DNA of 63,826 nt, filler included, from Octopus bimaculoides (taxonomy: Eukaryota), in the NCBI RefSeq assembly GCF_001194135.2. It is 9 parts of 9 records of this genome, joined end to end, with 100 filler letters (N's around TTAATTAATTAA, not from the genome) between each part and the next. Parts side by side here need not be neighbours in the genome. Positions count along the whole stretch, not along the records: positions 44,184 to 49,542 come from NW_026351484.1; 8 more parts are not named here. The stretch is one strand, 5' to 3'. The position numbers were made by a program, and so were the translations under genes. Below the pieces are notes generated by a model. That model had not been told where the DNA came from, ran no database searches, and was given only the letters and a program-made list of their open reading frames with translations. Below are positions 1-63,826 of this stretch, one piece after another (the stretch's first letter is position 1; every line of letters starts with the position of its first letter).

Positions 1-11480: not shown

Positions 11481-13654
11481 ACAAACGACTATCTACAGAC
11501 AGATTCTCACACACTAACATATTAAATTTCATCAGGCTACTCGAAATTCACCCCACTACGATCTTCTCTCGGTGACTATTACAAATCGGTCTTATTGTTT
11601 GTTTATAATTATTGTGCTAGAGTGACTTTATGATTAATCGCCAGTTCATTGACTCATTTTTCTGTGAATCGACTGTTATTTCATCATTAGATAGTCTTTG
11701 CACTGTTTTTTAAATTTATTTTGAATTTGTTTGGGATTGTTTTTCTGCGGTTATTTCTAAAGTTTGTTTCGTATTATTCTTGGGGCGTTTTGGGGGTTTA
11801 AATTTCTTGTATAGAACGTATATTGGTTATATTTCATTCGTGAACGTCTATGGTGTTTGTAGGATTGCGTTCCAGTATCTGGTGTGTTTATTAGAGATAT
11901 TTTGTGCTGTAATTTGTATTTGTAAACATGACTAATGGTTTTAACTAAATGTTTGTGTATTGTGTTTGTGATACGTATATTTACGTATCTGTATTTAACT
12001 TTTTACGTTTATTGGTTACCGATAATTCATACTAGCCGGAACAAATTCGTGAGCTACTACACGAATTCGTCATTGAAAGTAAATAGAGACGGCTGACATG
12101 TGCTGTAACGTACTAATATTTGCCGATTTCTTAGAAAGGGTGCTTCGCTTTCTAGTGGTGTCAGAATTCCCTCTCTTCTGGTATTTATTACTGATGGGAA
12201 TTAAAAATGCATGAAAGCATCAGTTCAATAACGATCGATTTGAGTTGACTATGGTGTGGTGACACATTTTGTCTTTAGAAAGAATATTTCGTCCATGACA
12301 CACTGAAATGAAAGCCATTTATGGAGCGAAAAACATTTCAACAGGTCTAAAGTTCTTTAACGATTATTGTGATAGGTCTTAAAAGCCTCAGAGTTGAACA
12401 CCGTATCTACATTTCACCAGATTATACCGATTAATAATTAATAATGAGGCGTTATTTCAGTAGCAGTGATTTTCCTACGACCGTTTCGGATCGGATATAA
12501 AAGGCTTCCAGTCTGATGGTCACAGCAATACCAGCTGGATTAACAATTTCGGACCCCTCCTTTTCGAGATCAAAATGAAGTGCATGAAAGTAATAGAAAG
12601 TACCCCTGTGCTACCAAGTTAGTAGAACACAAAATTGTAGGCCTAAATGTAAAATAAGACTCATTGTTTCTAGCCTCACTGCACCTATGTTCAATGTTCC
12701 CTGGTTCATCTTTCTGTTCCTAAAATCTCCTCGTTCTTTCAGAGACTTCCGATTCCATCCGGAGTCAAGTTATCGAAGCAGATATACTTTCAGATTTGAT
12801 GCAGTATTGCTCTGCCTCTCTGCATCTGTGACTGCAGCTATTGACTTGATAAAAAAAACTATACTATCCATTCGACCTTTTAATGCTGAGGCCTCACTAA
12901 TATAAACATCCAATTCTTTTCATCATTGCCACAAACACATGGCTTCATTTCAAACAATGAAGCTTCCGGTCTATCAATTGCATCTAGTCTTTCAGGCCTG
13001 CTTGCCATGACACATCTGCATCAACTTATCATGTCACGTTTACACACCTTCTGTTTCTGACACACATTCACCACATTTCTCCAACTCATTTTACAAGTCC
13101 TAACAGTCAAATACACCCTACAGCTATTTTTCAACAAAGAATATTCCGAAATTGTATACTGACTAATCTTAATTTATAGCTCTGTCAATGTCAAGGATTT
13201 GTCCTACTGTTTCTTCACATATTATCACTAACACATTTTACAACGATACAAACACCCCACCAACTGCTGTTACTGATACTACATATCTTTACCAACTACA
13301 AATACAGTGACCTATCAGGTCACAATATAATACTTCTTTCGGACTTTTGGATTATTTTCCTCCTTATAGATAAGATGAATCTTTCACGCAATATCATAAA
13401 TGCATTTAAACAACCCATTGGCGTCACCTTATATATCTTGCATAACCTATCACCTGCATTACATAAAGTATTATAAAATATTAACATCGCTCATATGCAC
13501 ATACACACACGTACACACATACACTCACACAAGTTCACACACACACACACGTATATTTGCGTACGCACACACACAGAAAGCACACAGAGACACACACAGA
13601 GACACAGACACATATGAGTGGCAAAATTGAGCACAGTTACCTTCTAACTTACAA

Positions 13655-13960
13655 TTCTGAAAGCTTGTTGGCATTGTGAATAGATGCGAGTTTTCAGACC
13701 ACCAACAGAAAGACGATGTTTGTTACATGATTGTCAAACGTTCGTTCTTTCAAGGAGGGAAGATGTATTGACTCGGTTTGTTTCATGAACTCTAGTGTGG
13801 TTAAAAGGACCAGCCTTAGAAAGACAAACTTGGTTAACAGTTGAACATTTGAAAGGTTTATTGATATCTCTGAGGTTTCTTTGCTTCTCATCTCAATTCG
13901 GGTTGTTTTATCAGAATGTCTTCGCTATGCATGGAAGCATTTAGTATGTATGTGTTTCTG
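13655..13960 (-). mobile_element. RTE-type LINE 3' end with two decayed C2H2-like fingers
   Basis: KPFKCSTVNQVCLSKAGPFNHTRVH and CNKHRLSVGGLKTR, with stops and frameshifts, resemble RTE C-terminal fingers. Confidence 0.45.
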
Positions 13961-14582
13961 TATAATATTCAACTACATGCATTTTTTTTTCTAAAATTTC
14001 CATTTGATAATTCCATTTTTTGATGTTATGATTGATTGCGTCATATATCTTTGCCATCCGTGGGACAATATTTCTGCCAATCTCTATATGCTAAGAACTG
14101 ATATAATTGTTGGCTGACTGCTTGCTTAATTTTTCTAGTCACGTTTTGCATCGTATCGAAAAAGATAAAGTTACACAGAGAGTAAAACAGAGATACAGAG
14201 AAAGTTAACATACTCAAGTTGATTAAGGAACGTTGAAGCTGACATGTAGTTGTAAGGGTATGGCAAAGATTACAAGTTGTCTTTATACTGATGGTCTGAG
14301 GAAGTACATGTATGTATACAATATCGGTTTTCATGGTTATGCGTTGCATTTAACAAAGAAGAAAGATTTATGTAATAGTTGGTGTAAAAGCCACAGATCA
14401 TTAGCTAGGTTGAAAAGTCGTCTCTGATTTATAGCTCGTTAACATGTTATGGACTTACTCATTGTTGAGGCGTATTCCAACGGACATGCAGTATAATATA
14501 TTATAACATAATATGTGCGTGTGTGTGTCTGTGAGTTTGTTTATATGCATATTTGCTTGTGAGTGTCAGTCTATATGCATGC

Positions 14583-14619
<37 letters not shown>

Positions 14620-17600
14620 TGTGTGTGTTTGCTTATATTTATGTGTGCTCATAAACAAACACACTCATATACACGCGCATTTTCTTTACACTAAATACAA
14701 TACAATGTACATTGTTATTGTGCTAAAGTTGACAATCATTATTTCAATGTATGTTTAAACATATGATTTCCTTTGCCTCACTTGCTATGTTAGGCATACA
14801 TAAATACATTGTATAATATGATATTTCTTTATTCCTCAATATATTTGGAACCAAGCCTGCTACGCTCAATAATTGATCAATTATTTTCAGTAGACAAAAA
14901 CAAAACAGTTAAGAACATAGCAGGAAAAATACATTCACCTTCCTAATCGAGGAAATATCCGAATTGAAAGGCCCACTGTAATATAATCCATAACACTGTC
15001 CACTTATCCTAATCACGTGCGTGAGCCTGTTCCAGTATCTTGTTACTTAATTTAGTATTTATATCTAACATTAGAGTGAAATGGTAGATGTTAGTCTAAC
15101 ATTTATACAAAAATATCTAATGATATTCATATGAATTTGTTAAATGTTATCTGTTTATATCCCCTTTCAGGTTGTGATTATACACACACTAAAATACACA
15201 CATTATTGTGCTATTCTCTTCCTTTCTCACGTACTGTTTTAATTTCAATCCACTACATTTTTCGGATAATAAAAACCGGTAACAACCATTATTACAACAT
15301 TACAGATAATTTCATTTGCGCACTAAACAATGTTAACTTCATAGTAATCTTTCCAGAATCTATATTTATAGAATAAGCGAATAGGATTTGTTTCCATAAT
15401 TTTATTCTTCCATTCTTCCTCTCTCGACTTTTCGTAATGGTATTAGAAATAGAAGAAACAGTAGAAAGCACAATGATTGTTTTTTATTCGTTTGTTATTA
15501 AACATTTAACGTGTTGTTTAGGCGAAACAAAAAAGGAATACAGTAATAAACATGAAAATAAAATAGAAAGCTGTTTCTGTATAAATGTTGCTAAATTTTA
15601 TATAATTATGTTTAAAAGTAAAATACGGAAATAAAAAAAGACGAACAGAAAATAATGAAGTAACAGAGAACCTTTATAAAAACGAGAAACATAATAGAAA
15701 AACATAATGCAATATAATACAAGTATTGTATGTAAAACTTATGTCATGGAATAACGATTAAAATCAATTTATGAACATTGCGATAGTAAACAGAACGCAG
15801 GACGAGCTGTTGTGGTACATATTGAATAAATAGTGCCATTCCCAATGATAGCAAGTACGATGAATGCAACAATGGCGTCGTTGTTGATGAAGATGATAAT
15901 GATGACAACGAGAACAATGGTGACGACGACGATTATGATGGAAGTGGTGATGTGGTGGTGATGATGGTGGTGGCAATAATCATGATATGGCTGATGGTCG
16001 GTTACTGTTTAGCTTCAAGGTAAACGTAGTGAAGCCGTCCTATAACAAAAGCAGACCAGTCATAACCATCCTGTCGTTTTATGCGTCCGAAATACAACAT
16101 CATGTATGTTAGTTATTACTCAATATATGCTCATATAATTTGTGTTGAATTTCGGTGTTGTGTCTTGTCAATTGAACTGGAACTGTGCAGAGTAAAATTA
16201 TTTCTGTTCTATATTTATTACAATGAAATTAATACACGAAAGTAAACTAACCGGACTATCTTGCATAGAATATTTATATAAATTATTCTCTCTTACAATG
16301 AAACTGTAACAAATGTGTTAATGAAAATCATTGATTCAGAGAATATATTCAAATGCACTTATGGATTGAGTTATATCAAAGTGTGATTCAATGGCAGTTT
16401 AATCAATATCAGGATACACGCCTAGAGATGAACGACCTACGAATGAAAACAGCACTCGGACACATAAAATCATTAAAAGTAACAGAAAAACTAAGTTTCT
16501 AAACTAGAACCAAATTACCCACCAAAAATACAATCTCAATAAAATATAAACACCCTGATTACTGAACCTGCATCAACTAGAAAAGATTCAACATATGAAC
16601 TCTATTTAGGTCAAATTTCACCCTAAAATATAATTTCACCTGCGCATCAAGCAGCTCAATTTATATTTTAAAATGTAGTGGGTGTTGTGAGGATTACATG
16701 GATTAAATTAGCACGACTTTAAAGGAGTAAATGACGGTACATAGACAACAAATTCAGGACCTCACTAATGAGAAAATTCTCCTCTGGAAATATCTAGATG
16801 TGATCCCCATCAACAAATATCTAAAATATCAAATTTTTCTTTTATATTAGTGCTCCGGGGTCATTTCATCCCAATTGTGATACAAGAAGGAAAATGTTCT
16901 TGAAAAATTTAAACCCCATAACAACACATGCGATCTCAATCCGTTCACAGAAAATGGATACAAAGATCAGACATAAATCAAGTTTAACTAAACGTCTGCA
17001 TGCAAGATTCGAAGCCCCAACCCCAAACTGCTCTGTATCCTTACTAGACAAAAATATAATACATACATACATACACACATGCATGCATACATACATACAC
17101 NNNNNNNNNNNNNNNNNNNNNNNNNNNNNNNNNNNNNNNNNNNNTTAATTAATTAANNNNNNNNNNNNNNNNNNNNNNNNNNNNNNNNNNNNNNNNNNNN
17201 GTATGTTGTTGTTGATGTTGTTATGCTAAACTGTCGTGTGTCTAAATTTGGCCAAATGCGTTTTTTGCAGTATTTATTTTTACTCGCAATAGCCGGATCT
17301 TTTGGTCAAACTATCGTATCTCCAGCTGCTTCAGATGCCAAGATATCAAGAATTGTCAAAGTGTAGTACAATGGTTTTACTATGGAATGGTGAAACTATT
17401 TTCTCGTTGTCTGAAAAAGCAACGACACTTTTGTACAATAGCAACGAACTAGCTGAACAGCCCGTCGTTGCCGGGTAATTTTTACAATACAATGTCTAAT
17501 ATAAATTTTTGCTTATTCCATGTCAGACTATGCCTTCCCTGAGAGATAGGCCTCTTGATCAGGACAGATTTGTGCAATTTTTCGCAAAAAACTTCGTTGC

Positions 17601-18257
17601 AGATTTTTTTTTCCCTTTTAAATTATTTACATGTCTGTTCGACCGTTTCAGATCAGTTTATTCATTAAAATTTATTAAAATTTCAGAAGTTCTTACAACT
17701 TTGGACGTCGTAATGCTTTGCTTTCGTTTGTTTAATAAAAATTCCTCCACGTAATGATTTTGCTTTCATTTTGTGATAGACAGCTATCATGAAGAAAATG
17801 CCAGTTTCCAAATCCTATTTTCTGATGAGATAAAATTTATTAAACTTTAAACTTAAGTAACATTTTTCTGCAATTTTTCTGGAACAAATAAAAAGCAAAA
17901 TCGGATTTAACGTGGAAAATTATTTCAATATACCAAATTTTAAAATTTTGACGTAATTTTCAAATTTCACAATGCGTGACAGCAACTGGGAGGACTCTAC
18001 TAAAGCAAAGAGACAGACAGTTATGGGACGTGACACACACACAAAAATACACACACACACACACACACACANNNNNNNNNNNNNNNNNNNNNNNNNNNNN
18101 NNNNNNNNNNNNNNNNNNNNNNNNNNNNNNNNNNNNNNNNNNNNNNNNNNNNNNNNNNNNNNNNNNNNNNNNNNNNNNNNNNNNNNNNNNNNNNNNNNNN
18201 NNNNNNNNNNNNNNNNNNNNNNNNNNNNNNNNNNNNNNNNNNNNNNNNNNNNNNNNN

Positions 18258-18305
<48 letters not shown>

Positions 18306-18419
18306 CTATGTATTTACGAATGTATTCAGCGTCGCGTGTATATCCGTGAATAACAGTTGTATGAACGTTATCATCCCACTGCTACTCCACATTTGTCGCT
18401 TACACAACGCTTAATTGTG

Positions 18420-18790
18420 ACAGAAAATATTGATTAAATAGCCTTCTACGGGCCCTTGTCGGCACTTTTATGTATCTTCGTGGGAGCTGTAACAAATTTT
18501 TTTACAGATTGGTGATAGCTTCCAATTATTTTAGATATTTCTAATGTTGATTTACCTTTTGCAAGTTCAGAAGTAATAACAGATTTCTCTGAAGCAGTTA
18601 AGTCACATTTGTGACCCATAATTACACGATTATCAGAGCACTCGTTAATAATTTGGAACACTGAAAGTTGGTGGAAATCGGGCTGATGGCCGTGGTTTAT
18701 TTATACTTTCTCAAAAGCACACGTTTTTTACACACCACACGCATATAACTGTTGCCATCATTCTGTGGGAATTTCGTTGAATTCCAGCGA
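18420..18790 (-). mobile_element. Tc1-like transposase 5' fragment
   Basis: ATG at 18619 gives MGHKCDLTASEKSVITSELAKGKSTLEISKIIGSYHQSVKKFV, resembling a Tc1 N-terminal HTH. Borders are approximate. Confidence 0.65.
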
Positions 18791-18811
18791 GTAGTTTTTA
18801 AATAAATAAAA

Positions 18812-19070
18812 TAAATGGAGAAAAAGCACGCAGCATACGGAAGAGTATAGGCGTAAACTGGCGGGAGCTCAAAGAGCAGAAAGGCTCGTCAGTGCTCTAC
18901 CAACATGCTCAAGCAGAACATAGAGGCTCAATTAATAAGGCAGGAGTTAAGGTACTTTCAACACATAGAACTGACACGACACTTAGACAGATTACAGAAG
19001 CTACACACATAACAATAAACAGACCGAGCCTCAACAGAAAACAAGACCGGAGCAATAACACCCACCACCA
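18812..19070 (+). mobile_element. Penelope-like element, GIY-YIG C-terminal remnant
   Basis: KGSSVLYQHAQAEH..LRQITEATHITINRPSLNRK resembles the PLE endonuclease tail. Confidence 0.45.
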
Positions 19071-19603
19071 CGATACCACGCAACACAACGACTAAAGACA
19101 GAAGGGAGAATTAAATAGGTATAAACAGTGTAATACACACACAATAGAAAAATATGCACATATCTATGATGAAAATTAGAAATAGAGATAAATAGGTAAA
19201 CAAAAAAACTGTATAAAGGGCATGGATGCAAACAACATAGTAAGCGAACCTATATACACACACAAACACAAACGGCCGCAACAACATTAACAACGCAGCC
19301 AACAACAACGACAACAGCAACAACAACAACTACCACGGTGGCGGCAGCGTGGGCGAACACACAAACACAGAGAGATACAGGAACGGTACCAAAATTCGGG
19401 GTCAAGGGCAGCAGCTGCGTCAACGGAGGAGGAGACGGGGATGAGAGAATGGTCATAGTGCTACTAAGAACAATAGCAATAACGATGACAACAATATGAA
19501 GGGCATAAGCCCATATATACACAATATAAAGGGCATAAACTCATATATACACTCCTAAGCATACCTGCGAAATACATAGACACGCGGACGCACATGCACG
19601 TGT

Positions 19604-19646
<43 letters not shown>

Positions 19647-21583
19647 GAGGCACACACACAAACACACACACATATACACTCACACACATATACACACACA
19701 AATACAGACGCAAACGCATGAGTCTATAAGGATACACATCATAGAAAAACTCAATGGATTATAAGAAGCAGGAGCACACACGGGGACGGAAAGTGTCACT
19801 GAAGAGGTCACAGGTGTATGACGAAAGATTTCCGGACAATGGACAGTAAGAACAGTAATAAACGAGTGAAGAACGAATATATAGTGCGTGTGTTTATTTG
19901 GCAAAATGAAAAAATGACCATCCTGAAATACAATATCTATTTCAACACATGGTTTCACATCAGGAATCTTGGAACACAAATTCATAAACGTAAAAAAATG
20001 TTACATCGTTAATAATTTGAAGCACAATGCATTTGCTTAAACACACATACATATGCATGTACACGACTACGCACACACACACATAAAAGAGAAAGAATTT
20101 ATCTAAGCATATGCATACACACAATCCTGCATATATTATAAAATTTATAAATTAAATATATTTATAAATAGGTCGGAATCAAAAATAAAATAAAGGAAAA
20201 CAGAACATAGAAATAATGTAACAGATATAGAAGAGTATGATAAAGTAAAAAATTAAGAAACAAACAAACACATGCTTCAACATGCATAAACATTTCTGAG
20301 CAACTACACACACACAAATAGAATTTATATAGACATATACATACACACATACATGCATATACTGTAAAGTTATATCAATTACAATTAGAAATAAAGCGTC
20401 GAAAAGTAGATAACATAAAATAGGACAATAACGTAATATATTTAGAGAATCTTTTCTGTGAAAATTTTAAATTTATTAAAAATTTTAAGATTTGATGTAT
20501 TGCTGTAATTTTTCATGCTGAATCTGAGGGGCTAATCCACTTTTTCCAGAAGTTTTTTTTTTACTTTAGAAATTAAAGAGATTTAAAGTTTGATAATTCT
20601 TACTCAGTTAGAAAATAGGACTTGGAAGCTGTCATTTTGTGCATGACTGCACAAGTTGCCAAAATTGCGAAAATAGCACGTGTTTTAATATGAAACTGTA
20701 AACAACTGACATACTGGCGAAATTCTGCTTTACGCACGACATGTACTTCCCATAACATTTTTACTTTTTTGAATTTTCAGAAAATTTTTGCGAATTTGTA
20801 TTCTATACACGAGAATTCACACGATTACGCAACACTCCCAAACCCGCAAAAAAAATTTGGCGCGTGATTTGAGGCCTATTTAGTTGTTATTTTTAGCACA
20901 TTTCACGATTACCTCATACCTCGTATTTTAAGCATTTAGTAAGCGAAAAATAACCATGTGGCTTGGACAGCAACAGAGGGGTAAGCAGCTTGGTAATGGC
21001 TTGGTTATTACTGTGGAAACAAGCACCTATACGTCTGTGGCTTTCGATTGGCTAAAATTGCCCAAAATTTGAAAACTTTAAAAGCTGTTGACTGTTTATT
21101 TATTAATTTATGCCGAAAATGAATTTCATATCAATGGTTACCATACAAAACTAGACCAATACACCAAATATGAAATCAATTCGAACAAAGATTGAAGAAA
21201 CTGAAAAGTGGCAGCCAAACAGATAAGATCCAATTTATTACAAGTGAAATTAGTTGAAAAATTAATAAATTAATATGGTAAGAGTTACTGATTAGACTCA
21301 ATAGGAAATACCGTCTGGGCATGGTGACAGAATATATTCACCGAAAAGCAATAAACTAAATTCATCTGTTAGATCTATATTGAAAATGGCAGCGTAACAA
21401 AGATTCTCTTAATTTATCAGGACATCTTATTAGTATCTCATGAAACTAATAAATTATGTATTATCCTTACATTTTATAATGTCCCCAGTATCTCTACACA
21501 ACATAATCTGAGGTTCTCAGGGAGGATGGTCATACGAACTTGATTTGAAACTGGTTGAAGTCTTACAAATACACGCGCCCGTG

Positions 21584-21633
<50 letters not shown>

Positions 21634-21639
21634 CTGACT

Positions 21640-21930
21640 GCTTGCATTCCGTGGGTTACAACAAGGAGGACTCTAGTTGGCCCAATCAACGGAACAGCCT
21701 GCTCGTGAAATTAACGTGCAAGTAGCTGACCACTCCACAGATATGTAGTCGTCAGGAAGATTCGACACGACACTGTGACAAGGTTGGCCCTTTGAAAAAT
21801 AGATACTACTCATTTTTGTTAGCTGAGTGGACTGGAGCAGCGAGAAATAAAGACTCTTGCTCAAAGAAGCAACACGCCACCATGAACCGAACTCGCGACC
21901 TTACGACCGTGAGCCAAATACCCTAGTCTT
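21640..21930 (-). mobile_element. SINE family C (tRNA head, conserved gcctgctcgtgaaattaacgtgcaagt core), decayed
   Basis: Core shared with 30392-30780 and 40966-41280. tRNA-like head on the minus strand at ~21870-21930. Confidence 0.7.
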
Positions 21931-21981
21931 TAATCCACACGCCTTCATATGTGGGTACGATTTCAACTAATAATATATATA

Positions 21982-22392
21982 TTCTTTTATTCTTTTACTT
22001 GTTTCAATCATTTGGCTGCGGCGATGCTGGAGCACCGCCTTAAAGGGTTTTAGTCGAACAAATCTACCCCAGGACTTATTTATTTTAATTTTAGTACTTA
22101 TTCTATCGTCCATTTTGCTGAACCGCTAAGTTACGGGGACATAAACACACCAGCATCAGTTGTCAAGCGATGGGGGTGGAGAAACACAGACACACACACA
22201 TTTAGATACATACATACATACATACATACATACGACGGATTTCTTTCAGTTTTCGTCTACCAAGTCCAGTCACAAGACTCGTTGGTCCCAGACTTTAATA
22301 GAAGACACTTGCCCAAGGTGTCACACAGTGGGATTGAACCTAGAACCATGTGGTTAGGTAGTAAGCTTCTTACTACATAGTCACGCCTGCGC
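21982..22392 (-). mobile_element. SINE family A, full-length
   Basis: Reverse complement of the head, body and tail of the 43376-43790 copy. Confidence 0.9.
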
Positions 22393-22459
<67 letters not shown>

Positions 22460-22945
22460 TCGGCGGCGGCGGCGGCTTTATTTCGTATCCGAGAATTTAG
22501 TTTCCTCTTTGCTGAACGCTTCCTTTATGGTGATGCCGTTGATGACTCAATAGACCAATTCTTGCATAGAAGAGTCAATATCATTGACTGCATGGTAATG
22601 TTGTTGGAGAACGAGGTTGATTTTGTCGAGTCTTTCTTTCCTACCGTTTGATTTCTTCCTTTTTTTTTTTTGTCTTTTGGTGGCTTCTAAATTTTTGGTT
22701 CCGATGGTGATGGAACACCATCACTTGGTACAGTCTCGGGCTCGTGCTTCAAACGATTTAGGTTCAAGTCCAGTGACTTTCAATATTGTTTTGAGTTGGT
22801 CCTTGAGCTTGCTAAATAAGAGTTGGCGTGGGAACCTTCACTCTTCCATTCTTGCTACATGTCCATCGAAGATGGTGTTTTGTGATCAGCGATTCGATGC
22901 TTTGACAGTTGGCTCTTTCCATGACTCTATTGTTGGTCACAGAGA
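22460..22945 (-). mobile_element. RTE-clade LINE 3' fragment with (GCC)n tail, next to (GATA)n at 22394-22459
   Basis: VTNNRVMERANCQSIESLITKHHLRW..HVARM..KDQLKTILK..ARIGLLSHQRHH, then 3'UTR and aataaa(gcc)n. Confidence 0.75.
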
Positions 22946-23688
22946 GAGCGAGAGAGAGAGAGAGAGAGAGTGACTAATTTAGTAGTAGATGATGACAATC
23001 CATAAACGTTGTGCTTGATGTGGCTCCTATTATCCACTGAGCATTCATTTGATTTAAAATTCCACTTTTTATTGCCTATTCTTGTAGTTCTGCTATATTT
23101 TTAAGTGATAATGTTGCTACTATTATAAATACAGTTATCATTATCGTTACGATAACCTGGAATGTTAAATTACTATTACCAGTATGGTAGCTGTTAATAT
23201 TATCTCTATTGAAATTCGTACCACAAATAGCATTCCAACAGCTGATTACAAAGTTGTGGCTAATAGGGAAATTGTTGTCATTTATATCTAAATTTCTGTA
23301 TATTTTATTTCCACCAAGCTTTCCAGGTGGAAACTCTCACCACCACCCTTATCCGATATGCTATCACTACCGGCTTTGATTAGATTTAGATTTGGTGACA
23401 TGATGGCTATATTATTTAGAAACATGTTCATCAACTTCTGCTAGTTAATGGCAGCGATAGCATCAACTAAACTTTGAGTAGTTGAATAAGAAAGCTTAAC
23501 ATAATGTTCATTAAAAATTTTCTTATACTTACTTGACGGTGGAAATTTCGTACTAATGCGTTAAAAATATTCTAAGAATCTTAGTAATCAAATCTATTGC
23601 AGGAGGAGAAATATATAATAAAATTGCTTTCCTTCACTTTCTCTTCCTTCTTCTCTCTCCCTCTTCCTCTCGCTCCCTCTTCTTTTTA

Positions 23689-23785
<97 letters not shown>

Positions 23786-24062
23786 CTCTTTCTCACTCTC
23801 TCTCTCTCACGTAAACGATTCTTGTTTTTTCCTGAATATTATACGCTTAGAATCGTTAGTGTTGATTCTGATATTAGTATGATCACACAGAGATATTGTT
23901 TGTCCATCATAAAATAAGAACATATATGAATGTGTTGTCATTGGATTTGGTTCTATTCGATGCGTTTATATTGTGTATATCCCGACAGTGTAAATTATTG
24001 TTATTAGTAAATGAATCCTTCATTCTCACTGTCGCTGCTGGACTAGTTTCGTCTACTACTCA

Positions 24063-24215
24063 TATTCTTTTATTCTTTTACTTGTTTCAGTCATTTTAGT
24101 GTGGCCTTGCTGGAGCACCGCCTTTAGTCGAACAAATCAACCTCAGGACTTATTCTTTGTAAGCATAGTACTTATTCTATCGGCGTCTTTTGCCGAACCG
24201 CTAAGTTACGGGGAT
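24063..24215 (-). mobile_element. SINE family A, tail-only fragment
   Basis: tcttttacttgtttcagtcattt..gctggagcaccgcc..aagttacgggga. Confidence 0.85.
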
Positions 24216-24489
24216 GTAGCTATCGAATAGATGAATACGCTCAAACAGTTCATTAAATGTGACTACCATGTTCACATATATTTGTGTATAAGCACATAAA
24301 TAAAGGTCATTTACTATAATTACTATAAAATGGGATACGTTAAAGCGGGATGCAAAATGGGATATTCATAAAAATCTTTTAAAATGTGGTACATTTAAAA
24401 ACATATAAAGTACAATGGTAGTATATAAATCATATTGTAAAGAAATGCAGAATGTATGAACAAATTAAGTAACGTAAATCAAATGTGTA

Positions 24490-27400
24490 TAATGATGAAA
24501 CCCATAATAGGTGTGGTGTTATGAGCCAGGCTGTGTTGCAGGGAAGGATCAGAAGTGAGGGAGTAGGCATGTCCTGTCGGAAGTGGATCCTGTGGGTCCC
24601 AGCAGAAGTGCTGCGGTGGGCATGTGGGAAGCGCGAGGAGTCAGTCGGCAATGGACAGCGCATCAGAGCAGACGTGTGAGACTGTACAGCGACGGATAGC
24701 GCACGTGGACGTGGCGGAAACCTTGCAGATCGTGACAGCACGTGAACGTTGAAGACCCTTTCTCCGGACCGACAGGTAAGACTACCGTAGTCCTCTCTTC
24801 GCGTCCGTCTTTTTCTTCCTTTACATCACAAGCTATTTCGGCTCCAGAAAAAAAAATGATGGGTATGATCCGTGTTTCGAATGAGACGGTTAGGCCATTT
24901 TGTGGCGAGGGAGATGTGACCGCTTGACTGTAAAAAATTAAGTTAGTAGCAAGACTCCAAGGTATAGATGATCTAGTGAGTTTCATGCCGTTGTACCTCG
25001 AATCGGCGTTGGCGCTATACCTGGAAATGGAAGAGAAGGACCAGTTGAGCGCAGAAAAAATAGAAGGCCGGCTGATGGAGGCTTTCACAGAAGGGCCATT
25101 TATGGCATATAGTCGACTGGAGACAGCGAAGTGGATGGGCGAACTGATCGATGTGTTTGCCAACGAAATCATGAGATTGGCTAGACTCGTGGAATATAGA
25201 AATGACGCGTTGGAACAAACCGTTAAATTAGCCTTTGTGACAGGATTTCCTGACCACGTGTCGGTTGAACTGAAAAAGCTGACGAATATTCACTCCATGG
25301 CGATAGGAGAGGTAATATCTCGGACCAGAACCATCGTCTCATATTGCAGGACAACACCTTTAGCAGCGACTGCAACACTGAGAAGGAGTCAAACAAAGAG
25401 CGGCGGAGGGGGGTCGAACAAGGAACGTGTGCGACCCTTCAAAGGACAGTGTTTTCGGTGTCAGGGTTCGCACATGGCGAGCGACTGCAAAGAACCCAGG
25501 TCTGGAGTAATTTTCTATCGATGCAGACAGACAGGCCACATCGCTAGTGAACGCGTGCAGGGAAACGGTCCAAGAGAGACTACTGCACCGGTAGTTGTCC
25601 CGTCGAAAGAATAGAGGCGCGTATAGAGTCGTTGCCAGTAGTAGAAGTCGTGGTGAACGGAAAGGTGTCACAAGCCCTCGTGGACACGGGCTGCTCAACA
25701 ACCCTAATGACTCTGGAGATGGTAGAAGAATGGAGTGGAGTGATTAGTGTAAGGGTTGTTAACGATACGGAAGTTGGATGCAGAAGAAGTAGCGATGTGG
25801 AGATGGTGGTACGAGGAACGAGATCGAGGTTGCGTGCGACTGTGATTCATCGCGTAGTGAACGGGATCGATGTGGTGATGGGGATGAACACCATTGTCCG
25901 TTTGGGAAGTGTTACGGTCAATGAAGCTGGCGTAGCGTTTGGTGATGCGGGACACTATGCGCTGTGAGTCCGCGACAGGAGAATGATGAGAGTTGCGAAG
26001 AAAAATATGCTGCACACACACCATCATAGACAAAGATTTTCGAGCTGTGCTCGATGGCCGGCAGTGGACAGTGGAATAGCACTGAAAGGGAGATCCACCG
26101 ACATTGAAAAACGCAATAGGCTGCTACCAGCATACCCTGAAAGGGGATGCCAGAAGCGAGTTCGAGGGAGAGATGGAACAGTGGATCAAGGGAAGGTATT
26201 CTGATTCCTTGGAAGGAGGAAGTGAAAAGCGGAGTGCAGTGGTGCAGCCGACGAAGCATAAAGTCAGGCCAGTATTGGATTTCCGAGAGCTGAACGACCA
26301 CGTATTGTGCCATACGGCGGCGAAACAACATACATTTGTAGTGAAACCTTGAGAGAGTGAAGGCAGATGACAAGGGCTTCCACAATCGTCGATTTGAAGT
26401 CGGCATACCTGCAGCTGCATGTGGCTAAGAGTATGTGGAGATATCAGCTGGTAAGGGACGGACATACTGCCTGACCAGGTTGAGATTCGGGCTGAATTCA
26501 GCACCGAAGATTATGGCGACGATTCTCAAAACCATCCTGGGAAAGGCCGACAAAGTGAAAAGAGCCACCGATTGCTATATCGATGACATCCTGGTGGACG
26601 AGAACAAGTGTAGGAAAAGAAGGTCATAAGCCACCTGAAGAGTTTTGGGCTAACTGCCAAACCGTCGGAGGCGATGGAAGGATGAGCTGCACTGGGACTC
26701 GAGCTACGGAGAGACAAGACTGGCGACTCAGTATTTCGGAGAGGGAATTAGATCCCAGAACTAGGCTCAAAGACGAGTAAGCGGGAACTGTTTTCTGTGT
26801 GCGGGAAGCTGCTGGAACACTACCCAATTGCAAGATGGCTCTGGACGGCATGCAGCTTCATCAAGAGGCGAGCTGAAGGAGTGAGGTGGAGTGATAACGT
26901 GGGCGAGAAGACAACCACCATGATGCAAGAAGTCTTGGAGAGAGTGACTGCGGGGGACTCAGTAAGAGGGAACTAGCATGTACCCAAGTTGAAGAAGGGG
27001 ATCGTGTGGTGTGATGCCAGCAGCATGGCGACGGGAGATGTCCTAGAATTTGGGGGTGTCGTGGTGGAGGATACGGCCTGGTTTAGGAAGAGAGACGACT
27101 GCAGCCACATCAACGTGGCGGAGCTAAATGCCGTATTGAAAGGGCTGAACCATCGAGATCCGGACCAATTCGGCCAGTGTACTTAGATAGGTGGGATCAG
27201 TGATCACCGGCGAGCGGAGGGTGCGTACCAAAGGGGTGCAGAGATGCTGATAAGACGCCGTTTGGGAATTCTGGGCGAGCTAGCTGCCGAGTTTGACCTG
27301 AGGCTGAGTGTGGTTTTTGTGCCCTCTGAGAGGAATAGAGCGGACGTCCTGACCAAAGTAAAGAAAGCCTGGTCGCAGGTCCCAGAGGATCTGGAGCAAG

Positions 27401-27865
27401 GAGTGGATGCGGTGTGTCGACTGAGTGACTCGAAGCTAAGGTGACTGCATACCATGCATCACATGGGGATGGACAGGACCCTGTTCCTAGCCAGGAATGT
27501 TGACTCTGACATGACCAGGCAGAGTGTGCAAAGAGTAGTTGGGAGCTAGCTCTGGGTGTGCATGAGACAAGAAGCATTCCAGTGGAACACAACTGGAAAC
27601 GACTGGCAGTGGACGTGACGCACTACCGGCAGTGGACATACCTCTCGATGGTCGACTAGGGGCGGTAGGCCATATGGAGGGAGATGAAGACGGGGACCGC
27701 AGAGGAAATCACAAGAATACTGAATGAGATATTCCTAGAACGAGGCCCCGTGGATGAGCTGCTTATAGACAATGGCACTACGTTTTGTTCGGAGGTGCTG
27801 GGAGAAATGCTCGACAAATGGCATGTCAGCCGTTTCTTCGGGGCGGTATACCGGCCAAGTGAGTA
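24490..27865 (+). mobile_element. Ty3/Gypsy LTR retrotransposon relic (gag-PR-RT-RNaseH-IN), 3'-truncated and frameshifted
   Basis: gag from ATG 24856 with zinc knuckles (CFRCQGSHMASDC; YRCRQTGHIASE), protease ALVDTGC, RT (FGLNSAP, CYIDDIL), RNase H (WCDAS..HINVAELNAVLKGL) and integrase (DVTH..LLIDNGTTF). The PR-RT-RH-IN order indicates Gypsy. No paired LTRs were found. Confidence 0.9.
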
Positions 27866-28641
27866 AAGCTGAACTTGAATGCGTTCTCGATAAGACCTAT
27901 ATAACTATTCTGGTATCATTTTCGTTAGCATTGGTGAAAAGTTTGGCGCAGAAAACAACACTATTCTAAAGGAATTACGGTATAGAGGGCATGCACTTCT
28001 ATCAAAGTAAGTTGCACTGAAGTAGGGTCGGAAGGTAGGGTAATTTTTTCCCATTAATTTTAGCTACAGGAAAGACGAAGTTATTCATGCAGCTGTGACT
28101 TACCTTGAGGTTATATCTGTCAGAACTTCTGTGGAACTTATGGCTACTAGGAAAGAGTTTACTGATTAAATCTTGTAAGATCGGACAATATTAGCTCCGA
28201 GGTTCAAACTGATTATACCCTGTAACTTTCCTGTTCATTTGCGTATTTATAGCACTATAGCATCCTTGCAGCGATGTTACATTCTATTTTTCGTTGAACA
28301 CACTTCTGCTCAGAGCTTCATTATAAGATATTGCTGCAAGCTTAGAAGTCTCGTATATGTGTGTAGTGCAGGTATATATATGTGTTCGTGTATATGTATA
28401 TATATGTGTGTTTGTATGTATGTATGTATATATGTATGCATGTATGTATGTATGTATGTATGTATGTATGTGTGTATGTATGTATATATGTATGTATGTA
28501 TGTATGCATGTATGTATGTATGTACGTATGTGTATGTGTGTGTGGTTAAAAATTATGCAAAAAAAAACAAAAATAAAAGACAGAAAAACGTGTGTATCTG
28601 TGCGTGTGTATATATTATTTATTGAAAATGAAACTGAGAGG

Positions 28642-28770
28642 GACCGATAGAATACTAGGCTTACAAAAAATAAGTCCTGGGGTCGATTTGCTCGACTAAA
28701 AGGCGGTGCTCCAACATGGCCACAGTCAAATTCCTGAAACAAGTAAAAGAGTAAAAAGAGAGTAAAAGAG
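28642..28770 (+). mobile_element. SINE family A tail fragment
   Basis: gaccgatagaat..ggcggtgctccaacatggcc..gaaacaagtaaaagag. Confidence 0.85.
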
Positions 28771-28774
28771 TATA

Positions 28775-29185
28775 TCTTTTATCTTTCACTCGTTTCAATC
28801 ATTTGACTGCGGTCATGCCGAGGCACCAGCTTCAGGGGTTTTAGTCAAACAAATCAACCGTAGGACTTATTATTTTTTGAAGCCTGGTACTTATTCTATC
28901 GGTTCTTTTGTCGACCCGCTAAGCTACGGGGACGTAAACACACCACCACCGGTTGTTAAGCCTTGGTATGGGGACAAACACCGACACAGAGACACACGCA
29001 TATAGATATATACATACATATACATACGACGGGCTTCTTTCAGTTTCCGTCTACCAAATTCACTCACAAGCCTTTGGTCGACCCGACGCTATAGTAGAAG
29101 ATAGTTGCCCAAGGTGCCACGTAGTGGGACTGAACCCAGGACTATGTGGTTGAGAAGCAATCTTCTTACCACACATCCACACCTG
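28775..29185 (-). mobile_element. SINE family A, full-length, tail-to-tail with the preceding fragment
   Basis: Reverse complement of the family A tail, body and head. Confidence 0.88.
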
Positions 29186-29371
29186 CACCAAAGTGTCTCC
29201 ACTTTATCCTCACGAATATATATATATGTATGTATGTTTATGCTATGTAAATATATATATANNNNNNNNNNNNNNNNNNNNNNNNNNNNNNNNNNNNNNN
29301 NNNNNTTAATTAATTAANNNNNNNNNNNNNNNNNNNNNNNNNNNNNNNNNNNNNNNNNNNNTGGTTATTCA

Positions 29372-29521
29372 TAGTCCGATGATATTTTGGAATTAGAATT
29401 CCTTCTTCAGATCTTATTTGCTGAAGTCTCTGCTATAAACTGTTATATAACAGTTTATAGCAGAGACTCCAGCTAAGAAGATCTGAAGAAGGAATTCTAA
29501 TTCCAAAATATCATCGGACTA
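29372..29521. repeat. 150-bp loopless inverted repeat (75-bp arms, 3 mismatches)
   Basis: tagtccgatgatattttggaattagaattccttcttcagatctt..ctataaactgttat|ataacagtttatag..aagatctgaagaaggaattctaattccaaaatatcatcggacta, centre 29446/29447. Confidence 0.97.
29480..29515 (+). ncRNA. Minimal type-I hammerhead-ribozyme-like motif with G12-to-A change (mirror copy on the minus strand at 29378-29413)
   Basis: GAT-CTGAAGA-A-GGAATT-CT-AATTCC-aAA-ATAT-C-ATC: stem I GAT/ATC, CUGANGA box, 6-bp stem II, palindromic stem III ATAT and cleavage-site C. The GAAA box reads AAAA. Confidence 0.5.
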
Positions 29522-30391
29522 CAGTTTACCAAGTTACAACAGGTATACAGTCCATTTTTTGTTCTATATTGCATTGTTATACCTTCCTAAACTTTTTATT
29601 CTTTACAAACAATACACAATGCTTCAAGCGAACTACAATACTCTCCTATACATATGTATATATATATATATACACATATGTATGTCACTTCACTCTGTCC
29701 CTTTCATTTTTTTTTTCTCACCCCTCCTTAATTCTTCCATCCCTCTGCCTCTACCTCTCTTTTCTCCCCACATGACCAGTTTTCGGCCAAGTCTGACCGT
29801 TCTTTCTTGGTTCAACTACCATCTGTGCAACATCTATATTCCTCCCTGTGCCTGTCAAATCTTATTTCCCTGCCGTTTTCTGAGAACGCACAAGAACCCT
29901 TTTCAGAGTTATTTACTTAGAATTGTTATAATCTCATATCTGATTGGCCGGTTATTACATAACATGCCCCACAATTTAGTATACATACCTTATTAGTATT
30001 TCCTCCTATGTTCTATATACTCTGGGAATGCATTAAAGTCCTTTTCGGGGCTACTTTATTTGAATTCTTACTATGGCGCTAGTGTTGAATTCTTACAGGA
30101 GCGCTAGTGTTGGTATATTCGTGAATAAGTCACTAACCGAAATAAGTGGATCTATTGTTTAGGAAAATACTATTTACTTGTTTAAGGGTTGTACTGGATA
30201 AATTGCGAACATAACTCTAACAGTTCAAATACTAAGAAATAAGCATACTCAATTTGATCTTTACCAAATAATTTAGGAAAATGAATGGGTTATTTCCCTT
30301 GGCTATATATATATAAGGATCCCTTATAACCTGGATTTTATCTACTCCGTTCCCTAATCTTGGATTTCTATTTACATAGACAGCAACCTCA

Positions 30392-30780
30392 GTGGAGGTG
30401 CAATCGCCCATTGATTAGGGCAGCGGACTCGTGGTCATAGGATAGCGGTTTCGATTCCCAGACCAGGCGTTGTGAGTGTTTATAGAGCGAAAACACCTAA
30501 AAAAAACTCCACAAGGCTCCGGCAGGGGATGGTGGCGAACCCTGCTGTACTCTTCCACCACAACTTTCTCTCACTCACACTTCCTGTTTCTGTTGTGCCT
30601 GTATTTCTAAAGGGTCAGCCTTGTCACACAGTGTCACGCTGAATATCCCCGAGAACTACATTAAGGGTACACGTGTCTGTGGAGTGCTCAGCCACTTGCA
30701 CGTTAATTTCACGAGCAGGTTGTTCCGTTGATCGGATCAACTGGCACCCTCGATGTCGTAACCAACGGAGTGCCAACAAC
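30392..30780 (+). mobile_element. SINE family C, full-length
   Basis: tRNA-like head (..ggtttcgattccc), core cacttgcacgttaatttcacgagcagg and tail acggagtgccaacaac. Confidence 0.85.
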
Positions 30781-31034
30781 AGACAGCAACCTCTGCTGCT
30801 AATCATAAGCTATAAAACAATTTTTTCAACTTATCAAACTTCGATACAGGGAAAATTTACAATGTTCTGCATCAATAAACCACTATTGTTCCTGAGAGAT
30901 TTTTTTTTAATACCTTTTACGGACTGCACAAAGCTTACTACCTACCTACACCTTGATCCTTGGATCTTACCTTTACAAACACACACACACACGTGTGTGT
31001 GTGTGTGTGTGTGTGTGTTGTATACATGCATTCA

Positions 31035-31192
31035 TACAAGCTTCCACACAGTTTCCATCTACTAAATCCAATCACAAGGCTTTGGTCAGCCCAGAGCCAT
31101 AGTAGAGGACACTTACCCAAAGTGCCCTGTAGTGGGGCTGAACCCAAAACCATATGGTTAGGAAGAAAACTTCTTACCACTCAGCCACACCC
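31035..31192 (-). mobile_element. SINE family A head/body fragment
   Basis: cagtttccatctactaaatcc..caaggctttggtc..ttcttaccactcagccac. Confidence 0.75.
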
Positions 31193-31478
31193 ATGAACAC
31201 ATGGGTGGATCATGCAAAGACAACACCATTTTATTCATTTAGCCAATGTTTTTTGGGGTTTTTTTTTGCCAACTCTTCAAAACACCAAGTCGTCTTCAGT
31301 CAATTCTCTTCACACCAAATTATGTCACACATGTTAACAGTCAATTTTCTTAATGCGGCCAGTCATTCACAAAGTTACTACAACAAACGCTAATTCGGAA
31401 ATGTCAAATCTTGTTAAAAACCTTAACGCCTTAATTAGCAAGGGAAATTACACACACACACAGTATGCATATGTGTGT

Positions 31479-31518
<40 letters not shown>

Positions 31519-33214
31519 CATACATACATATATATATATACATACATATATATATACATACATACATATATACATACATACATATATATATATACATACA
31601 GACACACACTCATCTATAATATATGTGTATATACATACACACACACACACCTATAATATATACATATGTGTATACATGCACACACATAACTACAATGAAA
31701 TAGAACATTGCAGATAGTTTCAAGGCAAGAAATGCTTAAATGTCACTAAAACCCACTAAGAGAGTTCACAGAAGTTCTAATCGGCACGAGGGAACCTCTG
31801 CCTACATCTGTCGTTCACACTGCTAGAAATAGCTACCGAATCTTCCTCCCAATACAGCCATACCCATTTAAATACAGGATACACTGGTTAAAAAAAAAAA
31901 AAAACACACACACACACAGTATGGGTCAAAGTTGGAATACCTTTGATGAGGACAGACCTGGGGTTAAAAAACAACAGCAACAACAATCCAATGAAACATG
32001 ACAAAAGTGAACCTATTTTCTAGGACAAAACTACACAGCTTATATCTTACTGTCTTATGGCTGCTTGCTCTAATACAAAACTATTTCAGTTTTTTTTTAG
32101 AGGAGGGTTATTTTTTTGTTTGTTTGTTTTTTATACTGATACTACTATAACTAATATTGCTGCTGCNNNNNNNNNNNNNNNNNNNNNNNNNNNNNNNNNN
32201 NNNNNNNNNNNNNNNNNNNNNNNNNNNNNNNNNNNNNNNNNNNNNNNNNNNNNNNNNNNNNNNNNNNNNNNNNNNNNNNNNNNNNNNNNNNNNNNNNNNN
32301 NNNNNNNNNNNNNNNNNNNNNNNNNNNNNNNNNNNNNNNNNNNNNNNNNNNNNNNNNNNNNNNNNNNNNNNNNNNNNNNNNNNNNNNNNNNNNNNNNNNN
32401 NNNNNNNNNNNNNNNNNNNNNNNNNNNNNNNNNNNNNNNNNNNNNNNNNNNNNNNNNNNNNNNNNNNNNNNNNNNNNNNNNNNNNNNNNNNNNNNNNNNN
32501 NNNNNNNNNNNNNNNNNNNNNNNNNNNNNNNNNNNNNNNNNNNNNNNNNNNNNNNNNNNNNNNNNNNNNNNNNNNNNNNNNNNNNNNNNNNNNNNNNNNN
32601 NNNNNNNNNNNNNNNNNNNNNNNNNNNNNNNNNNNNNNNNNNNNNNNNNNNNNNNNNNNNNNNNNNNNNNNNNNNNNNNNNNNNNNNNNNNNNNNNNNNN
32701 NNNNNNNNNNNNNNNNNNNNNNNNNNNNNNNNNNNNNNNNNNNNNNNNNNNNNNNNNNNNNNNNNNNNNNNNNNNNNNNNNNNNNNNNNNNNNNNNNNNN
32801 NNNNNNNNNNNNNNNNNNNNNNNNNNNNNNNNNNNNNNNNNNNNNNNNNNNNNNNNNNNNNNNNNNNNNNNNNNNNNNNNNNNNNNNNNNNNNNNNNNNN
32901 NNNNNNNNNNNNNNNNNNNNNNNNNNNNNNNNNNNNNNNNNNNNNNNNNNNNNNNNNNNNNNNNNNNNNNNNNNNNNNNNNNNNNNNNNNNNNNNNNNNN
33001 NNNNNNNNNNNNNNNNNNNNNNNNNNNNNNNNNNNNNNNNNNNNNNNNNNNNNNNNNNNNNNNNNNNNNNNNNNNNNNNNNNNNNNNNNNNNNNNNNNNN
33101 NNNNNNNNNNNNNNNNNNNNNNNNNNATTGGGTGGTGAGATGAGGAGCAAAAAATATTGGATAAACTACGAAACTCAGCTTGCGAAGACTTGTTGGGGCA
33201 AGCGAAAGCGAAAT

Positions 33215-33575
33215 CGTCATGGCACCTGTGCCCAGCGTCGCCTTTCTGGCACTTGTGCCCATGGCATGTGTAAGGATTTTTGAGCGAGATCGTTGCCAGG
33301 GCCCCTAGACTGGCTCTTGTGCTGGTGGCACATAAAATACACCATTCTGAGTGTAGCCGTTGCCAGTACTACCTGACTGGCCTTTGTGCCGGTGGCACGT
33401 AAAAGCACCCACTACACTCTTGGAGTGGTTGGCATTAGGAAGGGCATCCAGCTGTAGAAACTCTGCCAAATCAGATTGGAGCCTGGTGTAGCCATCTGGT
33501 TTCACCAGTCCTCAGTCAAATCGTCCAACCCATGCTAGCATGGAAAGCGGACGTTAAACAACGACGATGATGATG
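33215..33575 (+). mobile_element. Retroposon 3' end with (GAT)n tail (related copies at 34490-34735 + and 38058-38300 -)
   Basis: Shared ggttggcattaggaagggcatccagctgtagaaa and gcatggaaagcggacgttaaa..gatgatgatg. Confidence 0.65.
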
Positions 33576-33894
33576 CCCAACTCTCCGTTTTCTTACATTA
33601 TTAATTTTATACCTATTATAATAATCCATAACACATTATGGAAATTTTCTTCTAATGTGATGGAGATTAAACTAGTGAAATTTTGGATTTATTAATTTCT
33701 AATGAGGATATTACACACACACACAATCACATTTTCATTTTTATGCCCACTTTTCCATGCTGATCATTGACTGAACAGATCTTTTTTTCATGCATAAGGA
33801 AGTATTCGAGTATTTAGTTGCTGAGAAAAAATAGTTCAGGTATTTTGGTACACAATGCAAACAAGTTTCAGTCTGAGGATTATCACAAAGCAAA

Positions 33895-34030
33895 GCTTGG
33901 TTTCAGGTTCAATTCCACTGTGTGACACCTTGGGCAAGTGTTTTCTACTATAGCCCAAGGCCAACTATAGCCTAGCCAGCCGATATGATACACAGAAACT
34001 GGAATAAGCCCATCATATATGTGTGCACAT
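33895..34030 (+). mobile_element. SINE family A head/body fragment
   Basis: ggttcaattccactgtgtgacaccttgggcaagtgttttctactatagcc. Confidence 0.7.
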
Positions 34031-35789
34031 GTATCATGAGAGAGAGAGAGACGAAGAGAGAGAGAGAGAGGAAGAGAGAGAGGAAGAGAGAGAGGAAGAG
34101 AGANNNNNNNNNNNNNNNNNNNNNNNNNNNNNNNNNNNNNNNNNNNNNNNNNNNNNNNNNNNNNNNNNNNNNNNNNNNNNNNNNNNNNNNNNNNNNNNNN
34201 NNNNNNNNNNNNNNNNNNNNNNNNNNNNNNNNNNNNNNNNNNNNNNNNNNNNNNNNNNNNNNNNNNNNNNNNNNNNNNNNNNNNNNNNNNNNNNNNNNNN
34301 NNNNNNNNNNNNNNNNNNNNNNNNNNNNNNNNNNNNNNNNNNNNNNNNNNNNNNNNNNNNNNNNNNNNNNNNNNNNNNNNNNNNNNNNNNNNNNNNNNNN
34401 NNNNNNNNNNNNNNNNNNNAGGAAAAGGGGGAGGGAGAAGAGAGGGGGAGAGGGGGGGAGAGAGGATACGTTTGTCTTGACATCACATGATTGGAAACGA
34501 TCGTCATTGTCATATAAGCAAGTGGAAATGAACAGTCTTCCACAGAAGACTGTTTTCAGACTTCTGTGAAAAATGTGTCTGGCAGTCATGGCAAAATATT
34601 ACCTTACTTGGAAACAGGTAGGGGTTGGTGACAGGAAGGGCGTCCAACAGTAGAAAATCTGCTCCAACAAACGCTGCCTGACTTATGCAAGCATGGAAAA
34701 GAAGACATTAATTGATGATGATGATGATGGTGGTGATGTTTAGCCAAGCATAGTTGTGATCAAAGGTGTTCCAGTCAGTGAGCAGATATGAACAAGAATA
34801 AGTGATCAAATTACATTTAAATACCATCAACAACAGCTGAAGTAATTAAACATTCTTTTAAGTCACTCATAAACTGACAAGACAGGAGTAACACTCAATG
34901 AACGATATAGTCTTAAAATAATGATGTTAAGATGTCATTATATATTTAAATAGCTGAAATAAAAAAAGAAAAAAAACACTCTCCCCTTCTACCCATCACT
35001 CTCCCTAAATAAGTCAAAACTGACTAACCTGTGAGTTCAGCCACCTACTCTGAAGATACAAAATAGAAAGTTGAAGACAGAGGGAGAGAATGGGGTCGTC
35101 TACTGAGAGCCAATTACATTCATCAAGCAACTAACCAATGATCACCCAACCTGCTGAAAATAGCAGTTAAAATTCTCACAAATAACAATAACATTTCAAC
35201 TAAAGACTTCATCAAACAATGTACTCCCTAATATATAAACGATGGAAATCCCTTTCATCATAGTCTTGTTTGACTTCAACTGAAGTAATAAAGTTTACTT
35301 TAAGTGAATGAGGGAAGCCCACTGCATGGAAACTTGATTTACGAGGTGTAGAAGCCAAATATTTTCTCAAAACACCCCCACACTCATAAATTAGGAAAAG
35401 ACACATTGGAAAATTAATGAATGAATGCATGTATGCATCTGTGTATGAATGTGTGTGTGTGTGTGTACATAAATACACACACACACACACACACACAATA
35501 AAATGACATGCTTCAGTAGCATGAAGAGAAACTTCTAAAATGACTAAGGTCCAGTTCTCAACCAGCAGCCTTAGTCTGTCTGTCTGTCTCTCTCTCTCTC
35601 ACACACACACACAGAGTGAGTAATCACTTTTTCAGCACTCAGTGATAAGTTAATGCTGAGTATACATCCTTATATAAAATATACATGCCCCAGCACGGCC
35701 ACAACCTCAAGGCTGACACATAAAAGAATATATAATTTTGGGAGTTGAAATTAATAATACTACAAGAAGATTACAAAATGGCTATAATC

Positions 35790-35978
35790 CTTTTTTTTTT
35801 CTTTTTGTTTCAGTCACTTGACTGTGGCCATGCTGGAGCACTGCCTTTAGTCAAGCAAATCAACCCCAGGATATATTCTTTGTAAGCCTAGTACTTATTC
35901 TATCAGTATCTTTTGCCAAACCGCTTAGTTACGGGGACATAAACACACCAACATCAGTTGTCAAGCAATGGTGGGGTG

Positions 35979-36020
<42 letters not shown>

Positions 36021-36180
36021 GAGGCTTCTTTCAGTTTCCATCTACCAAATCTACTCACAAGGCTTTGGTCGGCCCAAGGCTATAACAGAAGACATGTACC
36101 CAAGCTTCCACCCAGTGAGGCTGAACTCAGAACCATGTGGTTTGAAAGTAAACCTTTTACCACACAGCCAGGCCAGCACC
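35790..36180 (-). mobile_element. SINE family A, full-length
   Basis: Reverse complement of the family A tail, body and head. Confidence 0.88.
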
Positions 36181-36257
36181 TATATGAAAATCATATGTAT
36201 GGAAATAATAAATCAGTATTTACTTGTCAAACCTCCAAATTCTATTCTTTCATATTC

Positions 36258-36425
36258 GCAGGAGTGGCTGTGTGGTAAGTACCTTGCTTACCAACCACAT
36301 GGTTCCGGGTTCATTCCCACTGCATGGCACCTTGGGCAAGTGTCTTCTACTATAGCCTCGGGCCGACCAAAGCCTTGTTAGTGGATTTGGTAGACGGAAA
36401 CTGAAAGAAGCCCGTCGTATATATG

Positions 36426-36456
<31 letters not shown>

Positions 36457-36675
36457 GTATATGTTTGTATATCTCTGTTTGTCCCCCCACCATCGCTTGA
36501 CAACCGATGCCTGTGTGTTTATGTCCCCGTAACTTAGCAGTTCGGCAAAAGAGACCGATAGAATAAGTACTAGGCATCCAAGTCCTGGGGTCGATTTGCT
36601 CAACTAAAGGCGGTGCTCCAGCATGGCCGCAGACAAATGACTGAAACAAGTAAAAGAGAGTAAAAAGAGAGTAAT
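36258..36675 (+). mobile_element. SINE family A, full-length, head-to-head with the preceding copy
   Basis: gcaggagtggctgtgtggtaag (A-box-like), ggttcattccc (B-box-like), body, microsatellite and tail. Confidence 0.92.
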
Positions 36676-37360
36676 ATACACACACACACACACACATATA
36701 TAGACACGCATACATATAGGTACACAAACACACCCATATATATATATATACACATATATGCACACTATATTTATACACACACACACACACCACATATACA
36801 AAGTATTTCTACGGTAATGACTCACAGAAAAACACTCAGTGAACAGCATTTCTGCTTGTTTATATAATGGCATAAATATGTGGAGGAAAAAAAAAAAAAT
36901 CCTATTTTATTCAATACATTAAATAAGATGAGAAACAGTTACCTACAAATATTTTTCCTGAATTCTTCAAATTCTAACAGGTTGAAAGACCAGGTAGACA
37001 CCCCCACCCCCTTATTGTTTAGCACACCTATGATCAAAACAAGCCAGTTGTGACCACCCTGTATTTGTAGACTAAATTAATATTAGTTACATTAAACCGG
37101 AAGACAAATGCATCCCCTTGCTTTTACAGGTTGGTAATGTGTAACTGAAGGATAATTTAGGCTTCCGTTTCTAGCAAGTCAAGCAACCATACAGAGGCTC
37201 CCTGTTTGTATATTTAGTGATCTTTGATTGTAGCAATTAAATTTTCATATCATTCTTTTCAATTATCACTTTTCAAAAGGTAACACCACTCTCTTGAGAT
37301 AATTTTTGAAATTATCTTGAGGAAAACAGAAATGTCAACACCAATCCCAAAAATCATCAA

Positions 37361-37421
<61 letters not shown>

Positions 37422-37464
37422 AAGGCATTCTATCAGATACTCTAATGTATATATCTGTATACAC

Positions 37465-38052
37465 AGTGCAATGGAAGTGTCAGTCTACATGGATGCTTAG
37501 CAAAAAAAACTGGAATCAAAGCTAGATGGAACTTACACCCAAATGCTAAGAGCAGCGTTAACCCTTTCATTACCAACCCGGCCAAAATCGGCTTTGGCTC
37601 CATAGTACAAATGTCTTGATTTCATAAGTTTTGCATTAAAATATACCACTAAGCCTTAGTCGCAATTAATGTTCCTAACACTAGCTTCATGATAACTAAG
37701 TTATTTTACTAAATTCTTTGTTATATTTAAAATAATTGAAAGAAACACAGAGCATCTCAACAGAAATACAGTAACGAAAGGGTTAAACAGATCTTAGAGA
37801 ACACATCCCACCAAGAAATAACTGTTTGGAGATTTCCTGCCTGTTTCCATCATTGTAAGGAAAAGACTGCTATGGATGTCAAAGCATGGCCATACTTGAG
37901 CAGGTCATCCAAACACAATGTATGTAGATCAACTCATCAGAGACACTGGGAGCGTCCCCGAAGACCTCCCTCAACTAATGCAGGACCAAGATTGATGTTA
38001 TGTGCAGGTTAAAAATACCGGAGCAAGCTTGACCAGTTGGCCATGATGATGT
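37465..38052 (+). mobile_element. RTE-clade LINE 3' fragment, interrupted by a MITE
   Basis: KLESKLDGTYTQMLRAAL[MITE]NRS*REHPTKK..YVDQLIRDTG..EDLPQLMQD, ending in (gat)n. Confidence 0.7.
37562..37782. mobile_element. piggyBac-like MITE (221 bp) with TTAA TSD
   Basis: TTAA(37558-37561)-ccctttcattac..gtaacgaaaggg-TTAA(37783-37786), 12-bp TIR with 1 mismatch. A related right half lies at 57490-57666. Confidence 0.85.
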
Positions 38053-38299
38053 ATATATTTCATCATCATTGTTTTTAATGTCCATTTTTCCATGCTCACA
38101 CAAGTCAAATGGAATTTACTGAGGCAGTTTTTCTACAGTTGGATGCCTTTCTTGTCACCAACCTTCACCTGTTTCCGAGAAAGGTAATATTTCTCCACAG
38201 CCAGACAAGTTTTCCACAGAAGACTGGGAACAAACAACTACGCTTGTACAATGGTGATACCTGGTAACAACCATCACACGCTGTCAAGACAAGGATAAA

Positions 38300-38580
38300 C
38301 ACAAAGGGCTTCTTCCGGTTTCCATCTACCAAATCCATTCACTCCATCTATTGACAAGGCTTTGGTCAGCCTGGGGCTATATAAGACAATTTTCTAAGGT
38401 ACTATACAGTGGAACTGAACTTATTTAATCGACCCGAAAGGATGAAAGGCAAAGTTGACCTTGGTGAAATTTGAACTCAGAACGCAGTGGCAGACGAAAT
38501 ACCACTAAGGATTTCGCCTGGCGTGCTAATGTTTCTGCCATAGTTGGGAAGCAGGTTTTGTAACCACAAAGCCATGCTTG
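38300..38580 (-). mobile_element. SINE family A head fragment with a nested family B SINE (~38421-38540)
   Basis: Family A sequence gtggaactgaac is interrupted by ttatttaatcgacccgaaaggatgaaaggcaaagttgacc..gtttctgcca and resumes as tagttgggaagc..aaccac. Confidence 0.7.
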
Positions 38581-39203
38581 TGCCCATGTTTCTCATATAC
38601 ACTGTCCAATGTGTCCTCCGTTTCTTAAGACAGTAACATGAATCGGTTTCTATTTATTAATTGTTGCTGCTTGTTTCAAATATGTAACAATCTGCTTTTA
38701 AACTATACTCAGTTAAATATGCATCCCAAAACTGCAGAGCAGATCAGATAAGTCAAATAAAAGACTTCCATCTTTCATTTGACTTGTTTTGGTCAGTTAC
38801 ACTAAGGGCCTCCCCAACTTCCAAATTACACAGAAAGAATAAATTTTAAAATTCTATTTTTGAATTCTATTTCTATTTTATTGATTATTACAGTCTGCAG
38901 GATATTTCTGCATTATCTATGAATTATATATGTAATATATAATACACACACACATATATAAAATTATAAAACTATGAATTGTGAAGATAAAACATAATAA
39001 AGTGTATGATTCCCCCAGTCCATGATGCAAAAAAACTGTTAGGGGACAGCTGATTTGCACTGTATCCAGGAACTGACTACAATTTTCAACATTGCATCTT
39101 TTTCTCCCAAGGACAATACAGTGCGATTTGAGGGAAATTTGGCTGCTATTTTTACCAGATCAAATTAGCAAACCACATACAGGCTTCCTCGCTTAGACTA
39201 GTG

Positions 39204-39280
<77 letters not shown>

Positions 39281-40126
39281 NNNNNNNNNNNNNNNNNNNN
39301 NNNNNNNNNNNNNNNNNNNNNNNNNNNNNNNNNNNNNNNNNNNNNNNNNNNNNNNNNNNNNNNNNNNNNNNNNNNNNNNNNNNNNNNNNNNNNNNNNNNN
39401 NNNNNNNNNNNNNNNNNNNNNNNNNNNNNNNNNNNNNNNNNNNNNNNNNNNNNNNNNNNNNNNNNNNNNNNNNNNNNNNNNNNNNNNNNNNNNNNNNNNN
39501 NNNNNNNNNNNNNNNNNNNNNNNNNNNNNNNNNNNNNNNNNNNNNNNNNNNNNNNNNNNNNNNNNNNNNNNNNNNNNNNNNNNNNNNNNNNNNNNNNNNN
39601 NNNNNNNNNNNNNNNNNNNNNNNNNNNNNNNNNNNNNNNNNNNNNNNNNNNNNNNNNNNNNNNNNNNNNNNNNNNNNNNNNNNNNNNNNNNNNNNNNNNN
39701 NNNNNNNNNNNNNNNNNNNNNNNNNNNNNNNNNNNNNNNNNNNNNNNNNNNNNNNNNNNNNNNNNNNNNNNNNNNNNNNNNNNNNNNNNNNNNNNNNNNN
39801 NNNNNNNNNNNNNNNNNNNNNNNNNNNNNNNNNNNNNNNNNNNNNNNNNNNNNNNNNNNNNNNNNNNNNNNNNNNNNNNNNNNNNNNNNNNNNNNNNNNN
39901 NNNNNNNNNNNNNNNNNNNNNNNNNNNNNNNNNNNNNNNNNNNNNNNNNNNNNNNNNNNNNNNNNNNNNNNNNNNNNNNNNNNNNNNNNNNNNNNNNNNN
40001 NNNNNNNNNNNNNNNNNNNNNNNNNNNNNNNNNNNNNNNNNNNNNNNNNNNNNNNNNNNNNNNNNNNNNNNNNNNNNNNTACATCTATTTGTACACACAC
40101 ACATATATACACACACACACACACAT

Positions 40127-40190
<64 letters not shown>

Positions 40191-40240
40191 ACACACATAT
40201 ACATACACACACATATATATATATGCACATATATATATAT

Positions 40241-40560
40241 AAGGCGGTGAGCTTGCAGAAACGTTAGCACGCCGGGCGAAATGCTTAGCGGTATTTCGTC
40301 TGCCGCTACGTTCTGAGTTCAAATTCCGCCAAGGTCGACTTTGCCTTTCATCCTTTCGGGGTCGATTAAATAAGTACCAGTTACGAACTGGGGATCGATA
40401 TAANNNNNNNNNNAAATTCCGCCAAGGTCGACTTTGCCTTTCATCCTTTCGGGGTCGATTAAATAAGTACCAGTTACGAACTGGGGATCGATATAATCGA
40501 CTTAATCTGTTTGTCTGTCCTTGTTTGTCCCCTCTGTGTGTAGCCCCTTGTGGGTAGTAA
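40241..40560 (+). mobile_element. SINE family B (aaggcggtgagct..gactttgcctttcatcctttcggggtcg); another copy at 55390-55600 (-)
   Basis: tRNA-like head (gttctgagttcaaattcc) and conserved body. The internal 82-bp duplication across an 11-N gap is probably an assembly artefact. Confidence 0.85.
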
Positions 40561-40845
40561 AGAAATAACACATAACAGCCTTCTTTCAGTTTTTTCCTAC
40601 CATATCCTCTAACAAGGTTTTAAGGCTATGGTTGAAGACACTTGCCTAAGGTGCCATGCAGTGGGACTGAACCCAGAACCATGTGGTTGGAAAAAAAATA
40701 TCAAACATCTTTCTCTTCTATCACTAACATTGCTTGCATTTTTCCATCACCCTTTCGCTCAGGTTCTCTTCCCACATAGCTGTGTGTAAAGATAACACAG
40801 GGAAGAGAGAACCGCTGAGATATGTACACACACAATTTAGACATA

Positions 40846-40951
40846 CAAGGGGTGTTCCAAAAGTTTTGAAACCAGCTATGATGCCAAAAGAATGGTATTC
40901 TTCTGTCGTTTCCTTAACCATGTTGGGCTCAAAACTTTTGGCACACCCTTG
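40846..40951. mobile_element. Tc1/mariner-like MITE (106 bp) with TA TSD
   Basis: TA-caaggggtgttccaaaagttttg..caaaacttttggcacacccttg-TA, ~22-bp TIR with 1 mismatch and 1 gap. Confidence 0.8.
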
Positions 40952-40965
40952 TATATATATTTTTG

Positions 40966-41280
40966 TTGGCACTCCGTCGCTTACGACGACGAGGGTTCCA
41001 GTTGATCTGATCATCGGAACAGCCTGCTCGTGAAATTAACGTGCAAGTGGCTGAGCACTCCACAGACACGTGTACCCTTAACGTAGTTCTCGGGGATATT
41101 CAGCGTGACACAGTGTGACAAGGCTGACCCTTTGAATTACAGGCACGACAGAAACAGGAAGAAAGAGTGAGAGAAAGTCGTGGTGAAAGAGTACAACAGG
41201 GTTCACCACCATTCCCTGCCGGAGCCTCGTGGAGCTTTAGATGTTTTCGCTCAATAAACACTCACAATGCCCGGTCTGGG
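40966..41280 (-). mobile_element. SINE family C, running into a gap
   Basis: Reverse complement of the 30392-30780 body and tail. Confidence 0.88.
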
Positions 41281-41583
41281 NNNNNNNNNNNNNNNNNNNN
41301 NNNNNNNNNNNNNNNNNNNNNNNNNNNNNNNNNNNNNNNNNNNNNNNNNNNNNNNNNNNNNNNNNNNNNNNNNNNNNNNNNNNNNNNNNNNNNNNNNNNN
41401 NNNNNNNNNNNNNNNNNNNNNNNNNNNNNNNNNNNNNNNNNNNNNNNNNNNNNNNNNNNNNNNNNNNNNNNNNNNNNNNNNNNNNNNNNNNNNNNNNNNN
41501 NNNNNNNNNNNNNNNNNNNNNNNNNNNNNNNNNNNNNNNNNNNNNNNNNNNNNNNNNNNNNNNNNNNNNNNNNNNNNNNNNNN

Positions 41584-41927
41584 CGATAAGTCTGAAGTAT
41601 CGGACGATAAGTCTGAAGTATCGGACGATACTTCAGACAGGAATAAGCAGAAGCTTATATCTCCTCTCGGTGAAGTATTGCCTGATCTAAAGATCTGAGT
41701 GAAAGCTGCTCTCACTGTATTGTCCGGTGTCTGGTAATCCCTTCGATACCGACATCAAACCCAAAAAAAGAATCCTGACCACAGAGTGTGGGTAATTATG
41801 TCAAAGGTCACTGGCAATGTGCATTCAGCTGATTGCAACTGTTAAAGCAAGTCACTGAGCATGCGTACATGTCATACGGGAGAGTTCCAATCAGGGGTGG
41901 ATAACAACCTTATAGGAACCCCCTATA
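41584..41927 (+). mobile_element. Non-autonomous DNA-transposon derivative with a SWIM-like CxC fragment (same family as 55886-56457)
   Basis: DDKSEVS repeat and NKQKLISPLG shared with 56350-56400. Also NPDHRVWVIMSKVTGNVHSADCNC* and a similar right end ttataggaac/aagccctata. Confidence 0.55.
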
Positions 41928-42489
41928 TATAAGTCAAACTCAATCCATTTTATTAATGACCTGTAGGGATACTATTACATTATGCAACTGTAATATAGTA
42001 CAAAGTATATTAAATGCAATCATAAGTCAATACTGTGTTCTACTGTGTTAGCAGTGCCATTACATCACTTGCTAAGGTTATAGGTTATCTCGATAGATTT
42101 TCTATAGAAATTATAGCCAGCACTGATTTTATATTTTGTATTTGAGACACCTAATGGTTGAAGATGAAAAATGATTAATGACTTGTTAAAGTTATCTCCG
42201 TAGAGATAACATAAACAAGTGATCAACCCATTCTGGCCAATCTAATCTCAATAATTAACAATTAATTAGGAAGTTATTCAGAGTTGTGGCATTGGTCCTC
42301 ACATGATAAATGTGTAACAGAATTAATGCAGCTGAAAAAAAAACAAAAAAAACCCACATCAAACAAACACCTGTGATATACAACACTTAAGAGTTTATGT
42401 GTAACTTGATTAACCAAGCTAATGCTTGAGTTCAGCCCAGTTTGGTTAACATCACTGAAAATTAGGTTAAATAATCAAGTTTATATGCA

Positions 42490-43105
42490 TTAGAATGCTA
42501 TACGCCATATCCCAGCCCAAATATCATTTATATGCAAATGTATTTATATGCACCAGGTCTACAGACTAAAGGTGCTGTAGAGGATAGGGGCATCAGAATG
42601 TTGTACGATACATTAACCCAGTCATATCCAGCCCAAATATTGTTTATATGCAAATATATTTATATGCTTCAGTTCTACAGACTAAAGGTGTTAAAGAAAA
42701 CAGGGGTATTAGAATGCTGTATAACATATTAACCCAGCAATATCTAGTCCAGATATTTACATGCAAACATATCTATATGCAACAGGGCCATAGACTGTGA
42801 GTGGTGTAGAACAGGGGTTTTCAAACTTTTTGACTTGCAGACCCCTTTATATTTCAGGCTTTACCTTAGGGACCCCCTTATAAACGCTTATGAAATTTAT
42901 ACATAAATATTTACTTAAAATAACATTTAAAAGATTTCGATTAAAAAACATATATAAAATCAAATTGCCCATAAAAAGTATTTGCTGTCCATGGACCCCC
43001 TGTGGTCCGCAGACCACAGTTTGAAAACCCCTGGTGTAGAAGATAGGGGCATTTGAATATTATACGATACATTAAACCAGCCATATTCAGCCCAAATATT
43101 CTACC
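42490..43105. repeat. Degenerate 116-bp tandem array (~4 units) interrupted by a hAT MITE
   Basis: cagcccaaatat-like anchors at 42513, 42629 and 42745 (116-bp period) and at 43088 after the MITE. Confidence 0.8.
42812..43033. mobile_element. hAT (Charlie-like) MITE, 222 bp, perfect 16-bp TIR and 8-bp TSD
   Basis: GTGTAGAA-caggggttttcaaact..agtttgaaaacccctg-GTGTAGAA. Confidence 0.93.
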
Positions 43106-43375
43106 TGTTTTATGTACAAATTAGTCAGATTTAGCCTCTCAAACATAGCGTAGAATATCAGTCTCAAAAGAGACAGTCACATCAACAAAATATTGAATCT
43201 ATGAGATAATGCGTGATTAATGCAAAAAAAATAAAAATAAAAAATAATTAAGCAGTACATTTGATAGAGTAATATGAATGCTAAAGGGTTAAATACTGTA
43301 CTGGTTTCATGTTCAAAGAAGCCAGATCAAGCTTCTCTCACCTAGTCCTACAAAGTCATTTAAAAAAAAATAAAT

Positions 43376-43790
43376 AGGCGCAGGAGTGGCTGTGTGGTAA
43401 GTAGCTTGCTTACCAACCACATGGTTCCAGGTTCATTCCCACTGCGTGGCACTTTGGGCAAGTGTCATCTACTATAGCCCCGGGCCGACCAAAGCCTTGT
43501 GAGTGGATTTGGTAGACGGAAACTGAAAGAAGCCTGTTGTATATATGTATATATATACATGTGTGTGTGTATAAGATTGTGTGTCTGTATTTGTCCTCCC
43601 CAACATCGCTTGACAACCGATGGTGGTGTGTTTACGTCCCCGTAACTTAGCAGTTCGGTAAAAGAGTCCAATAGAATAAGTACTAAGCTTCCAAAGAATA
43701 AGTTCTAGGGTCGATTTGCTCGACTAAAGGCGGTGCTCCAGCATGGCTGCAGTCAAATGACTGAAACAAGTAAAAGAGTAAAGAGAAAAA
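43376..43790 (+). mobile_element. SINE family A, full-length, best-preserved copy
   Basis: taggcgcaggagtggctgtgtggtaagtagcttgct head through gactgaaacaagtaaaagag tail. Confidence 0.93.
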
Positions 43791-44469
43791 GAGAAACACT
43801 GGAAACACATTGTTGAAATCTTGAAGCTACAAGCTAACGCATGATTAATTCAAAACTATGTGAATAAGTTACACATCACACTTGACTGAAGGCTAAAAGG
43901 CTAAATGCTTTGAGAGGTGAATTTCTGTACAAGGTCCAGAATGTAAGCCAGGAAAGAATGAGACTTGTGCAAAATGGAGCTTTACAACAAAAGCCACCAC
44001 AAATAAAAAAAACAATAGCATTACTGTCTAGGTCAATGGTGCAAAGCATACATTATTATTATTTTTTTTTTTTTTTTTTTTTTNNNNNNNNNNNNNNNNN
44101 NNNNNNNNNNNNNNNNNNNNNNNNNNNTTAATTAATTAANNNNNNNNNNNNNNNNNNNNNNNNNNNNNNNNNNNNNNNNNNNNTATATATATATATATGT
44201 ATATATACATACATATATATATAATATATATATACACATATATATAGAAGTTTTCGATATCTAGTTTGGATTCTTTCCCATCAAATTTGATTGCAAAGAA
44301 TCCAAACTAGATCGAAAACATCTATATCTTTATATACATACATACATATATATATATTTAAATAATTATCGCATCCGGAAAGTTTGCTGCAAACATATGT
44401 GTTTGTGGGGGAGGGTGGTTCCATGTTTAAAATAACACGGAAAAAATAAATAGTTACCAGGGTAGCAAA

Positions 44470-45026
44470 AAAGAGTATGCGTTCCAGTTTGGTGATGGTA
44501 GAGTCGGGACAAGGCACGACAGTCAGACGGTATTCGATGACGGATGCGATGTACACGTTCGCCACACCGCCCGACCTTTTAGGGATAGCTTCCTCTCGGC
44601 CCATTGCCGGGTGAGAGTGACCACCCTAGTCGTTATTTCGCCCCAGTTCTTCTCCATTTGGAGGTCCGGACCGAACCAGACACCGAGCAATTTAACCGGC
44701 CTGTCGGTCCAGCGTCCCACAGTGGAGACGCTGTTAGACGGCATGGGCTTGCTTCTCCAGGTGCCGAGCCGCAAGCCCACTGACTTATCCCGGTTAACTT
44801 TTGCTCCCGTTACCGCTTCGTATTCTTTTAGTCCCTCGCCGACCAGCTCGATGTGCTTTTGGCTCGACACTATGACGGTGACGTCGTCCGCGTGTGCAGA
44901 CACGCTCGTCCCACATCCCAGCTCTCATGGGATGCCCCTCAGCGTCGCCAGCTTCCGCAGTAGAGGCTCAAGAGTCAATACATACAGAAGGGCCGAGAAG
45001 GGGCATCCTTGACGAACCGAACGCAT

Positions 45027-45027
<1 letters not shown>
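44470..45027 (-). mobile_element. L1/Tx1-clade LINE RT fragment abutting (GATA)n at 45028-45093
   Basis: SVRQGCPFSALLYVLTLEPLLRKL, SAHADDVTVIV, GAKVNRDKS, KLLGVWFG and LSLKGRA. Confidence 0.85.
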
Positions 45028-45093
<66 letters not shown>

Positions 45094-45249
45094 CGTATCC
45101 GGACATACACTAACATTTTTGCTACACAAAAAAATATTGGTCGAATGAATTAATAAAATTTTACATGAGTTAAGAATTCACTTTACCCCTTCTTATTGGC
45201 TGAAACAATTCATCTTTTGTCTTGCGGCAAACTTTCCTAGAACCTTTAC

Positions 45250-46870
45250 ATGCACAATCTTAGGACGATACCTCTTGCCTAATCAAATCCGCTATGTCAC
45301 GTCGGACAGTTGATTCAACACATTATAGGGTCCTTCCCATCAACTCTGCAGCTTTGGTAACCGTACCGTCTTCCGCTAGGAATTATAAAGCTACGCTTCA
45401 TCTCCCTCCTTAAAGTTGATCTCGCAAACGCTGGCACCATACCGATGTTTCATCACTCCACCAGTGAAAATTTCAACGCTTCCCTAACTTACTGGTGTAT
45501 CTTTGTCAGTCTCTCTTGCAGATGATTCAAATAGCTGGAGGTTTTCCTCGGCAGTTCTTCATCTGGTTGTCTTTCCATCAACAGATCAACCAGGAGTCTC
45601 ACCTCGTGGATCAGCATCAGCTTTGCAGGTGAATAGCCAGTAGATTCACGCGTTGCCGAATGCTATGCCATTAACAAAGTTCTTGGCTAGTTCTTGTCCT
45701 TCTCCACCATCCCATCCGACTATGGTCTCAATGGGATTGTCCTCGTCTTCTTAATCCCCAACAACGTACAACACTCCTGAAACACAGCTAATTCTAAGTC
45801 CCTACCCTGGTCGGAATGTAGCTCATGAGATATCACAAACCGGCACAACTGGTCCACCAACACTTGTGCAACAAACGTGGCTTCTTAGTCAGGGATGGCA
45901 TAGGCTTCTGATCACTTTGTAAAGTACTCCGTGACCACACACATGTACCGACTTCCTCTTTCAGCGAATGGCAACAGTCCAGCAATATCCACATCTACTC
46001 TTTCCATAGGCGCACCCACTTGGTACAGCTGAAGAGGGGCACACCTCCGCTTCTTGAGTCCCTTCTTGCGCAGCATACATCACAGGAACGACGTCATTCT
46101 TCAACGTCTTGACGCATGCCCGTCCAATAAAATCTCTGCCGCAGCCGATTCACAGTCTTCTTTACCCACAAATGTCCACTCGTAATCAGATCATGAATTT
46201 CTTCNNNNNNNNNNNNNNNNNNNNNNNNNNNNNNNNNNNNNNNNNNNNNNNNNNNNNNNNNNNNNNNNNNNNNNNNNNNNNNNNNNNNNNNNNNNNNNNN
46301 NNNNNNNNNNNNNNNNNNNNNNNNNNNNNNNNNTTAGTTCTTCTTCAGTCGACACATGCCCAGTCACTGCAGTTCGGTTACAATTCTTACTACGATCTTC
46401 CCCTCCACTACAATGCTTGCAATCCTGGTCACAAGGTGACGACCCAAACAGACAGCGTTGCCATGTACCAGCCCCGTATGGTGCTGTACCTCATAGTTGT
46501 GCTGATCCAGCATCCCTAGCCAGCGTGCCATTTGTCCCTCCAGATTCTTCAGTGTCTTCAACCACTTGGGTGCTGCATTGTCCGTTCTGAGAGTAAAGTT
46601 AGACCCATACAGTTACGGATGGAAAAAGTCAATGCTCTTCATCACAGTAGTTCCGCTTTGGTGGACCGAGCTTCTTTCTGTAGTACGCCACCATATATTC
46701 CTTGTAGTCCTTCTTTTGAGACTATACTTCGCTAATACCGTGATCACTGGCGTCACTGTCCAGGATGAATGGCTTGCCCTGGTCTTGGTATAGTAACGCA
46801 GGGGAACTCACCAACGCATGTTTGAGTTCGTCAAAAGTTCTCTGGGTCAGTGCAGTCCATGTAAACTATC
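45250..46870 (-). mobile_element. Second Ty3/Gypsy pol relic (RNase H, integrase, GPY module)
   Basis: FILDSDASDHGI..RNYC, LEGQMARWL..H..HGNA, PMERVDVDIAG..LHSDQGR..SDGMVEK and WEGPY, heavily decayed. Confidence 0.8.
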
Positions 46871-47719
46871 GTGCTATTTTTCCATAATTCTCTTTCGCTT
46901 GACCTAGATATTTTTAATTTTTGCTGAATTTCTAGTGTCTAAGAGTGGAAATTGATGAGTACGATGTTTTCTTTTCAAATATTATTCTGAAAAATTTGAA
47001 GAGACAAATTTACTTTATCTTGTCTTATTCATTTTGCCCCATCTAAATTTGTCTTTTATATGCTCAAAGAGAGCAGAGATAATTTTGTGAAATAGCATTC
47101 TGAATGTTATGGTATTTTTGATGCATTTAGAGAATGTCATTTGCTTAGCTGATGCAGTTTTGTTAGGTAGTGAACATTTGTAAAACTACTATTTTCCTCA
47201 AAGTCAAAAGTGTAGCCAGTATTACTCATTGTACCCCACCACCCTTACTGGAGATAGAGAAAGCGGGCTTTTGAAATAGCTGTCCCATACATGTTGAAAT
47301 TTCCCCGNNNNNNNNNNNNNNNNNNNNNNNNNNNNNNNNNNNNNNNNNNNNNNNNNNNNNNNNNNNNNNNNNNNNNNNNNNNNNNNNNNNNNGTGAGGAT
47401 TTTCCCTTTATCTTGATAGCAAAACAATGAAGGGAAACTTATTGAAAACAAAATGTATTAAAATCCATGTCTTTCAAATCTATATCTCTCCACCCACCCA
47501 CCCACTCACACACACACACACTCATCATGGCTTTGGAGCAGCAACAACCACTAAAATGGTATATTTTTCTTTTCCTTTTTTTGTAATTTTCTGTCATTTT
47601 ATCGTAATCTATCCCCTTCTTCCCTCCTCCATTGTACTTTCCACAATGAAGATAAAAATGAACACTGCAAGTGAAAGTGTGATGAAAAGAATTGAATTGT
47701 AAAGCAACATTTTCAGTCA

Positions 47720-47725
47720 TTTATT
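47720..47725 (-). terminator. Candidate polyadenylation signal AATAAA ~170 nt after the stop of the 47894 ORF
   Basis: tttatt on the plus strand at 47720-47725, with T-rich sequence further downstream on the minus strand. The hexamer is common in AT-rich DNA. Confidence 0.35.
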
Positions 47726-47893
47726 TAAAATTTCTCTAACTCAGCAAATCCAATTACATCCAATTGATGGGTTTTGAGATATCAATTTTCTATATTTCCA
47801 TAACTGTAATTCTTGTGTATGAGGCGCACACAGAATTTCAAGTGCTCAGTCTCTCCATGGATTAAATTCAGTCTTGGCTACGCAAACTACTGT

Positions 47894-49540
47894 TTAATGT
47901 TTTCTTTTAACGGTTTGAAGAACCAAAGGATTGATACTCTTTGGTAAAGAACTGCGACGAGAATAAAATGATGTGTCTGGCGCCCGTGTACGTTTTTTAC
48001 CAAAAATACTGCGTGTTTTATCTCGCAATTTGCTTGCTGCCTTTTTGAAGATACGACGACCCACATTTGGTTTCAGTGAATCTCGATATCGATATGATGG
48101 CTCTGTATCTTCCAGTGATTCTGGTGGCCCTACATTATATGGTTGTGCAGTGGCGTGAGAAACCCGTTGTTTTGGTACCCATCGTAAATTATAAGCTTCC
48201 AGTGCATCTAGTAATGGTCTAGATTGCTCTAAACGTGAAGGACCGTGCTTGGATTTAAATCGCACAACATTAGTGTGATAGTCTGGTACATATGGTGAAC
48301 TCTGTGGTTGTGCAGTGGCGGAAGAGCCCCGTTGTTTTGGTGCCCGTTGTAAAAAATAAGCTTCCGGTTCATTTTGTAATGGTCTATATTGCTGTGAACG
48401 TGAACGGCCTTGCTTGGATATATGTGGCTCTACATTCATGTGATAGTCTGATACATGTCGTGGAGGTCGCATCTCAACTCTCAGTGCAGCTCCGTGTGTG
48501 CGTCGTGGTATTACCTTGTGGTGATGTTCTGATACATATTGTGAACTATGTGGTTGTGCAGAGGAGTGAGAGCCCCGTCGTTTTGGTGCCCGTTGTAAAA
48601 AATAATCTTCCAGTTCATCTAGTGATGGTCTAGATTGCTGTGAACGTGAACGGCCTTGCTTGGATATATGTGGCTCTACATTCATGTGATAGTCTGATAC
48701 ATATCGTGGAGGTCGCACCTCAACTCTCAGTGCAGCTCCGTGTGTGCGTCGTGGTGTAACCTTGTGGTGATATTCTGATACATATCGTGAATTATCGTGA
48801 ACTTGATCGGATTTTGGGTCTGCTGAATTATTATTTTTCTGTAAATACGAAACACTCCGACACCTGAGGGGCGCTGAAAATTTGCTTTCAGAAATTCTTC
48901 TAGGAGGATAAATTGCTTTTCTTTCAGATCTGTTATATGACATGTCTACCGCCGAAATTCTGCATTCACGTGACGACATACGGTGAGGATATGGCTTTGG
49001 TATACTGAGGTGTTGTTTGTGTGTTGTGAAATGTTGGCATTCCTCAAATGGTCTTCTAGTTGACGAAATTCCATCATTATTTTCTGGTTGTTCCTTCCTT
49101 GAATGTTTAGGAATATAGAACGAGCATATTAAATTAGTCGTATTATTTTGAATCATTTCCGTGGCTGTATTAATGCGATGTGGGTTTATTCTTGATATCG
49201 AAGATATTTTCCCGCTTTTGATTATGCAGCTTTTGTTCGCTGCAATATTTTCCTGGTCTTCCTTTGGTAAAGAGTTACCTAATTCTGCGCTTCTCTTGTT
49301 CAATTTAACCAGATGGTTGTCAGGGCAGACATCCTTTTCTCCATTCAGTGTCTTACATTCCAATTTGTTGTTTACATACACGTTCTTATCGTCTGCTACT
49401 TCACATAAACATCTCTTAGTTTTCTCGTTTTTTGAATAGTCACGTTTTGCTGTTTCATCAACATCGTTTAACTGGTCATTGTTTTGACCTTCCTTAACAT
49501 CTATTTGAATCATTTCCATCACATCACTAATATGATTCCC
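47894..49540 (-). CDS. Uncharacterised protein of at least 548 aa, predicted disordered, with an internal hierarchical repeat; probable terminal exon or single-exon gene, 5' end in a gap
   Basis: Stop-free for 1647 nt in AT-rich DNA. The frame stays open past the track's GTG start (GNHISDVMEMIQ) into the gap at 49543. The repeat periods (246 and 165 bp) are multiples of 3, and no TE domain is recognised. Confidence 0.7.
   Translation of the reverse strand, partial: GNHISDVMEMIQIDVKEGQNNDQLNDVDETAKRDYSKNEKTKRCLCEVADDKNVYVNNKLECKTLNGEKDVCPDNHLVKLNKRSAELGNSLPKEDQENIAANKSCIIKSGKISSISRINPHRINTATEMIQNNTTNLICSFYIPKHSRKEQPENNDGISSTRRPFEECQHFTTHKQHLSIPKPYPHRMSSRECRISAVDMSYNRSERKAIYPPRRISESKFSAPLRCRSVSYLQKNNNSADPKSDQVHDNSRYVSEYHHKVTPRRTHGAALRVEVRPPRYVSDYHMNVEPHISKQGRSRSQQSRPSLDELEDYFLQRAPKRRGSHSSAQPHSSQYVSEHHHKVIPRRTHGAALRVEMRPPRHVSDYHMNVEPHISKQGRSRSQQYRPLQNEPEAYFLQRAPKQRGSSATAQPQSSPYVPDYHTNVVRFKSKHGPSRLEQSRPLLDALEAYNLRWVPKQRVSHATAQPYNVGPPESLEDTEPSYRYRDSLKPNVGRRIFKKAASKLRDKTRSIFGKKRTRAPDTSFYSRRSSLPKSINPLVLQTVKRKH
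48134..48790 (-). repeat. Coding higher-order tandem repeat A-B-C-A-B-C-B-C (81/84/81-bp units)
   Basis: A=SRYVSEYHHKVTPRRTHGAALRVEVRP, B=PRYVSDYHMNVEPHISKQGRSRSQQSRP, C=SLDELEDYFLQRAPKRRGSHSSAQPHS. Anchor ggtcta at 48216, 48381 and 48627. Confidence 0.95.
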
Positions 49541-49651
49541 AGNNNNNNNNNNNNNNNNNNNNNNNNNNNNNNNNNNNNNNNNNNNNTTAATTAATTAANN
49601 NNNNNNNNNNNNNNNNNNNNNNNNNNNNNNNNNNNNNNNNNNTTCTTCTTC

Positions 49652-49745
<94 letters not shown>

Positions 49746-49929
49746 CGTCAGTGTCTGGAATCGAACTCAGAATCTTGGGATTAGTAGTTGTGTTAACAAC
49801 AAATGAGATGAGGTCAAATATCCGTCAAATGTAAATAATGTAAATAATGTACATAATTGCTCATCTCTTAAATATACAACTGTATAACATGTCTGAATAT
49901 GTCTGTGTGTATGAGTTTTCACTGAGCAT

Positions 49930-50120
49930 GCATCAAGGCTTTCAGTTTCCTGTTTCAAGTAGTCCTTTCTGAACCATTTTCTTGATAGTTCAGCTTTGAT
50001 TCTTGTTTTTTAGAGTGGTTTAATGTCTCTTTCAAACTATCCATGCTGGACACTTTCATATTTGCTTTGCTTTTCTGATCCGATTCCCTCCTTGTCGACG
50101 TTCAGTTTTTTTAACACTTA
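49930..50120 (-). mobile_element. R4/Dong-type LINE small fragment
   Basis: QHG*FERDI..SRKWFRKDYLKQETESL matches the region before the AAQDQAL motif. Confidence 0.45.
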
Positions 50121-50999
50121 AAAAAAAAATAAAACAGATTGTTTATACTGTAAAAGAAGACTTTACAACTAGCCAAGTGTCATTCTAATGGTCCAAGTTC
50201 GTTGCCGACAAATTCTACATTGCTGAGTACACCTCGGTATTCCTTTCTTCCATTGCCTGCCCCAATCAACCACACAGGCTTTTCGATGCAATTATTTATG
50301 CTCTGTCATTAACTTTCAAGTATTTCTATCAAGATTTTGAAATCCAATTAATGATGGCCGCTATCATCCTCGTCCTTATATTCCTCGTTCTCTTCGTCAT
50401 ACTCGTCGTATTCTTCCCCGTCGTTCTCCTCCTCTTCCTCTTCCCCTCCTTCCACCACCACCACCACCACCTCCTCCTACTCCTCTTTCTCTTTCTCTTC
50501 CTCTTCCTCTTCCTCNNNNNNNNNNNNNNNNNNNNNNNNNNNNNNNNNNNNNNNNNNNNNNNNNNNNNNNNNNNNNNNNNNNNNNNNNNNNNNNNNNNNN
50601 NNNNNNNNNNNNNNNNNNNNNNNNNNNNNNNNNNNNNNNNNNNNNNNNNNNNNNNNNNNNNNNNNNNNNNNNNNNNNNNNNNNNNNNNNNNNNNNNNNNN
50701 NNNNNNNNNNNNNNNNNNNNNNNNNNNNNNNNNNNNNNNNNNNNNNNNNNNNNNNNNNNNNNNNNNNNNNNNNNNNNNNNNNNNNNNNNNNNNNNNNNNN
50801 NNNNNNNNNNNNNNNNNNNNNNNNNNNNCTCATCTCCCCCCTCCTATGAAATTTACGGTGAAATGTGTGCAGAGCCAAAAAGGCTTATCTTTATTTCTTT
50901 AAGCATGTGGGTAATAAAGAAAGAAATAGAGAAATTCATAGACATGATACCAGGAAAATCAGGCGTTGTAGAGAGCGTTCCTCTGATAGCAAGCTTCAT

Positions 51000-51990
51000 A
51001 ATTTATCATTATTATTATTTATTCTTTTTAGCTCAGGTTTTGTTGTAACTCCTGGAGTCTTGCATGCATAGTAGGCTTACTACCTCCAGCCTACGGTACC
51101 AAGCTATCTGTTCTTTTCAACTATCAAATACTTTCCTGATTATTCTGGCCATGCCAAGGAGGCAAACCTTTCGCAACACTTCTACTGGGCCCTCTATTCC
51201 AATTTCCTTTATATTCTTCTTGATGCTTTCTGATACTGTTCCCAAGAATCCAACAATAATTGGCACTATCGTCACCTTCTTCCATTTTCATAGCCGAGCA
51301 ATTTCATACTGAAGGGATTGTATCTATCTATCTTTTCGCTATCCTCTTTAACTATTCGTTGGTCAAACGGGCATGTAACACCAACTATATAGCACATGTT
51401 GTGCACTGTGTCCACCACCACTAGATCTGGTCTGTTATTCTCTAGCACCCGATCTCTTTGGATTGGGAAATCCCAGGGAATTTTGCAATTCTCTGACTCC
51501 ACCACTGTCTGCGGTTTGTGCTCATACCACGTCTTGACTCTTTCTAGCCCCGACTTTTCGCACAGTTTCCAATATAGTACTTTCTTTACCTTATCGTGTG
51601 GCTACAACTTGTAGTGGTTTTGAGCAAGTCTAGGGCATTCGTTTGTAATCAGAGCAATGATTTCGTCCACTCTATTACAGATGCGGCACAGCGGAAACAC
51701 TTGCTCATTCCTCAGATTCACCCTCCAGTTCGTGCCCAAAGCTTGGTCTTGCGCTGCCAATATAGTGCTGCCAGTCTTTTTTTCCAGTGTTCTTTTCATC
51801 AGCCAATCCCACCTATATTTTCCAGCAACTTCAATTGAGGCTCCATGAAATTGATTGTGTAGTCCCTTCTTGCGTAATTCTTCTTCATGTCCTTTTTGTA
51901 ATTCTTCCTTTGTGTTTTCCATTTTTCTCTGCTTTCAATACTCCCTCCTTCCTAACTGATGCTAGTAAGGTTTCCTTCCTTTGGGAAGCT
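51000..51990 (-). mobile_element. R4/Dong-type LINE 3' portion with CCHC and RLE domains and an (AAT)n tail
   Basis: ILAAQDQALGTNW..LCRICNRVDEII..ECPRLAQ, WDFPIQRDRVLENNRPDLVVVD, ending ..RIIRKVFD* followed by aataataat. Confidence 0.85.
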
Positions 51991-52021
51991 CATTACTACT
52001 ACTCATTAAGGTCATTAAACT

Positions 52022-52092
<71 letters not shown>

Positions 52093-52109
52093 ATCCTCCT
52101 CCTCATCAT

Positions 52110-53135
52110 CATCAACATTGGATATGTGCTGTGGTTTGCTGTGATGCTCTTATGGTTACTGTATTGAAAGTGTTTTGCGTAGGATGTGTGCAGTGCCCAG
52201 TAGTGCAATTTTCTGTATGTTATATATATTTGTAAGTCCTGGTGTTTTTGTTATGTATTTGTCTGAATATTTTTTTTTATTATACCTAAAGTACCTACTA
52301 TGATAGGAATTGTTTCTGTTTTTAGATTCCACATTCGAGTTACCTCTATTTCCAGGTCTTTGTACTTGGAAAGTTTCTCCATTTTTTTTAGGGAAACGTC
52401 GTCATCTGCTGGTATCGATACATCAATTAGAAAGCATTTTTTCCTTCATGATCTTTAACAACTATATCTGGTCTATTTGCCTTAATTTCTCTATCTGTGC
52501 GTATTAGCATATCCCAGAGTATGGTTGCTTTCTCGTTTTCTGTGTCCTTTTCTGGCGTGTGTTTATACCATCTTTTTTCTGTTGTTATTCCATAATGTTG
52601 GCATAACTTCCAGTGTATATAGGTCTCAGCTCTGTCGCGTCTGTGAATATATTCCTTCTTAGCCAGGACTGGGCAGCCAGAGATAATATGATTTATTGTT
52701 TCTTGTCCATCTCCACATATTCTGCAGTTACTTGTTATGTTTCTTTTCATTATATGCTTTTGATAATTTCTGTTGGGGAGGCTTTGGTCTTGTGCTGCAA
52801 TTAAAAATCCTTCAGTCTCTGCTTTGTGTCCTGAGCTTTTTTGTTTTGCTCGTGTTTTGTGGCTATTTGTATTAGTTTTCCTTGCTTCCGAAGTAGGTAT
52901 TTTTGCAGTCCTATGGTGGTTATTTTATAATAGTTTTTCAGTTGTATAAGACCCCTGCCACCTTCTGTACGTTGTATATATAGCCTTTCTATGTCAGATT
53001 TTGGGTGGTGCATCCTAGATCCTGTCATTATTTTTCTTGCTTCCCTGTCTATTTTGGTTAGTTCATTTAGTGTCCAGTTCAGGATATTGTAGCTGCAACT
53101 TATAACTGGGAAAGCTAAAGTGTTAATACCTATTA
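52110..53135 (-). mobile_element. R4/Dong-type LINE 3' portion, between (TAC)n at 52023-52092 and (TTA)n/(TTG)n at 53136-53265
   Basis: GINTLAFPVI..MHHPKSDIERLYIQRTEGGRGL, CRICGDGQETINHIISGC, ANRPDIVVKD and IQKIALLGTAHILRKTL. Confidence 0.9.
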
Positions 53136-53140
53136 TCTTG

Positions 53141-53265
<125 letters not shown>

Positions 53266-54193
53266 NNNNNNNNNNNNNNNNNNNNNNNNNNNNNNNNNNN
53301 NNNNNNNNNNNNNNNNNNNNNNNNNNNNNNNNNNNNNNNNNNNNNNNNNNNNNNNNNNNNNNNNNNNNNNNNNNNNNNNNNNNNNNNNNNNNNNNNNNNN
53401 NNNNNNNNNNNNNNNNNNNNNNNNNNNNNNNNNNNNNNNNNNNNNNNNNNNNNNNNNNNNNNNNNNNNNNNNNNNNNNNNNNNNNNNNNNNNNNNNNNNN
53501 NNNNNNNNNNNNNNNNNNNNNNNNNNNNNNNNNNNNNNNNNNNNNNNNNNNNNNNNNNNNNNNNNNNNNNNNNNNNNNNNNNNNNNNNNNNNNNNNNNNN
53601 NNNNNNNNNNNNNNNNNNNNNNNNNNNNNNNNNNNNNNNNNNNNNNNNNNNNNNNNNNNNNNNNNNNNNNNNNNNNNNNNNNNNNNNNNNNNNNNNNNNN
53701 NNNNNNNNNNNNNNNNNNNNNNNNNNNNNNNNNNNNNNNNNNNNNNNNNNNNNNNNNNNNNNNNNNNNNNNNNNNNNNNNNNNNNNNNNNNNNNNNNNNN
53801 NNNNNNNNNNNNNNNNNNNNNNNNNNNNNNNNNNNNNNNNNNNNNNNNNNNNNNNNNNNNNNNNNNNNNNNNNNNNNNNNNNNNNNNNNNNNNNNNNNNN
53901 NNNNNNNNNNNNNNNNNNNNNNNNNNNNNNNNNNNNNNNNNNNNNNNNNNNNNNNNNNNNNNNNNNNNNNNNNNNNNNNNNNNNNNNNNNNNNNNNNNNN
54001 NNNNNNNNNNNNNNNNNNNNNNNNNNNNNNNNNNNNNNNNNNNNNNNNNNNNNNNNNNNNNNNNNNNNNNNNNNNNNNNNNNNNNNNNNNNNNNNNNNNN
54101 NNNNNNNNNNNNNNNNNNNNNNNNNNNNNNNNNNNNNNNNNNNNNNNNNNNNNNNNNNNNNNNNNNNNNNNNNNNNNNNNNNNNNNNNNNNNN

Positions 54194-54590
54194 CTTTTGC
54201 TATCATTCCCAGGGCACCTATGACAATAGGTATTGTTTTAGTCTTCAGGTTCCACATTTTGCTAATTTCTATTTCAAGATCTTTATATTTGCTCAGTTTT
54301 TGGTAGGTCTTGACAGATACGTTTATATCGATTGGGACAGTCATATCAATGAGGAGGAATGATTTTTGTCTGAAGTCTTTCAGTATGATGTCTGGCCTAT
54401 TTGCGTCTATCTTTCTGTCAGTTTGAATGGTGAAGTTCCAGAGGAGTGCGATGTGATCATTTTCAAGTACTGGGGGTGGTTTGTGTTCCCACCAGTTTTT
54501 ATCATGGAGCAGGTCAAGGTTTTTGCAAATTACCCAGTGAATATATGGCGCTGCTCTATCATACCTGTTGAGATGCTGGTTAGTTTATCA
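54194..54590 (-). mobile_element. R4/Dong-type LINE RLE fragment (distinct subfamily)
   Basis: WNFTIQTDRKIDANRPDIILKD..LIDMTVP..YQKLSKYKDLEIEISKMWNLKTKTIPIVIGALG. Confidence 0.85.
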
Positions 54591-54706
54591 ATATAACAAT
54601 AGCAAAAATTAAATGTTTATATAACTTTCTGTAACAATATAAATAACAACAAACTTGCGCTAATGATGTGCAATACATGTCGATGGACGAACAACAAGAA
54701 CAATAG

Positions 54707-54748
<42 letters not shown>

Positions 54749-55300
54749 CGGTAACTGTCCGAGCTGCTGTTGTTTCTGCTTTCACCCCATCATAAACTTT
54801 GTTGTTGCACTGACAGCGGTGGTGGAGTAGGTGGCAGCCGTGCTCGATATTTTATTGTTGTTGCTGTTGGTTGATGCCTTTGGTATTGTCTCATTTACTG
54901 CAGGAAAACTGGAATTAAATTCTGCTTATCGTTGTTGCTGCTGCTGTTGCTGTCTGTTGTCAGAGCAGTAGTGTGGTCCACTGCATTTTGAATATGGTGA
55001 GTGTTCACCTCCCCTTCCATTTGAGGGTAGAAGCTGAAGCATTCTAAGATGTCTGTATTATTTCCTCCACCCTGTCAATTAGAAGGGCGGCTGTTGTCAT
55101 TTTAGTTTTTTCCAAACAAAATGAATATTTTCTTTTCGGATTTGATCCCCCAAGGGACACAAACCCACAAACAGACGTGTGCAACGGCTATGGTTACGAC
55201 AAACCTTGTGTAACAAAATAAACAATAAACAACTTTTGGAGACACAAAATAAACGGTAGACTTACGAACAAGAAAGATACGCATGCATCAAATACAATTG

Positions 55301-55389
<89 letters not shown>

Positions 55390-55638
55390 CCTTTCAACTG
55401 GAAGCACAAGGCCTCAAATTTAAGGGAAGGGATTAAGTCGATTACATCGATCCCAGTGCGTAGCTGGTGCTTATTTAATCGGCCCCGAAAAGATGAAATG
55501 CAAAGTTGACCTTGGAATTTGAACTGAGAACGTAGCGACGGGCGAAATACCGCTAAGCATTTCGTCCAAAGTGGTAACGATTCTGTCAGCTCGCCGCCCT
55601 AGGAATAATAATAATAATAACAATAATAATACTAATAC

Positions 55639-55704
<66 letters not shown>

Positions 55705-55710
55705 CAGAAA

Positions 55711-55785
55711 ATGGAATAACAACAGAAAAAAGATGGTATAAACACACGCCAGAAAAGGTCACAGAAAACGAGAAAGCAACCATAC
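55711..55785 (+). mobile_element. R4/Dong-type LINE fragment starting in (AAT)n, running into a gap
   Basis: GITTEKRWYKHTPEKVTENEKATI, nearly identical to 52520-52590 and 3930-4001. Confidence 0.8.
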
Positions 55786-55885
55786 NNNNNNNNNNNNNNN
55801 NNNNNNNNNNNNNNNNNNNNNNNNNNNNNTTAATTAATTAANNNNNNNNNNNNNNNNNNNNNNNNNNNNNNNNNNNNNNNNNNNN

Positions 55886-56457
55886 TAAAGTAAGCATGTA
55901 TCCTATCGGCGACGCCAATAAACTCTGTTATGTTTCCCTCGGGTGACTCGCAGAGATAACACAACGAGTTATACAATTTAATTATTACATACAAAGAACG
56001 CACTCACCCAATGTTCGTTATGAATAAACAAAAGTCATGTCCGCCATATATATATCAAGGACATTTTACCACGACAGTCCCACAAGACAACAACAATGAA
56101 ACAATGAACTCAGACGAGCCACATGACACACGGAACGTCAGACGAATTACATATCTAACAGTCCATATAACATCATGGATATAAAGCAGCTTGATGATTT
56201 AGCTATCGAAGTACTTACTGTGCCTGAGTTAAAGAAATATTTAAGATTATATGGACAGTATGTTATTGGAAGAAAGGCGGACTTGACTGATTGGTTGAAA
56301 GGAATAAAAATTCTGTTGATGAAGAATGTCAACAAAGTGAATTCATCGGACGATAAGTCTGAAGTATCGGAATAAGCAGAAGCTTATATCTCCTCTCGGT
56401 GTCTACATGGAGCGCCGCCTAGCCAAGGGAGATAACCTACTTATAGGAAAGCCCTAT
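55886..56457 (+). mobile_element. Non-autonomous DNA-transposon derivative retaining a SAP-domain ORF (56175-56375)
   Basis: LTVPELKKYLRLYGQYVIGRKADLTDWL fits the SAP motif pattern. Shares sequence and right end with 41584-41927. Confidence 0.6.
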
Positions 56458-57841
56458 AGAAAGCAAGTTCTATCTGTGTGTGATCCTGGCTGGGGACCAA
56501 AAATGTAACAAACACTTAGCCACATGTGTGCGGGTATGTATTTATATATGTATGTATGTACATATGTATGGTTGCATATATACGTGAGTGTACATGCATG
56601 TGTTCCGCACGTGTGTGATTGAGCATATAGCGTGTGCGTATTTTTATACATGTATTTGAGGATAACTGTGCGTGTATGGGTATGTGTGTGTATGTATGTA
56701 TGTATGTATGTATGTATGTAGGGAGATAGGGAGGTATATACAGTAATGCCTCGATATACAAGTTATTTAATTCCCAGAGATAGCTCGTAAAGCGAAAACT
56801 CTTAAAACAGCAATAATTTCCTAGAACAGCAATGTTATAAATCGTATTTCAGTGGAAATCATCATCAACAACAATAATAACGTTCTAAAATCCACTTTTC
56901 CATGCTTGTATTGGACAGGCAAGCGTAAGAGNNNNNNNNNNNNNNNNNNNNNNNNNNNNNNNNNNNNNNNNNNNNNNNNNNNNNNNNNNNNNNNNNNNNN
57001 NNNNNNNNNNNNNNNNNNNNNNNNNNNNNNNNNNNNNNNNNNNNNNNNNNNNNNNNNNNNNNNNNNNNNNNNNNNNNNNNNNNNNNNNNNNNNNNNNNNN
57101 NNNNNNNNNNNNNNNNNNNNNNNNNNNNNNNNNNNNNNNNNNNNNNNNNNNNNNNNNNNNNNNNNNNNNNNNNNNNNNNNNNNNNNNNNNNNNNNNNNNN
57201 NNNNNNNNNNNNNNNNNNNNNNNNNNNNNNNNNNNNNNNNNNNNNNNNNNNNNNNNNNNNNNNNNNNNNNNNNNNNNNNNNNNNNNNNNNNNNNNNNNNN
57301 NNNNNNNNNNNNNNNNNNNNNNNNNNNNNNNNNNNNNNNNNNNNNNNNNNNNNNNNNNNNNNNNNNNNNNNNNNNNNNNNNNNNNNNNNNNNNNNNNNNN
57401 NNNNNNNNNNNNNNNNNNNNNNNNNNNNNNNNNNNNNNNNNNNNNNNNNNNNNNNNNNNNNNNNNNNNNNNNNNNNNNNNNNNNNNNNNTTAAAACTGCT
57501 TTTGTTTCCATTGTACAAATCCTCAGTTTTAAAGAGATCTAAAGAAAACCTTCCTTGTGTTCCAAACACTAATTTAGTAAGGATAAGGTTATTTCGCTAA
57601 ATTCTTCATCATTTATTAAAACAAAGGCAATGTATTTCAGCAGAAATATGGTAAGAAAAGGATTAACATACACAAATATCCCAGACTATTATGTCTAAAT
57701 GATTAGATGTTCCCCTTCAGATTAAGCCATTATTTAGAAAGGTTATGTTGCATTGGCAAAGGGGATTAAATTTCTTCTTTCTAACACAAAAATGGAAGGT
57801 CAACAGGTGAGTCGATCATTTAGAAGGGTTTTATAGCATTA

Positions 57842-58051
57842 GGTGGAGGCACATGGCTTAGTAGTTAGGGTGTTGGACTCATGATCGTAGGATTGTGGTT
57901 TCGATTCCTGGACAGGGCGATGCGTTGTGTTCTTGAGCAAAGCACTTCATTCCACGTTGCTCCAGTCCACTCAGCTGGCAAAAATGAGTAATCATGCAAC
58001 GGATCGGCGTCCCATCCAGGTGGGAAATTTCTACGCCACTGAAACCGGCCC
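57842..58051 (+). mobile_element. tRNA-derived SINE, family D (partial minus copy ~60320-60380)
   Basis: ggcttagtagttagggtgttggactcatgatcgtaggattgtggtttcgattcc head, followed by acggatcggcgtcccatccagg. Confidence 0.7.
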
Positions 58052-58882
58052 NNNNNNNNNNNNNNNNNNNNNNNNNNNNNNNNNNNNNNNNNNNNTTAAT
58101 TAATTAANNNNNNNNNNNNNNNNNNNNNNNNNNNNNNNNNNNNNNNNNNNNACAGATAGCAATGAAAAGGGCATCTAGCTATCTACTTCAATGGATTTCA
58201 TTTGGTTCATGCAAAAACTGGAAAATGGACATTAAACCAATTAACTGGGTCAATAATACCTAATCTGAGAAGGAATTAAATTCCAGATTGTTTACTAAAT
58301 TCTGTTAAGGCTTTTAAACACAACTCCACAAAATTTAGCCTCTTGAAAAAAAAACTGGCCAACAAAGGATTCTTGGTCACTTGACATGATAGAAACAGTT
58401 GCTAAATTTCCCTCAAATCACATCCAACCATGTTAAGTGGAAAAAGTTTAGATACTGTATTCCAGGATGTGATGTGTCTGAAAAAATAAATGTGATTGTC
58501 ACAGTTGGAATGCCTTAAACTGGAGCTAAATAACAAGAACAACAGCTAACACCTTTTATCTTCAGTCGAGTGATTAATTTTAGAATTGTCTTCGGTCTGT
58601 AAATTACACTCCAACAATTTATGCAAGTGTTTTGANNNNNNNNNNNNNNNNNNNNNNNNNNNNNNNNNNNNNNNNNNNNNNNNNNNNNNNNNNNNNNNNN
58701 NNNNNNNNNNNNNNNNNNNNNNNNNNNNNNNNNNNNNNNNNNNNNNNNNNNNNNNNNNNNNNNNNNNNNNNNNNNNNNNNNNNNNNNNNNNNNNNNNNNN
58801 NNNNNNNNNNNNNNNNNNNNNNNNNNNNNNNNNNNNNNCTATTTCAAGCAAAGGAAAATATAACTGTCCAAAAATATCTTAC

Positions 58883-59319
58883 CACAATACTATTTTCATT
58901 GACTTCTCTTCCTTTTCCATTTATTTCAATTGTCTCTTGTGAAATATTGAAAATCAGCTTACTATTCAAATCCTTGTCTGTAGCTTTTATTGAAGTAATA
59001 TAAGAATTAACAGTTATGTTTTCATAAAGTTCTATGTTTGTTTTACCCAGTATCAGTTTTGGCGTTTCATCATTAACATCTTCTACAATGACATATACTT
59101 CAGTAGTGGCTGTTTTAGATGGATTTCCTCCATCAGTGGCAAGAATGGTAAGATTATAAAAGGATTTATTTTCACGGTTTAATTTACTGCTGAGAAAAAT
59201 ACTTCCATCCTCTGAATTTATGCGAAAGACTCCGGTTTGTGTTTTTAGACGGTAGTTCACCTGATTGAATGGACTTGTCTTATCATCATCTTTTGCAGTA
59301 ACATTTAAAAGCCAACTAT
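58883..59319 (-). CDS. Internal exon (437 bp, phase 1 to phase 0) of a multi-exon cadherin, covering ~1.5 extracellular cadherin repeats
   Basis: Motifs AKDDD, LNRE, ATDGGNP, DVNDETP, YEN and ATDKD. Acceptor ttctctaattatattccttgcag|AT at 59320/59319, donor GTG|gtaaga at 58883/58882. Confidence 0.9.
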
Positions 59320-60459
59320 CTGCAAGGAATATAATTAGAGAATATAAGAAGACAATTTTTGCAACATGTTTCATTTACTAGATGTTACAATGGACTGATA
59401 TTGTAAACCTTCTTTTCCTAGAGTTAACAATTTATACCTTGTTATTGACATTATTCTGTCTCTATGGCTAAGACAGACAACACTTGCTTATCCAGTCAAC
59501 CAGATGTTAATAGATAGCATGAATGTTTTACTTATAGTTAAATAATTGGCTTCTAACAAAGCCACAAATATAATGAGAGGAAACAATCAAATTAAACCAA
59601 TTCCTTTATTTTATCGATCTAAGAAGGATGAATTATTTGACCTCAGATTAATTAAATACCACAAGGCTTTTATTTGACACCCTGCCAGTTTTGTAACTTC
59701 ACTACCTTTCTCTATATAACTGATGAGTGTTTCATTTACTTAAAAGTATGAAAGTCAAACCCTTCCATGAGCACAGCTTGGAAACAAATGATTAATAGAA
59801 GTGTACACTTAATTCTGCTTTTAATACTTTAATAAAATAAGGGAATATTGATTAACTGAATTCTTAAATATAATATATTAACTTGATCTCTATTTGAATC
59901 AGCTGTAATGTATAATTATATATCACAGCTAATTCAAATAGAAATCAAGTCAATATACAAATTAAGTTCTGAAGTTAAGCCTTAGGTTGTTCTTCAGGAA
60001 TGTTACAGAAAGTTTTATATATCAGTAAATAGAATGTCTTTCAAACATAGAATTTATTTATATAATAAATTTGAATGAAAAATTTTCATGGATTTCTCTG
60101 GTCCAGATGTCAATGCCATACTTATAGAGGAGCCAAAGGGGCAATTGCCCCAAGCCCCTTGATACAGACCTCTTTCCAGCTCTCTTAGTGGGTAATTGCA
60201 ATAAGATTGGATGGAGTTGGCATAGTGTTAGCAAAGAAAGAAGTAAAGTATCAGAGATGGTGAGATAATGTTTTTGTTTTGTTTTGTTCCTTCTTGAGCT
60301 ATGCCTGGTTCATAAGGGTTTCCCGGTTTCATTGGTGTATAGGTTCCCCACCTGGATGGGATGCTGGTCTGTCGCAAGTCAGATGATGTGATAAAATAAT
60401 TAAGCTTAGATTAGACACAGTGAAAAATAACAGTAACAGATTTCTCCACACACACACAC

Positions 60460-61870
60460 CACAAACAGAGCTGGGAGATGAACAGAAGGACAACTTTTAT
60501 GAAGTCTTGTGGCAGACTCTCTCAATAATGAATGATGGCGACCTTTTGGCTGACAATTTCAGTGGATATATTTAGAAATCCCATAATGGCTCCTCTAACA
60601 TACATGGGGGTTACAAGAGCAGTGCAAAGAATGAGGAGAGACCAAAGTTCCCTTTGCAACACAAACTTAATGAAATTGGCCAGTTATTTGATCACTTATC
60701 ACTCAGGTAAAGACAACCTAGATAGTTCTTATCCTCACTAGGAAAGGAAATAGGCAGATGTTTGTAATTGCAAAGTATTTCTCTGGTAAAAAAATGTATG
60801 ACTCAACACAGTGATGAATGACTCCAAAGTAAGAGTTAGACAAATTCAGAGATGAAAGGCAATCTGAAAAAGAAAGGCATGGACGCTGAGAGAGCTCTCA
60901 GCTAGTGATGGATTCAGAGATATTCTAGCAGATGCTTATGACTCATAAGTAGAAGGAAATGGTGACCTAATACAGAGAGGAAACCTGAAAATTTCTACGA
61001 CACAACTTGCTGAGGGCTATAGACCAGATCTGTTGCTGCTGCACGGTTCCAACTTGATGGAAAGTGATGTGCTGGTAGGATTCTACATTAGATAGAGCCA
61101 TAGAGAAATTTGGGAAAAACTAAAAGGAATACCAAAGAAGATAATCAAGCAGCTAGAAGAGAAGTCAGGCATTAAGTACACTTAGTGAGGGAAGGTGTAG
61201 AAAGTAAGAACATAATCTACAAGATTACAAGTGAGTATGGTAGAAGAAAGCATGATGATGTTGGCAAGAAAGAGGCATGGAAGTGATATTATAAGTGGTT
61301 AGTGGTCATAGAAATAACAAAATAAATTCTTTACAATGCTTGGAAGTCTCTACAGATAGCTTCTATTACCTAGGAAACCTGATCAGCAGTGGAGAAGGAT
61401 GCTCTGAAAGTATAGTACCTAAAATGGGAACAAAGGGGAAAATTTTCAAGAAGTTGTTATCTCTGCTAGCAACAAGAAGATTCTCTCTTCTAGCAAAGAG
61501 TAGACTGCATACTGCTTGTGTATGAAGTAAAATATTGCATGGTAGACTGATGTGGGCACTTAACACAGAAGATGTACAAAGATTGATAGAAAATGAAGCA
61601 AGCATGCTCCACTGTATGTGTAATGTTAGTATGCATGAACAACATGGTACAGTAGAGTTGAGAGATAAACTAGGTATAAAAAGAATATCTTGTAATGTGA
61701 AAGAATGACAACTGTATTGGTACAGACATGCATATGGAGGAGAACAGATAGGTGTAGAATTGCCAGAATGTCTTGAGTGGAATAAAACTATGAAAGAGGA
61801 ATACCATGCAAGATATTGGAGAAAAAATGATAAAAACTCATAGACAAGGGAAAGCAAGAAATGGTGAGAT
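60460..61870 (+). mobile_element. RTE-clade LINE, decayed (AP-endonuclease and post-RT fragments)
   Basis: KDNFYEVL..LITYHSG, then DSFYYLGNLISSGEGCSESI..KSRLHTACV..ENEASMLHCMCNV. Confidence 0.65.
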
Positions 61871-61912
61871 CCAAAAAATGGTACCAAAAGTATCTGTCCA
61901 AGCACACATGTA

Positions 61913-61955
<43 letters not shown>

Positions 61956-62179
61956 NNNNNNNNNNNNNNNNNNNNNNNNNNNNNNNNNNNNNNNNNNNNT
62001 TAATTAATTAANNNNNNNNNNNNNNNNNNNNNNNNNNNNNNNNNNNNNNNNNNNNACTGTAGCGCTGCTTCTAAGTTATGTGTTATACGTGCAGCTTCTC
62101 TTTTTTCCCCCTTCTTTTTTTTTTATAAACAATACATGAGCATGTTATTAAGAATGAACCTACACACGTCCAGATGTAG

Positions 62180-63210
62180 CTAAATAATATATTGATTACC
62201 AATCTGCAGCCTATTGTTAATTTGGGGTCCTAGTCTGTGTATGAGTAAAGCTTCCTTAATTCTTAAATTACCCAAATTTCTTTCATTGTCCTCAATTGTG
62301 ACTGTTATGCTTTTGTCAGTGTTCCGGCATCTGTCTAGATGTTTTCTGAAGGAGGAGGCTCTCGTGATGTTCTTTGATGCGGACGTGTAATGGTCTCGCT
62401 GTGCTACCCACATAGAACTTGTTGCATTTGTTACATTGTATTCTATACACAACATTTACCCGTTGGCATAAATCTGTGTCACGGATGGGACAATTTGTTA
62501 ATGTGCATTGATTATTGTCCCTTATTCGTTTCTTTACGAGGTGTTCTGTCAGAGAGGGGCCGGAGTGGGCTAGTTGTATGTCTAGCCCTTCTCTTCTTAT
62601 GGCTGTTCGGATGGCTGTAGTTATCCTCTCGCTAAAATGGGGTATTTTAAGGAAGCATGTGTTGCTGGATTTTCTATGTGTTCGGCGTGTTGGTCGTCTT
62701 GGGTACTTAAGCTGATTTATAATGGATCTAGGATACCCGTTAATTTTCAATATATCTAGGAAGCGTGTAGTGTGGGTTACCTTGTCCTCCATTCTGCTGC
62801 ACTTGCCTTGGATACGTGCAAATTCATTTCTGGCGTATCCTATTTTGGCACCGAGTGGAAGTGCTGAATTGTATTGGACAAACATATCTCTACTGGCTGC
62901 TTTTCTGCAGAACTCGGTCTGGATCTCCCCTTCTGTTATATTCAGTTTGAAGTCAAGTAATGATAGTGATCCAGTGGTGTCGGGATGTTCTATAGTGAAC
63001 TTTATGTTCATGTCCATGTTATTGAACGTCGTGAATATTTTCTCAACCTCTTCACGGAAGGTTGTGAGTATAAGGATGTCATCTACGTACCTGGTGAAGA
63101 AGGTGCATGAACGGCAGATGTTGATTGCTCGACGTTCTAGATGGTTCATATAAGTGATGGCTTGTAGGCACGAGAGACTGGATCCCATGGGGAGACCTGT
63201 TAGTATATAT
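62180..63210 (-). mobile_element. Penelope-like element, RT 3' half plus GIY-YIG endonuclease, 5'-truncated
   Basis: GLPMGSSLS, TRYVDDIL, SLLDFKL, NVVYRIQCNKCNKFYVGSTARPLHVRIKEH and LRIKEALLI. Confidence 0.9.
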
Positions 63211-63792
63211 GGTCCTGGAAAGCGAAGTAGGTGTTATCCACGATGATGGACAAAATTTGGTGTGTATCAGCTGCGGTAAGTCCGAATTAAATTTGTGATA
63301 GTAGATAATAACAGACGCTTCGGAAGTGCCTTTTTATCGATATATATTAACAGAGGAATTTATAAAAGTTTTCCAGAGAGTCAAACCTATAATATGGCTA
63401 TTATGGAGGGTGTGACTAACTAACTAACGGACATCACAGAAATTTAGATGTAGATATATAGGTAGGTCGATTTGTTAAATATATTAATAATTGTTAGAAC
63501 TTACATAGATGTAGATAAATAGATAGATGGATAACTTTCTTTTATTAGCCACACAGGGCTGCACACAGAGGGGACAAATACAACTGTAGAGCCTTTCTTT
63601 AAAAGAAAAATCAAAAAGAATCCGATCAAAAAGGATCGGTAGAAACAAAACAAGACAAAAACAAAGGTATCGTATATCAGAGAAAATGTCAATAGTGTAA
63701 AATGGGGTAACATTAGGTTTATCCATGGAGAGAAAAGCCTACGGAAAAGACCACGATAACCTCACCAGGGAATAGACACATGAGAGTAAGGT

Positions 63793-63826
<34 letters not shown>

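What the first reader, a model, noticed from the sequence alone, without database searches (positions are those of the whole stretch)
47894..49540. Orphan ORF of at least 548 aa with a hierarchical ABC-ABC-BC repeat, co-oriented downstream of a cadherin exon
Seen: a 1647-nt stop-free frame, open into the gap at 49543. The N/K/D/E/C-rich first third is followed by an R/S/H/P/Y-rich array of three unit types (27, 28 and 27 aa), duplicated as blocks of 246 bp and then 165 bp. A1/A2 differ at 4 of 27 residues and B1/B2 at 2 of 28, while the third B-C is more diverged. A, B and C share a Y-x4-5-P register, suggesting one ancestral ~27-aa unit. The tail is basic (RRIFKK, KKRTR, KRKH), PKA-type RRxS sites occur, and AATAAA lies ~170 nt after the stop. 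I recognise no domain or TE protein. Inference: a lineage-specific disordered protein. It is either (i) a same-strand gene nested in a cadherin intron, or (ii) a large terminal exon giving the cadherin a cytoplasmic tail, as vertebrate PCDH15 does with its CD1-CD3 tails.
Basis: partly seen in the sequence, partly recalled or inferred. Interest (0 to 1): 0.72.

Follow-up and report, generated by a model that had tools for sequence, protein, structure and literature searches.

The report
Octopus-only disordered repeat-protein gene
The long open frame is real and belongs to a small family of intronless genes found only in octopuses that encode floppy, strongly basic repeat proteins of unknown role; it has nothing to do with a cadherin.

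Summary
A 549-codon frame, stop included, lies on the minus strand at 47894-49540, with a 246-bp unit repeated twice and then a 165-bp unit. The "orphan" label and the cadherin link do not hold.

The ORF matches about 14 predicted proteins at E values down to 1e-190. Those that carry a species name are from Octopus vulgaris, O. sinensis and O. bimaculoides. A profile search of 1.84 billion representative proteins found nothing else. In O. vulgaris the relatives are single-exon genes in two tandem clusters on one chromosome. Each has its own ATG, about 68 codons upstream of where this piece is cut. Each has a conserved upstream block with a perfect TGACGTCA site and an invariant AATAAA 171 nt after the stop. 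No cadherin lies within 10 kb.

AlphaFold gives mean pLDDT 38 and only one C-terminal basic helix. The protein has pI 9.9 and no Pfam, PDB or transposon match.

Amino-acid evolution is close to neutral (dN/dS 0.6-1.1). The reading frame is nevertheless kept: every indel among close copies is a multiple of three, and at least 13 ORFs are intact.

Best reading: a real, fast-evolving, lineage-restricted gene whose product works through composition and short motifs. Its function is inferred only.

The parts
47894..49540 (-). Protein-coding sequence: 548 codons plus the TAA stop. It is cut at its 5' end by the edge of the piece. By alignment with homologues about 68 N-terminal codons, including the ATG, are missing, so the full length is predicted at about 616 aa.
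   Evidence: Translation. Homologues at E 1e-190 to 5e-49. Alignment places the window's first residue at position 69 of P0001/P0002. Nucleotide homology of 91-92% runs to the very edge at 49542.
48788..49540 (-). Family-defining N-terminal region (aa 1-251 of the partial protein). It is polar and N/K/D/E/S-rich, with short near-invariant motifs: CEVADD, LECKTL, SISRINPH, ENNDxISS and RRISESK.
   Evidence: Alignments A1 and A2 with lists of invariant columns. 75-82% aa identity to the O. vulgaris and O. sinensis copies.
48890..48901 (-). RRIS (aa 214-217), a PKA-type basophilic phosphorylation consensus. Ser217 is conserved in at least 90% of family members.
   Evidence: Motif scan. Near-invariant S217, K220, S222 and L225 in A2. 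Actual phosphorylation is inferred, not tested.
48131..48787 (-). Repeat array A1-B1-C1-A2-B2-C2-B3-C3 (aa 252-470). Units: A1 48787-48707, B1 48706-48623, C1 48622-48542, A2 48541-48461, B2 48460-48377, C2 48376-48296, B3 48295-48212, C3 48211-48131.
   Evidence: TRF periods of 246 and 165 bp. Unit coordinates and pairwise differences. The A-B relation is significant and C is unrelated. The same three unit types occur in P0011, P0012 and the O. vulgaris paralogues, with different copy numbers.
47897..48130 (-). Basic C-terminal tail (aa 471-548, pI 11.0). The motif GRRIFKKAAxKLRDKxRSIFGKKR is conserved in the closest paralogues.
   Evidence: Alignment A1, columns 798-860. pI and charge.
48005..48055 (-). 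The only predicted secondary-structure element: a basic amphipathic helix, aa 496-512 (RIFKKAASKLRDKTRSI).
   Evidence: AlphaFold2 model m9bd99e73eae4: helix 496-512, local pLDDT about 50.
47942..47959 (-). RRSSLP (aa 528-533): an RRxS site that also fits the loose 14-3-3 pattern RxxSxP. It is conserved in P0001 and P0013.
   Evidence: Motif scan. Alignment A1 for P0001 and the ORF translations for P0013. Its function is inferred.
47720..47725 (-). AATAAA polyadenylation signal, 171 nt after the stop. It is invariant, with its context TTAAATAAATGACT, in four O. vulgaris paralogues.
   Evidence: Alignment of the 3' flanks.
46867..47893 (-). 3' UTR and 3' flank that were duplicated together with the gene. 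The region is interrupted by an 85-N assembly gap at 47309-47393. Homology to the paralogues ends at 46867, where retroelement debris begins.
   Evidence: blastn identities of 80-90% to the 3' flanks of all four O. vulgaris and O. sinensis cluster copies, best to the P0002 copy. Alignment.

Best explanation
This is the 3' nine-tenths of an intronless protein-coding gene on the minus strand. It belongs to a gene family seen so far only in the genus Octopus. O. vulgaris has at least 7 genes, in two tandem clusters on one chromosome.

Shown:
- The product has no signal peptide-like or hydrophobic segment, is strongly basic (pI 9.9, net charge about +40) and is predicted to be almost wholly disordered.
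- It has three parts: a polar N-terminal region that defines the family through a handful of short invariant motifs; an array of about 27-aa R/S/H/P/Y units whose number and type change quickly between paralogues; and a basic tail with one amphipathic helix.
- In the homologues the gene is a transcription-unit-sized module. A conserved block about 110 bp long, containing a perfect cAMP-response-element palindrome (TGACGTCA), sits about 80 bp before the ATG. It is followed by a single coding exon and an invariant AATAAA.
- Selection keeps the frame open, but amino-acid replacement is nearly neutral.

Inferred:
- The protein acts through bulk properties (length, positive charge, multivalent short motifs) rather than a fold.
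- The most likely role is an intracellular, phosphorylation-tunable polycationic scaffold that binds acidic partners or nucleic acids.
- Transcription would run from a CREB/ATF-type promoter.
- The conserved RRxS sites would be the switch.

It is not part of a cadherin gene.
For: Family membership and restriction:
- 6 hits, E 1e-190 to 5e-49, five named as Octopus and one unnamed.
- A profile search of 1.84e9 representatives returns only 8 clusters. The named ones are all Octopus; two short fragments carry no species name.

Intronless tandem genes:
- Gene spans equal 3 x (aa + 1) for P0001, P0002, P0004, P0013, P0010, P0007 and P0008.
- Four copies lie within 30-40 kb in both O. vulgaris and O. 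sinensis.

Own start and promoter:
- Homologues have a Met and 68 further codons.
- A conserved upstream block carries an invariant TGACGTCA at -79 to -82 in five genes, and at -95 to -138 from the annotated ATG in three.
- For the deepest paralogue this block is more conserved than the coding sequence: 0.81 against 0.57-0.64.

Poly(A) signal: the AATAAA is conserved.

Real coding sequence:
- In-frame indels are 16 of 16 in the coding sequence, against 9 of 36 multiples of three in the 3' flank.
- P(no stop) is 5e-4 for one 1929-nt copy after 9% random change.
- At least 13 ORFs of 388-1134 aa are intact.

Disorder: mean pLDDT 38, one helix at aa 496-512.

Charge and motifs.

Nearly neutral amino-acid change:
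- dN/dS 0.6-1.1.
- Substitutions are spread evenly over codon positions.
- Coding-sequence identity equals 3' UTR identity.
Against: - No transcription or protein evidence could be obtained here. Look-ups returned only genome contigs, and the four Logan contigs look genomic.
- The window lacks the 5' end, so its own ATG and promoter are unverified.
- dN/dS near 1 is also what a decaying sequence would show. The O. sinensis copy 1 ends early relative to its O. vulgaris orthologue.
- The alignment behind the AlphaFold model has only 7 sequences, so low confidence could partly reflect shallow input.
- The CRE, PKA-site, 14-3-3 and scaffold roles are motif-based inferences with no test.
- The literature search found nothing on this family.
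Confidence: 0.55

Rival explanations
1. The window copy, or the whole family, is a functionless or decaying duplicated ORF. It would be young, spread by tandem duplication and gene conversion, and open only because too little time has passed.
For: - dN/dS 0.8-1.1 against the closest copies.
- Substitutions are uniform over codon positions.
- Coding-sequence identity equals 3' UTR identity.
- O. sinensis copy 1 is truncated relative to O. vulgaris P0004.
- The 5' end of the window copy is unseen.
- No expression data are available.
Against: - Frame retention is far beyond chance: 16 of 16 indels in frame against 9 of 36 in the flank.
- P(no stop) is 5e-4 at 9% divergence and 4e-4 for 741 nt at 30%.
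- Subfamilies separated by dS 0.5-0.8 still have intact ORFs.
- Short motifs, the upstream block and the AATAAA are conserved.
Confidence: 0.15
2. The family encodes a rapidly evolving reproductive protein: a testis or sperm basic protein expressed from a CREM/CREB-type promoter. This would be a special case of the main reading with a specific tissue.
For: - The genes are intronless, tandemly duplicated, basic and Arg/Ser-rich, evolve quickly and have a proximal CRE.
- From general knowledge of mammalian post-meiotic genes such as protamines and transition proteins, this combination is typical of them.
- Repeat units in the window show nominal dN/dS of about 3-6 (p about 0.003).
Against: - There are no tissue data.
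- The analogy comes from mammals, not molluscs.
- The excess of replacement changes is not repeated in paralogue arrays.
- The protein is far larger and less Arg-rich than known cephalopod protamines (own knowledge).
Confidence: 0.12
3. The protein is a cephalopod material or optical protein in the manner of reflectins or histidine-rich beak proteins: a disordered, His/Tyr/Arg-rich protein that self-assembles into condensates.
For: It shares a gene style with reflectins (own knowledge of reflectins): intronless, tandem arrays, cephalopod-restricted, cationic, disordered, repeat-built and with phosphorylation sites. The repeats contain 8% His and 6% Tyr.
Against: - No reflectin motif is present, and Met is only 1.5%.
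- No homologues were found in squid or cuttlefish.
- The protein is Lys-rich, unlike reflectins (own knowledge).
- It has no signal peptide, as beak or sucker proteins would need.
Confidence: 0.08
4. The ORF is a large terminal exon that gives a cadherin a cytoplasmic tail, or a gene nested in a cadherin intron.
For: None within the piece. The adjacency was seen only in the joined window.
Against: - The scan program states that the pieces are unrelated.
- Homologues are stand-alone single-exon genes with their own Met and upstream block.
- In P0002 an in-frame stop lies 14 codons upstream of the Met.
- No cadherin Pfam hit appears among the neighbours in O. vulgaris or O. sinensis.
Confidence: 0.02
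5. The ORF belongs to a transposable element.
For: Retroelement debris lies 1 kb downstream in the same piece.
Against: - No Pfam hit for the ORF.
- Only about 14 relatives among 15 billion proteins, lying in two local clusters rather than dispersed.
- Homology with the paralogue flanks stops exactly where the retroelement fragment starts.
Confidence: 0.02

Closest known systems
Octopus vulgaris hypothetical proteins CAI9723198 (P0013) and neighbours P0001/P0002/P0004; O. sinensis LOC118763368 (XP_036358764)
   Same: - The same family: E 1e-190 to 1e-99.
- 91-92% nucleotide and 80-82% amino-acid identity over the N-terminal 247 codons for three of the four copies (84-88% nt, 75% aa for P0004).
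- The same A/B/C unit types.
- The same C-terminal GRRIFKKAAxKLRDK...KR tail in P0001, P0002 and P0013.
- The same 3' UTR with AATAAA.
   Different: - The repeat arrays differ in number and sequence. O. vulgaris amplifies a 162-bp B-C unit up to 3.9 times, while the window has 246 bp x2 plus 165 bp.
- Overall identity is only 55-66%.
- The window copy has no closer counterpart in the databases.
O. bimaculoides LOC106872223 (XP_014774617), O. sinensis XP_036359032 'serine/arginine repetitive matrix protein 2-like', O. vulgaris CAI9722905/6 and CAI9723204
   Same: They share the N-terminal region, the motifs CEVADD and RRISESK, and the upstream TGACGTCA block, shown for P0007, P0008 and P0010.
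   Different: - 30-49% identity.
- Other repeat modules (LRDSLELA, DPEEFQHQVxPF...WDPDTSRWSRDF, SPR-rich).
- A shorter C-terminus ending in MPDIxRxLF.
- The 'SRRM2-like' name is an automatic label based on composition.
Reflectins (cephalopod iridophore proteins)
   Same: This is a resemblance in how they work, not membership. Both are cephalopod-restricted, intronless, tandemly arrayed genes for cationic, disordered, repeat-built proteins with phosphorylation sites. The reflectin side rests on my own knowledge.
   Different: - No reflectin motif is present.
- Met is low and Lys high.
- No sequence similarity was detected in any search.
Vertebrate PCDH15 CD1-CD3 cytoplasmic tails
   Same: Both are long, disordered, basic, Pro/Ser-rich sequences encoded by one large exon.
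   Different: There is no linkage to cadherin exons. The homologues have their own Met and upstream block and are single-exon genes.

Membership tests
Octopus LOC118763368-like family (uncharacterised; no Pfam entry) | Significant full-length sequence similarity, including the N-terminal region with the CEVADD, LECKTL, SISRINPH, ENNDxISS and RRISESK motifs | tested here: met
   E 1e-190 to 5e-49. Invariant columns in A1 and A2.
Octopus LOC118763368-like family (uncharacterised; no Pfam entry) | Single coding exon | tested here: met
   549 uninterrupted codons in the window. Homologue gene spans equal the CDS length.
Octopus LOC118763368-like family (uncharacterised; no Pfam entry) | Conserved upstream block with TGACGTCA about 80 bp before the ATG | not testable with these tools
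   Present in all 8 homologues examined. The window piece ends about 68 codons short of the ATG.
Octopus LOC118763368-like family (uncharacterised; no Pfam entry) | Conserved 3' UTR with AATAAA about 171 nt after the stop | tested here: met
   Alignment of five 3' flanks.
Cadherin / protocadherin (cytoplasmic-tail exon) | Physical and splicing continuity with cadherin-repeat and transmembrane exons | tested here: not met
   - There is no cadherin in the piece.
- Homologues are stand-alone genes with their own Met.
- No cadherin Pfam hit among the neighbours.
- Splicing itself was not testable.
Reflectin | Reflectin motifs [M/F]D(x)5MD(x)5MD and Met/Tyr/Arg-rich, Lys-poor composition | tested here: not met
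   Regex gave zero matches. Met is 1.5% and Lys 9% in the N-terminal region.
SRRM2-like / RS-domain proteins | Dense runs of RS/SR dipeptides | tested here: not met
   Only 19 RS/SR dipeptides in 548 aa, with no run longer than RSRS.
CCDC85 (PF10226, precomputed hit on P0001) | Match to the Pfam model above threshold with a real aligned stretch | tested here: not met
   In P0001 the summed score is 24.7 against a cut-off of 23.8, but no single stretch passes. The match lies in the repeats. The window protein has no hit.
Transposable-element protein (gag/pol/transposase) | Pfam TE domain, or a high-copy dispersed distribution | tested here: not met
   No Pfam hit. About 14 relatives in two local clusters.

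The most novel reading that the evidence does not exclude
Octopuses carry a private, rapidly diversifying family of intronless genes with a conserved cAMP-response-element-type upstream site. Their products would be polycationic, fully disordered proteins selected only for length, charge and a few phospho-switch motifs. That would be a second, independent reflectin-style invention of composition-driven, phosphorylation-tuned assembly proteins in cephalopods, possibly tied to neuronal activity or spermiogenesis.
Probability: 0.15. Interest if true: 0.6.

Novelty: new member of a known kind. Interest (0 to 1): 0.33.

Why it matters
Cephalopod genomes hold hundreds of lineage-restricted genes whose roles are unknown. 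This family is a clean case for studying them. It is small, clustered and intronless, and it has a sharply conserved upstream element and a reading frame that is protected while the amino-acid sequence drifts almost freely. That combination bears on how disordered, composition-driven proteins are born, amplified and kept.

For annotation, the result removes a false link to a cadherin gene. It also adds an unannotated member, with a distinct 246-bp super-repeat, to a family that gene predictors currently mis-model. One example is the O. sinensis isoform that splices across paralogues.

Tried and rejected
- **Pfam on the ORF and six homologues:** nothing real. The CCDC85, COMM_HN and SLT_L hits in P0001 are sums over repeats with no passing stretch.
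- **PDB sequence search with the family profile:** no hit at E <= 1.
- **Fold search:** not run, because the model is disordered (pLDDT 38) and any match would be meaningless.
- **Rfam and tRNA scans of the piece:** nothing.
- **Exact look-up of the window product from its first Met:** not on record.
- **Look-ups of P0002, P0004, P0013 and P0007, in the hope of transcript contigs:** genome records only.
- **Logan contigs carrying P0006:** first considered as possible transcripts, then rejected. They carry 500 nt of upstream sequence including the TGACGTCA block and a TA microsatellite, and they have no poly(A).
- **Second protein search with the repeat and tail half:** only two fragments at 48-50% identity.
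- **Literature searches by accession and by topic:** nothing on this family.
- **Positive selection on the repeats:** the nominal dN/dS of 3-6 and the codon-position skew of 16:27:7 were not reproduced in paralogue arrays (43:36:32), so no claim is made.
- **Antisense coding:** the skew fits the third positions of the plus-strand ORF 48292-48633, so this idea was considered. It was dropped for the same lack of replication and because that ORF is short and arises from the repeats.
Full report
**What is in the sequence**

The piece 44184-49542 carries a stop-free frame of 548 codons plus TAA on the minus strand at 47894-49540. The frame is still open where the piece ends.

Tandem Repeats Finder reports two arrays:
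- a 246-bp period, 2.1 copies, 91% matches, score 888, at 48275-48795;
- a 165-bp period, 1.9 copies, 81% matches, at 48140-48456.

- A1 and A2 differ at 4 of 27 residues.
- B1 and B2 differ at 3 of 28 residues.
- A and B share their first 12 residues (RYVS[ED]YHxxVxP; alignment z = 6.6).
- C is not significantly similar to A or B, so a single ancestral unit is supported only for A and B.
- The basic tail motifs and three RRxS sites are present.
- AATAAA lies at 47725-47720.

**It is not an orphan**

A search of 5.8 billion protein clusters gave six relatives, E 1e-190 to 5e-49. Five are from O. vulgaris, O. sinensis or O. bimaculoides. One comes from unnamed sequencing runs.

A profile built from these proteins was searched with HMMER against 1.84 billion representative proteins. 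It found only eight clusters. Exact look-up named six of them as Octopus proteins; the other two are short UniParc fragments.

A second search with only the repeat and tail half returned just those two fragments, at 48-50% identity. On present data the family is therefore restricted to Octopus. The window copy has no closer annotated counterpart.

The window is 91-92% identical in nucleotides to three of the four clustered O. vulgaris and O. sinensis copies over the N-terminal 741 nt. This fits a different Octopus species or an unannotated paralogue. I could not tell which.

**Gene structure, taken from the relatives**

- **Single exon.** In O. vulgaris the genes for P0001, P0002, P0004, P0013, P0010, P0007 and P0008 each span exactly 3 x (aa + 1) bases.
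- **Clusters.** They lie on chromosome OX597818.1 in one cluster at 93.91-93.98 Mb, where P0001 is inverted, and another at 51.59-51.61 Mb. O. sinensis has the same four-copy arrangement.
- **Start.** All begin with their own Met (MNT[TI]E...). Alignment places the window's first residue at position 69, so about 68 codons are missing beyond the edge of the piece.
- **Upstream block.** All eight genes examined share a conserved block of about 110 bp whose core, ATGACTGTCACATTCATTGRTGACGTCAYAGTTGAAAG, contains a perfect TGACGTCA palindrome.
  - The palindrome sits at -79 to -82 from the ATG in five genes. In the other three, whose annotated starts differ, it sits at -95 to -138.
  - A (TAC)n/(TAA)n microsatellite precedes the block.
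  - For the deepest paralogue, P0010, the block is better conserved than the coding sequence: 0.81 against 0.57-0.64.
- **Downstream.** The first 270 nt or so after the stop, with the AATAAA, are conserved in all copies. Homology to the paralogue flanks runs to 46867.

**The cadherin idea**

- The relatives are stand-alone genes.
- In P0002 an in-frame stop lies 14 codons upstream of the Met.
- The genes within 10 kb in O. vulgaris are other family members, a zf-LITAF-like gene, a class-V aminotransferase and a few ORFs without Pfam hits. None is a cadherin.

**Not a transposon**

The ORF has no Pfam hit. Its relatives are few and locally clustered.

The retroelement debris in the same piece is separate:
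- a gypsy-like RNase H fragment at 46367-46865 and an integrase fragment at 45492-46079, both on the minus strand and full of stops and frameshifts;
- a LINE-type reverse-transcriptase fragment at 44526-44924.

Paralogue homology ends where this debris begins.

**The protein**

- AlphaFold2, run on a 7-sequence alignment, gives mean pLDDT 38 and pTM 0.16. It predicts no secondary structure except one helix at aa 496-512, RIFKKAASKLRDKTRSI.
- GRAVY is -1.13, pI is 9.9 and net charge is about +40.
- There is no PDB sequence relative.
- The family is defined by short motifs in a polar N-terminal region: CEVADD, LECKTL, SISRINPH, ENNDxISS and RRISESK. Ser217 of the RRIS site is conserved in at least 90% of members.
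- The repeat modules differ widely between members.

**Evolution: the unusual part**

Amino-acid change is close to neutral:
- Nei-Gojobori dN/dS is 0.8-1.1 between the window and its closest relatives, and 0.6-0.8 for most other pairs, including pairs with dS of 0.5-0.8.
- Substitutions are spread evenly over the three codon positions.
- The coding sequence is no more conserved than the 3' UTR; both are about 91% identical.

But the reading frame is clearly protected:
- Among close copies all 16 internal indels are multiples of three, against 9 of 36 in the 3' flank.
- Random substitution at 9% leaves a 1929-nt copy stop-free in only 0.05% of trials. At 30% it leaves the 741-nt N-terminal segment stop-free in 0.04% of trials.
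- At least 13 family ORFs of 388-1134 aa are intact.

I read this as selection for a translated product of the right length and composition, with a few fixed motifs. It is neither a decaying sequence nor a folded domain.

Within the window's repeats, replacement changes outnumber silent ones: 17 to 1 for ABC1 against ABC2 and about 28 to 3.5 for BC1 against BC3 (pooled binomial p about 0.003). Paralogue arrays do not show this skew, so I make no claim of positive selection.

**Mechanism**

- **Shown:** the gene architecture, the conservation of the upstream block and of the AATAAA, frame retention, the predicted disorder, and the charge.
- **Inferred:**
  - The TGACGTCA block is a CREB/ATF-type proximal promoter.
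  - The RRxS sites are phospho-switches of the PKA type.
  - The protein acts as an intracellular polycationic, multivalent scaffold whose function depends on bulk properties.
- **Possible settings I cannot separate without expression data:** reproductive tissue (a fast-evolving basic protein with a CRE promoter), neurons (an activity-induced gene), or a reflectin-like assembly protein. It is not a reflectin by sequence.

**Limits**

- No transcript or peptide evidence was obtainable with these tools.
- The window's own 5' end is missing.
- The AlphaFold alignment is shallow.
- Literature searches by accession and topic found nothing on this family.

**Verdict**

This is a real, ordinary-looking but uncharacterised lineage-restricted gene. 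It is a new member of a family already predicted in other Octopus genomes, and the cadherin interpretation is rejected. Interest is moderate to low. The points worth following are the protected frame combined with near-neutral sequence change, and the sharply conserved upstream TGACGTCA block.

Noticed in passing
window 45492-46865 (-): Degraded gypsy-like retroelement pol. RNase H pieces (PF17919, E 7e-11; PF17917) lie at 46367-46865 and integrase-core pieces at 45492-46079. The element is broken by stops, frameshifts and a 119-N gap at 46215-46333. It starts exactly where homology to the paralogue 3' flanks ends.
   Followed up: partly
window 44526-45023 (-): LINE-type reverse-transcriptase fragment (weak RVT_1 hit, E 0.002). 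It is followed by a perfect (GATA)x16.8 microsatellite at 45027-45093.
   Followed up: partly
window 44224-44347: A 124-nt palindrome with two 62-nt arms, 73% complementary and with no spacer. Its core is GTTTTCGATATCTAGTTTGGATTCTTT / AAAGAATCCAAACTAGATCGAAAAC. It is embedded in TA-rich microsatellites and could be a small foldback or MITE-like element.
   Followed up: no
window 48131-48787 (-), plus-strand ORF 48292-48633: The 50 differences between repeat units fall 16:27:7 on sense codon positions 1:2:3. The favoured position coincides with the third position of a 113-aa antisense ORF. Repeats of the paralogues do not show this pattern (43:36:32), so it is probably chance.
   Followed up: yes
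L001 about 9890-10000 and 6504-6615; L002, L008, L009, L004 (upstream of each family ATG): Every family gene has a (TAC)n or (TAA)n microsatellite immediately upstream of the conserved TGACGTCA block. A CTGTCA (MEIS/TGIF-like) half-site lies 17 nt before the palindrome.
   Followed up: partly
L003 10001-40951: The O. sinensis RefSeq model LOC118763368 isoform X2 joins the first 387 aa of paralogue copy 2 to a segment 30 kb downstream (40733-40948), skipping two whole paralogues. The genomic ORF at that position continues uninterrupted for 597 aa. This is probably a prediction artefact in a repeat-rich tandem cluster.
   Followed up: partly
L003 1219-2733 vs L002 10001-11407: O. sinensis copy 1 ends early (...PPPPHHFT*) compared with its O. 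vulgaris orthologue P0004. One cluster member may be decaying.
   Followed up: no
L001 21490-21932 and L008 1-3904: Between the family genes lie large predicted genes (1378 and 1514 aa, no Pfam hit). They contain a short stretch similar to the window's repeats (blastn 48511-48551; YVSEYHFNV-like). They may be further, longer family members.
   Followed up: no
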